From the IMG/VR virus record IMGVR_UViG_3300036832_000493, positions 2,085 to 66,084 of that record: a stretch of DNA of 64,000 bases; one strand, 5' to 3'. Positions within the stretch are counted from its first letter, which is position 1. Each line of letters starts with the position of its first letter. Under the pieces are notes generated by a model. The model saw only the letters and a list, made by a program, of their open reading frames with translations. It was not told the origin of the DNA and ran no database searches. This stretch comes from a virus (Duplodnaviria > Caudoviricetes). Made by a program: the position numbers and the translations under genes. Positions 1-64,000 of this stretch are shown here, piece after piece.

Positions 1-1
1 C

Positions 2-187
2 GCCATCGGTGAACTCTCCGCCTACCTCTGCGACAGCAACGTCGATGCCGAGAACTGCGAGCGCCACGAGCCGGGCACGCTGGTCTACTGGGAGTGCATG
101 TACCGCTCGGCAGCGATGGCCGCTGGTGGCCGCGCCGAGGAGTACAAGCTCGACATCAACGCCCTCATTGGCCGGGTGATCTACTGA
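2..187 (+). CDS. hypothetical early protein (5'-truncated by window)
   Basis: Open frame AIGELSAYLC...GRVIY*; its TGA overlaps the next ATG (TGATG). Confidence 0.6.
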   Translation, partial: AIGELSAYLCDSNVDAENCERHEPGTLVYWECMYRSAAMAAGGRAEEYKLDINALIGRVIY

Positions 188-414
188 TGATCACCGACCA
201 CGGCATCACCTGCATCTACTACGGCGCCGCCGAGGACATGATCGAGGAGGTCGGCGCGCTCGACTGCCGCGATTGGACCGGCGACGGCTTCTACGTGATG
301 GCCTGCGGCGATGCCCAGTTCGACACCGAGGCCTTCCCGACGCTGGCCGAAGCCCGCGCCCACGCCAAGGACTACGCTTCGCACTACGCAGGCGTCACCA
401 TCTCCGAAATCTGA
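187..414 (+). CDS. hypothetical early protein
   Basis: ATG coupled to upstream stop; MITDHGITC...; phage-typical codon usage. Confidence 0.7.
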   Translation: MITDHGITCIYYGAAEDMIEEVGALDCRDWTGDGFYVMACGDAQFDTEAFPTLAEARAHAKDYASHYAGVTISEI

Positions 415-433
415 TCACAACCGCACACAAGGA
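411..433 (+). repeat. intergenic cassette-junction repeat CTGATCACAAyCrCACACAAGGA, copy 1 (others at ~735-757 and ~1257-1281; partial at ~1032-1044)
   Basis: Near-identical sequence joining a stop codon to the next AAGGA RBS at three gene junctions. Confidence 0.8.
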
Positions 434-441
434 ACACCGAC

Positions 442-738
442 ATGACCACGACCACCCTCCCCGCTGCCCGCACCGTCCGCTGCTGGATCGAGACCGTCAC
501 CACGATCCGTGGTACCCGCTTCCGCGTCGTCGAGGAGGGCATCCTGTTCCCCGGGCGCCGCAACGCCGTCCGCGACACTTGGGCCCAGCGCAGCAGCGCC
601 CGTGCCTACATCAACCGGCGCGGCGGCGCCTTCGTCGCAGGCCCGTGCCCGCTGCCCGCCGTCAGCGAAGCCGAGCGCGCGGCCTACCACGCCGACAGCG
701 CGGCGCGCCGCGCTGCGGTCGCCGCCAAAGCCGCCTGA
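442..738 (+). CDS. hypothetical early protein
   Basis: AAGGA RBS upstream; 98 aa. Confidence 0.75.
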   Translation: MTTTTLPAARTVRCWIETVTTIRGTRFRVVEEGILFPGRRNAVRDTWAQRSSARAYINRRGGAFVAGPCPLPAVSEAERAAYHADSAARRAAVAAKAA

Positions 739-765
739 TCACAATCGCACACAAGGAGAATGCCC

Positions 766-993
766 ATGAACCTGTTTGACCTGTTCGCCGAGGAAGAGGC
801 CATCGCCATCGCGGCGGCGCGCACCGACATCGCCGCCGAAAACGCCGCCTACGCCGCCCTGAGCCCCTCTGAGCGCAATGCGCGCCGCGAGGCTTACGAG
901 ACCCAGTGGTCGTTCCTCGACACGCTGTGGGAGGCTGAGGACGACGCTGAGGACGAAGACGAGGACGAAGACGACGACAGCGAGTACGACTGA
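766..993 (+). CDS. small acidic protein with poly-D/E tail
   Basis: AAGGAG 7 nt upstream; ends EAEDDAEDEDEDEDDDSEYD. Confidence 0.75.
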   Translation: MNLFDLFAEEEAIAIAAARTDIAAENAAYAALSPSERNARREAYETQWSFLDTLWEAEDDAEDEDEDEDDDSEYD

Positions 994-1053
994 CCCACTA
1001 CCCGGGGCTGCGGCCCCGGGCACCCGACCCCGACCACACAAGGAACCTCAACG

Positions 1054-1260
1054 ATGAAGCTCTGCAACAAGTTCGCCGACACGCCGTGGGGGCCGCTCCA
1101 GCTGGAGCAGCACAGCGGCGGCAAGTTCCTCGTCACCTACGGCAAGGAGCAGCGCAACTGGCTGCTCTACGCCGATGCCGCCTACGAGTACGGATGCTGC
1201 ATCATGCACTGGCTGGCCTGCGAGGGGAAGCTGGACAACCAGCCCAGTCCAGCCCTCTGA
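1054..1260 (+). CDS. hypothetical early protein
   Basis: AAGGA RBS; 68 aa. Confidence 0.7.
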   Translation: MKLCNKFADTPWGPLQLEQHSGGKFLVTYGKEQRNWLLYADAAYEYGCCIMHWLACEGKLDNQPSPAL

Positions 1261-1291
1261 TCACAACCACACACACAAGGAACCCGAGATC

Positions 1292-1558
1292 ATGAACAAG
1301 GAACGCCGCAAGGCCATCACCGCCGCCACCGCTCTCGTCGAGGCCGCCCGCAACGCGATGGACGAGGCCCGCGTCGCCATCGAGGCCATCCGCGACGAGG
1401 AGCAGGAATACTACGACGCGATGCCCGAGAGCATCCAGTCGGGCGAGAAGGGCGAGGCCGCCCAGACCGCCATCGAGACCCTCGACAACGCCATCAGCGA
1501 GCTTGAGAACTTCGACTTCGACGGCGTCATCAACCAGATCGAGGAGGCCGCCGCGTGA
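1292..1558 (+). CDS. acidic coiled-coil hypothetical protein
   Basis: AAGGA RBS; MNKERRKAI...EEQEYYDAMPESIQSGEKGE, a recurrent phage family pattern. Confidence 0.8.
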   Translation: MNKERRKAITAATALVEAARNAMDEARVAIEAIRDEEQEYYDAMPESIQSGEKGEAAQTAIETLDNAISELENFDFDGVINQIEEAAA

Positions 1559-1908
1559 ACGCGTACCTGCCCGTCCTGCCCGGCCAGTACGTCGTCTGCC
1601 ACACCGAGTACGGCGCGTGCTACGACGTGCGGCGCGCCGATCAGGTCGCGGCCAAGACCATCTACACCGGAGGCCGGTATGGCGGCTTCCGCACCCCGCG
1701 CGCCGACGTCCTCGGCGCTTTCGAGACCGAGATCGGCGCCAAGGCGCTGTGCGACGCGCTGGCCGTCGTCCACACCGAGTTCATGACCGACGTGGCCGTG
1801 GCGCGGGCCACGCTCCTCCGCGCGCTCGACACCATCGACGCGCGCCGTGCAGAAGCCCTGCAGGCGGTGCTGGCACGCTTCGGCTGCCTGCCCCCGGAGG
1901 AGACCTGA
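1555..1908 (+). CDS. hypothetical protein
   Basis: GTGA overlap with upstream stop; 117 aa. Confidence 0.7.
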   Translation: MNAYLPVLPGQYVVCHTEYGACYDVRRADQVAAKTIYTGGRYGGFRTPRADVLGAFETEIGAKALCDALAVVHTEFMTDVAVARATLLRALDTIDARRAEALQAVLARFGCLPPEET

Positions 1909-2183
1909 TGGCCTTCTCCTCCACCTTCGCCCGCCAGTGGACGACCGAACTGACCGACCGGGGCATGGCCCTGCGCGATGCCCGCCTCACCATCGACGTG
2001 TCCCAGCACGCGGTCGACGAGGGCCTGCAGGCGCTGGGGCGCGTCTGCGCCGCGCTGCCCACCAACGCCACCCGCATCGCGGCGGGGATCGTCGCGCTGC
2101 GCTGCATCAAGAGCATGACCGAGACCAACCTCGAAGACCTCGTCCGCCACATGCTCCACGACGACGGGCGCGACCTCATATGA
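1908..2183 (+). CDS. hypothetical helical protein (probable paralogue of 2642-2905)
   Basis: TGATG coupling with GGAG RBS. Confidence 0.7.
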   Translation: MAFSSTFARQWTTELTDRGMALRDARLTIDVSQHAVDEGLQALGRVCAALPTNATRIAAGIVALRCIKSMTETNLEDLVRHMLHDDGRDLI

Positions 2184-2196
2184 AAGTCAAGTCCCC

Positions 2197-2475
2197 ATGA
2201 CCACCAAGAAACCCTTCGGACCCGACGACCGCCTGATCATCGACCCCCAGCTTGGCGACGTCGTCGTCGCTGCGCTGGAGCGCATGACCGGGGTGGACTG
2301 CCATATCATCCTGATCGCGCTGCCCGTCGTGGACGAGGACGGGGACGGGTTCACTCTCGGCCAGCCTTCGTTCGTCACCAGCCTGCTGCCCGACGAGATG
2401 AAGGTCATGTTCGCCACGCTCGCGGACCTTGTCGCCGGAGCGGGCGAGCCGACCATCCAAGGCACCTATCCGTGA
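2197..2475 (+). CDS. hypothetical protein
   Basis: 92-aa ORF within the operon. Confidence 0.65.
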   Translation: MTTKKPFGPDDRLIIDPQLGDVVVAALERMTGVDCHIILIALPVVDEDGDGFTLGQPSFVTSLLPDEMKVMFATLADLVAGAGEPTIQGTYP

Positions 2476-2642
2476 AAGCCGCTGCCGTCGCAGCCACGAT
2501 CTGCGGCGCGGTCTGGTACGTCTGCGCGAGCCTGATCCTCGATCAGTGGAACCCGCTGCACTGGGACACGGGCACCGTGTTCACAGGCGCCGCGCTGGTG
2601 CTGCTGGCCGCAGGCGTCGCCATCTCAGGAGAGATACTCTGA
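2472..2642 (+). CDS. small two-TM membrane protein
   Basis: GTG start overlapping upstream stop; MKAAAVAATICGAVWYVCASLILD...GAALVLLAAGVAISGEIL (not in the ORF track, 56 aa). Confidence 0.6.
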   Translation: MKAAAVAATICGAVWYVCASLILDQWNPLHWDTGTVFTGAALVLLAAGVAISGEIL

Positions 2643-2905
2643 TGCCCCTGACCCCTGAATACCTGCAATCGAAGATCGCCGAGTGCATCGCTAACGGCGC
2701 GTCACCCGCTCAGGCCCGCGAGCTTGTCACGCGCGCTCACGAGGGGGTCAACGCGGCCCTCCAAGCCTGTGCCGAGGCCTGCGCCGAGGCCTCGACCGAG
2801 GAGATCGCGGCGCTGGCCTCGCTGCTCGCCCTGAAGTGGATGGAGAGCGCCGCCGCCAGCGAGGGCGCCGCGCTTGCGGCTCACCTCCAAGCAAACCCCA
2901 ACTGA
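2642..2905 (+). CDS. hypothetical helical protein
   Basis: TGATG coupling, AGGAG RBS; MPLTPEYLQ... Confidence 0.7.
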   Translation: MPLTPEYLQSKIAECIANGASPAQARELVTRAHEGVNAALQACAEACAEASTEEIAALASLLALKWMESAAASEGAALAAHLQANPN

Positions 2906-2925
2906 GATAATTTTCACCGGGGGGC

Positions 2926-2969
2926 TTGACCACCACAAGCAGGTGCTTTACCTGAGCGGTGTCAGCAAC
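2926..2969 (+). promoter_or_regulatory. early promoter/operator copy 1: TTGAC-N6-AAGC-N4-GCTT-TA ... GTCAGCAAC
   Basis: TTGACcaccacAAGCaggtGCTTta; GTCAGCAAC starts 35 nt after the -35 start; motif occurs 9 times, always upstream of + strand genes. Confidence 0.85.
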
Positions 2970-2980
2970 GGAGACACCCG

Positions 2981-3700
2981 ATGACCAAAGCTCAAGAACG
3001 CGCCGCCGAAGTCCTCGCCAACCGGAAGGCGGCCTACCTCAAGAAAGTCCACAGCCTGCTCGGCCACCTCGCTCGCAACGCCGTGCTCAAGGAAGCCGAT
3101 CTCGCCTTTCGCGATGGCCGCAGCGCCGACGACTTCGCCGCCGAGGTCGCCGCGCGTGAGCCTGTCGGCAAGGCCGTCCACGCGCTCAAGGCCGATGCCG
3201 TCGCCAGTGCCGAACTCGATGCCCGCGACGTCGTCGAGCGCGTCCGCACCGATCTCGAAGCGCACGGCTGGGACGTCCACGCCGTCGCGCCCTATCCGTC
3301 GAACCGGGTGCTCTACGACCGCGCCGCCTACGCCCGCGCCAAGGCCAAGTACGGCCTGTACAACCGCCTGATCATGGACGACCCCAAGTTCGGTTATCAA
3401 GGCAGCCGTAGCGGCGACCCCCGCATCGTCGTCATCAACCCCACCTCTGCCGAGCGCTTCGTCAACGAGGCGCGCGAGATGGCCGCCGCCAACTACGACG
3501 CCTTCATCGTCAAGCTCGTCGGCAAGACCGGCAAGGACGTCGTCTCGGCCAAGCTCGACGGCAACCACGTCTGGGGGCACTCGACCCTGATCATCATCCG
3601 CAAGGACGGTCGCACCGAGCGCTGGTTCACCCAGCAGATCGTCAACTACTCGGGGCTCGGCACGCCCTACAACCAGTGGCCGACACGTTTGCTCAAGTAA
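2981..3700 (+). CDS. hypothetical protein (paralogue of 14578-15249)
   Basis: Directly behind promoter and GGAG RBS; 239 aa. Confidence 0.85.
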   Translation: MTKAQERAAEVLANRKAAYLKKVHSLLGHLARNAVLKEADLAFRDGRSADDFAAEVAAREPVGKAVHALKADAVASAELDARDVVERVRTDLEAHGWDVHAVAPYPSNRVLYDRAAYARAKAKYGLYNRLIMDDPKFGYQGSRSGDPRIVVINPTSAERFVNEAREMAAANYDAFIVKLVGKTGKDVVSAKLDGNHVWGHSTLIIIRKDGRTERWFTQQIVNYSGLGTPYNQWPTRLLK

Positions 3701-3757
3701 TTGCCCCTAGGGTGCCCTCCGGGGCATCCTACAGCGCCTCAACCAAGGAGAACGACC

Positions 3758-3949
3758 ATGAAGTCCGTGAACGCCCGCGCCATCGCCACGCGCCTCGCTC
3801 TGAAGGAGGAAGCCGCCTTCCTGCTCGAACAGAACAACTTCGTCGCTCATCAGGCCATCATGGAATACCTCGGTGCCGCCGACGACGACAGCCTCGTGCA
3901 TTTCCACAGCCTGATCATGAACTACACCCTGCTCCGGGGTGACGACTGA
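3758..3949 (+). CDS. hypothetical protein
   Basis: AAGGAG RBS; MKSVNARAI... Confidence 0.7.
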   Translation: MKSVNARAIATRLALKEEAAFLLEQNNFVAHQAIMEYLGAADDDSLVHFHSLIMNYTLLRGDD

Positions 3950-4281
3950 TGACCGACACCATCCGCATCACCCGCCAGTCCGACGCCGAGCGCGCCAAGA
4001 CCCTCTGGCGCGAGGTCGAGGTCACCAACTGGGACCATCGCCCCTCGTGGCGGCGCTACGGCACCGGTACCGCGATCTTCAAGCTCTCGGCCTGCGTGCG
4101 CGGTCCAGACCGCCAGCCTGCCGTCGACATCAGCGCCAGCGAGGGCGCTTACTCGGAGGGCGCCAACGCGCGCTACACCTCGAAGCAGGTGATGATGAGC
4201 TTCACCGACGAGGCCGCGTTGGCGCTCTACGAGGTGCTGCGCGAGGCCTTCGAGCCCGTCACTGAGGAGAGCCAGCCATGA
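3949..4281 (+). CDS. hypothetical protein
   Basis: TGATG coupling; 110 aa. Confidence 0.7.
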   Translation: MTDTIRITRQSDAERAKTLWREVEVTNWDHRPSWRRYGTGTAIFKLSACVRGPDRQPAVDISASEGAYSEGANARYTSKQVMMSFTDEAALALYEVLREAFEPVTEESQP

Positions 4282-4673
4282 GCATGAAACCCGTCGCCTT
4301 CGACCTCGGCCACCTTGGTTGGCACGATCACATGGGCTGCGCGCTGCTGTGCCCCAGTTGCGAGGGCAACAACCTCCACCTGTGCGAAGGGCGCGTCGCC
4401 ATCGACGGTCAGGGCGACGACGGCGCGTCCTTGGATTTCTGGTGCGAGGGTTGCGGCGGCAACGATGACGTCCCCCTCTGCACCCTGTCCTTCACCAACC
4501 ACAAGGGCACCGTCTACACCACCTTCGAGGTGGATGACGACGTGCTCCTCGCGATGAAGATGGCCGACCGGATCGATCCGTATCAAAAGCACCCGGACAC
4601 CTTCGGCCAGCTTTACGCCCGTATCCAAGCTGCCGTCGCCGAGGCGTACCGGGACAAGGGCACCGATCAATGA
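4278..4673 (+). CDS. Cys-motif (CxxC x2) putative zinc-ribbon protein
   Basis: CPSCEG...WCEGC; ATGA overlap. Confidence 0.7.
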   Translation: MSMKPVAFDLGHLGWHDHMGCALLCPSCEGNNLHLCEGRVAIDGQGDDGASLDFWCEGCGGNDDVPLCTLSFTNHKGTVYTTFEVDDDVLLAMKMADRIDPYQKHPDTFGQLYARIQAAVAEAYRDKGTDQ

Positions 4674-5008
4674 GCGGCGAGGCCGCACGCGACCGGGGCG
4701 TCGCCCGGGTGCTGAACAAGGAAAGCGCGCTCTGGCATGCCAACTACGTCCGGTTCTGCGCCGAGTGGTTCTGGGCGCTGCCGCCGGGCGCGACCTTCAA
4801 GGGCGAGGAACTGCGGCTCAACGCGCTCAGGCGCGGCCTGCCCGAGCCGCACAACCCCAACGTCTGGGGTGCGGCCTCGCTGGGCTACCTGAAGGCCCTG
4901 TTCACCTGCGGCATGGCCGAGACCGTCGGCACGTCCAAGGCGCTGTCGGCCAAGTCTCACGCTCATCAATACCGCATCTATCGCAAGCTCGGGAAAGGGG
5001 ACGCTTGA
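4670..5008 (+). CDS. hypothetical protein
   Basis: ATGA overlap; 112 aa. Confidence 0.7.
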   Translation: MSGEAARDRGVARVLNKESALWHANYVRFCAEWFWALPPGATFKGEELRLNALRRGLPEPHNPNVWGAASLGYLKALFTCGMAETVGTSKALSAKSHAHQYRIYRKLGKGDA

Positions 5009-5029
5009 CCGCCTAAAGTGATTGCTTCA
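5005..5029 (+). promoter_or_regulatory. promoter/operator variant upstream of the RAMP-like gene
   Basis: TTGACcgcctaAAGTgattGCTTca: same geometry as consensus with one mismatch in the palindrome. Confidence 0.7.
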
Positions 5030-5059
5030 AGAACACCGTACTCAACCAAGGAACAGATC

Positions 5060-5665
5060 ATGGCACAGAACCCCGCTGTCGGCGGCGACCAGCTTTCGAC
5101 CCTTAACATCCGCCTCGACGGCGCGTCACCTTTGCTGATGCACAGCACCACCGGCATGGACCCCACCAACCCGCTGGCCCGCGAGATCAGGGCCCTGACC
5201 AGCAAGCAATCCAAGCAGAAGACCGACGAGGACGGCATCGAAATCCAGCGGATGGAGTTCATTCTCGGCCTCTACCGCAACGCCGAGGGCCCGGTCATCA
5301 AGAGTGACATGCTGCTCGCGGCGATCCGCGACGGAGCCAAGCAGATGCGGCAGGGCCGCGAGATCACGCGCTCGGTGTTCTGTTTCGATCTCGACCTGCC
5401 GCTGATCTACGACGGCCCCAAGACCTCCGAGGGCCTGTGGAAGGACAAGCGCTTTGTCGACGCCCGTTCGGTCAAGCTCAAGGCCGCGCGCGTCCTGCGC
5501 ACGCGCCCGATCTTCACCGACTGGGCGCTGGAGGCGGAACTCCATTTCGACGCCGACTACCTCAACCGCGACGACCTGTGCCGCGCGATCAGGGTGGCGG
5601 GAAGCCGCGTCGGCATCGGTGACTACCGCCCGATCTTCGGGAGGTTCGATGTTGCTTTCCTCTGA
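5060..5665 (+). CDS. stand-alone RAMP/Cas7-like RNA-binding protein (Vipr-like candidate effector)
   Basis: AAGGA RBS; 201 aa with RAMP hallmarks: N-terminal strand LNIRLDGASPLLMH, PVIKSDMLLAAIRDGA helix (cf. IPGSSLKGALR) and C-terminal Gly-rich loop AGSRVGIGDYRPIFGRFDV. Confidence 0.75.
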   Translation: MAQNPAVGGDQLSTLNIRLDGASPLLMHSTTGMDPTNPLAREIRALTSKQSKQKTDEDGIEIQRMEFILGLYRNAEGPVIKSDMLLAAIRDGAKQMRQGREITRSVFCFDLDLPLIYDGPKTSEGLWKDKRFVDARSVKLKAARVLRTRPIFTDWALEAELHFDADYLNRDDLCRAIRVAGSRVGIGDYRPIFGRFDVAFL

Positions 5666-6122
5666 CTTCGACGCGGTGAAGGCGGCTGCGGAGGTAGCCG
5701 CCCTCATCTCCAGCGGCGGCATGGTGCTGTCCGAGCGCGCCCGCTTCCGCATCCTTGGCATCATCCACCCGGATGACCTGAACGAACCGTTCGACCGCGC
5801 CGCGTACGATGAACTGCGGATGGCCGCTGTCGAACGCTGGCGGCTGGTTCACGACATCTGCCGCCGCACTTACAACTTCGGCTTCGCGCGCGGTGCCAAC
5901 CGGGGGCACATGCGCCTTCCCGTCGAGGAGGACGTCGAATACAGCTTACGCCGCAGACTGGGTGAGGCGCGCACCGCCTTGGACCGTGCGCGGTTCGAAG
6001 TAGATCACAGCGACGTCGAGAGCATGAGCGACGTTGAACGCGCCGAGCGCGCTAATGCGCTGGTGCGGCTCACCAACTACCGGGCGGCCCTCGATGGACG
6101 ACGCAGGCGGCTCTGGGCATAA
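5649..6122 (+). CDS. unknown 157-aa accessory protein between the RAMP-like gene and the pentamer array
   Basis: GGAGG RBS and ATG inside the 3' end of the upstream gene; MLLSSDFDAV...RRRRLWA; stop is 3 nt before the array. Confidence 0.7.
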   Translation: MLLSSDFDAVKAAAEVAALISSGGMVLSERARFRILGIIHPDDLNEPFDRAAYDELRMAAVERWRLVHDICRRTYNFGFARGANRGHMRLPVEEDVEYSLRRRLGEARTALDRARFEVDHSDVESMSDVERAERANALVRLTNYRAALDGRRRRLWA

Positions 6123-6125
6123 CAG

Positions 6126-6757
6126 GGCATGGCGCGGCATCGGCGCGGCAGGGCTAGGCTCGGCATGGCCCGATCCGGCGGGGCTGGGTTCGGCAGGGCG
6201 GGGCATGGCAGGATACGGCATGGCAAGGCAAGGAGCAGGGGGCTGCGAAATTCCAAGGCGCGGCTCGGCGTGGCTGGGCGGGGCTGGGCGGGGTGTGGCA
6301 CGGTTAGGCGGGGTTCGGCCAGACAAGGCAAGGCAAGGAACGGGGGATGCGAAATTCCAAGGCGCGGCTGGGTCTGGCTCGGCGCGGTTTGGCGTGGCAG
6401 GGCGCGGCATGACCCGGCTTGGCACGGCATGGTACGGCATGGCAGGGAACGGGGGCTACGAAATTCCGAGGCGTGGCTGGGTCAGGCGGGGCGAGGCGCG
6501 GCAGGGCAAGGCAGGATGGGGCAGGGCAAGGGACAGGGGCTACGAAATTCCGAGACGCGGCTCGGCGCGGCTGGGTCTGGCTGGGCATGACAGGGCAGGG
6601 TCAGGCGTGGCGGGGCGCGGCTTGGTCTTGGTGAGGCAGGGTTCGGCCCGGCAGGACGAGGCAAGGAACGGGGGCGTGAGTTTCCAAGGCGTGGTTTGGC
6701 GGGGCTCGGCATGGCGGGGTTTGGCAGGGCGCGGCACGGCACGGCAAGGCATGGCAA
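6126..6757 (+). ncRNA. GGY-NN pentamer guide-like array: six tracts separated by five conserved linkers
   Basis: Tracts 6126-6231 (21 pentamers), 6257-6336 (16), 6361-6445 (17), 6470-6529 (12), 6554-6664 (22), 6688-6757 (14). Linkers 6232-6256, 6337-6360, 6446-6469, 6530-6553, 6665-6687 (consensus GGAACGGGGGCTrCGAAATTCCrA). The repeat structure is directly visible; RNA function is inferred. Confidence 0.8.
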
Positions 6758-6776
6758 GGAAAATGGCTAAAGGGGG

Positions 6777-6821
6777 TTGACGACTGCAAGCACCCGCTTG
6801 TAAGACCCCCTCGTCAGCAAC
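6777..6821 (+). promoter_or_regulatory. early promoter/operator copy
   Basis: TTGACgactgcAAGCacccGCTTgt ... GTCAGCAAC. Confidence 0.8.
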
Positions 6822-6840
6822 TCTCAAGGACACCTCGACC

Positions 6841-7182
6841 ATGTCATACTGCCCGCACACCAACACCGACGTCCGCAACCGCTTCCTCGGCGGCGGCGAG
6901 CCCCTCCCGCTCCTGCTCGGCCAGTTCTGCAACTACCACGCCGCAGGCGTGTTCGAGTACTCCGAGCGGCTGCCGGGCCAGTTCCCCGAGGACTTCTGCC
7001 CCGACTACCAGCACGTCATCTACCTGATCGACGGCAACGTCCGCCTCGCCCGTGTGCTCCAGACCGTCGCCCACGTCGTCATCGACGAGAACGACCACGG
7101 CGCCGTCGTCGAGCGCTGGAAGCTGCGCGGCCACCGCCACTACCCCACGGACTGGGTCTACGAGCCGCTCGTGACAGCGTAA
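6841..7182 (+). CDS. hypothetical phage protein
   Basis: Promoter plus AAGGA RBS; 113 aa. Confidence 0.8.
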   Translation: MSYCPHTNTDVRNRFLGGGEPLPLLLGQFCNYHAAGVFEYSERLPGQFPEDFCPDYQHVIYLIDGNVRLARVLQTVAHVVIDENDHGAVVERWKLRGHRHYPTDWVYEPLVTA

Positions 7183-7410
7183 GCTGTCACATCTCTGCCA
7201 CCGAGACAGAAAAACCGGCGGGCGGGGATTGACCCCGACCACAACAAAGCGCTTTATGCGCATCCGGTGCGGGGCAAGCCGCTTTGCGGCTGATCCTCCT
7301 CCTGACGTCGCAGATTTTCTTGTTCTGTAAGGAAGCTGAAAAGCCCCCGGCGGGCGGGGTTCGTGGGCCCGTCAGTCTTGTCCATCGGTCAGGAATGTAA
7401 GGAACACGCA

Positions 7411-8103
7411 ATGAAGAAGCTTGCTCTAGCAACGGCACTTTGCCTCTTTTCAACGCCTGCAATGGCCGCTGTTCTTATCTGTCAGAGCCCGAACTGCGCG
7501 CCGGGGCCAGAGACGAACATCCTCGTCGATCACCAGCCTTCGGCGAACCTCATCATCGGACGCGCCGATACCAACGGTGGTATCCCCGCTGTGGCCTTCA
7601 CCTCTCCAATCGGCGAGTCCCTTATCGGCAACGCCAACGGGCAGGCCGACGTCTCGGCGGCGGACGGCGCGCTCAACGCGCTGACTTTCACCGTGCAGTC
7701 GGGCTTCACGTTCGGCGATGCCCTGTTCAACCTGTTCCCGCTACCGGGCAATCAAGCTAACGAGGCGATGTTCGCCGACATCAGCTACTTCGTGAACAAC
7801 ATCCTGCACACCGACACGATTGGCATCAACACCAACGGGCAGAACGACACGGGCATCTACGGCACGGCTGGTGAGCGCTTCACCTCGGTCACCTTCCGGG
7901 CGAACCCGCTGACCACGGGCATTCAAGACCTCCGCCAACTGCGCCTGTCCGACATCCAGCAGACGACGCCCCCGCCCCCGCCGCCGCCTCCAGCGGTGCC
8001 CGAACCGGCGGTCTGGCTGACCATGCTGCTCGGCTTCGGCATGATCGGCATGGGGCTGCGCAAGAACCAGTCGACGCCGTCGCGCGTGCGGCTGGCCTAC
8101 TAA
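7411..8103 (+). CDS. PEP-CTERM (PEPxxW-type) exported surface protein
   Basis: Signal peptide MKKLALATALCLFSTPAMA; poly-Pro linker; C-terminal VPEPAVWLTMLLGFGMIGMGLRK (PEP, TM helix, basic tail). Confidence 0.9.
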   Translation: MKKLALATALCLFSTPAMAAVLICQSPNCAPGPETNILVDHQPSANLIIGRADTNGGIPAVAFTSPIGESLIGNANGQADVSAADGALNALTFTVQSGFTFGDALFNLFPLPGNQANEAMFADISYFVNNILHTDTIGINTNGQNDTGIYGTAGERFTSVTFRANPLTTGIQDLRQLRLSDIQQTTPPPPPPPPAVPEPAVWLTMLLGFGMIGMGLRKNQSTPSRVRLAY

Positions 8104-8110
8104 AGGACCG

Positions 8111-8131
8111 GGGCTCGGCAACGCCGGGCCC
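8111..8131 (+). terminator. hairpin after the PEP-CTERM gene
   Basis: GGGCTCGGC-AAC-GCCGGGCCC followed by a pyrimidine-rich tract. Confidence 0.5.
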
Positions 8132-8171
8132 TCCTCCTTCGTTTCCCTTCGACACAAGAGGATGCCCGACC

Positions 8172-8441
8172 ATGAGCAAGCAGAAAGAACCCGAAGCTGA
8201 GAAGCCCGAAGTCGAGATGCCCCGAGAGGGGGACATGGCTATCGCCACGCCCGAGGACGCCCCCAAGAGCGCCTCCGAGACCGCGCTGATGGACTGGGCC
8301 CGCGAGAACGGCCACACCGCCGCGACGGTCGAGGAACTGCGCAACTGGGCGCCGCACGAGATGCTCGAAGCTTACGACAAGGAACAGGCCGAGATCGCGG
8401 CTGCCGCGCCCCCGCCGGGAGCCGACGACGCCACCGACTGA
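8172..8441 (+). CDS. acidic hypothetical protein
   Basis: GAGGA RBS; 89 aa. Confidence 0.7.
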   Translation: MSKQKEPEAEKPEVEMPREGDMAIATPEDAPKSASETALMDWARENGHTAATVEELRNWAPHEMLEAYDKEQAEIAAAAPPPGADDATD

Positions 8442-8469
8442 GGTCGGTGCCTCCTTGGGAGAGGAGCAG

Positions 8470-8502
8470 AAAGGCGCAGGGAGCGATCCCTGCGCCTTTT
8501 TT
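8470..8502 (+). terminator. rho-independent terminator
   Basis: AAAGGCGCAGGGA-GCGA-TCCCTGCGCCTTTTTT. Confidence 0.85.
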
Positions 8503-8514
8503 GCGTATCAGGGG

Positions 8515-8563
8515 TTGACGACCACAAGCGGCTGCTTTAGGAGACCGGTGTCAGCAACGAAGG
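8515..8563 (+). promoter_or_regulatory. early promoter/operator copy
   Basis: TTGACgaccacAAGCggctGCTTta ... GTCAGCAACGAAGG. Confidence 0.85.
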
Positions 8564-8572
8564 AAGACCCCG

Positions 8573-9001
8573 ATGACCAAGCTCCCGACCCCCGCCGTCC
8601 GCAACGCCCTCGCCGCCATCGCCCTGACCGGCGACACCTTCCCGCACACCTCGCTGGACACGCGCATCGCGCTGCACGGCCTCGCGGTCTACAACCACGT
8701 CGATGTCGACGCGATCATCGCGGGCCGGTCCTATCGCGCTCGCAGCCTGACCGCCGAGGGTGCAGCCCTGCTGGAGCACGCGCCGCTGTGGAAAGCCGCC
8801 CAGTTCCTGATCGCCAAGGGCTACCGCCTCGCCAGCCGCTGTCACAAGCCCGGCTTCGTGCGCTTCATCCACGCCAGCGAGACCAAGGCCAGCGGCATGC
8901 CGCTCACCGCGTTCATCGCCAGCGGTCGTGACGTCTACGAAGACCTCGACGATGGCCGCTCGGGCGCGACGCGGACCTTCCCCGTCGCGAAGGGAGGCTG
9001 A
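8573..9001 (+). CDS. hypothetical protein
   Basis: Behind promoter and RBS; 142 aa. Confidence 0.8.
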   Translation: MTKLPTPAVRNALAAIALTGDTFPHTSLDTRIALHGLAVYNHVDVDAIIAGRSYRARSLTAEGAALLEHAPLWKAAQFLIAKGYRLASRCHKPGFVRFIHASETKASGMPLTAFIASGRDVYEDLDDGRSGATRTFPVAKGG

Positions 9002-9004
9002 CCG

Positions 9005-9274
9005 GTGCTCGCCGTCATCTGCGTCCTCATCTGCGCCTTCTGCTTCGTCGGCGGGTTCCTGCCCCGGAGCAAGGCGGAGCTAGACCGGGAGAACGCTCGC
9101 ATCGAAGCGGCCCGGCAGCGCGCCCGTAACCGGCGCCCGGCGCCGCCTCTCAGCCCTGCTGCCCAGAACACCATCAACGCAACCAGCGGCTGCTTTGTCT
9201 ATGTTACGGCAGCCGTTGGCATCGGGTTAGTTATCAGCGTCCTCCTGTCCCACGTCCTCGTCATCGTCCGCTGA
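9005..9274 (+). CDS. small membrane protein
   Basis: Two hydrophobic segments; GGAGG upstream. Confidence 0.6.
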   Translation: MLAVICVLICAFCFVGGFLPRSKAELDRENARIEAARQRARNRRPAPPLSPAAQNTINATSGCFVYVTAAVGIGLVISVLLSHVLVIVR

Positions 9275-9284
9275 AAGGACCACC

Positions 9285-9467
9285 ATGCAGACCTTCGAGA
9301 TCGCACCGCACTACGACCGCTGGATGATGGGCGACCGCCTCGGCGACCTCGTCAAGTACAGCAAGGCCCGCACCGGGCCCCACAAGGGCGAGACCATCGC
9401 CCACCTCAAGATGCACGTCAGCGGCAAAGTCATCCGCGTCCTCGCTGACGATCTCACCCTGCGCTAG
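9285..9467 (+). CDS. hypothetical protein
   Basis: AAGGA RBS; 60 aa. Confidence 0.7.
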   Translation: MQTFEIAPHYDRWMMGDRLGDLVKYSKARTGPHKGETIAHLKMHVSGKVIRVLADDLTLR

Positions 9468-9502
9468 GACGCGCTCAACCACCCAGAGAAGGGAACCTGC
9501 CT

Positions 9503-9817
9503 ATGTCCGATATCCTTACCGGCACCATCGACGGGGACGGCGAGATCGTCCTCGACGCCACCCACATCGCCGGGGTCCGCTTCAACCTGCGCCGCGTCAC
9601 CTCGGTCCTCGCCGACCTCGACACCGTCCTGAAAGGTGTCGAGGAGCGCGCGTTCACCCGGCGCGAGCGCCTGCTGCGCGAGGCCGCGCTCGACGAGGCC
9701 GAGGCGCACACACCCGCCATCGTCGGGGTGGAGACGGCGCGGACCTACTTCGCCGCCATCCTGCAGCTGATCGCGGATGTGGACGTCGTCCTCGGCCCGC
9801 ACGCGCAACACCGCTGA
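9503..9817 (+). CDS. hypothetical protein
   Basis: AAGGGA RBS; 104 aa; followed by a hairpin at ~9828-9847. Confidence 0.7.
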   Translation: MSDILTGTIDGDGEIVLDATHIAGVRFNLRRVTSVLADLDTVLKGVEERAFTRRERLLREAALDEAEAHTPAIVGVETARTYFAAILQLIADVDVVLGPHAQHR

Positions 9818-9878
9818 CGCGAAAAGACCCGGCGCGCGAGCGCCGGGCCTCTGTCACCTCAACCACAAGGAACCGCCC

Positions 9879-10130
9879 ATGAATACCGTGACCCATGTCA
9901 ACTGGCAAGCGCGCATGCCCCGCTCGATGCGCGACGAGAGCACCAACGCGGGCGATCTGCACCTGATCCTGCAGCCCGCGCAGACCGTGCTGCGCAGCTT
10001 CCGCACCGAAAAGGAGATGAAGCGCTTCCGTTCGCTGATCTACAGCATCAACAGCCAAGGCACCTACCGCTACCGCACGATCCGGGCCGAGGACGAGATG
10101 TGGGGCCTGATCCTGCTGCGGATGATCTGA
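9879..10130 (+). CDS. hypothetical protein
   Basis: AAGGA RBS; MNTVTHVNW... Confidence 0.7.
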   Translation: MNTVTHVNWQARMPRSMRDESTNAGDLHLILQPAQTVLRSFRTEKEMKRFRSLIYSINSQGTYRYRTIRAEDEMWGLILLRMI

Positions 10131-10165
10131 GCGCGCCGGGCGGCGGATTTATTTCGCCGCCCCGC

Positions 10166-10209
10166 TTGACCAATGAAAGCGACCGCTTTAGGAGGGGCGC
10201 GTCAGCAAC
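10166..10209 (+). promoter_or_regulatory. early promoter/operator copy
   Basis: TTGACcaatgaAAGCgaccGCTTta ... GTCAGCAAC. Confidence 0.85.
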
Positions 10210-10223
10210 TAAGGAGCACCCCG

Positions 10224-10457
10224 ATGTACGGCAACCGCAACTACCGCCCCCGCACCAAGCAGACTTGGGAGCAGGGCGACACTGTCAACGTCGGCTTCGT
10301 CAAGGGCCTTGAGGTCGTCGCCAAGGTCTCTACCCCCGGCGATTACAAGCCCGACCTCTACGCCCTCTGGCAGCCCTCCACGGGCCGCTTCTATCAGTTC
10401 GTGCCGCACAACGGCCTGACCCGCTGCGACAGCCTCGCCGACGCGATGGCTTGGTAA
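10224..10457 (+). CDS. hypothetical protein
   Basis: AAGGAG RBS; MYGNRNY... Confidence 0.75.
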   Translation: MYGNRNYRPRTKQTWEQGDTVNVGFVKGLEVVAKVSTPGDYKPDLYALWQPSTGRFYQFVPHNGLTRCDSLADAMAW

Positions 10458-10492
10458 GCAGGACCACGAGCAAAGCTCACACGTCAAGGAGA

Positions 10493-10729
10493 ATGACCAT
10501 GCAGATACCCGCCTACACCCTCCAGAACGAGCAGGGCAAAATCACCTGCCTCGGCCTGTTCGACAACTTCGGTCGTGCGCGTGAGGCGCAGCAGGCCAGC
10601 CTGCCCGATGATCTCAAGGAGGCCTACGCTGGCATTCAGGACGGCAGGCCGATCTTCTATGCCGAGATGCTGACGCCGGAACTGAAGGCCAAGTACCCGC
10701 CACTGGCTGGCTCACACTACGAGGATTGA
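10493..10729 (+). CDS. hypothetical protein
   Basis: AAGGAG RBS; start at 10493 or 10499. Confidence 0.65.
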   Translation: MTMQIPAYTLQNEQGKITCLGLFDNFGRAREAQQASLPDDLKEAYAGIQDGRPIFYAEMLTPELKAKYPPLAGSHYED

Positions 10730-10961
10730 GCATGAAAAGGCGCGTCCACCTGATGGGTCACACCGACTACGCCGTGGCCATCTGCGGATACCGGGGAACC
10801 CGGGGCAAGACCGTGACCGCGCTTATTCACCTCGTCACATGCCCGGACTGCAAGGCCAAGTGCCCCGCAGTGTTCGAACCGGACTGACCCTCTCGGTGCA
10901 TGGCTGGGCGCAGGTCCAGCCATGATCGAGACGATCAGATTTCAACATCAAGGAGCCAACA

Positions 10962-11225
10962 ATGCCCGACAAGCTCACCGTCCACGGCGTCCCGCTCACC
11001 ACGGTACTGCGCCTCAACAAGGAGCGCACGATCCCGCTCGAACGCTATGAGGAGGATGGTCACATCGACCGCTTCGGCTACCTCTACGCCCTCGCCAAGG
11101 AGCACGGCATGGACTTCGCCACGCTGCTCGCGGTGCTCGACTACATGCCCCCGAGCGAGGACTTCGACGGCCTCGTCACCACCGTCGAGGACTTCGCCAT
11201 GCTGGGCCTCGGAGCGTTCGAATGA
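10962..11225 (+). CDS. hypothetical acidic protein
   Basis: AAGGAG RBS; 87 aa. Confidence 0.75.
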   Translation: MPDKLTVHGVPLTTVLRLNKERTIPLERYEEDGHIDRFGYLYALAKEHGMDFATLLAVLDYMPPSEDFDGLVTTVEDFAMLGLGAFE

Positions 11226-11524
11226 GCATCACCTACCACCTTGAGATCGAGCAGGAGGACGGCGCGTGGTGGCAGCGCTGGCTGGGACGGAGCGAGCGGC
11301 GCTGGATCAGCGGCTTCGGGCGCTACGACAACGCGCAGGCGGCCTACAACCACCGCGACGAGGCGCTGGCCGACGCCAAGGCCCACTGCGAGCACGTAGG
11401 CGGCTGCCGGGTGACCGGCAGGTGGCGCGTCGTGCGTCGGAGCGTCCTCGTGCCGGACGACCCGGTCCAGCGCGTGGAGGCGGTCAACACCACCGTGCGG
11501 CAAGGCCGGGATGACTTCCGGTGA
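11222..11524 (+). CDS. Trp-rich hypothetical protein (probable paralogue of 12215-12541)
   Basis: ATGA overlap with upstream gene. Confidence 0.65.
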   Translation: MSITYHLEIEQEDGAWWQRWLGRSERRWISGFGRYDNAQAAYNHRDEALADAKAHCEHVGGCRVTGRWRVVRRSVLVPDDPVQRVEAVNTTVRQGRDDFR

Positions 11525-11910
11525 AGCCCAGAAAAGACGACGTCAGCAACACACCAAGGACACCCCCGACGATGACTAACGGATATCAGCGCGCGCTCGA
11601 ACGGTTCGAGCAGGCGGTGCGCGAGCACGAGAGAAGCGGCCACTGCCAAGCAGCAGAGGAAAAGTACGAGGCCGCCAAGACCGGGCTGGAGAACAAGTTC
11701 AAGTACCGCAAGCTCGCCGCCGAGACGCGCGACGTCGATGAGATGGCCAAGCTCAGGGCGCGGGTCGGCGAGCAGGCCGTCCGCATCCTCCACTGCGAGA
11801 ACGCGCTGCGCAACGCGGCGGTGGTGATGGAACTGGCCGCCGTCGACTTCAACACGGGCGCGCTAGACGCTGTCATCAAGCTCGTCCTCGACACGCTGAA
11901 GGGCAGCTGA
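11521..11910 (+). CDS. coiled-coil hypothetical protein (alternative start 11572)
   Basis: GTGA overlap; internal AAGGA plus ATG. Confidence 0.65.
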   Translation: MKPRKDDVSNTPRTPPTMTNGYQRALERFEQAVREHERSGHCQAAEEKYEAAKTGLENKFKYRKLAAETRDVDEMAKLRARVGEQAVRILHCENALRNAAVVMELAAVDFNTGALDAVIKLVLDTLKGS

Positions 11911-12218
11911 TGCGCCGCTACGGCCTCGTCCTGACCCGGCTCCAATCCGGCCATTACGTCGTCGAGGGCACCGACCTGCTGATCCGCAAGCTCCCGGTCA
12001 GGGCCCAGCCCATGCCTGCGGGCTGGGCCGAGTTCTGGGCGCTCGAACAGCGCAGCCTGCCCGGGCGCTACCTTGTCACCGGCTACGCCCTGTACAACGT
12101 CATCGCGAAGATGGCGCTGCTGCGCGATACCCTCGCCAGCACGATGACGTGTCCGGTCAAGGGCGCAGCCTGCGCCATGTTCGCTGAGGTGGCGCGGGTC
12201 GAGGAGGTCGACGAGTGA
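11910..12218 (+). CDS. hypothetical protein
   Basis: TGATG coupling. Confidence 0.65.
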   Translation: MRRYGLVLTRLQSGHYVVEGTDLLIRKLPVRAQPMPAGWAEFWALEQRSLPGRYLVTGYALYNVIAKMALLRDTLASTMTCPVKGAACAMFAEVARVEEVDE

Positions 12219-12541
12219 TGAGCTACTACGCCGTCGAGGTGCTCCACGTCTGGAGCCCGTGGTGGGGGCGCGTGCTGCTGATGCTCGGGGGCTACCGCTG
12301 GCGGGCGTGGATCGGTCCTGCCTACGCCTACTCCAGCGAGCCCGAGGCGGTCGAGGCGGTGCCGCTGGTCTTTCGTTCCATCGCCGAGATCGCGGAACAA
12401 CGCCCGTCTTCACTGCTCCGTCCGACCCAACGCTGGCGCGTTGTCCACAGGCGCGGCACGCCGTGGGCCGAGGGCGAGATCATCAAAGTTCTCCACGAGG
12501 GGCTATACGAGCCCGACACCAAGGAACCGACCAATGCCTGA
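12215..12541 (+). CDS. Trp-rich hypothetical protein
   Basis: Overlap with upstream stop, GGAGG RBS. Confidence 0.65.
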   Translation: MMSYYAVEVLHVWSPWWGRVLLMLGGYRWRAWIGPAYAYSSEPEAVEAVPLVFRSIAEIAEQRPSSLLRPTQRWRVVHRRGTPWAEGEIIKVLHEGLYEPDTKEPTNA

Positions 12542-12887
12542 TACCTTCGACAACACGCCCGCCGACGTCGATCCGGCCCTCCAGCGCGAGGCGTACGCCG
12601 CCCAGCTGATCGCCGAGCACGTCGCGCTAGGTTTTCCACAGGAGATCGCGCAGATCGTCGCGGACCAGACGCTCGACTTCGCCGACGCGGTGCAGGAGCA
12701 GGTCAGCGAGATCGGCGAGCGCTTCCTCCAGCCGCTGCGCGAGGCGCATCCGGCTGTCGTCTCCTACGCCGTGCTGCATGCCGCCGCGCGCCTGCTCACG
12801 GCGCGGATGGAGCACATCCACCAGCAGTCGGCGCAGCACATCCTGCTGCTGATGAGCCCCGAGCCGGACGAGGAGACGCAACACTGA
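12534..12887 (+). CDS. hypothetical helical protein
   Basis: AAGGA RBS; MPDTFDN... Confidence 0.7.
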   Translation: MPDTFDNTPADVDPALQREAYAAQLIAEHVALGFPQEIAQIVADQTLDFADAVQEQVSEIGERFLQPLREAHPAVVSYAVLHAAARLLTARMEHIHQQSAQHILLLMSPEPDEETQH

Positions 12888-12889
12888 GG

Positions 12890-12933
12890 TTGACAGCCAC
12901 AAGCACATGCTTTAAGAGAGACGGGTCAGCAAC
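12890..12933 (+). promoter_or_regulatory. early promoter/operator copy
   Basis: TTGACagccacAAGCacatGCTTta ... GTCAGCAAC. Confidence 0.85.
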
Positions 12934-12945
12934 GAAAGGACACCC

Positions 12946-13668
12946 ATGACCCTGTCTATCAAGCCCGTGAAGAAGCCCGCTACTGGCCGGGGCAACCGCT
13001 TCTGCGGTCCGGCGGCAATCTCGATCATCACCGGCCTCGACACCGCCCAGTCGGCGGCGCTCATCCGCCAAGGCACCAACAAGCGCTCCGTACAGGGCAC
13101 CTCGATCTACGAGGTGTCGCGCGCGCTCAACGACCTCGGCTACGGCGTCAACTCGGTCGCCAAGGTCAACCCGCTCGCGCCGCGCACGAACCCGACGCTC
13201 GCCGCGTGGCTGCGCGACACGACCAAGACGCGCGGCAGCCATGTCTACCTGATCTCCGCCGGGAACCACTGGCAGGTCGTGCAGGGGCGTCGCTTCTGCT
13301 GCGGCCAGACCGGTGAGATCGTCTCGATCCGCGACGACAAGGTCAAGCGCCGCGCGCGGGTCCGGGGCGTCTGGCGCATCGAGCCCCAGTTCGAGCCGGG
13401 CACCATGCGCGCCGAGGCCAAGCGCGTCACCGCCGGGCTCGGCGCCAAGCCGCAGCGCAAGGGCGAGACGAACGCCCGGACCAAGGCCCGGCGCCTCGCC
13501 ACCAAGCACGGCATCGAGATCGAGCGGTTCAGCGACGGGGCGATGAACGTCTGGGCCCCCGAAGCCCTCGATGTCGAGGGTGTCGACCCCTACTGGGGCG
13601 ACCACTTCGCCAACGACTGGGCCGAGGCGCTGGAGCGCGTCGAGACCTACGCCCGCCTGCTCGCCTGA
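12946..13668 (+). CDS. hypothetical protein, possible papain-like (C39-type) fold at N-terminus
   Basis: RFCGPAAIS (Cys at helix start) and AGNHWQVV (His); function is inferred. Confidence 0.7.
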   Translation: MTLSIKPVKKPATGRGNRFCGPAAISIITGLDTAQSAALIRQGTNKRSVQGTSIYEVSRALNDLGYGVNSVAKVNPLAPRTNPTLAAWLRDTTKTRGSHVYLISAGNHWQVVQGRRFCCGQTGEIVSIRDDKVKRRARVRGVWRIEPQFEPGTMRAEAKRVTAGLGAKPQRKGETNARTKARRLATKHGIEIERFSDGAMNVWAPEALDVEGVDPYWGDHFANDWAEALERVETYARLLA

Positions 13669-13688
13669 CAGCGCTGCAAAGATTGACC

Positions 13689-13713
13689 TTGACCTCCTAA
13701 AGCGACTGCTTTA
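13689..13713 (+). promoter_or_regulatory. early promoter/operator copy
   Basis: TTGACctcctaAAGCgactGCTTta. Confidence 0.8.
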
Positions 13714-13747
13714 GGAGGGGGGTCTCAACCACGAAGGAGTACTGAAC

Positions 13748-14176
13748 ATGGGTAATCGCGCATTCATCGTTTCCGAGCCCTATGGCGAGGAAAACGTCGG
13801 CATCTACGTCCAATGGAACGGCGGACAGGAGAGCATCGAAGGCTTCTGCCGCGCCGCCAAGGAACTCGGCTATCGCAGCCCGGCGGACGACGACAGCTAC
13901 AGCCTCGCGCGTCTCGTGCAGGTCATCTCCAACTTCTTCGGCATCGATGGCCTGTCCATCGGCATCGGCACCGGGTCACGGCTGGCTGGCGCTGCCGATG
14001 ACAACGGCATCTGGACCATCGGCAAGGACTGGCAGATCGTCAGCCACCTGACCAGCGAGGGCGTCATGATCCCGCTGGAGCCGCTGACCCCCGGTCAGGA
14101 GGAGAAGGCGCAGGCCGTCCACCACGACGCCGTGGCCAAGACCCGCGCCGTCGCCCCCGAAGAGAAGGCGAACTGA
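13748..14176 (+). CDS. conserved hypothetical phage protein
   Basis: AAGGAG RBS; MGNRAFI...GIYVQWNGG pattern. Confidence 0.8.
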   Translation: MGNRAFIVSEPYGEENVGIYVQWNGGQESIEGFCRAAKELGYRSPADDDSYSLARLVQVISNFFGIDGLSIGIGTGSRLAGAADDNGIWTIGKDWQIVSHLTSEGVMIPLEPLTPGQEEKAQAVHHDAVAKTRAVAPEEKAN

Positions 14177-14391
14177 TGAGCACGCTCGCAACCCTGATCG
14201 CCGAGGACTTCCGCGTCTTCGATCACGGTTCGATCATCGCCCTGCGCCCGGTCAGCGAAGCTGGCCGGGCGTGGATCGCCGAGAACGTCGACCCCGGCGC
14301 GCAGTGGCACGGCAGCAGCCTGTGCATCGAGCCGCGCTATTTCGAGGCCATCTACCACGGCATCGTCGAAGACGGGCTGACCATCGCATGA
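14176..14391 (+). CDS. hypothetical protein
   Basis: TGATG coupling. Confidence 0.7.
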   Translation: MSTLATLIAEDFRVFDHGSIIALRPVSEAGRAWIAENVDPGAQWHGSSLCIEPRYFEAIYHGIVEDGLTIA

Positions 14392-14564
14392 CCCTGACGA
14401 TGGTCATCCTGCTGCTGGCCGTCCTGCTCATGACGCTCGGCATAGCGCTGGTCATCAGGGGCCTGCGCGGTGGCGTCGAGCGCCTGCCGATGTGCCTGTG
14501 GGGCCTCGCGCTCGCGGCAGCGGCAGCTGTCCTGTTCGGCGTCGCCATCGGGTCCGTACACTGA
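14388..14564 (+). CDS. small two-TM membrane protein
   Basis: ATGA overlap; MTLTMVILLLAVLL... Confidence 0.6.
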   Translation: MTLTMVILLLAVLLMTLGIALVIRGLRGGVERLPMCLWGLALAAAAAVLFGVAIGSVH

Positions 14565-14577
14565 GGAAACCCAACCC

Positions 14578-15249
14578 ATGACCCCTGCCGAGATCGTCAA
14601 GGACAACCACCGCCGCGCCTACCTCGACGCCTGCCGCGAGGCGCTCGCGCCCATCGACTACGATCGCCCGGCGGCCAAGCAGGCCTTCGAGGACGGCGTG
14701 CGCCGCGACGACTACGTCGTCAGCGTGGCCTTGTGTCAGCCGGTCGGCGAGGCCTTCTTGGCGACGCGCGAGCGCACCACGAAGTGGGCCACGAAGTTCG
14801 TCGGCGCGTGGGCCAACGCCATCTTCAACGACCTGCGCGTCGCGGACTGGGACGTCGCGAAGGCTGCGCCGTTCCCTTTGTTCGATGACCGTCTCCGCCG
14901 CAGCAAGCGCGCCCGCTACGACGCCTTCCGGCTGTTCACGCGGCCCCACGAAGCGCGCGGCGGCAGCTATGTCGAGCCCGACACCGAGGCGCTCGCCTCC
15001 TACATGGGGCAGGCCGTCCTCACCATCGAGATGCAGTTCGACCTGTTCATCGTGCAAACGGTCGCCACCATCGGCCTCGATGTCGTGTCGGCGCAGGTCC
15101 ACGACGTTGGCGTGACCGGCGCGCTGCTGCACCTGATCGTCGAGCGCCCGTCGGGCGTAGCCACGCGCTGGGAAATCGAGCGCGACGCCACCCTCTCGCC
15201 GCTCGGCAATCCCAAGGTCACTTGGACGCTGTCCGAGCCCACGGACTAA
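14578..15249 (+). CDS. hypothetical protein (paralogue of 2981-3700)
   Basis: GAGGA RBS; shares colinear motifs with 2981-3700. Confidence 0.75.
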   Translation: MTPAEIVKDNHRRAYLDACREALAPIDYDRPAAKQAFEDGVRRDDYVVSVALCQPVGEAFLATRERTTKWATKFVGAWANAIFNDLRVADWDVAKAAPFPLFDDRLRRSKRARYDAFRLFTRPHEARGGSYVEPDTEALASYMGQAVLTIEMQFDLFIVQTVATIGLDVVSAQVHDVGVTGALLHLIVERPSGVATRWEIERDATLSPLGNPKVTWTLSEPTD

Positions 15250-15313
15250 CTCATCCGGCTGACAACCAGCAGGTTGCGGCCTACCGTCAACCCCACCGAT
15301 CAAGGAGATCGTC

Positions 15314-15697
15314 ATGAGAATTTACTGCGTCATGGGCCGCTTCCTACGCACACAGACCGAGGCCAAGGACTATGCCAAGGCAGCGGGCACCCAGTTCGTG
15401 CCTGCGTCCGACACCATCGAGTTCCCTTCGGATCAGCCGAGCATCATCGCCTTCCTCAACGACCTCGTCGAGGGGCTCGTCGGCGAGGGCGCGCCCGCCG
15501 CGACGCGCGAGAGCTACGCCGCGCGCACCCTGCGCGTCGATGATCAGTTCACCGCCCTGCCGCTGACCCAGCAGCTGACGCTCGCCGCGCTCGCCTGCGA
15601 GGCCGCGCACAAGCATCTCAACGGCAGCAGGCCCGCGCGCGTGCTGCTTGCTGCCGCCGCGCCGCCCGCTGCGCCCGGCGCCGAGGACTTGGTATGA
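15314..15697 (+). CDS. hypothetical protein
   Basis: AAGGAG RBS. Confidence 0.75.
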   Translation: MRIYCVMGRFLRTQTEAKDYAKAAGTQFVPASDTIEFPSDQPSIIAFLNDLVEGLVGEGAPAATRESYAARTLRVDDQFTALPLTQQLTLAALACEAAHKHLNGSRPARVLLAAAAPPAAPGAEDLV

Positions 15698-15906
15698 GCA
15701 AACAGCCGACCATGCTCGACACCATCCTCGATGACGCCGAGCAGGCGTTCACGGAATACGACCGCCTGCGCGCCCAGCTGCGCATGACCGAGGCGCGCGT
15801 GCGGACGCTCTGCCGCTCGTACGATCTCGCGACGGGGTCGCGCGGCGTCCGGCCCGAGAGCCTGCGCTACGCCACTGCCACGCGCCGCGCGACGAGCCCG
15901 GCGTAA
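15694..15906 (+). CDS. hypothetical protein
   Basis: ATGA overlap. Confidence 0.65.
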   Translation: MSKQPTMLDTILDDAEQAFTEYDRLRAQLRMTEARVRTLCRSYDLATGSRGVRPESLRYATATRRATSPA

Positions 15907-15917
15907 GGAGAAGACCC

Positions 15918-16139
15918 ATGACTGACACCACCACCACCGGCATCGAACTGGCCGTGGCCCGGGCCGGAGGCCGCCGCGCGCTGGCCGCCCGCCTCGGCGT
16001 GACCGAGCAGGCCGTCGGCCAGTGGGTGATGCGCGGCTGGGTGCCGCCCTCGCGCGCCCCCGAGATCGAGAAGCGCTACAAAGTCCCGCGCCGCAGCCTG
16101 CTCAAGCCGTCCCTCGTCGCCGTCCTCTACCCCAACTAG
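15918..16139 (+). CDS. Cro/YdaS-like HTH transcriptional regulator
   Basis: AVARAGGRRALAARLGVTEQAVGQWVMRGWVP HTH signature. Confidence 0.85.
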   Translation: MTDTTTTGIELAVARAGGRRALAARLGVTEQAVGQWVMRGWVPPSRAPEIEKRYKVPRRSLLKPSLVAVLYPN

Positions 16140-16169
16140 CCCCGTGTCGTGGGCGAGGAACCTCCAGAG

Positions 16170-18233
16170 ATGGACAAGGACGCTTCGCGCAAGAAGTTTG
16201 CGCCCCCGCCTGCGTTGCCCCCGAGGTGGCTACGCAGGCTCAAGGGCTGGCTGCTCTGGGACTTCGAACAGCGCGAGGGCGAGGCCAAGCCGCGCAAGGT
16301 GCCCTACTACCCGAACGGCGCCCGCCGCTCGGGCAAACAGGGCTCGCGCACGGACCGGGCGCACCTTGTCACCTATGCCGAGGCCATCGCGGCGGCGGAG
16401 CGGCTGGACAAGACCGGCGTCGGTCTGGCCATGCTCAAGGACTGGGGCGTCTGCGCCCTTGATTTCGATGACTGCATCCTGCCCGACGGCAGCCTGCCCC
16501 CCGAGATCGCCGAGATCGCCAGCCGCACCTACGCCGAGTACAGCCCCTCGGGCAAAGGCGTGCGCGCTTTCGTCCTCGGCAACTACGGCAACCGCAAAGC
16601 CCGCTCCAAGCCCGGTCAGTACGGCTTCGAGACGTTCTCGACCAAGGGCTTCGTCACCTTTACGGGCAACGTCATCTACCGCTGCAAGGCGGTCGACATG
16701 GACGACACCGTCGCCTCGCTCGACGACCTGATCCAGCCGCTGCACGAAGCGCGCTTCAGCCAGCAGCACCGCGAGGAGGGCGCGGTTTTCGACCCGGACG
16801 ATCCGGGCAACTTCATGCGCATGCACCGCAAGCCGGTCGACCTGACGAACGCCGAGGTCGAAGACCTGCTCTCGCGCCTCGATCCCGACCTGTCCTATCC
16901 CGCGTGGCGCGACGTCGGCTTCGCCCTGCACCACCAGTACGATGGCGGTGAGGAGGGCTTCGACCACTGGAACAGCTGGTCGGTCGGCGGCGGCAAGTAC
17001 CCCGACTACGAGTATCTGCGCTACCTCTGGGAGGGCTTCGGGCACGAGAGCCGCGAGGCCGACCCGATCACCATGCGCACGGTGCTCAAGATGGTCCGCG
17101 ACGACGCGGGCAAGCTCGACGTGTCGGTGCTGCTCGACGACACCCGCGAGACCATCGCCCATGCCGACCCGTCGAGCATGGCGTCGCCCAAGGATTACAC
17201 GGGCAAGTACCGGATCGAGACGACCGCCGACCTGTTCAACGACCCGCCGCAGGAATGGTGGGTCAAGGGCGTCATCCCCAAGTCCATCCTCGGCATGATC
17301 TACGGCCAGTCGGGCCACGGCAAGACTTTCGCCGCGCTCGACCTCGGCCTGTCCATCGCGCGCGGCGTGCCGTGGCAGGGGCACCGGGTCGAGCAGGGGC
17401 GCGTGCTCTACATCGCCGCCGAGGGCCGGGGCGGCATCCGCTCGCGCCTGCAGGCCTACTGCAAGCACCACGGCATCACGCCCGCCGACCTCGCCCTGTT
17501 CGGCATCCTGCGCACCTCGCTCGACATCACCAAGCCCGAGGTCGTCGAGGAACTGATCGCGGCCATCGCTGCCGCCGGGGGCGCCGACTTCATCATCGTC
17601 GACACGCTCGCGCAGGTCACGCCGGGGATCAACGAGAACCAATCGGAAGGCATGAGCACGGCTATCGGCAACTGCGAGGCCATCAGCACGGCGCTCGATG
17701 GCGCGATGGTCTTCTTGGTCCACCACGCGGGCAAGGACTTGAGCAAGGGCGCACGCGGCTGGTCGGGCGTGCGCGCCGCTGTCGATGTCGAACTCGAAGT
17801 CTCGATGCCCGAGGACGCGCCGCGCGTGCTGGCGCTGACCAAGCTCAAGGACGGGCGCGACGGCCTGCGCTGGGGCTTCCGGCTGGAGACGGTCGACCTC
17901 GGGGTCGACGACGACGGCGACCCGGTGTCAAGCTGCGTGCCGGTCTTCAGCGACGCCCCGCCGCCGCGCGTCGAGGAGAAGGGCCGCCGCAAGGTCGAGC
18001 GGTGGAGCCAGCACGAGAGCCACGTCAACGACGTCATGCAGGACATCTACGCGGGCATCGACGACGCGCTCTACACCGAGTTCGTCGCTCGCTGCGTGGA
18101 GGCGTGGCCCGAGCCCGCGCCGGGCGTTCGCGACATCCGCGAGCCACAAGTCAAGACCGCCATCGAGGCCCTGATCAAGCGCGGCAGGATGCGGGTCGAA
18201 CACGGTCGCATTATTTTTCTCGTTGAGGGTTGA
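16170..18233 (+). CDS. primase-polymerase/PriCT-2 fused to an AAA_25 (RepA-like) helicase
   Basis: ALDFD and EYSPSGKGVR (AEP-type primase); YPAWRDVGFALHH (PriCT-2); Walker A GQSGHGKT, Walker B IIVDT, VHHAGK. Confidence 0.9.
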   Translation: MDKDASRKKFAPPPALPPRWLRRLKGWLLWDFEQREGEAKPRKVPYYPNGARRSGKQGSRTDRAHLVTYAEAIAAAERLDKTGVGLAMLKDWGVCALDFDDCILPDGSLPPEIAEIASRTYAEYSPSGKGVRAFVLGNYGNRKARSKPGQYGFETFSTKGFVTFTGNVIYRCKAVDMDDTVASLDDLIQPLHEARFSQQHREEGAVFDPDDPGNFMRMHRKPVDLTNAEVEDLLSRLDPDLSYPAWRDVGFALHHQYDGGEEGFDHWNSWSVGGGKYPDYEYLRYLWEGFGHESREADPITMRTVLKMVRDDAGKLDVSVLLDDTRETIAHADPSSMASPKDYTGKYRIETTADLFNDPPQEWWVKGVIPKSILGMIYGQSGHGKTFAALDLGLSIARGVPWQGHRVEQGRVLYIAAEGRGGIRSRLQAYCKHHGITPADLALFGILRTSLDITKPEVVEELIAAIAAAGGADFIIVDTLAQVTPGINENQSEGMSTAIGNCEAISTALDGAMVFLVHHAGKDLSKGARGWSGVRAAVDVELEVSMPEDAPRVLALTKLKDGRDGLRWGFRLETVDLGVDDDGDPVSSCVPVFSDAPPPRVEEKGRRKVERWSQHESHVNDVMQDIYAGIDDALYTEFVARCVEAWPEPAPGVRDIREPQVKTAIEALIKRGRMRVEHGRIIFLVEG

Positions 18234-18274
18234 CGGGGGCAAGCGACCGCTTTAGGAAGGGGCTTGTCAGCAAC
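18230..18274 (+). promoter_or_regulatory. promoter/operator copy overlapping the primase stop
   Basis: TTGACgggggcAAGCgaccGCTTta ... GTCAGCAAC. Confidence 0.85.
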
Positions 18275-18294
18275 ACAAATGTTCAGGTGCTCCA

Positions 18295-18456
18295 ATGACC
18301 ATCGCAGCAGAATATACCGGCGGCAAGCGCCCTTCTCTCGACATCACCATCATCGCCGATGGCCGTCGCTCCACCATCAAGACCATCGCAGTCAGCGGTC
18401 GCCGCGAGGCGCGCAAGGTTGCCGCCGAGCAAGGCGCGCAGCCTTGGAATTTCTGA
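18295..18456 (+). CDS. small basic hypothetical protein (53 aa)
   Basis: MTIAAEYTGGKRPS...AQPWNF*, directly behind the promoter; not in the ORF track. Confidence 0.65.
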   Translation: MTIAAEYTGGKRPSLDITIIADGRRSTIKTIAVSGRREARKVAAEQGAQPWNF

Positions 18457-18477
18457 TCACCAACGGAGAATGTAATC

Positions 18478-18897
18478 ATGAGCTACAATGTCCAGATCGA
18501 CGCCGAAAGCCTTGAGGAACTGACCGACAAGGTCTGCTCCCTCGCCGACCGCCTGCGCGGCACCACCAGCCTCACCGCTCTGCCCAAGGTCGAGCCCGAG
18601 GTCGAGGCGGCTGCCAAGCCCAAGCCGAAACCCGCGCCTGCGGCGGAGGAGACGGTCGCCGTCAAGCCCAAGCCCAAGCCGAAGCCCGCGCCTGCAGCGG
18701 AGCCCGAGCCTGAGCCCGAGCCCGCGCAGGACTTCACCTCGGTCGTGCGCGACGTCGTCCTCGCGGTCGTCGACAAGCACGGGCGCGAGCGGATGGAAGC
18801 GATCCTCAAGGAGTACGGCATCGCCCGCGCTTCGCAAGTCGCACCGGCCCAGCGGGAAGAGCTTCTCGCAGAACTGCGCGAGGCGCTGGCGGAGTAA
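18478..18897 (+). CDS. hypothetical protein with Pro/Lys/Glu linker
   Basis: GGAG RBS; usual position upstream of DUF2800 in APSE-like replication blocks. Confidence 0.8.
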   Translation: MSYNVQIDAESLEELTDKVCSLADRLRGTTSLTALPKVEPEVEAAAKPKPKPAPAAEETVAVKPKPKPKPAPAAEPEPEPEPAQDFTSVVRDVVLAVVDKHGRERMEAILKEYGIARASQVAPAQREELLAELREALAE

Positions 18898-19004
18898 CTG
18901 GTAGCCGTCCACTGCACTGGCGGTAGCCGGTGGCCCCGGGCGCAACGTGGAGTTGTCGCACACGCTCTAGGAGCGCCCGGGGTTTTCCAACGAAAGATGT
19001 TCCA

Positions 19005-20306
19005 ATGTCCCAGCACTCCCTGCTCGCACCGAGCGCCGCCCACCGATGGATGCACTGCGCCGCCAGCGTCCCGCTCGAACGCGCCGCCCCGGGCCGTAGC
19101 ACCATCTACGCCGCCGAGGGCTCGGTCGCCCACCTGATCGCCAGCAACCTGCTGCTCGATCCCGACTACTTCGTGCCCGTCGGCCAGACCATCATCTACG
19201 AGGGGCACTCGATCCTCGTCACCCGCGACATGCAGGAGTACGTCGCCGACTACGTCAAGCTCGTGCAAGGTTACGCCCGAGACGGCACCCTGCTCGTCGA
19301 CCAGAAAGTCGACTTCTCGCGCTACGTCGGCAAGCCGGGTCAGAAAGGCACCGCCGACGCCATCATCGTCAAGCACCGCACGCTGATCATGATCGACCTC
19401 AAGTACGGCATAGGCGTCCCGGTCTTCGCCTCCAACGCGTTCCACGAGGACGGGACCATTGAAATGGTCGAGCCGTACCTGCTGGTGAACGAGCAGCTGG
19501 GGCTCTACGGGCTCGGCAGCTACGACATCGCCAGCCTGATCGACGAGATCGACGAGATCGTGCTGGTGATCCACCAGCCGCGCCTCAACAGCGTCAGCGA
19601 GTTCGTCATCGAGACCGAGCAGCTGCTCAAGTTCGGCGAGCGCGCTAACGCCGCCGCGCGCCGGGTCGAGGAGGCGCTCGCCCTGCAAGAGCAGGGCGCG
19701 CTGCAGGCCGACAGCCCCTACTTCGTGCCCGGCGAGAAGCAGTGCCGGTTCTGTGACGCCAAGACGACCTGTCCGGCGCTGCGCGAGGAGGTCATGCTCT
19801 ACAGCAGCGGCTACACCGTGATGAGCCCGACGTCGGTCGAGGAGTTCGCCCAGTTCGTGCCTGTCACGCCCGACGCCGACAGCCTCAACAGCTACCTGTC
19901 CATCGCGATGAAGAAGGTCGGCCTCGTCGAGGACTGGTGCAAGGCGATCCGCGCCGAGATCGAGCGCCGCCTGCTCCTTGGCCAGCCGGTCGAGGACTGG
20001 AAGCTCGTCGAAGGCAAGATGGGCAACCGCTCGTGGATCGACGCCAAGGAGGCTGAGGCCTTCATGCGCGCCGATCTGCTGCTGGCCGACGACCTCGTCT
20101 ACGACAAGTCGGTAGTCAGCCCGACGACGGCGGAGAAGCACCTCAAGAAGAAGCACCCGGACGACTGGGCGGCGCTGCAGGCGCTGATCACCCGGCGCCC
20201 CGGCAAGCCGTCCGTGGCCCCGGCCACTGATCCCCGCCCCGCGTTGACGCTGTCTGCCGAGACGGCAGCCAGCCTGCGCGAGGCCGCACTTGAAGATGGA
20301 GAATGA
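19005..20306 (+). CDS. DUF2800 Cas4-like PD-(D/E)xK exonuclease
   Basis: HSLLAPSAAHRWMHC, GTADAII...IDLKYG, QLGLYGLG, CRFCDAKTTCPA. Confidence 0.9.
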   Translation: MSQHSLLAPSAAHRWMHCAASVPLERAAPGRSTIYAAEGSVAHLIASNLLLDPDYFVPVGQTIIYEGHSILVTRDMQEYVADYVKLVQGYARDGTLLVDQKVDFSRYVGKPGQKGTADAIIVKHRTLIMIDLKYGIGVPVFASNAFHEDGTIEMVEPYLLVNEQLGLYGLGSYDIASLIDEIDEIVLVIHQPRLNSVSEFVIETEQLLKFGERANAAARRVEEALALQEQGALQADSPYFVPGEKQCRFCDAKTTCPALREEVMLYSSGYTVMSPTSVEEFAQFVPVTPDADSLNSYLSIAMKKVGLVEDWCKAIRAEIERRLLLGQPVEDWKLVEGKMGNRSWIDAKEAEAFMRADLLLADDLVYDKSVVSPTTAEKHLKKKHPDDWAALQALITRRPGKPSVAPATDPRPALTLSAETAASLREAALEDGE

Positions 20307-20310
20307 TCAA

Positions 20311-20913
20311 ATGGGAAAATTGATGCTCAAGCGCGTCCACATCGCCTTCCCGGCGTTGGCGGAACCGCAGGCCATCGGTGAGGGCAAACCCGCCTACGGC
20401 GGCAAGCTCATCATCGATCCGCAGGACAACGGCGGCAATTTCGTCCGCCTGATCGACCGGGAAATCCGCACGGTCGCCAAGGAGAAGTGGAAGGACCGCG
20501 CCGAGGAAATCCTGCAGATGCTCGAAGAGGACGACAAGGTCTGCTTCAAGAAGAAGCCCTACCGGTCGAAGAAGACCGGCAAGGTGTTCGAGGGCTTCGA
20601 GGGGATGTACCACCTCGGCACGCGCTCGGAGACGACCAAGCCGACCGTGATCGACATCTCGGGCGCCGAGGTCACCGACAAGGACCAGATCAGGGCGCTG
20701 ATCTACTCGGGCTGCCGGGTGCACGCCGAGGTCGAGTTCTGGGCGCAGGACAACCAGTACGGTCGCCGGATCAACTGCACGATGAACGGCGTCATGTTCG
20801 CCGCGCACGGGCAGCGCTTCGGCGGTGGTGCCGGGCCGTCGTCGACCACGACCTTCGCCGAGTTCGCCGAGGAGCCGGACTTCGGCACCAGCGATGCTGA
20901 AGACCTCGTATGA
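20311..20913 (+). CDS. DUF2815 single-stranded DNA-binding protein (T7 gp2.5-like)
   Basis: IYSGCRVHAEV...WAQDNQYGRRINCTMNGVMF; acidic C-terminal tail; lies between nuclease and polymerase. Confidence 0.85.
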   Translation: MGKLMLKRVHIAFPALAEPQAIGEGKPAYGGKLIIDPQDNGGNFVRLIDREIRTVAKEKWKDRAEEILQMLEEDDKVCFKKKPYRSKKTGKVFEGFEGMYHLGTRSETTKPTVIDISGAEVTDKDQIRALIYSGCRVHAEVEFWAQDNQYGRRINCTMNGVMFAAHGQRFGGGAGPSSTTTFAEFAEEPDFGTSDAEDLV

Positions 20914-21161
20914 GCCTCGGGCACAACCGCGCCGATCCGCAGATGAAGGGACTGGCCAACCGCATCCAGACCCTTGAGGAGGAGAAGAAGGGCATCGGGG
21001 AGGACATCAGCGCGGTCTACGCCGAGGGCAAGGCGCTCGGCTACGACACCAAGACCCTGCGCGAAATGGTGCGCTTGATGAAGCTGGACCCCGACGACCT
21101 GCGCGACAAGGAGACGCTGCGGGACCAGTACAAGTCGGCACTTGGCCTCGATCTGGTCTAG
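20910..21161 (+). CDS. gapR: GapR/DUF2312 nucleoid-associated protein homologue
   Basis: RIQTLEEEKKGIGEDISAVYAEGKALGYDTKTLREMVRL...YKSALG matches the GapR (UPF0335) pattern. Confidence 0.9.
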   Translation: MSLGHNRADPQMKGLANRIQTLEEEKKGIGEDISAVYAEGKALGYDTKTLREMVRLMKLDPDDLRDKETLRDQYKSALGLDLV

Positions 21162-21173
21162 TGCTATCGGAGC

Positions 21174-21326
21174 GGCGGTGACTGCTCTCGCCCCCCTGAG
21201 ATGGGAGCAGTCACCGCCCTTCGCTGCTGTGGCGAGGCGTGTCAGTAGAGGGGTGTCCTGCGGACTTCGGTCCGTTTCCCTTCGTTGCTGACACAGCTGG
21301 CACGCCTCACCTCAGCAACGAAGGGG
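21174..21326 (+). promoter_or_regulatory. structured 5' leader of the DNA polymerase gene (three hairpins, the last sequesters the RBS)
   Basis: 16-bp stem 21174-21218; CGGAC-TTCG-GTCCG at 21261-21274; perfect 14-bp inverted repeat 21278-21291/21312-21325 covering the AAGGG RBS. Confidence 0.7.
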
Positions 21327-21334
21327 CAGCGGCA

Positions 21335-23515
21335 GTGGCCGACCTTTACTTGGATTTGGAGACCTACAGCACCGTGCCGCTCCAGCACGGCACGCACCGC
21401 TACGCCGAGCCCTCCGAGGTGCTCCTCGTCGCCTATGCGTGGGACAACGACCCGGTCACCTGCGACGACGTCAGCGACTGCTGGGAGGACTACGCGCCGC
21501 TGCTGCAGAAGATCATCGACGACGCCGACCGCGTCGTCATCCACAACTCGCACTTCGACCGCACCGTGCTCTATCACAACGGCGTCTACCTGCAGCCGCG
21601 CAAGATCGTCGACACGATGGTCATGGCCATGCAGCACAGCTTGCCGGGCGGCCTCGACTACCTGTGCCGCATCCTTGGCGTGCCGCACGATCAGGCCAAG
21701 GACGCGATGGGCAAGAAGCTGATCCAGCTGTTCTGCAAACCGCAGCCACCGCACTTCAAGCTGCGCCGCGCGACGCGCGAGACCCACCCCCTCGAATGGG
21801 AAGCGTTCAAGGTCTACGCCGGGCTCGACGTCGAGGCGATGCGCGCGGTCCGCCCGCGCATCCCCAAGTGGAACTGGACGGCCTCCGAGCGAGCGCTCTG
21901 GCTGCTCGATCAAGAGACCAATGACAAGGGCGTGCAGGTCGATCTCGAACTGGCCCGCGCCGCGCTGACCGCTTTCGAGCGCTCCAAGGTCTCGCATGCC
22001 GAGCGCAGCCATGTGCTGACCAAGGGCCGGGTACCGAGCACGACCCAGCGCGACAAGCTGTTCGACTACCTGCGCTACGGTGAGGAACTGGACTTTGCCA
22101 ACCTGACCAAGAGCACCATCGAGGCGCTGCTCGAAGATGCAGACCTGACCGACGAGACGCGCGAACTGCTGAAGATCAGGCTGCAGGCGGCAGCCGCATC
22201 CCCGGCCAAGTACCGCGCCTTCCTGCGCTCCTCGTCCACGCGCGACGCGCGCGTGCGCGGCACGCTCCAGTTCTGCGGCGCCGGGCGCACCGGACGCGAC
22301 GCCGGGCGGCTCGTCCAGCTGCAGAACCTGCCACTCCCGACGATGACCCCCGTGCAGGTCGAGTTCGGCGTGAATGCGATCAAGCGGGGCACGGTCCACG
22401 AGCAATACGAGAACGTCTCCGAGGTCTGTGTCAACGCCGTGCGCGGCTGCCTGATCGCGGCGCCGGGCAAGAAGCTCGTCGTCGCTGACCTGTCGAACAT
22501 CGAGGGCCGCGTCGCGGCATGGCTGGCGGGCGAGCGGTGGAAGCTCGACGCCTTCAAGAGCTACGACGCGGGCATCGGGGATGACCTCTACGTCCTGTCC
22601 TACGCCCGCTCGTTCAACACCCCCGTCGATGAGGTGCTGCACAACAAAGCCCACGGCGACGGCTCGATGCGCCAGATCGGCAAGGTGCAGGAACTGGCGC
22701 TACAGTTTCAGGGCAGCGTCGGCGCCTACGTCTCGATGGGCGCGAACTATGGCGTCGACCCATACGAACTGGCCACGATCACCCGCGACATCGCCAGCGA
22801 GGAGGAGTGGGCAGCCGCCTACGACAGCTTCCGCAAGCGCTGGGCGGTCGGCCTCGATCGCGAGACGTGGACCGGGGTCAAGGTCGTCGTCAACGCATGG
22901 CGTGGCGGGCACCTGCATATCCAGTCGATGTGGTACGAGATCGAGGACGCGGTGCGCGCCGCGATCCGCGAGCCGACCGAGACCTTCGAGGTGCGCGGGC
23001 TGGAGTTCGACATGGTCTCGGATTACCTGCGCATCCGCCTGCCCTCGGGGCGCTACCTGAGCTACAAGCAGCCCTCGGTCGGCAACCCCTGCGACGCCTG
23101 CGAGGGCGTGGGCGAACTGCCCGATCCCGAGGCCGACGATCCCGAGACCGCGCCCATCGTCGTCTGTCCCGACTGTGACGGCGCGGGCCGCATCCGCGAC
23201 AAGATTTGCTACTGGGGCGTCGGCCAGAAGACGCGGCGCTGGGAGAAGATCAGCGCCTACGGTGGCAAGTTCTTCGAGAATATCGTGCAGGCCACGGCGC
23301 GCGACGTGTTCATGGGCGGCTACCGCCGGGCGATGCGCGAGGGCTACCCGGTCGTGCTGCGCGTCCATGACGAATTGGTGACAGAGGTGCCCGACGAGCC
23401 CGACTGGAACCACGGCGCGCTGGCGGCGATCATGACCGCAGGCGAAAGCTGGACCCTCGGGCTGCCGCTGGCTGCCGCTGGCCACGATCTCTACCGCTAC
23501 GCCAAGGAAGGCTGA
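21335..23515 (+). CDS. DNA polymerase family A (APSE-like) with 3'-5' exonuclease
   Basis: LDLETYS (ExoI), HNSHFDR, RTGRDAGRLVQLQNLP, ADLSNIEGR (motif A), RQIGKVQELALQF (motif B), VHDE (motif C); GTG start after AAGGGG. Confidence 0.95.
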   Translation: MADLYLDLETYSTVPLQHGTHRYAEPSEVLLVAYAWDNDPVTCDDVSDCWEDYAPLLQKIIDDADRVVIHNSHFDRTVLYHNGVYLQPRKIVDTMVMAMQHSLPGGLDYLCRILGVPHDQAKDAMGKKLIQLFCKPQPPHFKLRRATRETHPLEWEAFKVYAGLDVEAMRAVRPRIPKWNWTASERALWLLDQETNDKGVQVDLELARAALTAFERSKVSHAERSHVLTKGRVPSTTQRDKLFDYLRYGEELDFANLTKSTIEALLEDADLTDETRELLKIRLQAAAASPAKYRAFLRSSSTRDARVRGTLQFCGAGRTGRDAGRLVQLQNLPLPTMTPVQVEFGVNAIKRGTVHEQYENVSEVCVNAVRGCLIAAPGKKLVVADLSNIEGRVAAWLAGERWKLDAFKSYDAGIGDDLYVLSYARSFNTPVDEVLHNKAHGDGSMRQIGKVQELALQFQGSVGAYVSMGANYGVDPYELATITRDIASEEEWAAAYDSFRKRWAVGLDRETWTGVKVVVNAWRGGHLHIQSMWYEIEDAVRAAIREPTETFEVRGLEFDMVSDYLRIRLPSGRYLSYKQPSVGNPCDACEGVGELPDPEADDPETAPIVVCPDCDGAGRIRDKICYWGVGQKTRRWEKISAYGGKFFENIVQATARDVFMGGYRRAMREGYPVVLRVHDELVTEVPDEPDWNHGALAAIMTAGESWTLGLPLAAAGHDLYRYAKEG

Positions 23516-23516
23516 C

Positions 23517-23816
23517 ATGGCAGCGGGCGAGAGCAAGGTCGAGGACTACCTCAAGCGCCGGGTCAAGGCGACCGGCGGGCACACCCGCAAGGTCCGCTGG
23601 CTCGACCGCAACGGCGCCCCCGACCGGCTGATCTGGTGGACCTTCCCCAACGCCCACCTCGTCGAGACCAAGGCCCCGCTCAAGGGCATCGACTGGCAGA
23701 GCACGCAGGGCCGCGAGATCATCATCCTGACCGACACGGGCTGGTCCGTGTCAGTTATCAACAGCATCGAGCAGGTCGACGCTTTCATTATGGCGCATGC
23801 GCCGAAAGGGTGTTGA
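23517..23816 (+). CDS. VRR-NUC domain nuclease
   Basis: ESKVEDYL...GAPDRLI...VETKAP. Confidence 0.85.
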   Translation: MAAGESKVEDYLKRRVKATGGHTRKVRWLDRNGAPDRLIWWTFPNAHLVETKAPLKGIDWQSTQGREIIILTDTGWSVSVINSIEQVDAFIMAHAPKGC

Positions 23817-23856
23817 CAGGCACAAGCAACCGCTTTAGGAAGACCGGGTCAGCAAC
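23813..23856 (+). promoter_or_regulatory. promoter/operator copy
   Basis: TTGACaggcacAAGCaaccGCTTta ... GTCAGCAAC. Confidence 0.85.
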
Positions 23857-23868
23857 GGAGATACCCCC

Positions 23869-24795
23869 ATGTGCACCTCTTCCAACTGCCCGCACGGCGA
23901 CGACAACCTCGACGACGATTTCTCGGACATCTTCGGCGGTGAGCCCCTGAGCGCCGACGACATCGCCCACGGCGTCGACCTCGCCCGCAACCAGCAGGTG
24001 CGCGGCCTCGTCGAGGAGACCTGCAAGGCCTGCAACGGCTCGGGCAAGTTCTACGGCTACACGGGCCGCCTGCTCGGCGATTGCTTCAAGTGCAAGGGCA
24101 AGGGCAAGCGCTACTTCAAGTCGACCCTCGCCCAGCGCGAGAAGGCGACCGACCAGCGCAAGGCCCGCGCGGTCCGCGACAGCGCCGCCGCGATCCGCGA
24201 CGCCGACGCATGGATCGAAGCCAACCCTGCCGAGGGCGCGTGGATCAACGACGCTTCGGCGCGCGGCTTCGAGTTCGCCGTCAGCCTGCGCGCCGCGCTC
24301 TACAAGTACGGCTACCTGACCGAGAAGCAGGAAGCCGCCGTGCGCAATGCGACGGCCAAGTCGGTCGCCCGGCAGGCCCAGTGGCAGGCCGAGCGCGCCG
24401 AGCGCGACGCCAACAAGGCCGACGTCGAGATCAGCCGCATCGCCGACGCCTTCGCCGCTGCCAAGGCCTCGGGTCTCCGCTACCCGAAGCTCTACCTGTC
24501 GGACTTCACCTTCTCGCCCGCCAGCGAGAGCAGCCGCAACGCCGGGTCGATCTACGTCAAGCAGGGCGACCTCTACCTCGGCAAGGTCGCCGAGGGTAAG
24601 TTCACCCGCTCGCGCGACTGCACCGCCGAGGTTGAGGCCGAGATCGTCGCGGTCTGCGCCGACCCCTCCAGCGCCGCCGTCGCCTACGGCAAGCGCACGG
24701 GTCGCTGCAGCTGCTGCGGTCGCGAACTGACCAACGCCCTCAGCATCGAACTGGGCATCGGCCCGATCTGCCGTGGCAAGTGGGGGTGGGCATGA
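23869..24795 (+). CDS. zinc-finger protein with C-terminal DUF6011-like domain
   Basis: CKACNGSG/CFKCKGKG; CSCCGRELTNALSIELGIGPIC. Confidence 0.85.
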   Translation: MCTSSNCPHGDDNLDDDFSDIFGGEPLSADDIAHGVDLARNQQVRGLVEETCKACNGSGKFYGYTGRLLGDCFKCKGKGKRYFKSTLAQREKATDQRKARAVRDSAAAIRDADAWIEANPAEGAWINDASARGFEFAVSLRAALYKYGYLTEKQEAAVRNATAKSVARQAQWQAERAERDANKADVEISRIADAFAAAKASGLRYPKLYLSDFTFSPASESSRNAGSIYVKQGDLYLGKVAEGKFTRSRDCTAEVEAEIVAVCADPSSAAVAYGKRTGRCSCCGRELTNALSIELGIGPICRGKWGWA

Positions 24796-24932
24796 AACCG
24801 AAGGGCACTCCCACCGGGCGGCTCAACCCGCCCGGTCCCAACATCCAGAACGTCCCGATCCGCACCGAGGAGGTGCGTCACATCCGCGAGGGCCTTCTCA
24901 GATCGCTCAAGCCCAAGGAAGATGAGAAGTGA
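24792..24932 (+). CDS. 46-aa microprotein resembling a DNA Pol I conserved motif
   Basis: MKPKGTPTGRLNPPGPNIQNVPIRTEEVRHIREGLLRSLKPKEDEK; ATGA and GTGA overlaps on both sides. Confidence 0.7.
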   Translation: MKPKGTPTGRLNPPGPNIQNVPIRTEEVRHIREGLLRSLKPKEDEK

Positions 24933-25132
24933 GCAGCCCAGCACGCAACGCAGAGAAGAGGCGGGAGCACGCAGCCCGCCTCGCAGCGGCGGAAGAGGAG
25001 CGCAACCGCATCGAAGGCCTGTCGATCTTCGACCGGGTGCAGGAGGCGACCTCGCTCGCGGAGATGGGCGAGGTGATCCTCCTCATCGCCCGCAAAGCGG
25101 GCTTGGACATCTACGCAGGGGGCGAGACATGA
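24929..25132 (+). CDS. hypothetical protein
   Basis: Coupled on both sides; 67 aa. Confidence 0.65.
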   Translation: MSSPARNAEKRREHAARLAAAEEERNRIEGLSIFDRVQEATSLAEMGEVILLIARKAGLDIYAGGET

Positions 25133-25344
25133 GCCGCTACCTCCCCATCGAGAACTGCTCGGTGTGCCCGTTCAAGGACCACAAAGGGGCCTACGGTCGG
25201 ATCGCCTACGTCCCCGTCTGCAGCAAGACCGGCGGAGAACTCAGCTACACCCTGAGCGTCTCCGACAAGGGTCGCGTCAGCGCCAGCTATGCCGGGGGCA
25301 TCCCCGGCTGGTGCCCGCTGCCCAAGACGGAGGACTTGGCATGA
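25129..25344 (+). CDS. small Cys-rich protein
   Basis: CSVCPF...C...WCPLP; ATGA overlap. Confidence 0.7.
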   Translation: MSRYLPIENCSVCPFKDHKGAYGRIAYVPVCSKTGGELSYTLSVSDKGRVSASYAGGIPGWCPLPKTEDLA

Positions 25345-25829
25345 GCACCGTACGCGACCGCCTCGTCTACGAGACGCCCATCTACCTCTACGGCGAGGAC
25401 GGCCTCCAGCAAGCGGTGGCCAAGGCCGTTGCCAAGGTCGCCCGCCACTGGGAAGACCTGCCGCTGGGCTTCGCCTTCCGCGTCGACGACGTCAGCTACA
25501 GCGTCGCCATCGATCCCGACCGCGACGAGTACGGCACCAACACCCAGCTGGAAATCGCTGCCTTCCCCGTGCTGCGGGTCACGCCCAAGGGCTTCCACAT
25601 CTCCGTCGGCGGCTGGTCGGGCAATCCGCAGACCCGCTGGATCGGCAACGAGTGGACCAAGCAATGGGCCTGCCGCACGCCCGAGGCTGCGCTGCGCAGC
25701 TTCATCGCCCGCCGCAAGCGGATGGCCGCGATCTACGAGGGCCGCGCCCAGAGCGCCCGCTACTGGGCCGACAAGGCCGAGTACCTGCTCCAGAAAACCG
25801 AACACCCGCTCCTAGGAACCGAACCATGA
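25341..25829 (+). CDS. hypothetical protein
   Basis: GGAGG RBS, ATGA overlap; MSTVRDRL... Confidence 0.75.
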   Translation: MSTVRDRLVYETPIYLYGEDGLQQAVAKAVAKVARHWEDLPLGFAFRVDDVSYSVAIDPDRDEYGTNTQLEIAAFPVLRVTPKGFHISVGGWSGNPQTRWIGNEWTKQWACRTPEAALRSFIARRKRMAAIYEGRAQSARYWADKAEYLLQKTEHPLLGTEP

Positions 25830-26368
25830 TCGAACAGGTATTGCCCCGCCTCGCCCGCGACATCCACGCCGACAATGTCCGCAACGGCTGCTACCTCGAC
25901 GAGCGCGGCATCACCGTCGAGGCGCATGACCGCGATGCAATGCTGCTGCAGGGCATCTGCGACCTCTCCGAGGCCTGCGACGGCTTCGACGGTACCCCGG
26001 ACACCCGGCTGCCGCAGTACACGCTCTATCAGGTCGAGGTGGCCAATTTCGTCATCCATGTGCTCGGGCTGATCGGCTACGAGGCCGCGCACGGGCACAC
26101 GATGCCGACGTTCCTGCCGACCAGCGAGTTTGCCTACCTGCAGGGCATGCCGCGCTCGACCTCGACCCTCGGGCTGATGCGACTGGTCTGCACGGCGGCG
26201 GAGCGCTGCCACGCGCGGAACTTCGAGTTCTACGTTCAGGCGCTCGCCGAGTGCGTCAGCGTTTGCTACGCTCTCGCCAACCATCAGGGCTTCGTGCTGT
26301 CAGGCGTGATCAATGATCTGCGCGCCTATCGAGTGCGGATCGTCAACCCTGCTCCCACCCTGAACTGA
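25826..26368 (+). CDS. degenerate MazG-like NTP pyrophosphohydrolase-fold protein
   Basis: LARDIHADNVRNG...CDLSEACDG...QVEVANFVIHVL mirrors phage MazG (IH..N..kGWW...SElSEAlE...vElAD.vIR), with substitutions at key residues. Confidence 0.55.
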   Translation: MIEQVLPRLARDIHADNVRNGCYLDERGITVEAHDRDAMLLQGICDLSEACDGFDGTPDTRLPQYTLYQVEVANFVIHVLGLIGYEAAHGHTMPTFLPTSEFAYLQGMPRSTSTLGLMRLVCTAAERCHARNFEFYVQALAECVSVCYALANHQGFVLSGVINDLRAYRVRIVNPAPTLN

Positions 26369-26376
26369 GGCGCGCC

Positions 26377-26547
26377 GTGAACGACCCGGACCTCGCCGCC
26401 TTCCTTGGCCTGAACGAGGAGGAAGCCGCTATCATCCTGCCGCGCCTCACGCCTGCGGAGCGCGCCATCTACGAGCGCCTGTCCGTCGTGGAAGCGCAAC
26501 TCGCCGCCGGGATCGCCCCCAAGGGCGTGATCGTGTGCCGGTCATGA
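26377..26547 (+). CDS. small hypothetical protein
   Basis: GAGG RBS, GTG start, ATGA overlap with the helicase. Confidence 0.55.
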   Translation: MNDPDLAAFLGLNEEEAAIILPRLTPAERAIYERLSVVEAQLAAGIAPKGVIVCRS

Positions 26548-27968
26548 GCAAGGTCTTCGTCCCGCACGACTACCAGCGCCCGGCGATCAACCACGTCCGC
26601 AAGCTCAAGCGCGGCGCGCTGTGGGCGCCGATGGGCGGCGGCAAAACCGTCGTCGTCCTGTCGGCCCTGCTCGATCTCGACCTTATCGAGCCGGTGTTCC
26701 CGATCCTCGTCCTCGCGCCCAAGCGCGTGAGCCGGACGACGTGGCCCGCCGAGATCGCCAAGTGGGCGCACACCAAGCACCTGCGCATCGTCTATGTCGG
26801 CGGCACCCGGCAGGAGCGCGAGGCCGCGCTGCGGGTCAAGGCCGACGTCTACACGATGGCCTACGACAACCTCGTCTGGCTCGTCGATCACTACAAGACG
26901 CGCTGGCCGTTCAGGACGGTGGTCGCCGACGAACTGACCCGGCTCAAGAGCTTCCGCATCCGGCAGGGCTCAAAGCGCGCCGGAGCCCTCGGCAAGGTTG
27001 CCCACACCCTTGTCGACAGGTTTATCGGCCTGACCGGGACGCCCGCGCCGAACGGGCTTAAAGACCTCTGGGGGCAGATGTGGTTCATCGACCACGGCCA
27101 CCGCCTCGGGCACACGTTCACCGCCTTCGAGCACCGCTGGTTCATGCGCGGCTACGACGGCTACTCGCTGCAGCCGATGGTGCACTCCAAGAAGGAGATC
27201 GAGGCCCTGCTCCGCGACGTCTGCCTGACCGTCGAGGGCCTGCCGGTCGACGAGCCCATCGTCACCAACCTCTATGTCGAACTGCCGCCCGACGCCGTGC
27301 GCCAGTACCGCGAGATGGAGAAGCACATGGCGACCGAGATCGAGGGCGAGGTGATCACCGCCGAGCTTGCGATCACCAAGACCGGCAAGCTGCTCCAGCT
27401 GTGCAACGGCGCCGCCTACATCGACGAGGACGCCAAGACGTGGGCACCGGTCCACGATGCCAAGCTGGAGGCGCTGGAGAGCGTCATCGAGGAGGCGGCA
27501 GGCATGCCCGTCCTCGTCTCCTATTCCTTCCGTAGCGACCTTGAGCGCATCCTGAAGCGCTTTCCGCAGGCGAGGCACCTCGACGATGATCCCCGGACCA
27601 TCGTCGACTGGAACGCAGGGACCATCCCTGTGCTCGTCGCGCATCCGCAATCTGCTGGCCACGGCCTCAACCTGCAGGACGGAGGCAACATCCTCGCGTT
27701 CTTCGGCCTCGACTGGAACTTGGAGGGCTACCAGCAGATCACCGAGCGCATCGGGCCACTGCGGCAGAAGCAGTCGGGCTATGATCGCCCCGTGTTCGTC
27801 TACCACATCCTCGTCCGGGGCGGCATGGACGAGATCGTACTCGAACGCCTGCAGGGCAAGATCACTTTGCAGGAGGCGCTACTCGCCGCCATGCGCCGTG
27901 CGAAGGGGAGTGCCCATGCCGATGTTCAAGGAGATAGCGAGCCCGGTATCCGGGTGGACGCTGGATAG
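26544..27968 (+). CDS. SNF2-family (SF2) helicase
   Basis: PMGGGKT, VVADELT, LTGTPAPNG, SAGHGLNLQ, QITERIG. Confidence 0.95.
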   Translation: MSKVFVPHDYQRPAINHVRKLKRGALWAPMGGGKTVVVLSALLDLDLIEPVFPILVLAPKRVSRTTWPAEIAKWAHTKHLRIVYVGGTRQEREAALRVKADVYTMAYDNLVWLVDHYKTRWPFRTVVADELTRLKSFRIRQGSKRAGALGKVAHTLVDRFIGLTGTPAPNGLKDLWGQMWFIDHGHRLGHTFTAFEHRWFMRGYDGYSLQPMVHSKKEIEALLRDVCLTVEGLPVDEPIVTNLYVELPPDAVRQYREMEKHMATEIEGEVITAELAITKTGKLLQLCNGAAYIDEDAKTWAPVHDAKLEALESVIEEAAGMPVLVSYSFRSDLERILKRFPQARHLDDDPRTIVDWNAGTIPVLVAHPQSAGHGLNLQDGGNILAFFGLDWNLEGYQQITERIGPLRQKQSGYDRPVFVYHILVRGGMDEIVLERLQGKITLQEALLAAMRRAKGSAHADVQGDSEPGIRVDAG

Positions 27969-28170
27969 CGTGCAGAACCAAGGCAAGTGGAGCGGCCATC
28001 CGTTCTGGGAGGTCACGCTGATCCGCGAGGAAGGAGCCGCCAAGACGGCGTCCTACAGCCACCGCGATCTCCGCATGGCATGGGAGGGAGCCCTGCACAT
28101 CGCCGAGAACCACGACGCCGCGCTGATGCGCGGTTACATGACCAGCCCCATCTATCAAGGACCGCCATGA
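27916..28170 (+). CDS. hypothetical protein
   Basis: GGGGAG RBS; MPMFKEIASP... Confidence 0.55.
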   Translation: MPMFKEIASPVSGWTLDSVQNQGKWSGHPFWEVTLIREEGAAKTASYSHRDLRMAWEGALHIAENHDAALMRGYMTSPIYQGPP

Positions 28171-28394
28171 CCCTCAAGACCATTGACCGCATCACGATGT
28201 GCCTCGATCCCGAGGCCTTCGCCGAAGTGAAGGCGCTGGAAGCCCGCGTCACCATGCTGGAGGCGCTGGTCGCGCGCCTGCTGGTCGTGGCCGGGCATCA
28301 GGCCGAATTTGGCACCGAGCACTTCGACCTTCACGAGGCCGTCGAGGATGGGCGCTCTATGCTTGGTACTTGGCCGCTAGGGAGCCCAGTGTAA
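28167..28394 (+). CDS. hypothetical protein, last + strand gene
   Basis: AAGGA RBS; convergent overlap with 28357-30108. Confidence 0.6.
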   Translation: MTLKTIDRITMCLDPEAFAEVKALEARVTMLEALVARLLVVAGHQAEFGTEHFDLHEAVEDGRSMLGTWPLGSPV

Positions 28395-30108
28395 CCGGGC
28401 CGCCCTTGGCGAAGTAGCGCAGGCCCGTGTAATCGACCGGCTTAGTCGGCTGGAGGCGGGGGATGTCGAACTCATCAGCACCGGGCACCTTGCTGTAGTT
28501 CTTGTGCCCGCTGAGAGTGTAGTTGCGGGAGACGTCCTGCAGCTGGTCGACATTGGGACGCGGCACCAGTTCCAGCCCCGGGAACATGTTTTCATGGGGC
28601 TCCAGCCGTCGTCGCAGCCGATCCCAGATGTTCCACTGATTACCGAAGAGCGACAGCCCCGACCCCTGCATCGCGTCCTCATTGGCCTCGACAACCCGAC
28701 GATAGCCCGGCCCCATCAGCTTGTAGTTCGACGGTTCCGCGATCCAGTCCGTCGCCGACAGGTGCTCGGGCAGCGCAGGGTTGATGTCGCCGCTCTTGAG
28801 GCGAAACATGCCCCCGGGGTTCTTGCCTGCGGCGCCGAGGAGCATGTCCTGCTGGAAGCCGTGGGGCAGGTCTTCATAGGCTTGCGGAATGACACTGCGC
28901 CCTTTGCTGACCGCGTCCTTCTGATACAACGCGAGCGCTCGCTGCTTGAAGGCATCGTAGTCTTCCGGGTTCTCGAAGACGTTGCCGCCGTACTGGGCGA
29001 GCATGTGCCGGTCGACGGCGGAGACGCCCGCGTCGGGCTGCCATGCGACGCCGAAGGAGCCGGTCTTGTTCGACAGGCCCGGCACCTGATTGGCCACCCG
29101 CTCGACAAGGTTAGACCACGGCTCGTCTGCACCCCGATGGAAGAACGTGGGATCGCGCAGGAACAGGTCGTGCAGGTCGGGCAGCCGGTCGTGCTGCATG
29201 CTGCCCCTGATCCCGAGGCCTCCGGCACTGCCTGCATTGATCCCATACTTCTGGGCGATGGCGCTATCCAGCACCTCACGATCCGCGCCACTTACCGGGT
29301 CGTTCAACCCCCACGGACGCAGACCGATCATCTGGCCCACCTGCTCCTGCGACGAGGGCCGGAACCGGGACATCGTCATCTGATTGGGCAGCAGCGGCGC
29401 GTTGGGCGAGGTGATGCCGAAGTGCAGGCCCGACAGCACCTGCGCGTCGGGAAGGGTGCCCGTGTCGGGCTGCATGCTCCGCATGAGCTTGGCTTGCAGG
29501 TCTTGGTGGAAGCTCGGGTCCAGCGTCGAAGGGTCGATGCCTTGCCCTTTGAGGTACATCATGTCCTCATAGGTGAACTTGTCGTTGAGGCCGCCGGGAA
29601 TGCGGACGTCACCGCTGCCGCCGACGTTGCCGAAGCTCTGCGGCTCGTTGAGCGGGCCAAGGCGTGACACGCCCAGCGCGTCGCCAAGGTCGGCGACATC
29701 GCTCGACGTCATCTCGGTCGGCCCTTTGCCCCGGAACGTGAACGGCACGTCCTCGGCGGCGTTGTAGGAGCCGGTGACCCCGGCAGGCAGACTTGGGTCT
29801 GTCTCGGGCAGGGGCGTGCGCTCCACTGCCAGCGACCGGTCCGGGGCCGGTCCCTCCCGAACGCTGGCGAAAGTGGTCTTAGCCTCGGCAGATCGACCTG
29901 CGCTTCTTTTGGGAGCAGCAAGAGGCGCGACAACCTTCGCAGGCGCCTTCTCGACGTTCTTGACAACAGGCACCACCGAAGGCGCGGCGACAGCTGCCTT
30001 CACTGGTGCTTGCTCGGCCTTCCTGACCGCCAACGCGGCCACCCGCTCTTCTTCTGCTCTGGCCGCATCGCGCGCCGCCGCACCGATTGCCCGTGTGATC
30101 AGACCCAT
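28357..30108 (-). CDS. putative ejected virion protein with HhH-GPD (8-oxoG glycosylase-like) motif
   Basis: 583 aa, end of the late operon; VPGLSNKTGSF...VSAVDRHM; C-terminal FAKGGPV. Confidence 0.7.
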   Translation of the reverse strand: MGLITRAIGAAARDAARAEEERVAALAVRKAEQAPVKAAVAAPSVVPVVKNVEKAPAKVVAPLAAPKRSAGRSAEAKTTFASVREGPAPDRSLAVERTPLPETDPSLPAGVTGSYNAAEDVPFTFRGKGPTEMTSSDVADLGDALGVSRLGPLNEPQSFGNVGGSGDVRIPGGLNDKFTYEDMMYLKGQGIDPSTLDPSFHQDLQAKLMRSMQPDTGTLPDAQVLSGLHFGITSPNAPLLPNQMTMSRFRPSSQEQVGQMIGLRPWGLNDPVSGADREVLDSAIAQKYGINAGSAGGLGIRGSMQHDRLPDLHDLFLRDPTFFHRGADEPWSNLVERVANQVPGLSNKTGSFGVAWQPDAGVSAVDRHMLAQYGGNVFENPEDYDAFKQRALALYQKDAVSKGRSVIPQAYEDLPHGFQQDMLLGAAGKNPGGMFRLKSGDINPALPEHLSATDWIAEPSNYKLMGPGYRRVVEANEDAMQGSGLSLFGNQWNIWDRLRRRLEPHENMFPGLELVPRPNVDQLQDVSRNYTLSGHKNYSKVPGADEFDIPRLQPTKPVDYTGLRYFAKGGPVTLGSLAAKYQA

Positions 30109-32270
30109 CAGTCCGCTCCCGGTAGTATGATGCGAGGGGGCGCCACCGTCGGCGCGGGCAGCACTATCACCGGACCGCCCTTGGCAAAGCCCTGCGCGCC
30201 CTTCTCGACCGGCTCAAGCCCCTCGACCGGGCTGAAGACATTGGCCGCGCCGCGCCCCTCGCCGAGGAAGTCGGGGTTGTGGTAGCCCTTGTAGCCGTAC
30301 TCATCGACGAGCCGGGTGAGGTCGGGCAGGTACGCGCCCGCGTTGCCCGCACGCATGGGCTTGACGTTGTAGGACTGCGCCAGCTTGACCAGCTGATCGG
30401 GGTCCGAACCGATGTCGTAGAGCCCGTGCAGCTGGGTCTGGTAGGCGTGCGGCGAGACGGCGGAAACGACATTCTCCGGCACGACGGTGCCCGGGTCGCC
30501 CGTGTAGAAGCTCGTGTGCTGCGCGGGCGATCCTTTGGCGCCCCTGATGGCCCAGTCGTCGCCGCGATGGCCGGTGCCGTAGAACGCCGGGTCGGTCGCC
30601 GTCAGCCCCGGCGTATGGCTGAGATGGACGCCGCGCACGCTCGTCGGGTTGGCGGGCGTGATCAGGCCGCGCAGGTAGTCGGGGATGCCGCCGCGCGTCA
30701 TCGGATCGAGATACTCGGGCGGCAGCAGCAACGGCGTCTGCGGGGAGAACTGGGTCTGCCCACCAAGCTGGCGCAGGTTCGCGTTGATCTCCTGCAGGCG
30801 GTCGGCGCCGCCGCGCGCACGGTAGGCGTAGCTGTCCTTGGGCAGCCCCTTGAGCACGTCGGCCTCGTCGCGCAGCTGGTTCATCTGGTGGTAGAGATCG
30901 GCGTTGGCGGGCCCGTAGTTGACCCAGCTGTTCTGGCCGCGCGTCTCGGACATCAGCGCCATCTGCTCCAGCGGGTCCATCATCCCCGCGTGCGAGGCGT
31001 AGGCGAGTTCCTCGCCGCCCGGACGGAAAGTCGCGCCGTGCGGGACGTGGCCGTAGAAGTCATGCACGGCGCGGAACATCTCGTTCTGGTTCAGCCCGGT
31101 CGCCGGATCGATGCGACTGAGGAACGGGTGCGGGTCGCCGCCCCGGTAGACGTTGAGGTTGCCCGAGCCGAGGACGTCGCCCATCATTGCCGAGGGCGTC
31201 GCGTACTCCCCCTCGCCGAAGTGATAGCGCATAGACACCGGCAGCTGGTCGAACTGCCGGGTGACCTTGTCGCCGAGGGCATTGTAGGCAGCCTCGGTCA
31301 GCTGATCGTAGTTCTGCGCTCCCGTGCCTTCGACGAGCTTGGGGAACATCTCGCCATAGCGTTCGAAAAGCGCGTGCTTATAGCGCGGGTCGCCCGAGGC
31401 CGCGAGGTCGAACACCCGCGCAATACCGCCCTGCTTCTCCAGCGAGGTGCCGGGGTCAACGATACCGGGATACTTCCGGCCTAGGTTCAGGAGGTTGTAC
31501 TGGTTCGCCGCCGTCGCCGCCGGGTTGGTGTCGGGGTTGGCGAGGATGCCGCGCAGCTTGGGCAAGCTTGCGCCTTGCGCCTCGGGGACGGTCTGCGGTT
31601 CGAGGCCCTCGCGCTGGACATGGAGGAAGGGGCCCTCCTCGTGGGTGATGTAGCGCGGGCGCTCGGCGACGTCGGCTGCGGCATCGGCGGCGACGTCCGC
31701 CGCCCCGCGCAGGCCGCCACTAAGCAGGCGCTCGCCGCCCTTGATGAACTTGGACATGCCGAGATTAGGAACAATCGACAGCGCCGCGAGCGGACCGATG
31801 AACCGCTCGGCGGCCTGCGCCCCGGCGACGTTGCCGGTGGCCCGCGCATCCGCCGCCTCGCGCACCATCTCGGTGAACTGCTTGACGTCACCGAACCCGG
31901 GGGTCAGGTCGACGAGGCTCTCGGGGTGCTCGCGAACGTGTTCGATGGCGCGCCCGCCCAGCGCGACGGCATCGCTCGCAACCTGCTCCGGCGTGTGCGA
32001 CATCGCATAGTGACCGACAGCGCTCGCCGCCCCGGGGATCATCTTCACGAGATCGAGCGCGCCGCCCGGGGTCTGGGTCAACGCGCTGCCGAGCGACTGC
32101 GCGATCTCCCGCGCGCCGCCTCGGGGAGCTTGCCGGGGCAGCGGCGCGGGCTTGGGCGCGCGGGCGACGGTCAGTGCCGACGGCTCGCGGCGGATCGCGA
32201 CGGGCGCGGTCGTGCGCGCCGTCGGATTGCGGTAGACCGCGAAGTCGTCGGAGAACGGGTTCGCGGGCAC
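30108..32270 (-). CDS. large polyvalent-type virion protein (FRAVHDFYGH domain plus ART-PolyVal-like C-terminus)
   Basis: 720 aa; NEMFRAVHDFYGH...GEELAY; VHLS...FYGTG...SFY...LYD...GYKGY; ends FAKGGPV. Confidence 0.7.
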   Translation of the reverse strand: MPANPFSDDFAVYRNPTARTTAPVAIRREPSALTVARAPKPAPLPRQAPRGGAREIAQSLGSALTQTPGGALDLVKMIPGAASAVGHYAMSHTPEQVASDAVALGGRAIEHVREHPESLVDLTPGFGDVKQFTEMVREAADARATGNVAGAQAAERFIGPLAALSIVPNLGMSKFIKGGERLLSGGLRGAADVAADAAADVAERPRYITHEEGPFLHVQREGLEPQTVPEAQGASLPKLRGILANPDTNPAATAANQYNLLNLGRKYPGIVDPGTSLEKQGGIARVFDLAASGDPRYKHALFERYGEMFPKLVEGTGAQNYDQLTEAAYNALGDKVTRQFDQLPVSMRYHFGEGEYATPSAMMGDVLGSGNLNVYRGGDPHPFLSRIDPATGLNQNEMFRAVHDFYGHVPHGATFRPGGEELAYASHAGMMDPLEQMALMSETRGQNSWVNYGPANADLYHQMNQLRDEADVLKGLPKDSYAYRARGGADRLQEINANLRQLGGQTQFSPQTPLLLPPEYLDPMTRGGIPDYLRGLITPANPTSVRGVHLSHTPGLTATDPAFYGTGHRGDDWAIRGAKGSPAQHTSFYTGDPGTVVPENVVSAVSPHAYQTQLHGLYDIGSDPDQLVKLAQSYNVKPMRAGNAGAYLPDLTRLVDEYGYKGYHNPDFLGEGRGAANVFSPVEGLEPVEKGAQGFAKGGPVIVLPAPTVAPPRIILPGAD

Positions 32271-32273
32271 GAA

Positions 32274-35198
32274 CTAGCTCCCGCTGTCGGGCAGGATCGG
32301 GCTCAGGTACTTCTGCTTCAGTTCATCGTTCCGGTACGTCTGATCGACATCGGCTCCCGTGCGCGAGGCCAGCGAGGAGAGAAGCAGGGGCTCGCGGTTG
32401 CGGGCATAGAAATCACGGGTCGGCTGGATGAGATCGCCGATAGTGCTGACGGCGCTCGCCCCCTTGCCAACAGCCTGTGCGCCGCGCGCGACAGCAGAGC
32501 CAAGAACCCTCGGCGACGACGACACTGCGCCTGCAAGGATGGAGGGGATCGCTGCCAAGTGACCTCCGACCAACGCGGCTACGCCGCCGAGAGTACCCGC
32601 CCCGGACAACGGCCCCATGATACCGCGTGGACGCAACGGCGACAGCGACTGCCCCGCCATAGCGGGCAGCAGGGTGCCTGCGGGATCATGCGTCGCGAGG
32701 CGCTCAAGCATGCTCTGGCGCAGGCCGTAGCCCGTCAGGGCGTTGTTGCGCGTGGCGGCCTGCAGCTTCCGCGAGACGCTCTCCGGGTCGATGGGCGACC
32801 CGGGTGCCTTGCCGAGGCCGAAGGTCTTGTTGAAGCCGCTCTCCTCGTCGAGGAAGTCGCCATAGTTCGCCATGTGGGTGTCGTACTCGGGGTAGGTATC
32901 CCTCAGCTTCTTGCCGACGCTGTCCGAGAGCGTACGACCCAGCGAGCCTTGGTAGGTCGGGTCGTTGGGGTTGTAGTCGGTCTCGCGCAGCACCTTCTTG
33001 AAGTTGTCGAGCCCTTCGGGGCTCAACAGCGCCGGGTTGATCTGCGCCGCGCCGACGTGCTGGGTCAGCTGCTCCCACGCCTTCTGCCACTCGCGGTCCG
33101 AAGGGGGGCGCTGGTCGTCGGGCAGGGATAGGCGATCATCGTAGAACTTCGGTCTCTTGTCATACAGGTCTTTTGCTATGTCGGAGATGTCGACCGTGTC
33201 GTTGGCCGTCCTCGCGAAGAACGGAGTGATCCCGGCCTTGTAAGACTTCATCGCCGTATCGCGCAGCTGGACCGCTGCCGCCTTGGCCTGTGCCGCCGTG
33301 GCCGCCGCCGCCTCGCCGGGGTTCTTCATGGCATCGTGCAGGGCTGCGAGCGCTGTCGTGTCCCCCGTGCGCCCGGCTTGGTAGCCCGCTGCCGCAGCCT
33401 GCTTGAGCGGCCAGTCACCGGTTCCGCTCATGCCGCCCGCCGTGGCCGCAGGCCAGTCGGCGATCCCGCGCAGGCGCGGATGCAAGGTCGGGTCGGAAGC
33501 CCAATCCATCGCCCCGCCCGCCCAATGCATCGGGTCCGCCGTGCGTGCCACGGTCCCGGCGATATCGGCACCCGCGCCGAGGGCCCCGGCCAGCCCGAGG
33601 CGGCCACCCGTCATGGCGAGGCGGCTGCCGAGGCGCAGGCCGCCGCCGACACCCGAGGCGACCCCGGCGATGTCGGCGGGAATGCCGAGCGGGTCCGTGA
33701 TGAACGAGCGCTTGAGGTTGTCGAGGCTGCTGTACTTGCTGCCCAGCGCCTTGAGCGTGTCCACCGGATGGAACAGAGCGGTGGCCGCGCCGATGGTGTG
33801 GGCCCCCGCATCGGTCAGCGGGCTGATGGCCGTGCGCGCGAGGTCGACGGGCAGGCGCGCGAGGCCCTCGCCGATGTTGACGGCACTCGCGGGCACGTTC
33901 GAGATCGCCTGTGCGACGCTCGTACCGAACCCGGCATCCTTGGTCGCCTGCTCGTCGGCCTTGCCATAGCCGAGGTTGCCGGTCGTTGCGCGCTGCTCGG
34001 GCGTGGTGTCCTTGAAGTGCTGGCGCGCTTCGGTGAGGTTGCGGTTGTAGAAGTCCTGCCGCTGCGTAGGCGTGATCAGCCCTTCCTGCACCGCCGTGTC
34101 CGCCGCGAGGTTGGCGTAGCCCTCGGGCGTCGCCTTGGGCTGCTGCACGTAGTTGACGATGGTACTCTCGCCCTCGGGCGAGAAGCGGAAGCCCTTGACG
34201 TTCTGGCCCACGGGCGGGGCGCCTGCGGGCGGACTATCGAGCAGTCCGACTTTCTGGTCCTCGGCCTGTCGCGCGGCGGCGACGGACGGCAGCACGCCAC
34301 CGACCGTCACGCTCGGCGGCGTTCCCGGCGTCCCGTCCGGCTTGATGAGAGGCAGGTTCATCGTAGTCGACGGCACCACGTAACCGGGCGCATGCACGAG
34401 GCGTGTGTAGGCCTCGGTGATGCCTTGGTTCAGCGAAGTCGTGCGGTTGTCCATGTCCGCCTTCATCTGGAGCAACACGGCCTTCTTCTGCGACAGCGGG
34501 TAGTTGCCCTGCAGAACCTCCATATTCTCGTGGCGGGCGCTGTCGGACAATGTACCCGAGCCCAAAGGCGAGCCCGAGACGACCTTCGCATACTCGTTTA
34601 TGAAGGTGTTCAGGGCACTGTCCATCTTCGAAACAGTATCCCCGGCCTTTCCCGGCAGCCTGCGTTGTATCCCCAGCATCGCCGAATTTATATCCCGGTA
34701 GCCGGTCATGCCCTCCAGTTCGGAGCTACGGTCAAGGAACTGCTGGCCATTGAGCATGGCGTTGTTCTCGTTGACGCCGATAACCCCGGCCATCTCTTCG
34801 AGCTTCTTGATCTGCGCCGAGCCTGCCTTGTAGTGGGCCATCTGCGCAGCGAGGTCGGCACCCGTGAGCCCGGACGCGCCCTCCTGCTTCACAAGTTCGT
34901 CCATCACCATCTTGCGGTTGCCCGCGCCAACCTTGCCCATGCCGAACGACGGCATCGGCCCCCCAGCCGCTACCAGTTGCGCGTAGAAGACCGCCGTCGG
35001 GTGGTCGATCTTAGTTGAAGGTGGGTCTACCGGGTTGCCTTGCTCGTCGTGCGTGGCTTTGAACTGGAGCGCCTCGCGCTGTGCACGCGCGGCGGCCCGG
35101 TCGTTCTCGTCCTGCTGCCGCTTCTCGGCGAGCGTCTTCTCGGCGTTGGGGCCGCCGTAGGTCGCGCCTGAACCTGTGAGAATACCGGGGCCAGCCAT
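32274..35198 (-). CDS. large internal virion / DNA ejection protein
   Basis: 974 aa, Ala/Gly-rich with hydrophobic patches; follows the SLT gene as in podovirus ejectosomes. Confidence 0.7.
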   Translation of the reverse strand: MAGPGILTGSGATYGGPNAEKTLAEKRQQDENDRAAARAQREALQFKATHDEQGNPVDPPSTKIDHPTAVFYAQLVAAGGPMPSFGMGKVGAGNRKMVMDELVKQEGASGLTGADLAAQMAHYKAGSAQIKKLEEMAGVIGVNENNAMLNGQQFLDRSSELEGMTGYRDINSAMLGIQRRLPGKAGDTVSKMDSALNTFINEYAKVVSGSPLGSGTLSDSARHENMEVLQGNYPLSQKKAVLLQMKADMDNRTTSLNQGITEAYTRLVHAPGYVVPSTTMNLPLIKPDGTPGTPPSVTVGGVLPSVAAARQAEDQKVGLLDSPPAGAPPVGQNVKGFRFSPEGESTIVNYVQQPKATPEGYANLAADTAVQEGLITPTQRQDFYNRNLTEARQHFKDTTPEQRATTGNLGYGKADEQATKDAGFGTSVAQAISNVPASAVNIGEGLARLPVDLARTAISPLTDAGAHTIGAATALFHPVDTLKALGSKYSSLDNLKRSFITDPLGIPADIAGVASGVGGGLRLGSRLAMTGGRLGLAGALGAGADIAGTVARTADPMHWAGGAMDWASDPTLHPRLRGIADWPAATAGGMSGTGDWPLKQAAAAGYQAGRTGDTTALAALHDAMKNPGEAAAATAAQAKAAAVQLRDTAMKSYKAGITPFFARTANDTVDISDIAKDLYDKRPKFYDDRLSLPDDQRPPSDREWQKAWEQLTQHVGAAQINPALLSPEGLDNFKKVLRETDYNPNDPTYQGSLGRTLSDSVGKKLRDTYPEYDTHMANYGDFLDEESGFNKTFGLGKAPGSPIDPESVSRKLQAATRNNALTGYGLRQSMLERLATHDPAGTLLPAMAGQSLSPLRPRGIMGPLSGAGTLGGVAALVGGHLAAIPSILAGAVSSSPRVLGSAVARGAQAVGKGASAVSTIGDLIQPTRDFYARNREPLLLSSLASRTGADVDQTYRNDELKQKYLSPILPDSGS

Positions 35199-36313
35199 CA
35201 GTAGGGCTCCTTCACGGTTCTGATCGGGTGGTAGTCCTCACCGACGCGCTTGTAGACCGTCGACATGCCCTGCGCGTCCGGTGGACCATGCCATGTGTCG
35301 TCCTGCCACTGCACGAGGCGCGGGCCTTTGTTCGGCAGCTGCACCCAGTTCTCGGTCGGCCCCGGGTTGTTCTTGTCGACGATGACGCCGTGCGTCTGAT
35401 CGAAGACAATGCCTTGCGGCTGCTTGTAGGCTGCCGTGATGTACCGCCCCTGCAGAGTGGAAAGCTCCTTGGCCTGTGCCATCTTCATTTCAAGGAGCTT
35501 GTCCTCCAGCGCGTTGCTCTCCTGACGCCGCTGCTGCGCGAAACCCTGCATCGCCGGACCGACGTTGGCCAGCGCCTCGCCGAAGCTGCCCGTGCGCGTG
35601 GGCTGGAGGAGAGCGGACCCGAGCGCGAGCAGCATGTCGTTGCGCGATGGTCCCTGATAGCGCGCGGTTAGCTCCTTTGCCGCGTTCCCGTAAATGTCGG
35701 CCAGCGACTGCGACTGCTGCTGCATGGCGGCAGCCAGACCGGCGTTTCTGTTCTGCACCGAGAGATTGGACCCGAGGCCCGGTACGGCGAGCGTGCCGCT
35801 GTCGTCCGTGCCGTCCGTGCCGTCTGTGTCGTCATCGGTGCTGTTTGCCACGATACTGCCCTTGCTGGGTTGAGCGGGTGTGTTCCTGTTAACCGCCATG
35901 CCATCTGCCCCATACCCTAGGGACCGCATCCCGTTCTTGACGCGGGCGAGATAGGCCTGTGACGCGGGGCCGCGCCTTTGCCCTGACGGCCCGGCGATGT
36001 AGCTGAGGACCGTCTCGTCAACGTCGCCGCCCGAGCGCTTCCAGTCATTACCCAGATGGATGGCAGCGGCGTGCGTCGCCGCATCGGGGCCTGACCACGG
36101 GTCGATGTTGTACTTGTCGATGAAGCTTTGTCGTGTCGGCGGCGTGAACTGAAAGACGCTGCGCGCGCCCGCCGGGCTGACGGCATTGGCGTTCGACTGC
36201 TCGCCGCTGATGCGGATCGCGCGCAGCATTTCAACGGGAATGCCCTCCTGCTGGGCATATTGATCCTCCAGAGGGTCGTAGGCCTTGCTGTTGTAGGAGG
36301 CGAAGTCGGGCAC
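35198..36313 (-). CDS. virion-associated lytic transglycosylase (SLT) / ejection protein
   Basis: GEQSNANAVSPAGARSVFQF...SYIAGP...YLARV SLT motifs at the N-terminus. Confidence 0.8.
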   Translation of the reverse strand: MPDFASYNSKAYDPLEDQYAQQEGIPVEMLRAIRISGEQSNANAVSPAGARSVFQFTPPTRQSFIDKYNIDPWSGPDAATHAAAIHLGNDWKRSGGDVDETVLSYIAGPSGQRRGPASQAYLARVKNGMRSLGYGADGMAVNRNTPAQPSKGSIVANSTDDDTDGTDGTDDSGTLAVPGLGSNLSVQNRNAGLAAAMQQQSQSLADIYGNAAKELTARYQGPSRNDMLLALGSALLQPTRTGSFGEALANVGPAMQGFAQQRRQESNALEDKLLEMKMAQAKELSTLQGRYITAAYKQPQGIVFDQTHGVIVDKNNPGPTENWVQLPNKGPRLVQWQDDTWHGPPDAQGMSTVYKRVGEDYHPIRTVKEPY

Positions 36314-37531
36314 CTACTTGGTCCCCAGTACGCCGCTGCCACCGAGGATCGCGGCACCGCCGAGCAGCTGCTGGCCGAGGCTGGCGCTCGGGGCCGCCGA
36401 GGTCGTCGTCTGGACCTGTCCCTGCGGGATCGCCGGGGCGATGGCCCCGAGGGTCTGCGCCATCTGGTTGATCTGCGCCTGCGAGAAGCCCTGCTGCGCG
36501 AGGAAGTTCTGATAGGCGACGTCGAGGTTGGCCTGCTGCAGCCCCTGCTGCTGGTTGCCCGTGGCCGTCACCGCGTTGGCTCCGGCGAGGCCCTGCTGCT
36601 GCAGCGCCCCGGCCTGCGCACCCAGTTGCCCGGCGGCGTTCAGGGTGTTGGTCGTGTCGGCGTTGTAGAGGTTGCCGGTCGTGCCCGCGAGGTTGGCGTT
36701 AATGCCCTGCTGCGCCTGCCCGATGCCCGCCTGCGACGCGCCCAGCTGGCCGAACTGCTGCCCGGCGTTGGCGATGATGTTCTGCTGGTTCTGGCCCAGC
36801 TGACCCATCGTCTGGCCGATCTGGGCCTGCCGCGCGAGGTCGGTCTGGGACGCACCGAGGGCGGTGTTGTAGCCCTGCGACAGCGCCTGCATCTGCTGGG
36901 TGCCGACGCCTTCCTGCACGTCGCGCAGCGCGCGGGCGGTGTCGGTCATCATCCCCGACGGGGCTGCGCCGCCGCCCAGCTGCCCCGCCGAGATGTATTT
37001 GTTGGTCGCGGCGGGGATCAGCTGCTCACTGAGCGTGCGCGCGCCCAGCTGACCATAGCGGTTGACGACGTTGTCGAGGAACGGGTCCATGTAGGCCCCG
37101 ATGTTCGACGTCGCGTTCTGTCCGGCCTGCCCGAGGAGCGGCATCGCCATGTTGAGGCCGGTCGGATTGGTGCTCTGCGCAGCCAAGTTCCCGGCGGTGC
37201 CCAGCGCCCCGTAGGCCCCGGGGAGGAAGCTCTGGTCGCTGGCGCGCTGGAGGAACGGCGAGGCCGCGCCGAGCGCCGAGCGGCCCAAGGTGCCCGCCGT
37301 CGCGCCCATCGCCGTCGCCATGCCCGGCTGGTTCGACGTCGCCGCCGACTGGGTCATGTCGAAGCCCTGCTGCTGGGTCGGATTGAGCCCGGCAATGCGC
37401 TGGCCCTGATAGGGCTGGTAGGTCTGGCCCTGCAGCAGCGCGTTCTGGTTCGACAGGATTTGCTGCGCGTAGTTGGTGTACCACGCCGGGATCACGCTCT
37501 GGGCGTAGGTGGTCTGGTTGGTGGTGCCCAT
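36314..37531 (-). CDS. Gln/Gly/Ala-rich DNA transfer (ejection) protein
   Basis: 405 aa, low complexity; YQPYQGQRIAG...YMDPF pattern; position in the late operon. Confidence 0.7.
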   Translation of the reverse strand: MGTTNQTTYAQSVIPAWYTNYAQQILSNQNALLQGQTYQPYQGQRIAGLNPTQQQGFDMTQSAATSNQPGMATAMGATAGTLGRSALGAASPFLQRASDQSFLPGAYGALGTAGNLAAQSTNPTGLNMAMPLLGQAGQNATSNIGAYMDPFLDNVVNRYGQLGARTLSEQLIPAATNKYISAGQLGGGAAPSGMMTDTARALRDVQEGVGTQQMQALSQGYNTALGASQTDLARQAQIGQTMGQLGQNQQNIIANAGQQFGQLGASQAGIGQAQQGINANLAGTTGNLYNADTTNTLNAAGQLGAQAGALQQQGLAGANAVTATGNQQQGLQQANLDVAYQNFLAQQGFSQAQINQMAQTLGAIAPAIPQGQVQTTTSAAPSASLGQQLLGGAAILGGSGVLGTK

Positions 37532-39003
37532 CAGGCGGCCCCGCGCATGTAGGCGGCGGGCTGCTTGGCCCTCGGACTGAACTTGCCCTTGGCGAGCTTC
37601 GCGCCTTTCTGCTTGCGCAGGTTGACGCGCAGGCTATCGAGCGCCTTCGCGCCCGCCTTGTTCGAGCCGTTGCCGAGCATGGCGACGGTCTCGGCGTCCA
37701 TGACGTACTCGCCATCGGACAGGCGCGCGTCGATCTTGTCGGCGCGCCCGTCGCCGTCACCATCGACGTCGCCACCGCCGCTGAAGGGCAGGGTGTACCG
37801 GGCTCCGAAGCGATTGGGCACGATACCGCGATCTGACTGGGCGTTGAGGTCGAGCCTGCCTTGTCCGACCGGCCTGCTGAGAGCCAGCGCGAGGCGCGAG
37901 GGGATCATGCCATTGGACAGGGCGTCGACCGAGAGGGAATTGTCACCAACAGGCAGGGTGACGCCGTAATCTGAGCCTCGGCGCGTGGAAGCGTTCACCC
38001 GGGCCTGCGCTTTGTCGACCTCGCCGCCATCCGCGTAGCTGTTGAAATACTGGTACTCGGGCTCGTACCCGGCGCGGGCATAGTCCGCCGCCGCGCGCGG
38101 CGCGCCCTGCTGCAGGGGCACCGTGAACCGGCTCTGGGGTGCGACCATCTGGTTGTTGTTGAACGTGCTCTTGAAGTCCGCCTGCGCCTGCTGCGCCTCG
38201 GCGGTGGTGGGTGTCGTCGGGGTCTTGAATGCTCCCGACAAGGCGAGACCGCCAATGACGCCGGGGATCGCGAGCTTGTTCTTGATCGGCAGGCCGAGGA
38301 AGTTCTGGTTCCAGAAGCCGGGCTTGGCCGCTGCCGCTGCTGCCGCTTGCGGCGCAGCGTTTGCCGCTGCCACTTGCGGCGCGACGGACATCGCCTGACC
38401 CGCTGCGTTGGCTTCAGCGAGCCCCGGCACGGAAGCCGCGAGAGACGAGCCCGCCGCCGCTGCCGCAGGGGCCACGGTGGGCGCAGCTGCGGCAACCGTG
38501 GGCGCGGCTGCAGCAATCGTGGGCGCGACCGCTCCCGGGACTGCTGCAGTGGCCGCTGTCTTGCCTAAAAGGCCGGGGAGACCGGCGCCCAGCGCGCCTT
38601 TGACCCCGAGCGAGCCGAGACCGCCACCAAGCACGCCCGGCAGCGCGCCGAGCAGCGCGCCCTTGATCCCGCCGCCGTTGAGCGCGCCCGAGGCCGCGCC
38701 AAGGCCCATCGAGATCGCTGGCCCGACGCCGGGGATGAAATTAGCGGCTATCGCCGCAATCGGCAGCAGTTTCTTGAGGAAGCCGAGGAAGAACTCGGGT
38801 TGCCCGGTTTCGGGGTTGATCGTCGGCGGACCCCAGCGACGGCTCAGTTCAGCGAGTTCGGCCTTGTTGACGTGGATGATCTCGGTATCGCCGTAGCGTC
38901 CGGCCCGCTTGACCGCGAGAGCGGCATTGACAAGGCCCCCCTTGGCATAGGCGGGTCGGGCGTCCCCGTAGACAAGCCGCACTGCGATGGTCTTGCCGCT
39001 CAT
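37531..39003 (-). CDS. putative ejection protein with TINPETGQPEF and DKIDARLSDGEYV motifs
   Basis: Start MSGKTIAV coupled to upstream stop; hydrophobic Gly/Ala stretch; repeated (Y/F)AxGG. Confidence 0.7.
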   Translation of the reverse strand: MSGKTIAVRLVYGDARPAYAKGGLVNAALAVKRAGRYGDTEIIHVNKAELAELSRRWGPPTINPETGQPEFFLGFLKKLLPIAAIAANFIPGVGPAISMGLGAASGALNGGGIKGALLGALPGVLGGGLGSLGVKGALGAGLPGLLGKTAATAAVPGAVAPTIAAAAPTVAAAAPTVAPAAAAAGSSLAASVPGLAEANAAGQAMSVAPQVAAANAAPQAAAAAAAKPGFWNQNFLGLPIKNKLAIPGVIGGLALSGAFKTPTTPTTAEAQQAQADFKSTFNNNQMVAPQSRFTVPLQQGAPRAAADYARAGYEPEYQYFNSYADGGEVDKAQARVNASTRRGSDYGVTLPVGDNSLSVDALSNGMIPSRLALALSRPVGQGRLDLNAQSDRGIVPNRFGARYTLPFSGGGDVDGDGDGRADKIDARLSDGEYVMDAETVAMLGNGSNKAGAKALDSLRVNLRKQKGAKLAKGKFSPRAKQPAAYMRGAA

Positions 39004-39236
39004 CTCGTGCCCTCCAGCAGCGGGTAGACCCTCTCGGCCCATTCCCGCCAATCGTTGAACTGGTAAGGATCGGGGAGGGCGCGCTGCGCAAGGGGAGGCG
39101 CGCGTACAAACCCAGCCGCATGTATTTGCCAGTCGCTGGCATCGGTCAGAGTGCCGAGTGCCCAGTTACTGGGATTGTCAAGCATTACCGCATCGAACCA
39201 CTGTTGCAAAGTCAGGCCTTTGGGCTGGACCGTCAT
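39000..39236 (-). CDS. small virion-module protein
   Basis: Coupled on both sides; 78 aa. Confidence 0.7.
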   Translation of the reverse strand: MTVQPKGLTLQQWFDAVMLDNPSNWALGTLTDASDWQIHAAGFVRAPPLAQRALPDPYQFNDWREWAERVYPLLEGTR

Positions 39237-40786
39237 AGCATCGTTCCATCTCCCGGCTGCACCTGCGCGAGGACGCGGCCCATCTGGTAGTATCCACCGA
39301 CCACGTCGCTGCCGAAGCGGAAGCGCAGCTGGCGGCGCTGCTCCTTGAAGAAGACGACGGCCTCCTCGGGCGTCGTCGGCTCGTCGGGGAACTCCATGAT
39401 CGGGCCGCCGACGTCGTTTGCGCGGGCGTTGGCCTTGCCGAACAGCTGCACCGTCATCGGCCCCTGCTGGATAAAGTCGGGCTCGATCATGACCACCTGC
39501 GTGGACTTGTTCGACGGCTGCTGCTGCGACAGCGCTAGGGTCATCGGCGCGGTCTCGAAGAACGAGGGGATAGGCCGCACGGACAGCCCGTCGACCTCGT
39601 CATAACCGCGCTCGTGGACCCACATCCGGTAAGCGGGCGTCGAGGTCGGGCCCGGGTCGACCCCGGTCAGGATCGGCGAGCGGAACACGGCGGGTGAAGT
39701 CGCCGCCCCGCGTCCGCCGTTGGGCAGCGGCGTGTCGTACCAGACGTTCTCGCGGACGTTGTAGATCACCGCGTGGTTGGGCTCGGTCGCATCGCCGAAG
39801 GGGAAGCACCACCAGACCTCGCCGAAGCGCGGCACGACGAAGCTGAAGACCTTTTCCCGGTAGGAGTGGTTGACGTTGTCGAAGAACAGGTCGCGGTTGA
39901 AGGCGTTGGGGATTTCGCGGACGACGCCGTTGAACATCAGGAAGCGGTCGGTCGCGGCCCAGTAATAGATGCCATCGTACTCGACCACCGCCTGCGCCGA
40001 CAGCAACGAAATCTGGGCGCTGATGGTGTCGAAGCTGAAGATCGACGTGGTGTCGCCGTTGAAGATCATGCGGATCAGGCTGTCAGCCGACCACAGCAGC
40101 CCCGAGGGGCTTGCCCCGGGCCCGCCGCGCAGCGGCAGCCCCCGGATGATCTTCTGCCCGGTGACGAAGGCGTTGCCCGCCCCCGTGCCCGCGTAGTCCG
40201 TGGGATCGCCGGGCGTCGACCACGCCACGAAGCCGTTGTTGCCGAAGGCGACGAGATAGGGCCCGAGCGCGACGATACCCCCTGAGATGCTGCCTCCCAC
40301 CCCGGGCCCGGGAGGCGGTGACACCGGGGTCAGGGGCGCGGTGCCGAAGGCGTCGCCGTAGAACAGCTGACCGCCGAGGCTGTTGCAGATGCAGTCGAGG
40401 TTGGGCGCGACCTGCGCCATGATCTGCAGCCCGGTGCCTGCCATCATGCTGACATCGAACTGCCACAAATTACGCGGGTCGTGGACGAGGGAGGCGGGCG
40501 TGCGGTCCGTGATGACACTGCTGTTGAGCGCGCTATCGAGGGTTAGCCGCTCGACCAGATTGGCCGAGCCACTGTGGAGGAACTGGGTCAGGTCGCGAGT
40601 GTAGCCGTGGAGCGTGCGCACGGCTCCCGACAGGTATTTATTGACCGCGCGATAGCCGCCCATCTTGCGCGGCTCGCTGTTGGCGAAACGCACCCAGAGC
40701 CCGTCGCTGTAGGCCGTGTTGCCGAACAGGGTGCCGTCGCGCTGGATGCCGGGCTGCGACTGGATCGGGACGGGGTTCTCGGCCAC
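39233..40786 (-). CDS. putative tail nozzle / head-closure protein (P22 gp10-like)
   Basis: 517 aa, beta-rich; EVWWCFP...AVIYNVRENVWY; lies between fibres and ejection genes. Confidence 0.65.
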   Translation of the reverse strand: MAENPVPIQSQPGIQRDGTLFGNTAYSDGLWVRFANSEPRKMGGYRAVNKYLSGAVRTLHGYTRDLTQFLHSGSANLVERLTLDSALNSSVITDRTPASLVHDPRNLWQFDVSMMAGTGLQIMAQVAPNLDCICNSLGGQLFYGDAFGTAPLTPVSPPPGPGVGGSISGGIVALGPYLVAFGNNGFVAWSTPGDPTDYAGTGAGNAFVTGQKIIRGLPLRGGPGASPSGLLWSADSLIRMIFNGDTTSIFSFDTISAQISLLSAQAVVEYDGIYYWAATDRFLMFNGVVREIPNAFNRDLFFDNVNHSYREKVFSFVVPRFGEVWWCFPFGDATEPNHAVIYNVRENVWYDTPLPNGGRGAATSPAVFRSPILTGVDPGPTSTPAYRMWVHERGYDEVDGLSVRPIPSFFETAPMTLALSQQQPSNKSTQVVMIEPDFIQQGPMTVQLFGKANARANDVGGPIMEFPDEPTTPEEAVVFFKEQRRQLRFRFGSDVVGGYYQMGRVLAQVQPGDGTML

Positions 40787-40795
40787 GGCTCCTCC

Positions 40796-41347
40796 TTACA
40801 GAAACGTCACCGGCACGTTCCCGCCCGTGCCGAAAGGATTGCCGGTGCCACTCCACACCCACTGCGTGAAAGTCGGACTTGGCCCGGTGTACTGGCTGAA
40901 GCTCGCTGAGAGACGATTGAGGACCGTCCCGTTGATGTTGATGGACGTCCAGCCGCCGTTGCCCTGAAGGCCGTCAATGCTGAAAAGAAGCTGATTGCCA
41001 GCAGAGTACCAGTAGCACGCCACAATGAGCACGTTGCCTATGGGCGGGAAGGTGTTGGGGTTGATGCTCCCCCATGTCTGCGTGCGGTCGATGCTCTTGG
41101 AGTAACCCCAGCCATTGCCCCCGACACTGGCGACACCCACGGTGTGCGACGACAGCAGCTTCGTGGCGCCGTAGAAGTGCGAGAAATAAATGAGACCGCC
41201 TGTCGGGATCGGGCCATTGACGCCCACCGCCCCTGCCGGGACGTAGGGGCCGCCCGCATAGTAATTCGATATGTAGACGGGGTTGCCGCCGCCGAACTCG
41301 TTGCGGATCATGTCGAGCGTCATGACGCCGCTGGAGGGGAGGGTCAT
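40796..41347 (-). CDS. tail-fibre tip / adhesin-like protein
   Basis: MTLPSSGVMTLDMIRNEFGGGNPVYISNYYAGG N-terminus typical of fibre-tip proteins; follows a fibre gene. Confidence 0.65.
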   Translation of the reverse strand: MTLPSSGVMTLDMIRNEFGGGNPVYISNYYAGGPYVPAGAVGVNGPIPTGGLIYFSHFYGATKLLSSHTVGVASVGGNGWGYSKSIDRTQTWGSINPNTFPPIGNVLIVACYWYSAGNQLLFSIDGLQGNGGWTSININGTVLNRLSASFSQYTGPSPTFTQWVWSGTGNPFGTGGNVPVTFL

Positions 41348-43677
41348 AGCGTCATCGCCTGCAGGATGCCCACCTCGCGCCGCAGTTCCTTGAGCGCCTC
41401 AACGATGAGGCCCATCATCGCCCCGTAGTTGAGCGCGAGCATGCCGCCCTCACCCTCGCTGACAGCCTCGGGCAGCACGTTCTCGACATCCTGCGCGATC
41501 AACCCCGTGTGCCGCTGGTACAGGTCCGTGCGCGTGAATGTGTAGCCGGTCAGCGCCTCGACCTTGTCGAGCGCGTGCTCGATCTGCTTGAGATCGGTCT
41601 TGAGCCGCCGATCGGAGAACGCCGAGACGTTGCCCGTCGCGTCTAGGTTGCCGTAGACCTGCAGGCCGTTGTTGCCGATGTTGCCAATGGCCACCCGCCC
41701 GCCCTGCGGGCAGTTGATCATGTCGCCACCGCGCGGGCCGTCATAGACCCGGAACAGGCCCCCGCCGTTGAGGATGTGCCCGCCGTTGCCGTTGATGTAG
41801 AGATAGACGTCGCTCAACGAGGTGATGCTGCTGTCGAAGTTGCCGCCGCCGATGCTGGTGGCGTGGCTGGCGTTGGTCGCGCTGTCGGCGCTGGTCGCGT
41901 GGTTCGCGTTGGTCGCCGCGCCCGCCGTCAGCGAGGGCGCGCTGCCCGTCAGCCCGGCGCCCGAGCCGTTGAACTGGACGGCGCTGACGACGTTGCCGAA
42001 GGTGGCGTTGTTGGTCGTGAGGTCGATCTGCAGCGGCCATGCGCCGCCGACCTGCGTCCACGTCGTGCTGTCGGCGACGCCGCTGAGGATGTAGAAGGTG
42101 TTGGTGTTGGTGTGGAGGAACGCCGTGCGCGCGCCTGTATTGCGCAGATTGAGCACCGGAGCGGTGTTGCGTATTTCCGCGTTGCCGCTGGAGAAGAGCC
42201 CGGCGCCGTACAGCGGCCCGCTGGCGACCGCGCTGCCATCAGGCTGGACGCGGAAGCGCTCGGCTCCGGCGATCTGGAAGCTGATGTTGCCACTGCCGCT
42301 CTGAACGACATCGAGGATGCCGTTGACCCCTGCCTCTCGCATGATGCGCGCGTCGAAGTCCGTGCCGGGACTGGCGTGGAAGTCGATGCCCGTCAAGGCG
42401 CTGTCCGTGCGAGAGCCTGCAAGCTCCAGAATGTAGTTGCCGGTGAGCGGGCCGAGGCCGGTCAGCACCGACAGCGAGGTGATGTCGGCGTTGTCGCCCG
42501 ACTTAGCCGCAACAGCGACGTTGCGGACGGTCGCCGCGTCGACCGCCGTGACGATGGGGTCGGCGAACGTCGAGATGCCGAGATTGAGCCGCGCCGCCGA
42601 GGCCGTTATCGCACCCGTGCCCCCGGCTGAGATGACCACGGGCACGCCGATGCTGATCGGGTCCGAGGCGAGGATCATGTTGGTGCCGTCGCAGTAGTAA
42701 ATGCCCTTGGCGCCCTGATTGACCTGAACCGGCGTGCCGCCGACCGCTTGGACGTACAGCAGGAACGAGCCGGTCGTGGTGTTGTCGATCCAGTATTGCT
42801 GAACGGTCGCAGGCACGACGACGGTGGCGTTCGACGTCAACGCGCCCGTGAACTTGTAGGCGATGCGATTGAGTTCGGACCCGGCCAGCGTGTAGGTGCC
42901 GCCGGTCAGGGCGATGGAGGTGTAGTCGAAGGCGAAGACCGGGCTCTGCCCGAGGCCGACCGTGTACCAGCTGATGCCATCGGTGAAGACCGAGGCACTG
43001 TCGCCCGGCTGCAGGATCAGCGACGCCCCGTCATTGATCACCTCGGCGCCCGAGGGATCGATGGTCAGGCTGCCGCCGCCCTCGTTGCGGACGTGGAAGA
43101 TAAAATTGTTGCCCGCCGTCGCCGTCGCCAGCAGGTTCAGCACGCCCGCGCCCGTGCCTTTCCAGACGAAAGCCGTGGCACGGTTCGACAGCGACACGAC
43201 GAGCCCTGTCGTCGAGAAAGTCAGCACCGGCACCGCCGCCGACAGCGTCGTGTTGGTGACCGTCAGGCCGAAGCCCGCGAGCGCCGAGGGCTGCACCGTC
43301 GCGGTCGAGGCCCCGAACTGGAAGCAGTACCAGACCCCCGCCGGGGTCGTGTTGTCGGCGAGGTAGACCTGCCAGACCGTGCCCGGCGGCACCGTCGCGA
43401 CGACCGTGCCGAAGAAGTCGGTGACGGTGAAGCTGGCCGAGGTGCTGAGGTTGTTGAACAGCACGGTCTGCCCGGGCGCGGCGGCGTCGGCGGCGGGCAG
43501 GACGATCAGGTGGCCACTGACATCGGGCGTGACATCCACGATCCGCGCCAGCGGCGTATCGAGCCCCGAAGCTTCGAGCGGCCACTCCAGCTGCACGTCG
43601 GCGACGAGGGTCAGGGCCAGCAGCGACACGTCCGAGGGGTAGATCGTGGTGCCGCCGAAGACGTCCATGTAGCCCAT
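41344..43677 (-). CDS. tail fibre with C-terminal peptidase S74 intramolecular chaperone
   Basis: FSDRRLKTD...GLIAQDVENVLPEAV...LNYG...EALKEL. Confidence 0.85.
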   Translation of the reverse strand: MGYMDVFGGTTIYPSDVSLLALTLVADVQLEWPLEASGLDTPLARIVDVTPDVSGHLIVLPAADAAAPGQTVLFNNLSTSASFTVTDFFGTVVATVPPGTVWQVYLADNTTPAGVWYCFQFGASTATVQPSALAGFGLTVTNTTLSAAVPVLTFSTTGLVVSLSNRATAFVWKGTGAGVLNLLATATAGNNFIFHVRNEGGGSLTIDPSGAEVINDGASLILQPGDSASVFTDGISWYTVGLGQSPVFAFDYTSIALTGGTYTLAGSELNRIAYKFTGALTSNATVVVPATVQQYWIDNTTTGSFLLYVQAVGGTPVQVNQGAKGIYYCDGTNMILASDPISIGVPVVISAGGTGAITASAARLNLGISTFADPIVTAVDAATVRNVAVAAKSGDNADITSLSVLTGLGPLTGNYILELAGSRTDSALTGIDFHASPGTDFDARIMREAGVNGILDVVQSGSGNISFQIAGAERFRVQPDGSAVASGPLYGAGLFSSGNAEIRNTAPVLNLRNTGARTAFLHTNTNTFYILSGVADSTTWTQVGGAWPLQIDLTTNNATFGNVVSAVQFNGSGAGLTGSAPSLTAGAATNANHATSADSATNASHATSIGGGNFDSSITSLSDVYLYINGNGGHILNGGGLFRVYDGPRGGDMINCPQGGRVAIGNIGNNGLQVYGNLDATGNVSAFSDRRLKTDLKQIEHALDKVEALTGYTFTRTDLYQRHTGLIAQDVENVLPEAVSEGEGGMLALNYGAMMGLIVEALKELRREVGILQAMTL

Positions 43678-43678
43678 C

Positions 43679-44332
43679 TCAGGTCTCCTTGCGCGACTGG
43701 GCGCGGTCCAGCATCTTGGCGATGTCCTCGCCGTTGATCATGGCAGCGGCGCGGTCGTAGAAGGTCTGCCATGTCGAAATGCGCTCGTCGTTCTTGAGGA
43801 ACGGCGAGGCCTCCAGCAGGGTGGCATAGAGCAGCAGCTGCGGCGCGTAGTCGGTGATCCAGTTGGACTGGACAGTGTCGTCGAGCATCGGCGGCAGCGC
43901 GTAGTAGAGGATTTCGAACGGATAGGCCGCGTCGGGCGTCGGTACGAACAGCCAGTGGCTGTAATTGTAGTCGGCGTAGAACTCGGGGCTCGCCTGCTGG
44001 CTCTCGTTGGGCCAGTAGGCGCGCGCATACTCGTAGCCGCGCGTGAAGATCGGCGTGCGCTCGGCCATGTCCGGCCCGTTGCCGTAGTTCATCGACACGG
44101 TGTCGCGCCAGCGGTCAGGCTTGCGATAGACGCTCTGGCCGGGGATGAAGTGATCGGTGACGACCTCGATGAAGCCCGTGATCTTGAGTTCGCGCGCGAT
44201 GCGCCGCTCGGCGAGGTTGATCAGGCGCGGTATCTGCTCGTAGACGACCGGGTCGGTGATCGCCGAGGCGCCGCGTTCGAGGTACTTCCTGACGTCATCC
44301 TTGAGCGTGTCGAACGTCATGTTGGTGGCCAT
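43679..44332 (-). CDS. putative head-tail adaptor (tail tubular protein A-like)
   Basis: IPRLINLAERRIAREL...PTPDAAY...NWITDYAPQLLLYATLLEA. Confidence 0.75.
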   Translation of the reverse strand: MATNMTFDTLKDDVRKYLERGASAITDPVVYEQIPRLINLAERRIARELKITGFIEVVTDHFIPGQSVYRKPDRWRDTVSMNYGNGPDMAERTPIFTRGYEYARAYWPNESQQASPEFYADYNYSHWLFVPTPDAAYPFEILYYALPPMLDDTVQSNWITDYAPQLLLYATLLEASPFLKNDERISTWQTFYDRAAAMINGEDIAKMLDRAQSRKET

Positions 44333-44352
44333 CGGCGGTCTCCTTGCCCCCG

Positions 44353-44583
44353 TCAGCGATCTTGGTAGCGCTGGGCCTGACAGGTCATCTGCAGCCAGAC
44401 GATGTATCCATCCTGATCTATGTGGCGCTGCACATGGCAGTTCATGTCGGGGTTGTCCCCCCGGTTGAGCATGCGCTCAACGACACCACCACTAGGCGAT
44501 GGGTACTGGGCCCACACCACGGCGGCGGACGCGGCGCTGACGGCGACGCTCGCGATCAGCAAGGCCAAGGTGACTTTCGACAT
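44353..44583 (-). CDS. small exported protein
   Basis: Signal-peptide-like N-terminus; GGAGG RBS. Confidence 0.55.
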   Translation of the reverse strand: MSKVTLALLIASVAVSAASAAVVWAQYPSPSGGVVERMLNRGDNPDMNCHVQRHIDQDGYIVWLQMTCQAQRYQDR

Positions 44584-44601
44584 GGCGCCCTCCAGAGGTG
44601 A

Positions 44602-44631
44602 GGCGGGACGGGGCTTGCGCCCCGTCCCGCC
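44602..44631 (-). terminator. 13-bp GC hairpin with GCAA loop (on - strand)
   Basis: GGCGGGACGGGGC-TTGC-GCCCCGTCCCGCC on + strand; no U-tract. Confidence 0.5.
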
Positions 44632-44642
44632 GGGGAGATCAG

Positions 44643-45110
44643 CTACTTCTTGGGGCCCGCCGATGGCGGCAGACCCTGATCGGGACGCGCAGGCGCCGGA
44701 GGCAGGCCCTGATCAGGGCGACCCGGCGACGGAGGCAGGCCCTGATCGGGATGCCCGGGCACAGGCGGGAGGCCCTGATCAGGATATTCGGGTGCACCGC
44801 CCCAGATACCCGGAGGCACGCCGGGCAGCGTGTTATCGGGCGCACCGGGGCAACCGGGCCAGCTACCGATGGGCAGCGAAGGCAGGCTGTTGTCGATGCC
44901 GGGGATATCACCCGGCAGCGTCTGATCAGGCTCCCCCGGCACACCGACGTCGGGCGCACCCGGCAGACCGTTGTCGACGCCTTCGTCACCGACCTCGATG
45001 ATGATCAGTTCGCGGTAAATATGCTCATAGGCCACGGCGGGCGGAACGCCCTTGGGCTGCTGGAGCTTGACCCGACGAACCGACGAACCAAGCGGAACAC
45101 GGACTGCCAT
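44643..45110 (-). CDS. Pro-rich protein with tandem PD(Q/N)xLP repeats
   Basis: AAGGAG RBS; VDNGLP, PDQTLP, IDNSLP, PDNTLP, and four copies of PDQGLPP. Confidence 0.7.
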   Translation of the reverse strand: MAVRVPLGSSVRRVKLQQPKGVPPAVAYEHIYRELIIIEVGDEGVDNGLPGAPDVGVPGEPDQTLPGDIPGIDNSLPSLPIGSWPGCPGAPDNTLPGVPPGIWGGAPEYPDQGLPPVPGHPDQGLPPSPGRPDQGLPPAPARPDQGLPPSAGPKK

Positions 45111-45200
45111 GACGTTCTCTCCTTGTGTGAGGCGCTGTTGGGTTGCCGTCGCCTGCCCGCGCCGACGCAGGGTCTGGACCCGGTCGTAGTACCACCCTCG

Positions 45201-46676
45201 TCACGCTGCCTCCAGCGCCGCGACCCTTGCGCGCAGCGACTGAATTTCTTTCAGGGCGAGCATCAGCAACCGCGCCGGGTCATAGTGCCATGTGTCGAGG
45301 TTTTCATCAGCGGGCGTGACCGCCTCGGGGTAGACCTCGTAAAGCTCCTGCGCGATGATGCCGTAGCTCTGGTGGAGGCCGGTCTCCTTCCAGTCGAACT
45401 GGACGATGTCGATGGCGTCGATCAACGCGCCGCTGTCGTTGGCGGGCTGGATGTTAGTCTTGAGCCGGAGATCGGAGGACGGGTTGTACGCAGGGGCATA
45501 GAGCGCCTGCCCAAAGTTGTGTCCTCCGCCATTCTCGCTCTGGTAATTTATATTACCTCCAGCACCACTTCCCGCAAACCCGATGTAACCTACACGCGCT
45601 CCAGTCCCAATGAAAAAGCTCACATAACCTGAGTTGGTACCATCCCCGGTTGAGTTAAGTGATGAGCCGCCACAGCCAGACGGCTGAACTGCTATATTAG
45701 CATTAGGGCGGTTAGCCAATAAATTACCAGTACTTTGAACCTGAACAACAGGCTGATTACCTGTGTAAAAATTCAAATTCGAGTTGGCACCATCGAACTG
45801 TATTCCGCAACGAACAGTTCCGTACCAAGAACCTGCTGCATCATAGCCGCAGTAAAGGAACTGACCGTGGTGTAGAAGGAGGCCACCATTGACATCGAGC
45901 AGGTCATGCGGTGTACCATTGTTGAGCCCTACAAAGCCATTTGCATTAATGCGGAACCGCTCACTAAACGCAATGGTGGCATTGGCTGTGTTTGATGCAG
46001 CCGTATTGTAGATGACATAAGTACCCAGCGTCGGATTAAAGCCTATCGTGGTGCTGTAGCCATTCTCAGCAGCTTTCCAGTTCGTCCCGTCGTTGTAAGC
46101 GTTGTAGCTGAACGACCCTCCAAACATCATACTGATGTCGCCACTAACCTGCAGCATGGAGTTGGATAATACAGGGTTGATATTTATTCCAATCTGACCA
46201 GTGGTTAAAATGCGCATCCGCTCTGCGCCGCTGGTCCCAAAAGCTATCGGAAGATAGCCACCAGTTCCTGCTATATCCGCAACAAAATTGAACAGAGTAT
46301 CACTGGCGATGATATTCAGCAGCCCCGAATTATTCGGATCAGCCTTATTGTAAAGCTGGAGTGCGGTTACTAGGCTCGTCCCATTCGGGAGTATGTCAAC
46401 TGCCGTAGCGCCGTTGGCTGTACTGCTCTGCAACGACAACCGCCCCGCCGCCGGGCCGCTGAAATCACCCGTGATGCGCAGACCTGACCCGGAAAAGTTC
46501 AGGTTGCCCGTCATCGTGTCGCCGGTCTTCAGGACGAAGCCCGAGCCGACCGCCGCCTTCAGCGCGGCGCCCACCGTCCCCGCCGGGTAGGTGTTCGCCG
46601 CGTTGTAGCCCATCAGGCCCGCACCCGCCGCCTGCGCGACGTTGTACATATACTGCGAGAGGTTGAAGGGCTTCAT
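45201..46676 (-). CDS. tail fibre / receptor-binding protein with S74 chaperone
   Basis: Start MKPFNLSQY coupled to upstream stop; SDLRLKTNI...[15 protein letters not shown]; AT-richer central part. Confidence 0.85.
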
Positions 46677-49366
46677 GACCGGACCTCCCGCCTGAGCGCC
46701 GCCAGTTCGGCACGGAGGGCGACCACCTCCTTGGCCAGTTCGACGACGGCCATCATCGCCGCGCCGCCGTAGTTGACCGAGAGCATGCCTTCGTCGTTCG
46801 CGTAGACCGCCTCGGGCAGCACCGCCTGCAGCGACTGCGCGCCGACCCCGCACTGAGTGGGCTCGTGGTCCAGATCGGTGCGCTCGTAGATGCCGCTGCG
46901 GACCCCGGCCAGCTTGGTCACGAAGTCGTCCACGGGCGCGCGCCAGTTGATCTTCAGTCGCTCATCCGAGAACGCGGCGATGTTGCCGCTTACAGTCAGG
47001 CCGCCGCCGGGCATGTTGTAATTGGTGCCATCCCAGTAGAGATAGTGGCTACCGGCAGTTCCGAAGAAGATGACACCTGTGTCGTTGCCCCGGTCACAGG
47101 CGATGTCGCCGTTGTTGCGTAGGGCGATATTACCTCCGCCGCCGTTGACGGTGAGGTTGGTAATGACTGGCTGGTTCATGCGGATGCCGCCAGTGTGCTG
47201 ACACCCGATGTAAGCTATGCCTTGCGTCTCGTTAGTAATCCATATGCAAGCATCATCCTTGGCGATGAGCCTGAAATCATGGCCGACATTGTTGTTGACG
47301 CAGCGGATGCCCGCGCTCACGCCCGTGTTACTGACGCTAAATAGCTGCGAGTAACATATGCCTCCTACGGATAGCGGAGCACCGTTCAGGATATACGTGC
47401 CGCCGTCGTAGTAGAGATAGCGGGAAGCCGCGCCGAAAGCGAACACACCCGTGCCGTTGCCCCGGTCCGCCGTCACGTCGCCATTGGTCGCGAGCGTGAT
47501 CTGGCCGCCGCCGCCATTGACAATGAGGTTGCTGCCGCAGGTCAAACCCCCGGTGAAGGTCTGCCCGTTGGCCGAAGACAACGCGCCCGAAGCGAGGTTG
47601 ATGGTGAACGGGCGCAGGTTGTTCCAGCCCCCGTTCGGCGCACCAGCAGTAGGATCACTGAGCAGGATGTAGTAGTTGGACCCGTCAACGCGGTGGATCG
47701 CCGAAACGGCGCTAGTCACCCCGTTCTTGAGCAGCAGCTGGTTGCCGTTGGGGGCTGAGATGGATGCGATCCCGTTGACGTGAAACTCAGTGCTGGGGAT
47801 GACCCCGATGCCAACTCCACCGCCGCCCGGCTGAAGCAGCATTGGGTAAACAGCAGTGCTACCGTCGAACCGCTGCACCTGCATGGCCACCGCGCCGTCA
47901 CTTCTGACACGCGCGCAAAGACCGTAGGAATTATCAGCGTTACGGGAGAGGAGGAGGGTCGCCCCGGCAACGCTACCGAGCACCGTGCTCGATCCGTCGC
48001 CCAGCATGACATGACATCCGGCTCGTGGCGACCAATAGCCGATGCCCCAGACGTTGCCAGAGGAGATCACGCCCCAGTTATTCCCGCCCGCACCGAGGTA
48101 GAGGTGACCGGTCTGCGTGCGGAAATAGCCGTTGGACCCGTCGTGCTGCCAGAGCGCGTTGCCGTTGCCGACACTCATCTGCGCCCCGACAACGGAGAAG
48201 TTCAGGTTGAGATCGAACGAACCGGCCTGCCGCAGACCACTCGCCGCGCCCGCCGCAACGCCAGCTGGACAGGTCCAGAAGCCTATCGCCCCCGTGCTGT
48301 GCGTGAACCCCACCGCCCCGGCAAAGCCCGCGAGGTTTGTCCGCAATGTCGTGCCGTCGTAGTAGCCGTTGAAGTGCAGGCCGCCGTCGCCGCCAGCCGG
48401 GGGCGCGAACAGGGACAAGTCTCCGCCGACCTGCAGCGCCGGTCCCGCCTTCACCGGATAGGACAGCCTGATCCCCGCCTGCCCGCCGACGTTCAGCGCG
48501 TGGACGGTGTCATCCCAGTTGAGATTGGCGTTGTCTTCGGCGAGGTTGCCACCGGACCCGGCGAACGGGATCGAGGCCGGAGTGAACACCGGGTTCACGG
48601 GCGAGCCGAGGAAGGCCTCCAGCAGCACCGTGTCGTTCGCCAGCACGGGCGTGTTGAGCACGACGTGGACGCCGTCCGTCGCCGCATACTCGCTGTCGGC
48701 CAGCCGCACGCCGTTGACGTAGACGCCGACGAAGCCGACCACATAGGGCTGCGGCGTCTGGAACACGACCTCGCCGCCTGCGGCGGTGAACTCCTTGCGC
48801 TGGGCGATGATGTCCCCGATCTGACCCGGATCGCCCTGCGGGCCGACCGGACCAACCGGACCGGGCTTGCCGTCCGGGCCCGGAGCACCGGTCAGGCCGG
48901 TCGCCCCCATCGGCCCGGTCGCGCCGGTCGCGCCGTTCACCCCGGCGACGCCCTGCGGCCCTGCCGGGCCCTGCGAACCGGGGATGCCGGGGTTGCCCTG
49001 ATCGCCTTTGTCGCCCTTGACGCCCTGCGGACCGGGCGCGCCTGCCGCGCCGTTCGGCCCGGCGCCGCCGGTTATGCCCTGCGGCCCCGCTGGCCCGACT
49101 GGACCGACCGGGCCGCCTGCGCCGGTCGGGCCCGGGTCGCCTTTCGACCCTATCGGTCCGGTCGCGCCCGGAGGTCCGACAGGTCCGATATCGCCCTGCG
49201 GCCCGGACACGCCCTGTGGCCCCGGTGGTCCCGGCGTGAGCACTTCAATCCGCGCCTTCCACGTCCGGCCATTGACCGCGTAGGGCAGGAAGCCCTCCTT
49301 GCTGGTCCCTTCATACTCGGGCAGCTTGGTGATCGTCGTCGGGATCAGGTTGGTGGGGACCGACAT
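46673..49366 (-). CDS. collagen-like tail fibre with S74 chaperone
   Basis: Long Gly-X-Y tract near the N-terminus; FSDERLK...[15 protein letters not shown]. Confidence 0.85.
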
Positions 49367-49369
49367 CTG

Positions 49370-49672
49370 CTAAAGCTCCAGATACTCGTCGCTGTCCTCG
49401 GTGATGACGAACTCCTCGTACTGCTCGTCGATGAAGCCCCGGGGATCGGTCCCGAGCGGCTCGTCGGGCCGCAGGAACGGCAGCGTGATGGTCTCGGTCT
49501 TGCGCGCGGGCAGGCGGTACGGGTCCAGCTGGTCGAGGTCGTCGATGCACACGCGCAGGCCCGGCGCGTTCGGGTCTTTCATCAGGTCGTCGAGCGAGAA
49601 CTTGCGCTTGCAGCGGTCGCAGATGCCAATGCCCAGCGTGCTGCGTCCAGTGGTGTCGAGCCAGAGACCCAT
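49370..49672 (-). CDS. conserved Cys-motif virion-module protein
   Basis: GICDRCKRKF...GLRVC...DQLDPY...LRPD. Confidence 0.75.
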   Translation of the reverse strand: MGLWLDTTGRSTLGIGICDRCKRKFSLDDLMKDPNAPGLRVCIDDLDQLDPYRLPARKTETITLPFLRPDEPLGTDPRGFIDEQYEEFVITEDSDEYLEL

Positions 49673-51519
49673 CAGGCTGCCCTCCTTGTGACGACTAGGG
49701 CGCCGCCCTTGGCGCGCCTGCGAACGACGAGGCCGCCGCGCGCGTAGCCCGCGAAGTTATGACCGAACTGCTCCCAATCATCAGGGCCCAGTTGCGTTGG
49801 ATCGCGCGGGAAGCCCCGCGCGTTGAAGTCCCATGACTGGAACGGCGTGTCGAGGTCTTTGGCGACGCTCTCGTAGTCCGACTGGGGGATCATCCGCTTG
49901 TCGGGCAGCTGCACCATCTGCGCATGCTTGAGGACGTTGTGACCGGCGCCTTCCCACGGCCCCTGCGAGCGCACGAAGTCTTGGATATAGGGCAGGTGCT
50001 CGTCCTTCGGCGCGTGGTTGCCGTGACCCATGATCTGGCCGAGGAAGTCCGGCTCGTCGGTGCTGAAGACGTCGGGGTACTTCGCGACGGTGTGCGGATG
50101 CTGCTGCTCCAGATAGTCGCGGAAATTGGCCTGCGGCACGTCCTGCTCGCCGTAGTAGTACTGGTTCCACAGGTTGTTGAGTTCGGGATGCTCCTCGGCG
50201 CGCGCGGCGAAGCCCGGCCCGGGATTGGTCTCGATGGTGACGTGGGGGTTGCCCTGTGCATCGTGCAGCGAGAAGATGCGGCTTTCCTTGCTGACGACGG
50301 GCGCGCAGTAGCCGCCGACGCAGTGATCCATCGCGTCGCCCTCGGCCTTGAGCGACTGCGCCACCGCCGCTTGGCCCTCTTCGGGAGGCATTCCCTCGGG
50401 CACGCGGTGCTCGATCCAGTGATAGCCCTTGGGGTTGACCGCGAGGTCCGGGTAATCCCGGACCGTCTGCACCGCCGGACTGGTGCTGAGGACCGCGCGA
50501 CTGGCCTCGTTCTCGCGCTCCGTGCGCAGGCGCTCGCCTTCGGTCTCGACCCAGTTATGCGCCTCCCCGGCCCGGGCCACCGCCTGTGGCAGCGTCATGC
50601 GCTTGAGCCCCTCGGGATCGATGGCGAGGTTGCGCGGCAGGTCCGGGTTGGTCATCGCCGCGTGGATGGCGCCCGCGAACGTGGGCAGGCCGAGCGTCTC
50701 CTCGGACCCGGCGTGGAGCAGGTGCAGCGGCTCGGTGACCGGGGGCGAGCGCGGGCCCGAGGACAGCCACGGGGCCTCGGTCGCCATCCGCTCGCGCAGC
50801 TGACCTACCGGGTCCAGCGTCTCCAAGGACTGCGTCCCGTACTTGTCGAGGAGCGGCTGCAGCTGGTTCGTGTGCATCGGCACCGTGAGATTGCCCAAGT
50901 TCGTGGACGTGAGGCTCTTGTCCACGGCGTTGACCCAGTCGCCATCGCCTCGGAACCCGCGCGGGTAGATATGGCCCCAGTCATTGAGCACGTCGCGCAT
51001 CGGGTCTTCGGGCGTACCAAGACCCGTCTTCAGGTACTTGGTCGTGGCCTTGTGCCACCAGTCCTGCAACGCCGCCCCCTGCGGGTCGTCGACCCCCATG
51101 CGCTGGTTCCAGCCGGGTGCGGACGCTTCCCAACCGGCCCGCGTGACGTGCTCGGGGGACTTGAACAGGTCAGGGTACAGACCTTCGACGCCTTTGATAT
51201 CGGGCAGCCACTGGCCGCCTTTGGGCTTGACCCCCAGCCCGAGGTCCGGGGGCGGCGCAGGCGGCGGCAGCGCCAGCCGCTTGGGCGGCGCGGGCGGGGC
51301 GGGCGGGGCCCGGGGGCGCGGCGTCACGGCATAGCGCGACGCGGGCTGCGCACCGCGATCCACCGCCAAGGTGGGCGCAACAGCAGCCCGGGGCGCGACC
51401 GCGAGCGGGCGCGCAACGTCCCGTTCCGCTGTGGCAGCCGCTCCGCGCTCGACGATCTCCGCCGCCCGGCGACGCCCCGCCTCGATGGCGGCGCGCAGGC
51501 CTTGGGCGATGAGGCTCAC
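49672..51519 (-). CDS. PcfJ-like domain virion-module protein
   Basis: LKAEGDAMDHCVGGY...IFSLHD...PHVTIE...QIMGHGN; C-terminal YARGG and AKGG. Confidence 0.75.
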   Translation of the reverse strand: MSLIAQGLRAAIEAGRRRAAEIVERGAAATAERDVARPLAVAPRAAVAPTLAVDRGAQPASRYAVTPRPRAPPAPPAPPKRLALPPPAPPPDLGLGVKPKGGQWLPDIKGVEGLYPDLFKSPEHVTRAGWEASAPGWNQRMGVDDPQGAALQDWWHKATTKYLKTGLGTPEDPMRDVLNDWGHIYPRGFRGDGDWVNAVDKSLTSTNLGNLTVPMHTNQLQPLLDKYGTQSLETLDPVGQLRERMATEAPWLSSGPRSPPVTEPLHLLHAGSEETLGLPTFAGAIHAAMTNPDLPRNLAIDPEGLKRMTLPQAVARAGEAHNWVETEGERLRTERENEASRAVLSTSPAVQTVRDYPDLAVNPKGYHWIEHRVPEGMPPEEGQAAVAQSLKAEGDAMDHCVGGYCAPVVSKESRIFSLHDAQGNPHVTIETNPGPGFAARAEEHPELNNLWNQYYYGEQDVPQANFRDYLEQQHPHTVAKYPDVFSTDEPDFLGQIMGHGNHAPKDEHLPYIQDFVRSQGPWEGAGHNVLKHAQMVQLPDKRMIPQSDYESVAKDLDTPFQSWDFNARGFPRDPTQLGPDDWEQFGHNFAGYARGGLVVRRRAKGGALVVTRRAA

Positions 51520-52535
51520 CGCGTGTAGACCCCGATCATCGGCGCCCAGTTGATCGGACTGTTATCGCGCTCCTCGTTCTGCGCGAGCATCAGCGCCTGC
51601 GTGCCCTTGGCATCGAGCACGGGTGCCAGCCCGGCGTCGACCTCGGCGACGGCCCCGGCAAGGCGCGCGGCGAGCATGGCCGTGAGCGCGTTGTACCAGC
51701 GCTGCGGCACCTCGATCTCCTGCTGGAGCGTGCCGACGTCCATGATGTGCCGGTGGACCGTGAGCACCAGCTGGTTGGCCTCCTGCGCGGCGTCGGGCAT
51801 GCTCCACAGGTGCATGACCGGCTGGCGCACCTGCCGGTCGAACCAATACTGGTTCGGCCTGCCGGGAAACGTCTTGTTCGGCAGGTTGAGCCAGTCGTCG
51901 CGATTGAGCCGCCCCAGCGGAATTTCGGTCGGCGTGTTGGCCAGATGCAGCGTGTCGATGTCCAGCGTGTCGGTGCTGTTGATCGCGCGCACGAGGAAGT
52001 AGCGCGAGGCGATGAGGGGTGACAGGTCGAACCACGACCACTGGCCTGCGTCGGGGGAGGGCACAGTTGGAGGGGCCATCATGACCGTGGTCCAGACCAG
52101 CCCGTCATCCGAGCGTTCGAGCGCCAACGACACCGCCGGTCCCTGCCACTTGATGCCAACGACCGAGACCGGCATTGTGATCCCGATCCCGTCGGGATCG
52201 AAGTCGGTCTCGATCTCGGTGTCGGTGACCGTGGTCGTGCCCGCGTTCTCGATGCACTGCACCTGCCGCAGATTGGCCGACAGGACGTCGACGACCCCGA
52301 CAGGGAGCACGAGATCGCCGACGCCTTCGTAAAGCGCGTGGACCTGTCTTTCGACGCACCACAGCGGCACGCCGTAATTGGCGAACTCAGACACCAGCAG
52401 GTAGAGTTCGTCCTTGGCGATGTCGATCTGCTCGGACGTGATCAGCGCCGAGGGGATGCGGCAGCGCCCGAAGGCGCGGTCGATCAGCCTGCGCGTGTTG
52501 AACAGGGTCTGCGATACGGTGCCGGAAAATGCCAT
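51516..52535 (-). CDS. virion structural protein (adaptor/neck-like)
   Basis: 339 aa; RDDWLNLPNKTFPGRPNQYWFDR; late operon. Confidence 0.7.
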   Translation of the reverse strand: MAFSGTVSQTLFNTRRLIDRAFGRCRIPSALITSEQIDIAKDELYLLVSEFANYGVPLWCVERQVHALYEGVGDLVLPVGVVDVLSANLRQVQCIENAGTTTVTDTEIETDFDPDGIGITMPVSVVGIKWQGPAVSLALERSDDGLVWTTVMMAPPTVPSPDAGQWSWFDLSPLIASRYFLVRAINSTDTLDIDTLHLANTPTEIPLGRLNRDDWLNLPNKTFPGRPNQYWFDRQVRQPVMHLWSMPDAAQEANQLVLTVHRHIMDVGTLQQEIEVPQRWYNALTAMLAARLAGAVAEVDAGLAPVLDAKGTQALMLAQNEERDNSPINWAPMIGVYTR

Positions 52536-52651
52536 GATGGCCTCGCTCGTTGTTCAGCCACAGCAGCACGCCACGAGCAGCACGCATTTCCGCGTCCGTC
52601 ATAGGGGACGGGACGCCCGCTCGCAAGCAAGCGCCCCTCCCTTCCCCGTCG

Positions 52652-53470
52652 TCAGAAGCCCGGTCGCTTGACGGCGAGGCCCCCTTTGTTAGGCCCTACA
52701 AGGGGCTTGGAGCTATAGGACGGCACGCCCTTCTTGGTGATGCTGCCGCCTTTGGCCTGCATGACGGGACCGGGCGGCTGGCCCATCGGCGGGCCCATCG
52801 GCGGCGCGCCCATCGGCGGCTGCATGGGGCCCCCGGCAATAGCGCCCGGGGCGTTGCCTGCCCCAGCCGCAGCCGCAATCGCGGCGAGCTTCTTGACCAC
52901 CCCTGCGGCTCTGCCGGGGCCTTTCTTGATCGACCCGCCCTTGGCCTTCTTGACGACCCTGCCGCCCTTGGCCTGCGGCTGGACCGGCTGGATCGGCTGC
53001 ACGGGCCCCGAGGCTGCCGTGCCGGGGGCGCTGCCGACCCCGGTCGCGGGCACGGGCGTGGCTACCGTGGGCTTCTTCTTGAGAAGCAAGCCGAGCAATC
53101 CGGGTGCCCGGCCTTGGGCCAGTGCCGCAACCGGCGAGATCACGCCCGCAATATCGCCGAGGACACCACCGAGGCTCATCTTGACCGGGCCGCCCTTGGC
53201 CTTCTTGACGACCTTGCCGCCTTTCTTGATCCCCTGCGGCACAGATGCCCCCAAAGGCGGCGTCCCCGTGGCATTGCGCGCCTGATTAAGGGCAATCGCG
53301 ACCGCCTGCTTGGGGTTGGAGACCTTGGGCCCCTGCTTCGAGCCCGAGTGCAGGTCGCCGCTCTTAAACTCGCCCATGACCTTGCTGATCTTGGCCGCGC
53401 CCTTGGGCCCTTTGATCGTGCCGCCGCCGCTGTAATACTGGGTCTTGGTGGTATTCTTGAAACCCTCCAT
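52652..53470 (-). CDS. basic protein with DUF6496-like motif and repeated AKGG units
   Basis: KISKVMGEFKSGDLHSGSKQGPKVSNPKQAVAIAL; GGAGG RBS. Confidence 0.75.
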   Translation of the reverse strand: MEGFKNTTKTQYYSGGGTIKGPKGAAKISKVMGEFKSGDLHSGSKQGPKVSNPKQAVAIALNQARNATGTPPLGASVPQGIKKGGKVVKKAKGGPVKMSLGGVLGDIAGVISPVAALAQGRAPGLLGLLLKKKPTVATPVPATGVGSAPGTAASGPVQPIQPVQPQAKGGRVVKKAKGGSIKKGPGRAAGVVKKLAAIAAAAGAGNAPGAIAGGPMQPPMGAPPMGPPMGQPPGPVMQAKGGSITKKGVPSYSSKPLVGPNKGGLAVKRPGF

Positions 53471-53479
53471 GAGAACCTC

Positions 53480-53800
53480 CTAAAGCCCGGTGCCCGCCTG
53501 AATGACGATAAGGGTCGTGGACCCCGTGCCCGAGGCCTGATTGATGCGGATGGCACGCACGGGCGACGTGTAGCTGCCCTCGGCGTTGGCGGTCTTGGTC
53601 GCCATCGCCGCGAGGGGGAACCACGCCGCGTTGGTGGCGAAGCCGAGCGCGAACGGGTCGTCGTAAGTGTGCTCGACGCCGAAGCTGACGGTGCCGATGA
53701 CCTTGGCTGCCAAGCTCAACTGGAACGGCGCGATCAGGTAGTCGGGCACGACTATCGCCGAGATGCCGGGACCGGTCTGGGTGACGGTGACGGGGTGCAT
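53480..53800 (-). CDS. small beta-rich virion protein
   Basis: AAGGA RBS; downstream of the capsid genes. Confidence 0.7.
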   Translation of the reverse strand: MHPVTVTQTGPGISAIVVPDYLIAPFQLSLAAKVIGTVSFGVEHTYDDPFALGFATNAAWFPLAAMATKTANAEGSYTSPVRAIRINQASGTGSTTLIVIQAGTGL

Positions 53801-53815
53801 CGCGTGTCCTTTCGC

Positions 53816-53841
53816 AGGCCGGGGGCCGAAGCCCCCGGCCT
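53816..53841 (-). terminator. 11-bp hairpin with TTCG loop after the capsid/decoration genes
   Basis: AGGCCGGGGGC-CGAA-GCCCCCGGCCT on + strand. Confidence 0.55.
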
Positions 53842-53845
53842 TATA

Positions 53846-54280
53846 TCAGTTGCCCGTCTGGACGTAGCGCAGCGTGACGCGAGCCTGCCCGACCGTCGCC
53901 GTGCCGGTCACCGTCACGGTGGCGACGACGGCGGTGTTGGCGCCGATGTTGCTCATCGCCAGCAGCTGCGGCGAGGTATAGGCGGCGACGCCGCGCGCCA
54001 GCACCTTGACGTTGATGCCGCTGACGTAGTCGCTGGCGCCCGGCGTCATGCCCAGCGTAAGCACCGCCGTGGTGCTGTCGAAGGCCACCAGCGTGTCGAT
54101 GAGGGCATCGAGTATCTGGCTGTTGGGCGGCAGGTTCATCGTCGCGCTGACGTTATTCGCGCCGTTCTGGTTGAGCAGCACGCTCTGCGCCAGTTCGACG
54201 AGCCCGACGTTGGACCCGCCCGGACTGCCTGCCTGCTTGTTCCCCGAGGCGAGGGGCCCGTCGAAGGATGTGCGGGACAT
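53846..54280 (-). CDS. putative capsid decoration protein
   Basis: MSRTSFDGP...LPPNSQILD; immediately after the major capsid gene. Confidence 0.65.
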   Translation of the reverse strand: MSRTSFDGPLASGNKQAGSPGGSNVGLVELAQSVLLNQNGANNVSATMNLPPNSQILDALIDTLVAFDSTTAVLTLGMTPGASDYVSGINVKVLARGVAAYTSPQLLAMSNIGANTAVVATVTVTGTATVGQARVTLRYVQTGN

Positions 54281-54329
54281 GGCTCAGTCTCCTTGGCTCG
54301 GGGGCCGCTGACGCGACCCCCTGCTGTCC

Positions 54330-55244
54330 TCACAGGCCGGGGGTGCCCCAGACGCCACGCGGATCGGTCCAGCCGAACGCATAGCGCTCGGTGGCCTTGT
54401 AGCGCATGCTATCGGTCTCGAAGTCGCCCTCCATCGATTTCTCCAGACTGCGCCGCTTGGCCATCTTCAGACCCTCGGGGGCATCGGTCTCGACCCACCA
54501 TGCCGTGACGCTGGTCAGACGCGACAGGTTGGCCTGTCCACCTTCGAGCATGCCCATGCTCTTCACGGGGTTGATGTCGTTGTTCGACGTCCCCGTGCGC
54601 AGCACGGACTTCAGCAGCACCTCGGCTTGGAAGACGTTCGACGGACCGACGACGAGCTTGGTCGGCGTCAGCCTGATCTTCTTGCCGCTGTTATCCACAG
54701 CCTGCCGGACTTGGATCAGCATCTGCTCCAGCGAGGTCTGTGACAGCGCCGCAGGCGTGGTCAGCAGGTTGGAGAAGACGCCGCCCGAGATCGGATGCGC
54801 TGCCGAGCACAGGGCCACGCCGTCGCCCCCGGCATAGCCTGCCGTGAACGAGCGGTTGAGGATGTTCGCGCCCAAGGTCTCCTTGGTCTCGATCAGGCTC
54901 TGCGCCAGATGCCGCGCATAGGTCTGACCGACGCGGATATGGTCACCATCCTCGACCAGCACTTTTGTCAAGGCAAAAGCGAGGCCGTAGACCTTGTAGA
55001 TGTAGCGCGCGATGAACAGCACGCCACCGGCCTGATAGGTCACGGGCATGCCGTCGGGAAGCTCAGGGGCCGCGCCGAAGCCGAAGAGCACGGGCTCCTC
55101 GTGGTAGTTGCGCGGGATGCCGTTGAACTCCTTGAAGACCTGCGCGTACTCGTCGGCGCGCTGGTCGTAGATGCCATCGAACTCCTCGTTCAGGATCGGC
55201 TCGACGATGGAGCGGAAGTCTGTTGACCTCATGGGGACAGCCAT
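54330..55244 (-). CDS. major capsid protein
   Basis: 304 aa; GFGAAPE...YGLAFALT...GDFETDSMRYKATERYAFGWTDPRG; follows the scaffold region. Confidence 0.9.
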   Translation of the reverse strand: MAVPMRSTDFRSIVEPILNEEFDGIYDQRADEYAQVFKEFNGIPRNYHEEPVLFGFGAAPELPDGMPVTYQAGGVLFIARYIYKVYGLAFALTKVLVEDGDHIRVGQTYARHLAQSLIETKETLGANILNRSFTAGYAGGDGVALCSAAHPISGGVFSNLLTTPAALSQTSLEQMLIQVRQAVDNSGKKIRLTPTKLVVGPSNVFQAEVLLKSVLRTGTSNNDINPVKSMGMLEGGQANLSRLTSVTAWWVETDAPEGLKMAKRRSLEKSMEGDFETDSMRYKATERYAFGWTDPRGVWGTPGL

Positions 55245-55257
55245 TGCTCAAGCCTCC

Positions 55258-55821
55258 TCAGAAAGCCGCGATGTCAGCAACATTCTGATGCTGACTGATC
55301 TGCACGCGGGCGATGACGAAGGGGTCGCCATAGGCGTTGTCCGGGCCCGGGGTGATCCCGAGGAAGCGGAACGTCGCGTTGGCGGCGGCGGAGGCCACAT
55401 CGAGTGCCTGACTGGACAGTCCGGTCACCACCGAGCCCGAGGCCGGGGTGAACATGAACTGCTTGCCGACGTCGATCTGGTTCAGAGGCGCATTGCTCTG
55501 CATCTCGTAGACGATGTTCGGGTCCATCGTGAAATAGGCGACGATGTCGGTGCCCGGGGTGTTGCCCGTCCACTTGTTGGAGACGCGGCGCCTCCCGTCG
55601 GTGTCGGTCCATTCGACACCCATGAAGGTGCCCATGATGCGGTCGCCCACAGCCGCCGCCGCGAGCGTGCCTTCGCCGGTCGCGGCGGGGACGATCTTGA
55701 CGGGCTGGTACTGCAGGAGGTTCGACGCATAGCCCGTCAGGATCGTGCTCGCCTCGGGACGCAGGGTGCCCGAGGGGTGATAGGACGGGCGGAGGCCGAA
55801 CGGAGCAGCTGTCTGAGACAT
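55258..55821 (-). CDS. capsid-associated protein
   Basis: APFGLRP...GTFMGVEWTD; conserved position upstream of the major capsid gene. Confidence 0.75.
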   Translation of the reverse strand: MSQTAAPFGLRPSYHPSGTLRPEASTILTGYASNLLQYQPVKIVPAATGEGTLAAAAVGDRIMGTFMGVEWTDTDGRRRVSNKWTGNTPGTDIVAYFTMDPNIVYEMQSNAPLNQIDVGKQFMFTPASGSVVTGLSSQALDVASAAANATFRFLGITPGPDNAYGDPFVIARVQISQHQNVADIAAF

Positions 55822-55872
55822 ATCCGTTTCCTTCCGTGGAAGGTTGCAGGGTATCCCTGCCCGGCTATGGCC

Positions 55873-56415
55873 TCATTCGAAGCGTGTCGGCGCAGGGGGC
55901 GCTTGACGCAGTTCCTGATACCCTTCGTCCTCGATCAGCGGCACGCCTGCCCGCGCGGCCTGTTCACGCAGCTGGTCGGCGGCGTTGTTCAGGCGCTCCT
56001 CCTCGCGATTGGGACCGTCGTAGTGGGCCTCCTGCATGAACGCCTGATAGAGGCGCTCCGGCAGCTTGAAGGCCACCATCTCGTTGACCCCGATCATGCC
56101 GACGTACTCGCCGGTCTTGATCGTGGACAATTCCAGCCCCGGCACCTCGTCGGGACGCACGGGCTCGTAACCGAGTTGCATGCGCCGCGTGATGGTGTCT
56201 CGCGGGTTCGTCGTGGTCAGCCAGCACACATGATATCCGGGGATGGCCGGGAGATCGTGCAATGCGTTGTTGAACATCTGGTTGCGGAACATATCGAGCC
56301 GATCTTCGTCGGTCACGTCGCGGTCCTCGGTTGCTGGCCGATCTTCCGCTGCGCGCGACGCGCGGGCTACACCCAGTTCCTTCTTGAAGCGTCCGTCCTC
56401 GTTCCTGTCCGTCAT
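55873..56415 (-). CDS. head-module hypothetical protein
   Basis: AAGGAG RBS before MTDRNEDG; PAIPGYHVCW...GYEPV. Confidence 0.75.
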   Translation of the reverse strand: MTDRNEDGRFKKELGVARASRAAEDRPATEDRDVTDEDRLDMFRNQMFNNALHDLPAIPGYHVCWLTTTNPRDTITRRMQLGYEPVRPDEVPGLELSTIKTGEYVGMIGVNEMVAFKLPERLYQAFMQEAHYDGPNREEERLNNAADQLREQAARAGVPLIEDEGYQELRQAPPAPTRFE

Positions 56416-56428
56416 GGGAGGGCTCCTT

Positions 56429-57397
56429 TCAGCGCTCCGGTGCCTGACGGTCATAGTCTGCGTACGCCTTCAGCATCCGGTTTCTCTTCTTGGGATCATC
56501 CCAGACGCCAGCCTCGATCATAGCGGCCTTGCGCTCGGGTGTCACATAAATTTCACGGCGCGTGCTGGCGGGGGCGTGCTCGCGCCTGCCGCCCTGCGGC
56601 GGCGCCTGCCGCAGCGGCGGATCGTCGTTGTCGCCGCTGCCGTTGGTCGCCGCCGGGTTGAAATGCACGCTCGCTCTGCGTGTCAGTTCCTGCCAGTAGC
56701 CGCGCGAGGCCGGGTCGTGGCCCTGCTGCTGCATCTGTGCGTCGATGGCGCGGATCGCCGCACTGTCGGGGTCGGTGCCGCTGTTGTCGAACCACGGGTT
56801 GGCCGAGAGCCATTCGGCGCGGTGCTGGTCGACGACGGGATTGGGCGCGGCCTGCTGGGCCTGTGCTTTCTGCGCCTGCATCTGGTCGTACTGGGTGCGC
56901 AGGCCGTTGGCCCGGTTTATCGCCGCGTCACGGATGCGCAAGGCGGCGGTGTGATCCTCGCCGTTCTGCGCTTCCATCGCCTTGGCCATGATCGCCTCGG
57001 CCTGCTGCGCCTCCTGCACGGTCGCGTGGTACTGCTGGACGATCTGCTGTTCGAGCGACTGGACGCTGAAGCCCTCCTGCGCGCTCAGGCGCTGCGACAG
57101 GTGGCCGACCTGCTGGCGCAGCGTCTGCAGTTCGTACTCGGTGGCTTCCCGGGCGCGTCGCTGCCGCTCGCGGCGCTCCTTGCGGCGCTGGGCGTTCTTG
57201 GACGCGGCGATGTCGGCCTCGTGATCGTCGTCCGAGGTCGCGAGGCGGGTGTCCTCGCCATCCTCGTCCTCGTCGTGGTCGTCGTCCTCGCCGGGCGCGG
57301 GGGTCGGCGTCGGCGTGGCCTCGGGCGGCTGCTCAAGGATGACGAAGTCTTCTTCTTCGTCCTGCGGTGTCCCCGTCTTCTCGTCCTTGTCCGCCAT
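56429..57397 (-). CDS. putative capsid scaffolding protein
   Basis: Acidic N-terminus, coiled coil, WLSANPWF motif; upstream of the capsid genes. Confidence 0.75.
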   Translation of the reverse strand: MADKDEKTGTPQDEEEDFVILEQPPEATPTPTPAPGEDDDHDEDEDGEDTRLATSDDDHEADIAASKNAQRRKERRERQRRAREATEYELQTLRQQVGHLSQRLSAQEGFSVQSLEQQIVQQYHATVQEAQQAEAIMAKAMEAQNGEDHTAALRIRDAAINRANGLRTQYDQMQAQKAQAQQAAPNPVVDQHRAEWLSANPWFDNSGTDPDSAAIRAIDAQMQQQGHDPASRGYWQELTRRASVHFNPAATNGSGDNDDPPLRQAPPQGGRREHAPASTRREIYVTPERKAAMIEAGVWDDPKKRNRMLKAYADYDRQAPER

Positions 57398-57407
57398 CTC
57401 CGTTCTC

Positions 57408-57836
57408 CTAGATGTAGGCCTTCACCGTGCGCGGATCGCCCGTGATCTTGCCGACGAGGTCGAGGTCGTTGAACAGGACGAGCAGCGCCTCGTCCTTGCC
57501 GTCCTTGGTCTCGACCGACCAGCGGTCGCCGCCATACTTGGGCACGCGGACGAACTCGCCGGGCGCGGCCCACGCGCCCTCGGGCCAGACCTCGCGCGTG
57601 GTGCGGTTGCGAAACGCCAGCGCGCCGATGGCCAGCACCTTGGCCACCTGCGTGTTCCAGTGCTCGGTCTCGCGCGTGTCGGACAGCAGATGCACGCCGC
57701 CTTTGGTCACTTTCATCGGTGTCCTGATCTGCACGAGCACCCGGGAGCCGAGGGGCTCCAGCTGCGGATCACAGGGCGGGAAGGCCGCGTCGAGGTCGGG
57801 GTAGGCGAAGGCGATCTTGTTCGCGAGTTCGTGCAA
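57408..57836 (-). CDS. groES: GroES-like co-chaperonin
   Basis: LEPLGSRVLVQI...TKGGVHL...KVLAIG...GEFVRVPKYGG...FNDLDLVG. Confidence 0.85.
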   Translation of the reverse strand: MHELANKIAFAYPDLDAAFPPCDPQLEPLGSRVLVQIRTPMKVTKGGVHLLSDTRETEHWNTQVAKVLAIGALAFRNRTTREVWPEGAWAAPGEFVRVPKYGGDRWSVETKDGKDEALLVLFNDLDLVGKITGDPRTVKAYI

Positions 57837-57845
57837 GGGGGCCTC

Positions 57846-58037
57846 CTAGTAGCGGCTGCGGCGCTCGTCGTCCTCGCGCTGCATCTCCTCGAACAGCTGC
57901 GCGGCGCGCGCCAGCCCCGCGTAGAAGCCGACGGCGCGGCCATAGCCGAACAGGTCGTTGCTGGGCTTGGCCATCGCCTCGTGCGCGACGGTGGTGCACT
58001 CCAGCTGCAGCCGGACGGAGAACGGATCGGGCTTCAC
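57846..58037 (-). CDS. hypothetical protein
   Basis: 63 aa; YGRAVGFYAGL pattern, usual upstream of phage GroES. Confidence 0.65.
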   Translation of the reverse strand: MKPDPFSVRLQLECTTVAHEAMAKPSNDLFGYGRAVGFYAGLARAAQLFEEMQREDDERRSRY

Positions 58038-58174
58038 TTGGGGACTTTCTTGCCCGTGCCGCAGCCGGTGTCGACCTTGACGTCGGCGGCGAGCTTCTTG
58101 TGCTGGGGCACGGCGGCGTCCTTCATGCTGACGCTGCCGCTCGGCTTGGCCGACTTCGCGTTGTTATCCGCCAT
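58034..58174 (-). CDS. small basic protein (46 aa)
   Basis: AAGGAG RBS; MADNNAKSAKPSG...KKVPK*. Confidence 0.55.
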   Translation of the reverse strand: MADNNAKSAKPSGSVSMKDAAVPQHKKLAADVKVDTGCGTGKKVPK

Positions 58175-58305
58175 CGGGTGTCTCCTTCGGGGGTGGGGGC
58201 TCGACCGGCTTGCCCTCGCTGTCGACGGCCAAGGGCCGCGACGGCGGCGGGCCGAGGATGCGCCTCAGTTCGGGCGGACAGGGGAAGAGCTTGGGCTTCT
58301 CCATG

Positions 58306-58533
58306 TCAGTCCTGCCACGTCAGCGCTTTGACGCACCACATCTGGGCGCTCTGGCACTCGGTGATGGCAACCGAGCAGAGCCGCGCAAGCTCGCCGACGT
58401 GGCTCTCGCGCAGCCGCTGCATCTGGTCGATGATGTCGGCGAAGGCCTGCTTGCACTCGGCGACGCGATCATCGCCGCTCGGGTTGAAGGTCAGGCCGAC
58501 GGCCTTCTGGCCATAGGTCAGGGGCACGTCCAT
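58306..58533 (-). CDS. Acb2/Tad1-like anti-defence nucleotide-sponge protein
   Basis: FNPSGDDRVAECK...RLCSVAITECQSAQMWCVKALT helical-hairpin signature. Confidence 0.7.
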   Translation of the reverse strand: MDVPLTYGQKAVGLTFNPSGDDRVAECKQAFADIIDQMQRLRESHVGELARLCSVAITECQSAQMWCVKALTWQD

Positions 58534-58808
58534 CAGACAAGCTCCCAGTCTTCGCCGAGCACGTCGCTCTGGCTAGCCAGCCACGGCACGACGTCGCCCT
58601 GCGCGGTCTTCATCGCGACGTAGGGGCGGTAGGGCACGAGGCCGTCCTTCTCGTCCTCGGCGATCTCGCGCCCGGCGGTGGTGGTCGGCGCGTAGCGCCC
58701 CTCGGGGACGAGGTAGATGAACATGCCCTTGCCGTTCCAGCCCGAGCGGGTGAGCCGGTGGCCTGCTTTCAGGCCCTTGATCGCCGATCCGAAGTCCATG
58801 CCGGTCAT
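58533..58808 (-). CDS. tad2: DUF2829 / Tad2-family anti-defence sponge protein
   Basis: MDFGSAIKGLKAGHRLTRSGWNGKGMFIYL...VPWLASQSDVLGEDW. Confidence 0.85.
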   Translation of the reverse strand: MTGMDFGSAIKGLKAGHRLTRSGWNGKGMFIYLVPEGRYAPTTTAGREIAEDEKDGLVPYRPYVAMKTAQGDVVPWLASQSDVLGEDWELV

Positions 58809-58811
58809 GCC

Positions 58812-58979
58812 CTAGCTCCTGTTGTGGCGCGTGTAGATGCGGTTGTAGCTGGTGATGCCCGCGACCCGGTCGTCCCGGACCTCCTCGACAATCCGCCGCA
58901 GCGCCACCGGCAGCTGGTCGAGGTTGACGATCAGCTGCTCCATCGTGTCCGGCGGGAGTTCGGGCGGGGGTTTGGTCAT
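58812..58979 (-). CDS. 55-aa YhhA-like (cyclophane RiPP precursor-like) peptide
   Basis: ...PVALRRIVEEVRDDRVAGITSYNRIYTRHNRS*; GGAG RBS, ATGA coupling; not in the ORF track. Confidence 0.65.
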   Translation of the reverse strand: MTKPPPELPPDTMEQLIVNLDQLPVALRRIVEEVRDDRVAGITSYNRIYTRHNRS

Positions 58980-59140
58980 AGGGTCACTCCGAGGTCACCG
59001 AGGTGCCGCAGCACATAGATCACCGCCGCGACGATGACCACGACGGTGATCACGGTCTTCATCGTCTGGTCAATGGGCAGCAGCCGCATCAGATAGAGCG
59101 CCGCACCGACGATGATGAGCATGATGATGAGGCCGATCAT
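58976..59140 (-). CDS. small two-TM membrane protein (54 aa)
   Basis: MIGLIIMLIIVGAALYLMRLLPIDQTMKTVITVVVIVAAVIYVLR; coupled to the portal stop. Confidence 0.7.
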   Translation of the reverse strand: MIGLIIMLIIVGAALYLMRLLPIDQTMKTVITVVVIVAAVIYVLRHLGDLGVTL

Positions 59141-61851
59141 TCAGACGGTCCTTTCCTTGTCGCGGCGGGCTTTCTGGGTGCGGCCTTGCGCCCCGGGTTG
59201 ATGCCGGTGCCGGTCGAGAGCGCGACGCGCTCGCCGCTCTCCATCTCCATCTGGGCGATGCCGACGGCGGTCTGGTTGTCGGCCTCGTTCATCGTCAGCT
59301 TGGCGTCGGTCTCGGTCTGCGTCCGGCGCTCCTCGCTCTGGCGGTTGGCCGCGTCGCTGGCGGCGGCGACGCCGGTAGCCTGCGTCTGCTGCTCGACCTT
59401 GGCCTGATCGGCCTCGGCCTGCTGCTCGGTCTTGGCCTGCTGCTGGGCGGCGGTCTGCGCGTCCTTCTGCGCCTGCGCCTGCTGCTTGAGCGCATCGGCC
59501 TGCGCCGCCTGCTGGAGCTTGGCCTGCTCGGTGCTGGCCTTCATCTGGTCGCTCTGGCCCTGCTGCTGGGCCTTCTGGCCCTCGATCTGGACCATCGCCT
59601 GCGTCGCCTGCGACTGGGCCGCTGCCGGGTCCATCGGCGGCGGCGGGGTCAGCTGCTGGGCCTGCTGCTGGGCCTGCTGGAGCAGCGGGATCAGCGGCCC
59701 GAACAGCTGCTGGGCTTCCTCGCCAACCACGGTCGCGGCCTGCGTCAGCAGGTTGTCGAGCGCCTTGAAGTCCTCGTCGCCCTCGTGCTGCTTGATCGCC
59801 TTGTCGATGTCGAGCCCCGTGTAGTGCTCGGCGAGGTCGGTCGTCGTCGCCATGTACCAGAGCACCATGTGCTCCTTCATGTGCTGGACGAACGGCGGGA
59901 CGAAGGCCTGCGCGAACATCGGGTTCTGCCCGAAGGCGGGGTTCTGGTAGAAGCCGATGTGCGCCTGCATGTGGGCCTTGTGGTTCTGCGCGGGGAAGGC
60001 GACGACGGGGCGCCCCAGCGACATCGCGACGTTCTCGGCAATCGGGTTCTGCGCTTCCGGCTCAGGATCAGGGATCAGTAGCTCATCGACATTGGGCACT
60101 TTCAGCGTGGTCAGGAAGCGCTCCTCGACCTTGCGCAGGTTGTAGACCTGCGGCATCAGCTGCGAGCGCTGGGTGACGGCCTGCGCCTGCGAGTAGCGCT
60201 GGGCCTCGCTGTAGATGTTGGGGTCCGACACCGGCACGACGTCCTGCGGCCCGGTGAAGTCCTTGCGCTTGGCCATGTCCTTGCCGACCTCGCGCTCGAT
60301 GTCGGCATCTTTCAGGTACATGGCGTTGAAGCGGTGCAGTATCTGGAGCAGGCGGCCCATCGCGTTGTGGGTGCGCAGGTGGATGCTGGAGTAGACCGCC
60401 ATGCCCTGCTCCATGCGGGCCAGCGTCGTGCCGACGGGCACGTTGGGGTTGCTGTCGGCGTCGTCCTCCAGTGTCGTCCGCACGACGTTCTTGCCCGCAT
60501 CGACGAGGAAGCCGAGCAGCGAGAACAGCACGGGGCTCGGCTGGTTGTACGGCATCGGCATGAACAGCTTGCGGATGTCGTCGGTCTGCATGCCGCCGTC
60601 GATCTCGACGATCTCGCCGACGTCGGGCGAGCGCGTCTGCCCGCCGATCATCGCGCCCTTGAGCTTCAGCCCGGTCGCGGCGTTCTGGATGTGGGCGCTG
60701 TCGAGCAGGGCCCGCAGCGCGCCGGTCGCAGCCCCGGAGAGCCCACCGATGATGTGCGGCAGACCGATGGGGTAGGCGCCGCGCCACGGCAGGAAGGGGA
60801 ACTCGACGACCCAGTCGAGGACTTCGTGGCTGTCGTCCTGCTCGTCCCAGTTGCGGTAGATCGAGAGCACGTCGTGGGTGCTCTTGTCGGTCGTGACGAT
60901 GTAGGGCATCGGCTCTTCGTCATCGCCGTCGCCGTCCTTGTCGCGGCCCTTGCCGCCGTCCTTGTCCTGCAGGCGCAGGCAGGTGTAGGTCTCGAAGACC
61001 GTGCGCAGGCCGTCTTCATTGTATGCAGTTGCCTCGCGGCCCTCGATCTTGTCGCTGGCCTTGCCCGAGGCCGTGGGCTCGGGCTCGACCGACGTCGGCG
61101 TGATGTCGACGTCGCGGTACATCTTGGTGCGGACGCGCTCCTCGTACTCGTTGGTGGTCAGGTACTGGACGTGGGTCTGGCGCTCGGCGCTGTAGAAGTT
61201 GGTCGCGGCGAACGGGATCAGCATGTCGTCGACGAAGACCGCGAGGCCGGTGGGCCGGTTGCGCTTGCGGTCCCAACCCATCTTCAGGTACTGGCCGCCG
61301 CCCAGCGGCACCTGCGTCAGCATCTGCTCAAGCTCGGCGCGGAACTCCTTGGCCTGCTTAGTCAGCTGCCAGTTCATCAGCTTGGCCTTGCGGTCGGCGC
61401 GCTCGACCTTCTGGGCGGTCTCCTCGCCCTCGATGTGCGTCTTGACCGGTCCGTCGGGCGGCCAGATTTCCTTGATGATCCGCGACGAGAAGTCGATACA
61501 GGCCTCGACGAGCATCGGGTGCACGACCTTCGACGCCCCTTCGAACCTCGCGCCACCCGGTGCCTCGTCGCCGAGCCCCGTGCGCTTGATGCCCTCGGCG
61601 TAGAGTTCATCACGCTTGCTGCGCGCGCTCTTGTCGCGGTCGATGCTCTCGATCAGATCGGTGGCGATCTTCTTGAGTTCCCACGTCGGCATGCCCTCGG
61701 CGAGGTTGGCGTAGAAGTCGCTCTCGCCCGGTAGCTCGTCGTCGCCCAGCTTGACGATGGCTCCGCCGTCCTCGGTGTCCTCGACGTCGGGCTCGACGTC
61801 CTCGTAGTCGACAAGCTCGCTTTCGTCGGGAGTGGTGTCGGGCACGGTCAC
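59137..61851 (-). CDS. portal protein (P22-like, long Gln/Ala-rich C-terminus)
   Basis: 904 aa downstream of TerL; GASKVVHPML, FLPWRGAYPIGLPH, PVGTTLARME. Confidence 0.9.
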   Translation of the reverse strand: MTVPDTTPDESELVDYEDVEPDVEDTEDGGAIVKLGDDELPGESDFYANLAEGMPTWELKKIATDLIESIDRDKSARSKRDELYAEGIKRTGLGDEAPGGARFEGASKVVHPMLVEACIDFSSRIIKEIWPPDGPVKTHIEGEETAQKVERADRKAKLMNWQLTKQAKEFRAELEQMLTQVPLGGGQYLKMGWDRKRNRPTGLAVFVDDMLIPFAATNFYSAERQTHVQYLTTNEYEERVRTKMYRDVDITPTSVEPEPTASGKASDKIEGREATAYNEDGLRTVFETYTCLRLQDKDGGKGRDKDGDGDDEEPMPYIVTTDKSTHDVLSIYRNWDEQDDSHEVLDWVVEFPFLPWRGAYPIGLPHIIGGLSGAATGALRALLDSAHIQNAATGLKLKGAMIGGQTRSPDVGEIVEIDGGMQTDDIRKLFMPMPYNQPSPVLFSLLGFLVDAGKNVVRTTLEDDADSNPNVPVGTTLARMEQGMAVYSSIHLRTHNAMGRLLQILHRFNAMYLKDADIEREVGKDMAKRKDFTGPQDVVPVSDPNIYSEAQRYSQAQAVTQRSQLMPQVYNLRKVEERFLTTLKVPNVDELLIPDPEPEAQNPIAENVAMSLGRPVVAFPAQNHKAHMQAHIGFYQNPAFGQNPMFAQAFVPPFVQHMKEHMVLWYMATTTDLAEHYTGLDIDKAIKQHEGDEDFKALDNLLTQAATVVGEEAQQLFGPLIPLLQQAQQQAQQLTPPPPMDPAAAQSQATQAMVQIEGQKAQQQGQSDQMKASTEQAKLQQAAQADALKQQAQAQKDAQTAAQQQAKTEQQAEADQAKVEQQTQATGVAAASDAANRQSEERRTQTETDAKLTMNEADNQTAVGIAQMEMESGERVALSTGTGINPGRKAAPRKPAATRKGPSE

Positions 61852-61877
61852 CTCTCAGGCTGCGTAGGGGTTCGTCA

Positions 61878-62099
61878 TCACCTAGTCCACAGTTCAGGGG
61901 GGTCGAGATAAATGCGCCGATGATCGAACATCACGTAGAACCGGCGGGGTTCGCGCATGGTGGCGTGAACGGGCGTGCCGACCGGGATCGGGTCACCCGT
62001 CTTCCAGTCCTCGGGCAAGCGGCGTGAACGCCCTGCCTCGTCCGCCTCGGCGCAGCCGAGGCACCAGTCGAACATGGGGTCGTTTCGGTTAGGCAGCAT
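61878..62099 (-). CDS. small hypothetical gene inserted between TerL and portal
   Basis: 73 aa; flanked by a duplicated TerL C-terminal NPYAA* sequence. Confidence 0.55.
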   Translation of the reverse strand: MLPNRNDPMFDWCLGCAEADEAGRSRRLPEDWKTGDPIPVGTPVHATMREPRRFYVMFDHRRIYLDPPELWTR

Positions 62100-63576
62100 A
62101 GGGGTTCACCACCTTCTGGCGCGGCAGCGGCTCCTCGTCCTCGGGCTTGGGCTTGCGAGGCTTTACCACCGAGACGAAACCCTTGTCGAGCAGCACGCGC
62201 AGGCACTGCGTCGTGCTGTCGACGTAGTCGTCGTGCTTGAGGCTGCCCTCGCCCGCATAGGACGTCAGCTGCTGGATCAGCGGCTCGGCCCACGACTTCG
62301 GCTTGCCCGGCAGCTTCTCGCTCTCGGGTATCCAGATCGCGCGGCGCGCGAACATCGGGCTGACGAGGTGCAGGCGCGACAGCTTGTCCATGCGCCCCGG
62401 GTTGTAGGCGTGCGCCTCGATCTTGTGCCGCACGAGGCTCTGCCGCAGGCTGATGCCGCTGCCCTTGTCCTCGATGATCAGCAGATCGGGCTTGCGCCCG
62501 CTGGTGATCGGCTTGGCGCTGCCGACGATGGGCCGGATGATCGCCGTGTCCTCGTCCTCGCCGTAGCGCGTGTTCATCTCGCGCTTGACGCGCAGGATCA
62601 GGTCCGGGAGCCCGAGGCGCTCCTCCCAGCAGTCGAGCAGCAGCAGGTGATGCTCGACCTCGTCCTTGTCGGCCATGCGCCGGATCGCCTTGAACGAGGC
62701 CCAGACCGTGCAGGCCGTGTAGTCGGGGTCGTGGGTCTTGCTGTCCATCGTCGCCTCGGTGAAGGCCGTGTCGAGGCTCATGATGATCATGTCGAACTGG
62801 GGCAGCCGCTTGGCGGCGGGCCACAGCCTGATCCAGCTGCGGCGGATGACGCCCTGCTCCTCGGGATCGATCAGTTCGCCGAGCAGTTCCTGCCGCCCGA
62901 TGGTCGTGCCCTCGTACTGGACGACCTTGTCGTAGAAGGTCTTCGAGAGGTTGGCGCGATTGTCATAGGTTGTGCCCTTGACGATCAGGCGACCGGGCTC
63001 CGGTGTGGTCAGCCGCCGGATGATGTCGCGCGGCTTGGGCGTCGTCGTCCACAGCACCTGCGTCATGGTGCCGAGGCGCAGGCCCATCTGCATCATGTCC
63101 CATGCTTCCTCGGCGTACTGCCATGCGGCAAGCTCGTCGCCCCAGCAGCGCGTGCACTCGGGGCCGCGCAGGCGCTCGGGCTGGTCGGCGCTGAAGCCCC
63201 GGATCAGCGTGCTGCCCCCGGCGATGTTGCGCATTGTTATAGTGTGGTCGGTGGTGTTGGTGTCGAGGATCAGGTCGGGCGGGATGACGCTCAGGAGCCC
63301 GCTGCGGCCCCGGAAGCAGGTGAACTTGATGTCGTTGAGGGTCGGCGCGATGACGTGCGCCGCGAGCCCCGACGGGTCTTCAAAGGTCGCCCGGCCCAGC
63401 CACTCGGCCCCGGTGCGCGTCTTGCCGAAGCCGCGCCCGGCCATGACCCCGCACTCGCTCCAGTCGTCCTCGGGCGGTATCTGCGCGGGCCGCGCCGTGT
63501 TGATCCAGCGTTCCTGCCAGTTGACGTAGGCCTGCAGCTGCGGCGTCAGGCGCGCCACGGTCGCCGCGAAGTCCAT
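62089..63576 (-). CDS. terL: terminase large subunit
   Basis: AGRGFGKT Walker A, LRGP...WGDE Walker B, TTTP, SLDTA nuclease, IEDKGSG, HDDYVDS. Confidence 0.95.
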   Translation of the reverse strand: MDFAATVARLTPQLQAYVNWQERWINTARPAQIPPEDDWSECGVMAGRGFGKTRTGAEWLGRATFEDPSGLAAHVIAPTLNDIKFTCFRGRSGLLSVIPPDLILDTNTTDHTITMRNIAGGSTLIRGFSADQPERLRGPECTRCWGDELAAWQYAEEAWDMMQMGLRLGTMTQVLWTTTPKPRDIIRRLTTPEPGRLIVKGTTYDNRANLSKTFYDKVVQYEGTTIGRQELLGELIDPEEQGVIRRSWIRLWPAAKRLPQFDMIIMSLDTAFTEATMDSKTHDPDYTACTVWASFKAIRRMADKDEVEHHLLLLDCWEERLGLPDLILRVKREMNTRYGEDEDTAIIRPIVGSAKPITSGRKPDLLIIEDKGSGISLRQSLVRHKIEAHAYNPGRMDKLSRLHLVSPMFARRAIWIPESEKLPGKPKSWAEPLIQQLTSYAGEGSLKHDDYVDSTTQCLRVLLDKGFVSVVKPRKPKPEDEEPLPRQKVVNPYAA

Positions 63577-64000
63577 CAGACGAGGTCGCTGCCGTCGGGC
63601 TCCTGCGCTTCGAGCAGGATCGGCTCCTCGCCTCTGCCCTTGGCCCGCAGCGCGATGGCAAGGCGCACAGCCAGATCGGCGGTGCCCTCGATCTCCAGCG
63701 GCTGGCCCGGGATGCCGCCGACTTCGAGCTTGGGATTGAAGCGCGAGTTGTAGAACGGCGCATAGCGCATGCGCATCTCGGCGCGGTTCTTGGCCCATGC
63801 CACCGAGGCCATGTCGTACTTGCTGCCGGGCACTGTGTAGTTGCCCTCGCTGTCGCGCACGAGCACGCGCTGCGGCTCGGCGTCAACGATGTCGACGGCC
63901 TGCTGCACGATCACCTCCGAAGCGATGAACTGCGCTTGAATGTACGCGGCGTCCATTGCTTTGTCGGCCCTCCGCCACTGCCCGAAGACCTCGGGCGACG
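63576..64000 (-). CDS. terS: terminase small subunit (5' end outside window)
   Basis: Frame open to the window edge and coupled to the TerL start; IVDAEP...VAWAKNRAEMRMR (Sf6 gp1-like pattern). Confidence 0.75.
   Translation of the reverse strand, partial: SPEVFGQWRRADKAMDAAYIQAQFIASEVIVQQAVDIVDAEPQRVLVRDSEGNYTVPGSKYDMASVAWAKNRAEMRMRYAPFYNSRFNPKLEVGGIPGQPLEIEGTADLAVRLAIALRAKGRGEEPILLEAQEPDGSDLV

Follow-up and report, generated by a model that had tools for sequence, protein, structure and literature searches.

What kind of system is formed by two small genes and a long run of pentamer repeats in a soil phage? The question arises for a locus within a 64,000-nt window, the whole stretch of DNA that was analyzed, which belongs to a single 66,084-bp contig. 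With high confidence, we read this locus, full explanation included, as a genuine and complete example of VIPR (Viral Interference Programmable Repeat), carried by a high-GC phage of 66 kb. It consists of two genes and an array bracketed by two promoter-like motifs (Table 1), and the array, the 201-aa gene and the 157-aa gene all lie where a preliminary description of this DNA had placed them. VIPR loci are described in bioRxiv 10.64898/2026.04.26.720920 and in the companion papers 10.64898/2026.04.26.720927 and 10.64898/2026.10.15.759431. As given in these preprints, one Vipr protomer binds each repeat, the GGY of the repeat is sequestered, its NN is presented, and the target is read as xNN (10.64898/2026.04.26.720920; 10.64898/2026.04.26.720927). 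Since the system is already in print (2026 preprints), the present locus adds another member and is not novel as a kind. The preliminary description had named "VIPR-type viral systems" and urged caution about novelty; the caution was warranted, and the comparison is borne out by the 201-aa protein, a sequence homolog of the solved SUSP1 Vipr.

Table 1. Coordinates of the locus features, numbered from the first nucleotide of the window
Feature	Position	Strand	Description
Promoter-like motif	5005..5031	+	TTGAC-N14-GCTTNNAR; 29 nt before the start codon of vipr
vipr	5060..5665	+	201 aa, minimal Cas7-like RAMP; ATG 5060, stop 5663-5665
vap-like accessory gene	5649..6122	+	157 aa; ATG 5649, stop 6120-6122; sequence orphan
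vrRNA 1	6126..6256	+	3 + 18 GGYNN units, 1-nt insertion at 6141; tail 6232-6256
vrRNA 2	6257..6360	+	16 units; tail 6337-6360
vrRNA 3	6361..6469	+	17 units; tail 6446-6469
vrRNA 4	6470..6553	+	12 units; tail 6530-6553
vrRNA 5	6554..6687	+	15 + 7 units, 1-nt insertion at 6629; variant tail 6665-6687
vrRNA 6	6688..6776	+	14 units; degenerate terminal tail 6758-6776 without CGAAATTCC half
Next promoter-like motif	6777..6803	+	closes the locus; next gene starts 6841

The 201-aa protein is a Vipr homolog

Sequence comparison matched the 201-aa protein to PDB entry 36pp_D, "SUSP1 Vipr protein," with an E value of 3.7e-35 over query residues 14 to 199 of 201, and placed it in phrog_4652 (E 1.3e-50). 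Vipr of the Felixounavirus Salmonella phage Mushroom was 37% identical to it (BLASTP, E 2e-44), and Pfam held no family for the protein. The Vipr family proved large: 7,362 representative clusters were counted at 50% identity (E <= 1e-3), compared with the 2,664 sequences of the discovery paper.

Structural searches were conducted with an AlphaFold2 model of Vipr that reached a pLDDT of 96; a single-sequence AlphaFold model, at a pLDDT of 36, was useless. Foldseek returned 56 PDB matches at E <= 1e-3, with Csm3 first (E 2.5e-5, probability 1.00), and in the VIA-align output every one of rows 1 to 19 was a chain from a CRISPR effector complex, with Csm3 again on top (Z 10.2, rmsd 3.4 over 145 residues). 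The model appears to hold the elements of a minimal RAMP fold, namely an RRM core, a glycine-rich loop and a thumb, the last judged as a whole rather than residue by residue. The preliminary description had assigned the protein to the RAMP/Cas7-like group and proposed structure prediction as a check; with Csm3 and Cas7 proteins as the top matches, the predicted structure points to the same assignment.

In SUSP1 Vipr, G1, G2 and Y3 are held by H17, R138, D177, W178, R179, E71 and M72 (10.64898/2026.04.26.720927). Alignment to SUSP1 residues (in parentheses) yielded H28 (H17), R44 (K33), D83 (E71), M84 (M72), R149 (R138), D188 (D177), Y189 (W178) and R190 (R179). All aligned GGY-contact residues are thus kept or conservatively replaced, with Y189 retaining the aromatic and D83 the acidic character, and the G-loop reads G185-I-G-D-Y-R-P191. 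Across a 100-sequence Vipr alignment, R149 was invariant, while H28, D188 and R190 were at least 90% conserved.

The pentamer array comprises six tracts, five with a conserved tail

The period-5 stretch runs from 6126 to 6757 (632 nt), and a greedy parse divided it into 102 pentamers. Position 1 was G in all 102 and position 3 a pyrimidine throughout (C in 84, T in 18), whereas position 2 was G in 94 and A in the remaining 8; the NN pairs used 15 of the 16 dinucleotides, CG being absent. The earlier account of a nearly fixed GGY followed by a free NN is accurate. That account spoke of a single array, to which can be added a division into six tracts, each of 12 to 22 units, separated by a conserved element of about 24 nt. 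Register is broken in two tracts, where 1-nt insertions (6141 and 6629) interrupt the 5-nt period. A VIPR system calls for at least 4 tandem YNNGG (GGY/NN) units on the strand of vipr and next to it, and the array supplies 102.

Five of the tails, 23 to 25 nt long, share the consensus GGAACGGGGGCTGCGAAATTCCAA with a mean column identity of 87%, flanks included. Their folding was no better than that of shuffled sequence (z -0.47 to +1.39), and the only consistent helix, a 4-bp GGRR/UUCC pairing, formed in 20/20 cells with two one-sided and no compensatory changes. A pattern search of the IMG/VR viral_contigs collection recovered no copy of the tail elsewhere, and Rfam, applied to 4900-7000, returned only a chance-level lncRNA match (E 0.59).

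Runs of at least five G[GA][CT]NN units were confined to this locus: the whole 66,084-bp genome contained seven, all on the plus strand at 6142-6757 and none on the minus strand, while across 50 mononucleotide shuffles the number of runs averaged 0.42 and never exceeded 3. Three sequencing runs, all of soil DNA and none of RNA, contain the locus, and the contig of a relative differs at 16 places across array positions 6256-6338, a count that covers the stretch as a whole and is not resolved by unit.

The same arrangement was recovered at homologous loci. Among 32 loci fetched by Vipr similarity, 28 carried same-strand runs of at least five units beside vipr, within unrelated flanks, and no such runs occurred elsewhere in these loci or on the opposite strand. 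The search for adjacent arrays at homologs, which the preliminary description had suggested, thus came out in its favor. In the genomes scanned, the nearest named relatives were Bradyrhizobium and uncultured alphaproteobacterial loci, four of them (L001-L004) with 35 to 41% identity and a further one (L008) with 28%.

An accessory gene lies between vipr and the array

The 157-aa reading frame overlaps the 3' end of vipr by 17 nt, with GGAGG immediately before its start. Its position is that of vap1 in SUSP1-type phages, and its size is similar. Vap1, the accessory protein of type II systems, is predicted to bind DNA. No Pfam or PHROG family was found for the protein, and it had zero homologs among 5.8 billion proteins. 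BLASTP against Vap1 gave an E value of 0.029 over the C-terminal 56 residues. A profile of five Vap1 sequences gave an E value of 4.4e-5 when compared with this protein singly and 0.075 when the frame was ranked among 628 six-frame ORFs, of which it was the first; by hhalign, the probability was 2.9%, and the link to vap1 is weak. Atlas neighbors of the model were viral clusters (TM 0.69 to 0.81, the best at 0.80 to 0.81), and winged-helix proteins scored below TM 0.5. A tblastn search of phages produced seven weak Pseudomonas matches (E >= 0.2), none adjoining a vipr gene, and phmmer against the ORFs near 34 vipr loci gave nothing under E 0.08.

Promoter-like motifs and genome context

The motif TTGAC-N14-GCTTNNAR has three matches in the window (5005, 6777 and 12890), all on the plus strand, compared with 0.03 expected; it was derived from the sites after these had been viewed, so this statistic is partly circular. 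The preliminary description had placed promoters at 5005 and 6777. Both sites do share the motif, but a sigma-70 consensus scan found nothing at either.

The contig is that of a phage, with genes for a primase-helicase, a DNA polymerase, a terminase, a portal and tail fibers. It is of soil origin and has a GC content of 66.5%; its polymerase is nearest those of Caulobacter phages (49%), and no close cultured phage was found. No tRNA was found in the window. Membership of class 1 CRISPR-Cas was considered and rejected, as TRF output for the window contained no CRISPR-like repeat and no repeat-spacer array, and none of the 63 ORFs scanned against PHROGs fell in a Cas-annotated family.

Target searches and alternative explanations

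The published threshold for a target or self-target is an 80% NN match with a 1-nt skip rule. Within the phage's own genome, no guide reached 80%: the best matches of guides vr1 to vr6 were 21/36, 19/32, 22/34, 18/24, 19/30 and 18/28 NN bases, with 11/14 for the 7-unit fragment, i.e., at most 65% for guides of at least 15 units, 75% for the 12-unit guide and 79% for the fragment. In viral_contigs, exact xNN cores of vr1 (10 units), vr2 (10 units) and vr4 (9 units) gave zero matches. Cores of 8 units gave 18 loci for vr3 (best 22/34), 7 for vr5 (best 21/30) and 7 for vr6 (best 21/28), and none of these extended past the core. When the 34 fetched loci were searched with the guides, the best matches equaled shuffled-unit controls, and an 11-unit vr2 core with up to 3 mismatches had no match in 405 genomes (4 with relatives and 401 of the class of genome G001), compared with 3 for the reversed control. 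A natural target was thus found for none of the six guides in scans that called for exact or near-exact cores, which targets with scattered mismatches can escape and which covered cellular genomes with vr2 only. One candidate came from metagenome_contigs, where the 10-unit vr2 core matched two loci that are one sequence in two assemblies; at 22/32 overall, below the 80% threshold, the match (L060) was taken as chance level.

That same match bears on a reading in which the locus is a VIPR system whose guides serve to regulate chromosomal genes of the host, or the program of the phage itself, rather than to target competing mobile elements. It is the sole exact 10-unit match found for any guide and occupies 873-901 of L060, where a 138-aa ORF begins 4 nt further downstream. 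The contig has a GC content of 69% and also carries housekeeping-looking ORFs, and one companion paper reports vrRNAs directing Vipr to host-genome sites (10.64898/2026.10.15.759431). On the other hand, the six flanking units mismatch, a rough, uncomputed estimate puts the number of chance matches to 20 specified bases in a collection of that size at about one, and the phage's own genome held no guide match. We regard regulation of host or phage genes as quite unlikely. The empty target searches could also be taken to mean that the locus is decaying or idle, its genes and arrays inherited and no longer used, a view with which the register-breaking insertions and the degenerate last tail would agree. 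However, both reading frames are intact and coupled, the aligned GGY-contact residues persist or are conservatively replaced, and G1 and Y3 are retained in 102/102 units. Moreover, the 1-nt interruption is found in the relatives L008 and L026 as well and may therefore be a normal feature. We judge a remnant to be very unlikely.

There is practically no likelihood that the pentamer stretch is protein coding, or a plain simple-sequence repeat, and unrelated to the genes upstream. Mechanically called ORFs of 248 and 153 aa do cross it, but units of 5 nt are out of step with codon triplets, the GC3/GC2 filter that the real genes of this genome pass rejects every ORF over 6123-6840, and the arrays recur after vipr homologs at the 28 loci noted above, whose flanks are unrelated.

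Proposed mechanism

Under the preferred reading, a complete VIPR locus, transcription probably starts from the promoter-like site at 5005 and runs through vipr, the translationally coupled vap-like gene and the six vrRNAs, which lie head to tail. Cutting of this long transcript would release units, each with a tract of 12 to 22 GGY-NN pentamers and a tail of about 24 nt. Homology to the SUSP1 system suggests that each pentamer would be occupied by one Vipr protomer, which would bury GGY through H28, R149 and the G-loop residues D188-Y189-R190 and present the NN pair. The preliminary description had likewise proposed one protomer per GGY and an NN code, which, carried over here from a homolog, agrees with the published Vipr mechanism (10.64898/2026.04.26.720920; 10.64898/2026.04.26.720927). 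RNA binding, filament formation, the skip rule and silencing are features that we infer from the VIPR papers, and the most likely target would be another mobile element of the same host, whether a competing phage, a satellite or a prophage. Counting against this reading are the target searches, which came back empty for all six guides, the two tracts out of register, the several tracts longer than those published, the tails that fold no better than shuffled sequence and the accessory protein, for which no significant sequence relative was found.

A more speculative version, possible but on balance improbable, is an undescribed VIPR sub-architecture in which vipr, a new accessory family and a compact precursor share one operon transcript. 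The precursor would be cleaved at the 24-nt tail by a nuclease that belongs to the host or is associated with Vipr, guides would reach 22 units, two guides might be joined in one RNA through a deliberate register shift of 1 nt, and the targets would be soil mobile elements not yet sequenced.

The known working of VIPR is unchanged by the present locus. What it contributes is a clean and complete example from a high-GC phage of soil, a setting remote from the enterobacterial and Pseudomonas models, and a test case for guide length limits, the processing of head-to-tail vrRNA arrays and accessory-gene diversity.

Comparison with known systems

With the backbone proteins Cas7, Csm3 and Cmr4, Vipr shares the RAMP fold with its RRM core, glycine-rich loop and thumb, and in both cases each subunit takes up a fixed period of the RNA. 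Against the Vipr model, the Cas7 domains of gRAMP/Cas7-11 scored Z 9.5 to 9.8, close to the value for Csm3. Sequence identity to Cas7 proteins is, however, 10 to 18%, and a Vipr unit spans 5 nt, 2 of them guide bases, in contrast to 6 nt with 5 paired bases in the class 1 CRISPR backbone.

Among the Bradyrhizobium and alphaproteobacterial loci, L008 resembles the present one in its compact array, the short constant elements between its tracts and its 1-nt interruption. The tails differ (L008: GGATAC-TTTATC-GATTT), and the arrays of these loci begin directly after vipr, whereas a vap-like gene intervenes here. They are also located on cellular contigs, 91 kb to 8.7 Mb in length, unlike the present locus, which is carried by a phage.

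Several properties set this locus apart from the SUSP1/Felixounavirus type II systems. It has no vrRNA upstream of vipr, and its vrRNAs abut head to tail with only the tail between them, while in Salmonella phage Mushroom each tract is preceded by a longer stretch in which an AT-rich sequence recurs. Its tail sequence is unrelated to the SUSP1-type tail, for which a structure (hairpin/pseudoknot) conserved in the SUSP1 clade is reported. Its tracts, at 12 to 22 units, compare with 9 to 16 in published VIPR tracts, and GAY takes the place of GGY in 8 of its 102 units. BLASTP does not detect the accessory protein as a Vap1 relative, and by profile the similarity is only weak. Tracts longer than those published, a compact head-to-tail array with a tail sequence of its own and a helper protein without sequence relatives can be noted as local peculiarities. 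With the same type II systems it shares a homologous Vipr with conserved GGY-contact residues, carriage by a phage, and the order of vipr, a small accessory gene and a downstream vrRNA array. Common to both as well are tracts of GGY-NN units whose terminal units, before a constant 3' tail, are GGYAA-GGYAA. Judged from sequence, the locus is most like type II VIPR (the SUSP1 / P. fulva clade), a likeness for which SUSP1-like Vipr, at 36 to 37% identity, was the sole typed relative compared.

VIPR membership and the Vipr protein

The locus is a member of the VIPR family already described in 2026 preprints, and the feature is real. As defined in these reports, a VIPR system resides in a virus and combines a minimal RAMP protein, Vipr, with guide RNAs (vrRNAs) and, in most cases, one accessory gene (vap); each vrRNA has 9-16 YNNGG repeats and then an invariable tail, and satellites, prophages and other VIPR systems serve as natural targets (10.64898/2026.04.26.720920, 10.64898/2026.04.26.720927, 10.64898/2026.10.15.759431). 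Each repeat is bound by one Vipr protomer, with GGY buried and NN presented, and double-stranded DNA is read with one base skipped per unit, binding leading to silenced transcription (10.64898/2026.04.26.720920, 10.64898/2026.04.26.720927). VIPR arrays were recovered in 10.64898/2026.10.21.760802. At the sequence level, every testable VIPR characteristic was found in the locus, which bears out the VIPR-type viral system suggested in the preliminary description.

The 201-aa vipr product, P0001, matched no Pfam family. Matches were obtained to phrog_4652, of unknown function (E = 1.3e-50), to PDB chain 36pp_D, "SUSP1 Vipr protein" (E = 3.7e-35, residues 14-199), and to Vipr of Salmonella phage Mushroom, like SUSP1 a Felixounavirus (BLASTP, 37% identity, E = 2e-44). 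The SUSP1 residues contacting each GGY and the base skipped in the target are listed in 10.64898/2026.04.26.720927, and equivalents were present in both alignments: H28 (SUSP1 H17), R44 (K33), D83 (E71), M84 (M72), R149 (R138), D188 (D177), Y189 (W178) and R190 (R179). Across a 100-sequence family alignment, R149 was invariant and H28, D188 and R190 were at least 90% conserved. AlphaFold2 with the family alignment gave a model with pLDDT 96 and pTM 0.88 (pLDDT 36 without the alignment). Foldseek against the PDB returned 56 matches at E ≤ 1e-3, with Csm3, Cmr, type VII Cas7 and Cas6 chains among the matches listed, and the best 19 rows from VIA-align of 48,161 chains were all CRISPR effector complex chains, headed by Csm3 chain 9g9a_D (Z 10.2, rmsd 3.4, 145 residues). 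With Csm3/Cas7 chains leading both searches, the earlier Cas7-like call for this protein was correct.

Organization of the GGYNN array

Both genes and the period-5 array proposed from sequence were located as described (Table). Parsing of the array gave 102 pentamers, in which position 1 was always G, position 2 was G (94) or A (8), position 3 was C (84) or T (18), and positions 4-5 used 15 of the 16 dinucleotides, so that three near-fixed bases are indeed followed by two variable ones. Seven runs of at least five units occur in the whole genome, all within the array and on the + strand, compared with a mean of 0.42 in shuffled genomes.

Table. Features of the phage window
Feature	Position	Strand	Remark
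vipr ORF	5060-5665	+	201 aa
vap-like ORF	5649-6122	+	157 aa; 17-nt overlap with vipr
GGYNN array	6126-6757	+	six tracts
1-nt insertion	6141		tract 1
1-nt insertion	6629		tract 5
GGYAA-GGYAA (or AA/AT) units before tail	6222-6231, 6327-6336, 6748-6757
TTGAC-N14-GCTTNNAR	5005-5031	+	29 nt ahead of vipr
TTGAC-N14-GCTTNNAR	6777-6803	+	directly after array
TTGAC-N14-GCTTNNAR	12890-12916	+	third copy
PEP-CTERM protein	7363-8103	+	246 aa; two genes downstream of VIPR locus
phrog_4687 paralogue	2981-3700	+	early gene; E 2e-50
phrog_4687 paralogue	14470-15249	+	early gene; E 1.1e-6
33/66-nt tandem repeat	44656-44784		PDQGLPP-type peptide repeat
ORF holding tandem repeat	44643-45110	-	adjoins tail-fibre genes
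Primase-helicase, exonuclease, Gp2.5-like single-strand DNA-binding protein, DNA polymerase, helicase		+	PHROG scan
Tail fibres, internal virion and ejection proteins, head proteins, portal, large terminase		-	PHROG scan

The six tracts (vr1-vr6) hold 3+18, 16, 17, 12, 15+7 and 14 units. A 23-25-nt tail, consensus GGAACGGGGGCTGCGAAATTCCAA, follows five of them, and the sixth ends with a degenerate copy; the tail folded no better than shuffles, its single consistent helix having 4 bp and 0 compensatory changes. Single-nucleotide insertions break the register in two tracts and likewise split long tracts into two in-register halves in unrelated relatives (locus L008, 4981; locus L026, 2186); instead of decay, these interruptions may reflect something regular, for example guides that are joined or staggered. 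Because the GGYAA-type units that precede tails here also come before the tail in Felixounavirus vrRNAs (locus L033, ~3670-3690 and ~3800-3820), the 3'-most NN pairs may belong to the constant region instead of the guide.

Relatives of Vipr and their arrays

A word-indexed protein search returned 10 relatives of P0001 besides the query (best, 54% identical), and profile searching against 1.84 billion representatives gave 7,362 at E ≤ 1e-3, of which 1,563 reached E ≤ 1e-30, both counts being of representative clusters at 50% identity. The family is thus very large in metagenomes; the discovery paper reports 2,664 Vipr sequences gathered from NCBI NR, a set of 664 loci and a typed Vipr tree (10.64898/2026.04.26.720920). 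By tblastn, Vipr was found in 130 phage records, mostly Felixounaviruses and also Gordonia phage Trine and Mycobacterium phage LittleE.

Similarity-fetched loci numbered 32, 8 from genomes (Bradyrhizobium included) and 24 from IMG/VR. Same-strand GGYNN runs of at least five units lay within 1 kb upstream or 1.5 kb downstream of vipr in 28 of the 32, a count that is lower for independent loci owing to near-duplicates (L012-L015, L009-L011, L018/L019, L027/L028); the expected association of arrays with homologues was therefore observed. No such run occurred elsewhere or on the opposite strand among the 32. The loci lacking a nearby array were L002, L007 (a partial protein match), L021 and L030 (a match at a contig end). 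Tail sequences vary from clade to clade, and an exact scan of viral_contigs found no copy of this phage's tail.

Three public runs, all soil metagenome DNA (X1-X3), contain the stretch. In these, region 6149-6924 drew many short, partly fitting contigs with GGYNN-like loose ends, at a summed depth ~1.5-5x that of the flanks, which suggests that these soils contain many further VIPR arrays. Diverged vipr-vap genes related to those described here were also present in run X3.

Accessory protein and transcription

The 157-aa product, P0002, is a vap by position. It had no Pfam or PHROG family, no homologue in a 5.8-billion-protein index and no meaningful tblastn match in phages. BLASTP aligned its C-terminal 56 residues only, end to end, with the protein that occupies the vap1 position in the Felixounavirus locus (E = 0.029). 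A Vap1 profile, made from five mutually related proteins that come after vipr in other loci, gave E = 4.4e-5 as a single comparison (hhalign probability, 2.9%) and ranked the P0002 frame first among 628 six-frame ORFs of the genome (E = 0.075; next, 1.9). P0002 is possibly a distant Vap1. Its ESM Atlas model (pLDDT 0.77) matched three unnamed clusters of mostly viral members (TM 0.69-0.81; up to 2,425 members per cluster); winged-helix families scored below TM 0.5. Since type II Vaps are described as predicted DNA binders (10.64898/2026.04.26.720920), our best guess by analogy is that P0002 would act as a DNA-binding helper.

The motif TTGAC-N14-GCTTNNAR occurs three times in the window versus 0.03 expected, an expectation limited by the motif having been derived from sites already seen. 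A similar motif lies in the genome's first 2 kb (G000:C1 ~1850-1900), and CGTCAGCA comes after both this site and the copy at 6777. These sites, which we take to resemble alphaproteobacterial promoters, are probably early promoters of this phage. Because motif copies flank the locus and no + strand terminator-like site was found between those at 5005 and 6777, vipr, the vap-like gene and the array would fit a single transcription unit.

Guide targets

No guide reached the published 80% threshold against the phage genome; self-targeting is likewise absent from the VIPR systems of 10.64898/2026.04.26.720920. Searches of viral contigs, of metagenome contigs, of the fetched loci and of 405 sampled genomes gave no convincing external target, a blank that says little because these searches were much weaker than the published nhmmer workflow. 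The sole exact 10-unit match to the target pattern (one skipped and two read bases per unit) was that of central vr2 units to a GC-69% metagenome contig (L060 873-901, - strand; identical in L061), 4 nt ahead of where a 138-aa ORF (905-1321) begins. Six flanking units mismatch (22/32 overall) and about one such match is expected by rough estimate, so the match is probably due to chance.

Phage genome

The genome is a single 66,084-bp contig of 66.5% G+C, identified as phage by a PHROG scan (63 ORFs); the window covers bases 2085-66084 of it. The polymerases most similar to that of this phage are from Caulobacter phages GB2A, RW, RLK and KcrB (49% identity); no close cultured phage relative was found. 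The N-terminus of the 246-aa protein is signal-like, and its C-terminus bears a PEP-CTERM sorting motif (Pfam PF07589, E = 6.6e-6; 26.4 bits versus a cutoff of 20.7); the protein may hint at an exosortase system in the host. The phrog_4687 paralogues are of unknown function, and the tandem repeat looks ordinary.

Comparison with described VIPR systems

Type II appears to be the closest described form, because the order of vipr, small gene and array is the same as in the Felixounavirus locus. Unlike that form, this locus has no vrRNA upstream of vipr. Its vrRNAs abut head to tail, so that a single precursor would have to be cleaved at each tail or close to it; the Felixounavirus locus has a longer stretch with recurring AT-rich sequence ahead of each tract. 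Tracts here reach 17, 18(+3) and 22 units versus the published 9-16, and 1-nt interruptions set the locus apart, a trait shared with its relatives L008 and L026.

What the first reader, a model, noticed from the sequence alone, without database searches (positions are those of the whole stretch)
6232..6687. Conserved 23-25 nt linker between tracts: probable processing hairpin or handle
Seen: GGAGCAGGGGGCTGCGAAATTCCAA, GGAACGGGGGATGCGAAATTCCAA, GGAACGGGGGCTACGAAATTCCGA, GGGACAGGGGCTACGAAATTCCGA and GGAACGGGGGCGTGAGTTTCCAA. The ends GGAA/TTCC are complementary, and the variants GGAG and GGGA keep pairing through G-U. The last tract ends in a degenerate copy (GGAAAATGGCTAAA), like the terminal degenerate repeat of CRISPR arrays. 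Inference: the linker delimits six individual RNAs of about 85-135 nt.
Basis: partly seen in the sequence, partly recalled or inferred. Interest (0 to 1): 0.75.

Follow-up and report, generated by a model that had tools for sequence, protein, structure and literature searches.

The report
Phage VIPR guide-RNA array with tails
The conserved "linkers" are the short 3' tails that separate six guide RNAs made of GGY-NN five-base repeats, next to the gene for the Vipr protein that reads them: a phage RNA-guided DNA-binding system first described in 2026 preprints, so it is real but no longer a new kind.

Summary
Five near-identical 23-25 nt linkers (6232, 6337, 6446, 6530, 6665) and one degenerate copy (6758) separate six tracts of 5-nt repeats.

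Over 99 repeat units, positions 1-3 read G (99/99), G (91/99) and C or T (99/99). Positions 4-5 are nearly random.

The gene just upstream (5060-5665) matches the solved "SUSP1 Vipr protein" (PDB 36pp_D, E=3.7e-35). The next gene (5649-6122) is a distant relative of the gene that follows vipr in a SUSP1-clade phage (hhalign 98.3%).

This is therefore a VIPR locus: vipr, a vap1-like gene, then a vrRNA array. The kind was described in bioRxiv 10.64898/2026.04.26.720920 and its cryo-EM companion. The linker corresponds to the conserved vrRNA 3' tail.

The hairpin is not supported. It is a 4-bp stem, fold z-scores run from -0.21 to +1.32, and there is no compensatory change.

This tail is shorter than most and was found in no other IMG/VR array. 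I found no convincing DNA target. RNA data could not be obtained.

Verdict: new member of a known kind, moderate interest.

The parts
5060..5665 (+). vipr gene (201 aa from the ATG; a GTG at 5018 would give 215 aa): RAMP-like protein that binds the GGY of each repeat
   Evidence: phmmer against PDB: 36pp_D 'SUSP1 Vipr protein', E=3.7e-35, residues 14-199 against 3-188. phrog_4652, E=1.6e-50. H28, R149, D188, Y189 and R190 align with SUSP1 H17, R138, D177, W178 and R179, the residues that hold G1, G2 and Y3. They are invariant or nearly so in the alignments.
5649..6122 (+). vap1-like accessory gene (157 aa); overlaps the vipr stop by 17 nt
   Evidence: No Pfam, PHROG or PDB sequence match. Only 6 relatives among 1.84 billion representatives. 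Profile of these 7 sequences against Escherichia phage HY02 gp088, the gene right after its SUSP1-type vipr: hhalign 98.3%, E=2.6e-14, 131 columns. AF2 model pLDDT 88.9: three helices, a beta hairpin and two long helices. Foldseek gave only weak rows (E>=0.49), many of them winged-helix proteins.
6116..6141 (+). short leader with 3 GGCNN units, one base out of register with tract 1; overlaps the vap stop codon (6120-6122)
   Evidence: Read from the sequence.
6142..6231 (+). vrRNA1 repeat tract, 18 units (16 GGY, 2 GAY)
6232..6256 (+). tail 1 (25 nt), the first 'linker'
6257..6336 (+). vrRNA2 repeat tract, 16 units (15 GGY)
6337..6360 (+). tail 2 (24 nt)
6361..6445 (+). vrRNA3 repeat tract, 17 units (16 GGY)
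6446..6469 (+). tail 3 (24 nt)
6470..6529 (+). vrRNA4 repeat tract, 12 units (11 GGY)
6530..6553 (+). tail 4 (24 nt)
6554..6664 (+). vrRNA5 repeat tract, 15 + 7 units (19 of 22 GGY), with one extra T at 6629 that shifts the register
6665..6687 (+). tail 5 (23 nt; variant CGTGAGTTTCC)
6688..6757 (+). vrRNA6 repeat tract, 14 units (14 GGY)
6758..6775 (+). degenerate terminal tail (keeps the GGA start, loses the rest)

Best explanation
The region 6116-6775 is the guide-RNA (vrRNA) array of a phage-encoded VIPR system (Viral Interference Programmable Repeat). It is transcribed on the + strand downstream of vipr (5060-5665) and a vap1-like gene (5649-6122).

Each of six units is a tract of 12-22 GGY-NN pentamers followed by a conserved 23-25 nt tail.

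By homology with the SUSP1 system, one Vipr protomer binds each repeat and buries the GGY. This presents the NN dinucleotides, which pair with double-stranded DNA that reads NN-x-NN-x (one base skipped per repeat). The result is silencing of a competing phage or prophage.

The tail marks the 3' end of each guide. It begins with GGA or GGG, that is, a purine where the Vipr pocket accepts only a pyrimidine. I infer that this 'GGR' unit stops the protein filament, and that the rest of the tail caps the 3' end and/or marks where the precursor is cut.

Shown here: the sequence anatomy, the homology of both proteins, and the family-wide linkage of tract, strand and tail start. Taken from the preprints: RNA expression, RNP formation, the skip rule and repression. 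Inferred and untested for this locus: the filament-stop role of GGR, co-transcription and processing of the six units, and the targets.
For: 1. Vipr homology: E=3.7e-35 to PDB 36pp_D 'SUSP1 Vipr protein' over nearly the full length. The equivalents of the GG/Y-contact residues named in the cryo-EM preprint are kept.
2. Repeat statistics over 99 units: position 1 G 99/99, position 2 G 91/99 (the other 8 are A), position 3 C or T 99/99, positions 4 and 5 with entropy 1.87 and 1.97 bits. This is the GGY/NN signature of vrRNAs.
3. Linkage across the family: GGY period-5 tracts of 6 or more units lie in 146 of 160 loci fetched through Vipr homology. They are always on the vipr strand and never on the other. 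They lie in 0 of 19 unrelated loci.
4. The second gene is homologous to the gene that follows vipr in SUSP1-clade phage HY02 (hhalign 98.3%, E=2.6e-14).
5. In a FastTree of 147 Viprs rooted on the divergent Donkeykong protein, the window's Vipr lies inside a 66-leaf clade (support 0.94). That clade also holds the SUSP1-like and Pseudomonas Viprs, the two systems the preprint calls type II.
6. Tail start: in 403 distinct tracts from 177 loci the tail begins GGG or GGA in 275 (68%). The last NN is A[AGT] in 62.5%, against 27.7% of all NN. Here the tails start GGA 5 times and GGG once, and the last NN is AA 5 times and AG once. The cryo-EM preprint states that the Y3 pocket sterically excludes purines.
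7. Not coding: the conserved tail core falls in phases 2, 1, 2, 2 of the one open frame, and that frame has no Pfam or PHROG match.
8. No self-target: best matches in the phage's own genome lie within the range of shuffled guides, as the preprint reports for its systems.
Against: - There is no RNA evidence for this locus, so expression, ends and processing are untested.
- No convincing target was found. Exact core windows of all six guides in IMG/VR gave 0 hits for four guides and 1 chance-level hit each for vr1 and vr4. Nothing was found in 198 fetched loci. Nothing was found for vr3 with up to 3 mismatches in 5 and then 301 genomes.
- The tail is unlike the SUSP1 pseudoknot tail (about 40 nt) and the 55-60 nt Pseudomonas tails.
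- Tracts of 17-22 units exceed the 9-16 given in the preprint.
- The last tail is degenerate and vr5 has a 1-nt register shift, so some units may be decayed.
- The type assignment rests on my own tree and on vap homology. The preprint's type tables are in supplements I could not open.
Confidence: 0.9

Rival explanations
1. The linker is above all a processing hairpin, like a CRISPR repeat. The GGAA/UUCC stem would be recognised and cut by a nuclease (Vipr itself, the 157-aa protein, or a host RNase) to release six RNAs. This refines the best explanation and is not exclusive of it.
For: The six units abut with only 23-25 nt between tracts, which leaves no room for separate promoters, so a precursor is likely. 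No sigma-70-like promoter was found in 4500-8500. The stem pairs in 20 of 20 cells and both substitutions keep G-U pairs. Vipr is RAMP-like, as is Cas6. The preprint describes processed, abutting vrRNAs in other types.
Against: The stem has only 4 bp. Fold energies equal those of shuffles (z -0.21 to +1.32). There is no two-sided change, and the shuffle control is uninformative because the 3' arm is invariant. An alternative register (GGGG with UUCC) is predicted for tails 2 and 5. Many Vipr clades have tails of 7-20 nt with no possible hairpin.
Confidence: 0.25
2. The region is a protein-coding gene: the open frame 6034-6780 (248 aa, rich in Gly, Arg and Ala) with peptide repeats.
For: One + frame is free of stops across the whole array. 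A similar tract in Mycobacterium phage Donkeykong is annotated as a CDS.
Against: A 5-nt period is not a codon period. The conserved tail core is read in different phases (2, 1, 2, 2). There is no Pfam or PHROG match. The other two frames hold only 7 stops in total, so one open frame in G-rich sequence is weak evidence. The same tract is left unannotated in phage Quico.
Confidence: 0.02
3. It is a DNA-level element: iterons or a centromere for a DNA-binding protein, or a G-rich R-loop or G-quadruplex element such as a replication origin.
For: Strong GC skew (+0.19) in 6001-7000, against negative values around it. Dense short direct repeats.
Against: A 5-bp period would put sites on opposite faces of the duplex. 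In 146 of 160 relatives the tracts always lie on the vipr strand, which fits a transcript and not a symmetric DNA site. The adjacent protein is homologous to a protein solved in complex with such RNA.
Confidence: 0.02
4. It is a decayed or decoy array: the tracts no longer guide anything, or they soak up the Vipr of a rival phage.
For: No target was found for any of the six guides. There are 8 GAY units, one register shift and a degenerate last tail.
Against: 91 of 99 units are canonical and position 3 is never a purine. vipr keeps its RNA-contact residues. The target search was narrow: exact 9-10-NN windows in one viral collection and a small genome sample. The preprint also notes frequent internal degeneracy in vrRNAs.
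Confidence: 0.04

Closest known systems
Type II VIPR systems (Escherichia phage SUSP1; Pseudomonas fulva prophage), bioRxiv 10.64898/2026.04.26.720920 and 10.64898/2026.04.26.720927
   Same: A Vipr protein of about 200 aa (36.5% identity to the SUSP1-type Vipr). A vap1-like gene after vipr. vrRNAs of GGY-NN pentamers, each followed by a conserved 3' tail, in an array downstream of the genes and on the same strand. Phage-encoded. No self-target.
   Different: The tail is 23-25 nt with at most a 4-bp stem. SUSP1 has a pseudoknot tail of about 40 nt and the Pseudomonas clade has 55-60 nt multi-hairpin tails. Tracts have 12-22 units against 9-16. The six units abut, whereas the SUSP1-clade phage HY02 has longer conserved sequence between vrRNAs. 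The vap is so diverged that tblastn finds no relative in 198 VIPR loci. The nearest Vipr in 5.8 billion proteins is 54% identical.
CRISPR arrays and crRNA repeat handles (Class 1, Cas6/Cas7)
   Same: A variable guide bounded by a conserved element. A RAMP-fold protein that polymerises along the RNA. A degenerate terminal copy.
   Different: The guide is not a contiguous spacer: information sits in 2 of every 5 bases. There are no palindromic 25-40 nt repeats. I did not scan the window for cas genes; the two flanking genes have no Pfam hit. No acquisition genes were looked for here. Targeting uses a 1-nt skip and forms a triplex.
TRAP binding to (G/U)AG repeats with 2-3 nt spacers in the Bacillus trp leader (recalled, not tested here)
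   Same: An RNA with a trinucleotide repeated at a period of about 5 nt, each bound by one protein subunit.
   Different: TRAP is a closed ring that regulates attenuation and does not use the spacers to read DNA. There is no homology. This was only my first lead, dropped once the Vipr match appeared.
GGCNN tracts next to divergent Vipr genes in Mycobacterium phages Donkeykong, Quico and Florinda (Cheoctovirus)
   Same: The same GGC-NN pentamer tract on the vipr strand. blastn found them through the tract itself (66-79% identity). A Vipr homolog is adjacent (E=3.9e-15 and 1.2e-14 with the profile).
   Different: The tract lies upstream of vipr and runs 250-360 nt without long tails, with occasional 4-nt units. 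The Vipr is detectable only with a profile. In Donkeykong the tract is annotated as CDS gp48.

Membership tests
VIPR system (Vipr + vrRNA) | A Vipr (minimal RAMP-like) protein encoded at the locus | tested here: met
   5060-5665 against PDB 36pp_D 'SUSP1 Vipr protein': E=3.7e-35, residues 14-199 against 3-188. The G-loop motif GDYRPxFGRF and the thumb RTRP are conserved.
VIPR system (Vipr + vrRNA) | Residues that hold G1, G2 and Y3 of each repeat (SUSP1 H17, R138, D177, W178, R179) | tested here: met
   These align with H28, R149, D188, Y189 and R190 of the window protein (alignment; residue roles). The P. fulva protein also has Y at the W position.
VIPR system (Vipr + vrRNA) | Tandem YNNGG repeats (4 or more units) with conserved GGY and hypervariable NN, on the vipr strand | tested here: met
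   99 units in six tracts. G 99/99, G 91/99, Y 99/99; NN entropy 1.87 and 1.97 bits; 15 of 16 dinucleotides used. 33 matches of (GGYNN)5GGY against 0.00 expected. + strand only.
VIPR system (Vipr + vrRNA) | An invariable 3' tail after each repeat tract | tested here: met
   Five copies, 87% mean column identity over tail plus flanks, and one degenerate copy. Sequence and length differ from every tail seen in 177 other loci.
VIPR system (Vipr + vrRNA) | A structured tail (pseudoknot in the SUSP1 clade) | tested here: inconclusive
   Only a 4-bp stem is possible. Fold z-scores are -0.21 to +1.32 and there is no compensatory change. The preprint claims the pseudoknot for the SUSP1 clade only.
VIPR system (Vipr + vrRNA) | A vap accessory gene beside vipr | tested here: met
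   The profile of the 5649-6122 family against HY02 gp088 (the gene after the SUSP1-type vipr): hhalign 98.3%, E=2.6e-14. That gp088 is the preprint's 'vap1' is inferred from its position, not read in the paper.
VIPR system (Vipr + vrRNA) | vrRNAs are expressed as roughly 100-nt RNAs and co-purify with Vipr | not testable with these tools
VIPR system (Vipr + vrRNA) | Natural targets that match the NN by the 1-nt skip rule (80% or more) | tested here: inconclusive
   No self-target. None in 198 loci. Exact core windows of six guides in IMG/VR gave 2 hits, both judged chance. vr3 with up to 3 mismatches: 0 of 5 and 0 of 301 genomes. The search was far narrower than the preprint's nhmmer search.
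VIPR type II (as defined in the preprint) | Place in the Vipr phylogeny with SUSP1 and P. fulva, vap1, and tailed vrRNA arrays | tested here: inconclusive
   In my FastTree the protein lies in a 66-leaf clade (0.94) with SUSP1-like and Pseudomonas Viprs, and the vap is vap1-like. The preprint's type tree and tables (fig. S16, data S4) could not be seen.
CRISPR array | Identical 25-40 nt direct repeats alternating with unique contiguous spacers | tested here: not met
   The intervening tracts are themselves 5-nt repeats.

The most novel reading that the evidence does not exclude
This array is a distinct, minimal architecture within the VIPR family. It would be one precursor RNA carrying six abutting guides of up to 22 repeats (targets up to 65 bp), separated by 23-25 nt tails that lack a pseudoknot. 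In this reading the tail's leading GGR unit stops the Vipr filament. The conserved block from the tail into the first repeat (GGCGY) is a defined cleavage site, possibly cut by the RAMP-like Vipr itself as Cas6 cuts CRISPR repeats. If Vipr processed its own array, that would be a further functional bridge between VIPR and CRISPR.
Probability: 0.15. Interest if true: 0.6.

Novelty: new member of a known kind. Interest (0 to 1): 0.35.

Why it matters
VIPR systems are a very recent discovery: RNA guides that store target information in 2 of every 5 bases and bind DNA through a gapped hybrid.

This locus adds a well-separated member. Its nearest Vipr is 54% identical and its vap family has 6 known relatives. 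It comes from a complete 66-kb environmental phage of about 67% G+C.

It shows that the 3' tail can shrink to about 24 nt, that guides can reach 22 repeats, and that six guides can abut in one array. These facts bear on how vrRNAs are made and how filament length is set.

The survey made along the way suggests a general rule that can be tested. In 403 tracts, 68% of tails start GGR and 62.5% of last dinucleotides are A[AGT].

The survey also flags vrRNA tracts in well-studied mycobacteriophages that are annotated as protein genes or left blank.

For the scan itself, a reader without tools recognised a guide-array architecture from raw sequence alone.

Tried and rejected
- TRAP-like ring binding, Rho or R-loop elements, G-quadruplexes and centromere iterons were my first leads, from recall. 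I dropped them once the literature search and the PDB match identified VIPR.
- Rfam gave no family at gathering threshold in the whole window.
- Coding reading of 6034-6780: rejected.
- Covariation across homologous arrays could not be done. No other array with this tail exists in IMG/VR: 19 single matches of a tail pattern, none beside a tract. The closest Vipr loci I could fetch are at most 44% identical. The 54% relative P0005 carries no accession.
- Alifold on the five copies adds flanking GGC/GCY pairs with one two-sided change (G-C to A-U in tail 5). One of those pairs is broken in tail 4. I give it no weight, because such pairs are expected from the repeat composition and the GGY is protein-bound in the known complex.
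- Target search: see the membership table. The L204 hit for vr1 fails on extension. The L208 hit for vr4 matches 21 of 24 bases, 18 of them forced by the search. Its skipped base falls on codon position 2 of the likely gene and not on the wobble position, and the contig has 60% G+C. I judged it chance.
- Host: no tRNA. The primase-helicase is 42% identical to Caulobacter phages and 45% to a Sphingorhabdus protein. The host remains unresolved, probably a Pseudomonadota.
- The first repeat after each tail looks conserved by my manual parse: GC or GT in 6 of 6. With automatic tract boundaries the share is only 0.43, against a mean of 0.33 in 43 other arrays. I leave it as a minor point.
- Donkeykong gp47, upstream of its tract, is not Vipr-like. 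The Vipr there is gp49.
- The 12-bp repeats of Tweety gp54 are a different feature (passages only).
- Complex prediction was not used, because the report claims no new protein contact.
- The VIA-align search of the vap model had not finished after nine collecting calls.
- Supplementary tables of both preprints were closed. They may list this clade, the tail rule or the mycobacteriophage loci.
Full report
**What is there.**
The window is bases 2085-66084 of a 66,084-b IMG/VR virus record that CheckV rates as complete. Between 6116 and 6775 on the + strand lies a G-rich block (GC skew +0.19 against negative values around it). It is made of 5-nt repeats interrupted by five near-identical 23-25 nt linkers at 6232, 6337, 6446, 6530 and 6665, and it ends in a degenerate copy at 6758.

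(GGYNN)5GGY matches 33 times, all within 6142-6755 on the + strand, against 0.00 expected from shuffles. No other tract exists on either strand of the whole record.

In register, the six tracts hold 18, 16, 17, 12, 22 and 14 units. Over these 99 units position 1 is G in 99, position 2 is G in 91 and A in 8, and position 3 is C in 81 and T in 18, never a purine. Positions 4 and 5 have entropies of 1.87 and 1.97 bits. Tract 5 has one extra T at 6629 that shifts its register.

**How it was identified.**
Rfam gave nothing. A distant blastn of the region against phage records hit only Mycobacterium phages, through a similar GGCNN tract.

A full-text search for 'pentanucleotide repeat' and 'phage' returned the bioRxiv preprint 10.64898/2026.04.26.720920. 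Of this preprint I read:
- the abstract;
- the whole Results;
- the Discussion;
- the first part of the Methods;
- the sections on structure analysis, the targeting rule and natural targets;
- passages including supplementary figure legends.

It describes VIPR systems. These have a roughly 20-kDa RAMP-like protein (Vipr), usually one accessory gene (vap), and roughly 100-nt vrRNAs made of 9-16 YNNGG repeats followed by an invariable 3' tail. The NN dinucleotides pair with double-stranded DNA with one base skipped per repeat. The systems are mostly phage-borne and repress competing phages.

For the companion cryo-EM preprint 10.64898/2026.04.26.720927 I read the abstract, one Results section and passages. 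It shows:
- one protomer bound per repeat;
- G1 and G2 held by H17, D177, R138 and W178;
- Y3 sitting in a pocket that excludes purines;
- a 3' pseudoknot that caps the SUSP1 RNA;
- R-loop growth from the 3' end to the 5' end.

**Tests of membership.**
The gene directly upstream of the array (5060-5665; phrog_4652) matches the PDB chain 36pp_D, 'SUSP1 Vipr protein', at E=3.7e-35 over residues 14-199 against 3-188. H28, R149, D188, Y189 and R190 align with the RNA-contact residues.

The protein has 55 relatives in the 5.8-billion-protein set, the best at 54% identity. It matches 130 phage records by tblastn, mostly Felixounavirus at 36.5%.

I fetched 160 loci through Vipr homology. Of these, 146 carry GGY period-5 tracts, all on the vipr strand and none on the opposite strand. 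Nineteen unrelated loci carry none.

The next gene (5649-6122) has no Pfam, PHROG or PDB sequence match. It has only six relatives among 1.84 billion representatives and no tblastn match in 198 loci.

However, a profile of its family matches gp088 of Escherichia phage HY02 with hhalign probability 98.3% and E=2.6e-14. That gene follows a vipr essentially identical to the SUSP1 one (E=1.5e-127). So the second gene is a diverged vap1-like protein.

Its AF2 model (pLDDT 88.9) has three helices, a beta hairpin and two long helices. Foldseek gave only weak rows (E>=0.49), many of them winged-helix proteins. This agrees with the preprint's 'predicted DNA-binding' vaps but does not establish it.

In a FastTree of 147 Viprs rooted on the divergent Donkeykong protein, the window protein pairs with P0005 (0.88). 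It sits in a 66-leaf clade (0.94) that also holds the SUSP1-like and Pseudomonas proteins. I therefore call the locus type II-like. The preprint's own type tables were not available to me.

**The linker itself.**
In VIPR terms the linker is the vrRNA 3' tail. Measured from tail end to tail end, the units are 115, 104, 109, 84, 134 and 88 nt.

The proposed GGAA/UUCC hairpin is possible: 20 of 20 cells pair, and the two substitutions give G-U pairs. It is not supported beyond that:
- it is 4 bp long;
- the five tails fold no better than shuffles (z -0.21, -0.06, 0.39, 1.32, 0.07);
- the 3' arm never varies, so nothing covaries;
- RNAfold prefers another register for tails 2 and 5.

Tails differ widely between Vipr clades. 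The Pseudomonas clade has 55-60 nt tails with three hairpins. Others have 7-25 nt with no possible stem. The median spacing between tracts is 61 nt, with a 10th percentile of 15.

This phage's tail shares GGGCTAC with the first hairpin arm of several longer tails but lacks the return arm. The motif occurs beside no other tract in IMG/VR.

One feature is family-wide. In 403 distinct tracts from 177 loci the tail begins GGG or GGA in 275. The last NN is A[AGT] in 62.5%, against 27.7% of all NN. This array follows the rule in 6 of 6 units.

The Y pocket excludes purines, so I infer that a GGR unit ends the Vipr filament. This is my inference and is untested. It may already be covered in supplements I could not see.

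**What was not found.**
No guide matches the phage's own genome better than shuffled guides do, which is expected for VIPR. No target turned up in 198 fetched loci.

In IMG/VR I searched exact 9-10-NN core windows of all six guides. Four gave no hit. The other two gave one hit each, at the number expected by chance, and both hits fail on extension or on codon phase.

vr3 with up to 3 mismatches was not found in 5 and then 301 sampled genomes. These searches are much narrower than the preprint's, so the absence means little.

RNA evidence could not be obtained (see Tried and rejected). The host is unresolved.

**Rivals.**
A coding reading fails on the 5-nt period and on the shifting phase of the conserved core. 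DNA-level repeats fail on the strict strand linkage. A decayed or decoy array cannot be excluded, but 91 of 99 canonical units and an intact vipr argue against it.

**Verdict.**
These are guide units bounded by a conserved handle. The hairpin and the processing remain unshown.

The kind has been in print since the 2026 preprints, so this is a new and fairly divergent member of a known kind. Its distinguishing features are a minimal tail, long guides and abutting units.

Noticed in passing
L006 2490-2850 (NC_051648.1, Mycobacterium phage Donkeykong) and L007 2335-2590 (NC_028751.1, Quico); also Florinda: These Cheoctovirus mycobacteriophages carry a 250-360 nt GGCNN tract directly upstream of a divergent Vipr homolog (profile E=3.9e-15 and 1.2e-14). 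In Donkeykong the tract is annotated as protein gene gp48; in Quico it is left blank. The main text of the VIPR preprint does not mention mycobacteria (0 occurrences); its supplements were not seen.
   Followed up: partly
177 Vipr loci (L008-L167, L187-L203), 403 distinct tracts: The tail after a repeat tract starts GGG or GGA in 68% of tracts. The last NN is A[AGT] in 62.5%, against 27.7% of all NN. A purine at the Y position may be a general stop signal for the Vipr filament.
   Followed up: partly
window 6257, 6361, 6470, 6554, 6688 (first unit after each tail) and 6142: By manual parse, the first repeat of every tract reads GGCGY (once GACGC), so the conserved block runs from the tail into the next guide. 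With automatic boundaries the signal is weaker: 0.43, against a mean of 0.33 in 43 other arrays.
   Followed up: partly
window 6629: A single extra T splits tract 5 into 15 + 7 units in different registers. This is either a decayed guide or a bipartite one. The preprint describes 'staggered' arrays with 1-nt offsets in other types.
   Followed up: no
window 7411-8103 (+): A phage-encoded protein with a PEP-CTERM sorting motif (PF07589, E=6e-6; Atlas neighbours are PEP-CTERM proteins of Pseudomonadota). This hints at a host with an exosortase.
   Followed up: partly
window 6777-6815: Right after the array there is TTGACG, then 18 nt, then TAAGAC, and a GGGGG...CCCCC inverted repeat around a 5-bp hairpin, ahead of the gene at 6841. 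This may be a promoter or transcript boundary. The consensus scan did not call it.
   Followed up: no
window 16149-18233 (+): A primase-helicase (PF08707 + PF13481) that is 42% identical to those of 62-kb Caulobacter phages GB2A, RW, RLK and KcrB. It has hundreds of environmental relatives at 42-51%, so the phage belongs to a large uncultured group.
   Followed up: no
window 45001-48000: G+C drops to 56-61% against about 67% elsewhere. This may be an acquired segment.
   Followed up: no

Follow-up and report, generated by a model that had tools for sequence, protein, structure and literature searches.

To our knowledge, triceptides are a chemistry to which no biological role has been assigned. 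The closest described system is YhhABC, in which the maturase YhhB reportedly joins the beta-carbon of an Arg to Tyr-C3 or His-C2 (PMC11002830). The target Arg lies two residues on from the Tyr or His, the 'HNR' ring included, and passages of two papers give YxR and HNR as the motif types cross-linked by YhhB and credit the YhhABC chemistry to Sugiyama et al., JACS 2022 (PMC11002830; PMC11499958). YhhB/C-modified YhhA is also mentioned in part of a further paper, which gives YhhC as an Asp beta-hydroxylase (PMC12186529).

The second system of relevance is retron Eco7 (Ec78), in which, as the pertinent sections of two reports describe it, RT-msDNA serves as an antitoxin that binds and neutralizes PtuAB until a phage nuclease destroys it (PMC12640716; PMC12819146). 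The phage answers to Septu and to the retron that are named in parts of the reports concerned are tRNAs and Rad (PMC11555353; 10.1101/2023.03.15.532788). The candidate considered here is, by contrast, a peptide. Phages also use antitoxin mimics, among them the pseudo-ToxI RNA of phage PhiTE, directed against ToxIN, and T4 Dmd. The candidate would resemble these mimics as a phage-borne copy or analogue of a host component that silences a suicide effector; however, they act directly, whereas the peptide would need host enzymes, which would be a new dependency.

In the literature searched, no paper was found that links YhhABC or triceptides to Septu, phage defence or phage genomes; the founding paper and all supplements lay outside the scope of this search and may describe the gene neighbourhood. 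As far as searched, both the linkage of bacterial yhhA cassettes to Septu and the recurrence of orphan precursor genes in phages, which are described below, are new.

A YhhA-Family Precursor Gene in a Phage Genome

The window, that is, the whole 64,000-nt stretch of DNA that was analysed, comprises bases 2085–66084 of a 66,084-base IMG/VR phage record with a CheckV completeness of 100%. The first-pass annotation, made from the sequence alone, had singled out a 55-aa ORF with YNR, YTR and HNR triplets, and this ORF is found exactly at 58812–58979 on the minus strand (Table 1), the C-terminal end of its product being ...ALRRIVEEVRDDRVAGITSYNRIYTRHNRS. The annotation had suggested a likeness to YhhA-family precursors and had named a profile search as one of its checks. 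The NCBIfam model NF041705 (YhhA family cyclophane-containing RiPP), which has 33 positions and a curated cut-off of 36 bits, bears this likeness out: residues 25–54 of the peptide align to model positions 4–33 with an E-value of 6.9e-11 and 42.1 bits (41.9 bits in the search of the phage's own record). This match is far beyond chance for one window. NCBIfam alone has a model for the peptide, as no family was returned for it by Pfam, PHROGs or PADLOC.

Family membership is further reflected in the two parts of the peptide. The leader block [SP]-x-A-[LI]-x-R-[LI]-[IV]-x-E-[VI], located 12–20 residues before the core, is represented by PVALRRIVEEVR, and the Tyr-x-Arg / aromatic-x-Arg / His-Asn-Arg core at the peptide end by YNR-I-YTR-HNR-S. 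According to the alignments and the motif table, the leader block PVALRRIVEEVR is conserved in all bacterial and phage relatives, and it is presumably the recognition element of the maturase. The core columns of the window peptide are invariant in 17 relatives and in 20 orphan peptides and also in the bacterial copies, and the triplet types in the window core are exactly those for which cross-linking by YhhB is described in the passages cited above. What is absent is the neighbouring YhhB radical SAM/SPASM maturase with YhhC and the HExxH hydroxylase. The peptide is therefore a YhhA-family member by sequence for which the family's defining neighbourhood is missing by context. In comparison with the described YhhABC system (NF041705, NF041707 and NF041706), the locus shares the precursor family, the leader block and the Tyr-x-Arg and His-Asn-Arg triplets; it differs in that the window phage has no YhhB, YhhC or HExxH hydroxylase, in the location of the gene, which is part of a phage packaging operon and adjoins anti-defence genes, and in a trailing Ser that is confined to orphan copies.

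Relatives were collected by a full HMMER scan of 1.84 billion representatives, used instead of a word-indexed protein search that gave 2 matches only. Eighteen matches were obtained at E <= 0.001, and 16 of them are peptides of 43–132 aa with the leader and the C-terminal core placed as in the window peptide. P0003 and P0014 are long, repetitive, coiled-coil-like proteins and were dropped as compositional false positives.

Long spurious frames are abundant in high-GC DNA, and the ORF could accordingly be a chance open frame without a gene. This reading is effectively refuted by the profile match (E 6.9e-11, above the curated cut-off), by the GC3 of 0.95 and by homologues that are conserved across dozens of loci. 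At the three codon positions the GC content is 0.65/0.40/0.95, a pattern shared by the adjoining phage genes, with a GC3 of 0.87–0.97 in those flanking the yhhA-like gene. Furthermore, the start codon overlaps the stop codon of the upstream 54-aa gene in an ATGA. The homologue P0001, which is 98% identical to the window peptide, has been called from the second Met; the 55-aa form is favoured here because of the ribosome site and the ATGA coupling. Judged from its sequence, ORF 58812–58979 is a real gene for a predicted YhhA-family triceptide precursor.

Table 1. Position of the yhhA-like gene, its sequence elements and the surrounding genes in the window.
Feature	Position	Strand	Basis
yhhA-like gene, 55-aa predicted triceptide precursor	58812..58979	-	ORF list; NF041705; GC3 0.95; homologue P0001 98% identical
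Stop codon of yhhA-like gene	58812-58814	-	
ATG of yhhA-like gene	58977-58979	-	
Leader motif PVALRRIVEEVR, residues 24-35	58875..58910	-	Alignments and motif table
Core YNR-I-YTR-HNR-S, residues 45-55 (three aromatic-x-Arg triplets and trailing Ser)	58815..58847	-	
GGAG Shine-Dalgarno-like element, 7 nt upstream of ATG	58987..58990	-	Read from sequence
Portal protein, upstream border of slot	59137..61851	-	52% identity over 894 aa to RW gp094c region
54-aa small membrane protein, Thivi_2564 family	58976..59140	-	NF041949
Tad2-like gene, 91 aa	58533..58808	-	PF11195, E 1e-26, 93.6 bits (cut-off 25)
Acb2/Tad1 hairpin-domain gene, 75 aa	58306..58533	-	PF24729, E 1.2e-6, 29.1 bits (cut-off 27)
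46-aa ORF, last gene of window-specific insert	58164..58304	-	GC3 0.87
Downstream slot border (two small ORFs and GroES-like gene, all common to RW)	57408..58174	-	tblastn
Small conserved ORFs at downstream slot border	58034-58174, 57846-58037	-	tblastn to RW
GroES-like gene	57408-57836	-	Cpn10 PF00166, E 1.2e-4

A Variable Slot Between the Portal and GroES-Like Genes

The phage is related to cultured Caulobacter phages. Its capsid protein is 82% identical to the capsids of phages RW, GB2A, RLK and KcrB, and synteny with RW covers TerL, portal, two small ORFs, the GroES-like gene, scaffold and capsid. Between the portal and GroES-like genes lies a variable slot (58164–59140) with a five-gene insert consisting of the membrane peptide, yhhA, the Tad2-like gene, the Acb2/Tad1-like gene and the 46-aa ORF. 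RW is without this insert and has an unrelated 146-aa gene in its place. The portal protein itself shares a BLAST cluster with a protein of L012, another locus of the data set.

Within the insert, the 54-aa membrane protein is assigned by NF041949 (E 6.1e-12, 45.4 bits against a cut-off of 33) and phrog_23151 (E 1.3e-5), and its gene overlaps both the portal stop and the yhhA start in ATGA sequences. The placement of yhhA directly upstream of tad2, stated in the first-pass annotation, holds, with the Tad2-like gene (58533–58808) beginning 3 nt past the yhhA stop; its AGGAG ribosome site is made up of the last two sense codons of yhhA, which encode Arg and the trailing Ser. The 46-aa ORF at the end of the insert has no Pfam family and no tblastn match in Caulobacter phage RW. 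The yhhA-like gene thus shows the operational marks of a counter-defence gene, namely a location in a variable slot, a position beside known anti-defence families and absence from the close relative RW. It has the accessory slot and the operon in common with the Tad2 (PF11195) and Acb2/Tad1 (PF24729) families, and co-occurs with Tad2-like genes in three loci; these families, however, consist of folded proteins whose names refer to the binding of nucleotide signals and bear no sequence relation to the yhhA product, which would be a short enzyme substrate.

The whole 66,084-base record gave 0 matches to Radical_SAM (PF04055) and SPASM (PF13186), so that the absence of a radical SAM gene, which had been noted for the window, extends to the entire phage genome. 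In the window, no match to YhhB, YhhC or the HExxH hydroxylase was found by tblastn, and the record holds no tyrosine integrase. Among 50,697 GenBank phage records, no homologue of the peptide was found at E <= 1 bar one match, a 34% match in two records of one Mycobacterium phage, which was rejected as spurious. The Caulobacter vibrioides control genome, which represents the host of RW, contained no match to YhhB.

A scan of the yhhA strand from TerL to the GroES-like gene, which was weak in that it covered E. coli-type sites only, detected no promoter- or terminator-like sites. Due to this and to the coupling with the portal gene, the arrangement suggests that the yhhA-like gene is expressed late. 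Late expression is unusual for a counter-defence gene that needs to act early and weakens a simple early counter-defence model.

Bacterial YhhABC Cassettes and Their Neighbours

The bacterial counterparts were surveyed with a seven-sequence alignment query and one genome per species, yielding 25 loci from Arenicellales, Sphingomonadaceae, Caulobacteraceae, Acetobacteraceae, Acidobacteriota and Streptomyces. Using the proteins of locus L032 in tblastn, YhhB was found beside the precursor in 25/25 loci, and YhhC and the HExxH hydroxylase accompany it in 24, the missing case being a contig end. The enzymes are identified by NF041707 (490 bits for YhhB), NF041706 (YhhC) and TIGR04267 (hydroxylase). 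In addition, a PtuA-PtuB (Septu) pair is adjacent in 20 of the 25 loci (tblastn with the L032 proteins), a count that includes L024 from the unpublished genome G013.

The Septu assignment is supported by full-length PADLOC matches of the L032 proteins (PtuA, PDLC00304, 9.7e-137; PtuB, PDLC00339, 6e-81). The Walker A motif G-x-N-G-x-G-K-T and the D-E pair (Walker B) are invariant in 22 PtuA sequences, and so are the HNH His/Asn columns in 21 PtuB sequences. Since the cassette proteins stay below the cut-offs of the NCBIfam models for retron-type PtuA and PtuB, these PtuAB pairs are not of the retron subtype. The bacterial cassettes are thus similar to retron Eco7 (Ec78)/Septu in carrying a full-length PtuA-PtuB pair, but the accessory module would here be a stapled peptide with three enzymes rather than RT-msDNA. 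Gene order is variable: six genes form one same-strand operon in L022, and in other loci the PtuAB pair is convergent or divergent, still adjacent to the cassette.

Five loci are without PtuAB. One of them is cut off by the contig start, which falls at the peptide. A SIR2_2 protein stands beside the cassette in L030, and in L035 (unpublished genome G014) the low-GC3 island of the cassette also includes a DUF4062+TPR protein. In the two remaining loci, both from Streptomyces, no nameable defence-like neighbour was seen. A sample of 301 genomes from the family of the L022 genome contains YhhB above the cut-off in six genomes, and only two of these six also have the PtuA type of the cassette. These two, one of which is the unpublished G013, are the only genomes of the sample with this PtuA type, and in both it lies ~1.3 kb or less from YhhB. 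The effector link is therefore not universal, as is evident from the two of six YhhB genomes with the PtuA type and from the two Streptomyces loci without a defence-like neighbour.

No conserved exporter or protease was found among the 25 bacterial cassettes, given that no other real gene cluster is common to more than three loci. A cluster present in seven loci (cl6) was rejected as a conserved cassette gene: it overlaps YhhC and the HExxH gene, has no family match and is an antisense longest-ORF artefact in GC-rich DNA. The lack of an exporter or protease and the usual link to Septu PtuA-PtuB lead us to read the bacterial cassette as a candidate defence system, a reading drawn from gene neighbourhood.

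Recurrent Orphan Copies in Phages and Metagenomes

The survey of phage homologues for radical SAM genes that the first-pass annotation had proposed was carried out in IMG/VR. An alignment query was used, as a single-peptide query confirmed nothing in viral contigs, and 11 further records with the precursor were found, in all of which it is an orphan (11/11). None of the 11 contains a Radical_SAM match, although four are 96–100% complete and two have terminal repeats, and none of the fetched loci contains YhhB, YhhC, the HExxH hydroxylase, PtuA or PtuB by tblastn. The tblastn contrast for YhhB is thus 25/25 bacterial loci versus 0/11 viral loci and 0 in the window. A metagenome scan yielded 34 loci: YhhB adjoins the precursor in 22 (nine of which also have PtuA and/or PtuB), YhhC alone is present on one short contig, and 11 are orphans, two of them on contigs that had also given IMG/VR loci.

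The orphan contigs carry genes for TerL, TerS, portal or adaptor, RecT, DNA polymerase and ParB-like proteins, and the phage-type loci span a GC content of 0.49–0.70 and differ in genome position. All 20 orphan peptides match NF041705 at E <= 0.001, and Y45, R47, R51, H52, N53 and R54 are invariant in 20/20. As phage and bacterial copies show equal conservation at the leader and ring-forming positions (motif table and alignment), the phage copies look maturation-competent. A systematic difference concerns the residue after RHNR, where a trailing Ser is present in 7/18 phage-type and 3/3 unclassified orphan peptides and in 0/52 YhhB-linked peptides (Fisher p 2.7e-5, without correction for shared descent). 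The other 11 phage-type peptides are without the Ser and have the same design as the bacterial ones.

The location of the orphan gene is recurrent as well. In 12/18 phage-type loci it lies within ~2 kb of terminase or portal genes, often with translational coupling to them. It directly follows the portal gene in the window (via the membrane peptide), L009 and L052, directly follows TerL in L010 and directly precedes TerS in L011. Tad2-like genes occur near the orphan in three loci, namely the window, L007, where the Tad2-like gene is ~2.6 kb away and accompanied by an Acb2-like gene, and L045, where it is adjacent.

This proximity to packaging genes would also be expected if the phage borrowed host maturases for a stapled peptide of its own that is unrelated to the adjacent effectors and is used to take over the host, to keep competing phages out or as a component with a link to DNA packaging. 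Besides the 12/18 phage-type orphans within ~2 kb of terminase or portal genes and their frequent coupling, such a use would be in keeping with an Arg-rich core that could bind nucleic acid. Moreover, as the window phage has no tyrosine integrase, the yhhA-like gene is not a lysogenic-conversion gene. This explanation nevertheless leaves two patterns unaccounted for, the exporter-less bacterial cassettes tied to nuclease/NADase-type effectors and the travel with Tad2-like genes in three loci, and the gene is dispensable in the closest cultured relatives. We consider it quite improbable.

A Host-Dependent Peptide as a Candidate Counter-Defence Factor

We tentatively favour, at a level of confidence a little short of even, a different explanation: host enzymes would mature the phage peptide, which would mimic or compete with the cassette's own peptide and thereby keep the effector silent. 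The bacterial cassette would produce an intracellular stapled peptide that controls the effector, in the way that RT-msDNA neutralizes PtuAB in retron Eco7, which is taken as the model. On infection, the phage gene, expressed from the packaging operon, would feed extra precursor into the host's own enzymes; the leader PVALRRIVEEVR would be recognized by the host maturase and the YNR-I-YTR-HNR triplets would be stapled into rings by a YhhB-type radical SAM enzyme. Because the phage itself has no maturase, this modification would take place only in a host with yhhB, yhhC and HExxH-hydroxylase genes. The controlling peptide would then stay abundant or be out-competed, and the effector would remain silent.

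This proposal starts from what is observed, that is, the family membership of the peptide, its orphan status, the recurrence of orphans in phages, the linkage of cassettes to Septu and the anti-defence neighbours. To these we add, by inference, a defence role of the cassette, regulation of the effector by its peptide, maturation of the phage copy by the host and the stated direction of the effect. The first-pass annotation had guessed at a decoy or antitoxin mimic, or else at a substrate of a host maturase. This guess has gained comparative support from the Septu pairs in 20/25 bacterial loci and the orphans in 11/11 viral records, and remains an interpretation in which mimic and decoy are not told apart. 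Other defence systems are known to be set off by terminase and portal proteins, and it is conceivable, as pure speculation, that the yhhA-like gene is co-expressed with a defence trigger. In a complex prediction of the L022 PtuA and PtuB with the window peptide in its unmodified form, which may not be the ligand, the score was 0.00, with no controls, which speaks neither for nor against binding.

The direction of the effect may also be the reverse. Here, the stapled peptide of the cassette would activate the effector on infection, and the phage precursor would compete for YhhB/YhhC or block the receptor, thus acting as a decoy or antagonist. Effectors appear swappable (PtuAB, SIR2-like and DUF4062-TPR proteins), as they are in signalling-type defence systems, and the TPR domain of one partner is a typical peptide receptor. 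The Tad2-like and Acb2/Tad1-like neighbours belong to families that, by their Pfam names, sequester immune signals, and the trailing Ser, found in orphans only, is a systematic difference of the kind that an antagonist might need. However, 11/18 phage-type peptides have no trailing Ser and follow the bacterial design, and in the window the ribosome site of tad2 is composed of the Ser codon and the Arg codon before it, which could account for the Ser there. Moreover, the ring-forming residues are invariant throughout, although a pure enzyme blocker could do without some of them. We regard a decoy or antagonist as unlikely.

Taken more broadly, intracellular stapled YhhA peptides, matured by YhhB, YhhC and an HExxH hydroxylase, may control modular abortive-infection systems with Septu PtuAB, a SIR2-like protein or a TIR-like-TPR protein as effector, and phages may counter these with a bare precursor that hijacks host maturases and is co-expressed with packaging proteins; we put this general form forward as possible and with appreciable doubt. 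If true, the linkage of cassettes to effectors and the substrate-only phages would give triceptides an immune role that is directly testable, and would define a new functional class of RiPPs concerned with immune regulation rather than with a secreted antibiotic. It would likewise establish a new class of anti-defence, in which a 55-aa gene acts by substrate mimicry and depends on host enzymes. Cassette-bearing hosts could then be predicted from phages with an orphan YhhA gene, a cheap genomic marker, and the cassette and phage peptide would make a compact, clonable pair for the study of Septu-type nuclease switching.

Peptide Lineages and Variation in Soil Metagenomes

The relationships among the peptides bear on how the gene reached the phages. 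In a nearest-neighbour analysis, 10/17 unique phage peptides are closest to another phage peptide, as opposed to 4.6 expected (p 0.012), and 7/17 are closest to a bacterial peptide; exchange with bacteria therefore occurs. The pattern fits repeated exchange between bacteria and phages together with some phage-resident lineages, as far as peptide sequences can tell. The Caulobacteraceae and Acetobacteraceae cassettes found have the core YNRTFNRHNR or YNRTHNRHNR and the leader DSPAIRRLIEEVR. The window peptide thus does not exactly reproduce any cassette peptide known from the likely host family, which counts against the favoured reading.

The stretch is present in four DNA runs from soil metagenomes, and no RNA run is among them. 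In a third soil run, one variant contig shows five synonymous changes within the ORF, together with I48F, P6S and a change of ATG to GTG. I48F falls at a variable position, and the same change is present in P0001.

A small gene without a partner enzyme might also be a captured host fragment, that is, a piece of a cassette gained by recombination which has no present function and has still not been lost. The seven of 17 unique phage peptides that are nearest to a bacterial peptide are consistent with such a capture. A functionless remnant would, however, hardly be found intact in at least 18 phage-type loci with a GC content of 0.49–0.70 and differing genome positions, with all functional positions invariant. 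The GC3 of the gene is fully phage-adapted, a ribosome site and translational coupling are present, the changes in the variant contig are mostly synonymous, and the phage peptides cluster together (10/17 versus 4.6 expected, p 0.012). These features make a captured fragment very improbable.

A second variant contig from that third soil run, at a low depth of 3.6, shows R47C and A40T in addition to two synonymous changes. R47C would turn the Arg of the first triplet into Cys and counts against the reading of the peptide as a host-matured mimic or competitor.

Trailing serine and core architecture

Among the peptides compared, a serine past the final RHNR is confined to orphan precursors, i.e., those without a YhhB maturase nearby, where it occurs in 7 of 18 phage-type and all three unclassified peptides, as against none of the 52 YhhB-linked ones. 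In the window yhhA, which encodes a YhhA-family triceptide precursor, the codons of Arg54 and Ser55 (AGG AGC) also supply the AGGAG that serves the tad2-like gene as its ribosome site.

The first YNR triplet of the same peptide is altered in a variant contig (record 23) from X3, a third soil-metagenome run, where a G>A change at window position 58841, taken alone, would convert Arg47 to Cys. The contig has a low depth (3.6); the change is a natural variant with a defective ring, or else an error.

One phage precursor (L004) carries two tandem cores behind a single leader, YNRTHNRHNR and YNRSHNRHNR, separated by 10 residues. In four bacterial cassettes (L016, L042, L048, and L049), two precursor genes flank yhhB, one on each side, and their cores differ: YNRTHNRHNR is paired with YNRTYHRHNR in L016, L048, and L049, while in L042 the former is replaced by YNRTYNRHNR.

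Genomic neighborhoods

The window yhhA is coupled to a gene for a 54-aa membrane protein, no homologue of which was seen next to the remaining orphan peptides. Two bacterial cassettes which do not contain the Septu pair PtuAB adjoin genes for a SIR2_2-domain protein (L030) and a DUF4062+TPR protein (L035), the latter sharing one low-GC3 island with its cassette. The presence of these proteins beside PtuAB-less cassettes suggests that the cassette effectors are swappable. In the Streptomyces loci L020 and L023, GC3 is 0.63–0.69 in the yhhABC genes vs. 0.8–0.9 in the flanking genes, and a DDE transposase fragment adjoins the L020 cassette; here, yhhABC looks like an island of recent acquisition without the PtuAB pair.

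Coordinates of features discussed in this section
Feature	Location	Strand	Remarks
Trailing-Ser peptides	window 58815-58820 (Arg54-Ser55 codons); L005, L006, L008, L039, L045, L056; also L040, L044, L058
Two-core precursor	L004:7959-8183
54-aa membrane protein	window 58976-59140		NCBIfam "Thivi_2564 family membrane protein", E 6e-12; phrog_23151
SIR2_2-domain protein	L030:474-2477	-
DUF4062+TPR protein	L035:5901-7556	-	unpublished genome G014
GroES-like (Cpn10) gene	window 57408-57836		within head-assembly module, between variable slot (portal to GroES-like gene) and scaffold gene
Large terminase	window 62089-63798		single 569-aa TerL
Large terminase pieces	L038:827-3629		Caulobacter phage RW

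Comparison with Caulobacter phage RW

The window GroES-like gene is conserved in phage RW, its counterpart showing 61% identity. The large terminase of RW is annotated as two CDS with a SAM-dependent methyltransferase gene between them, and both pieces match the undivided TerL of the window.
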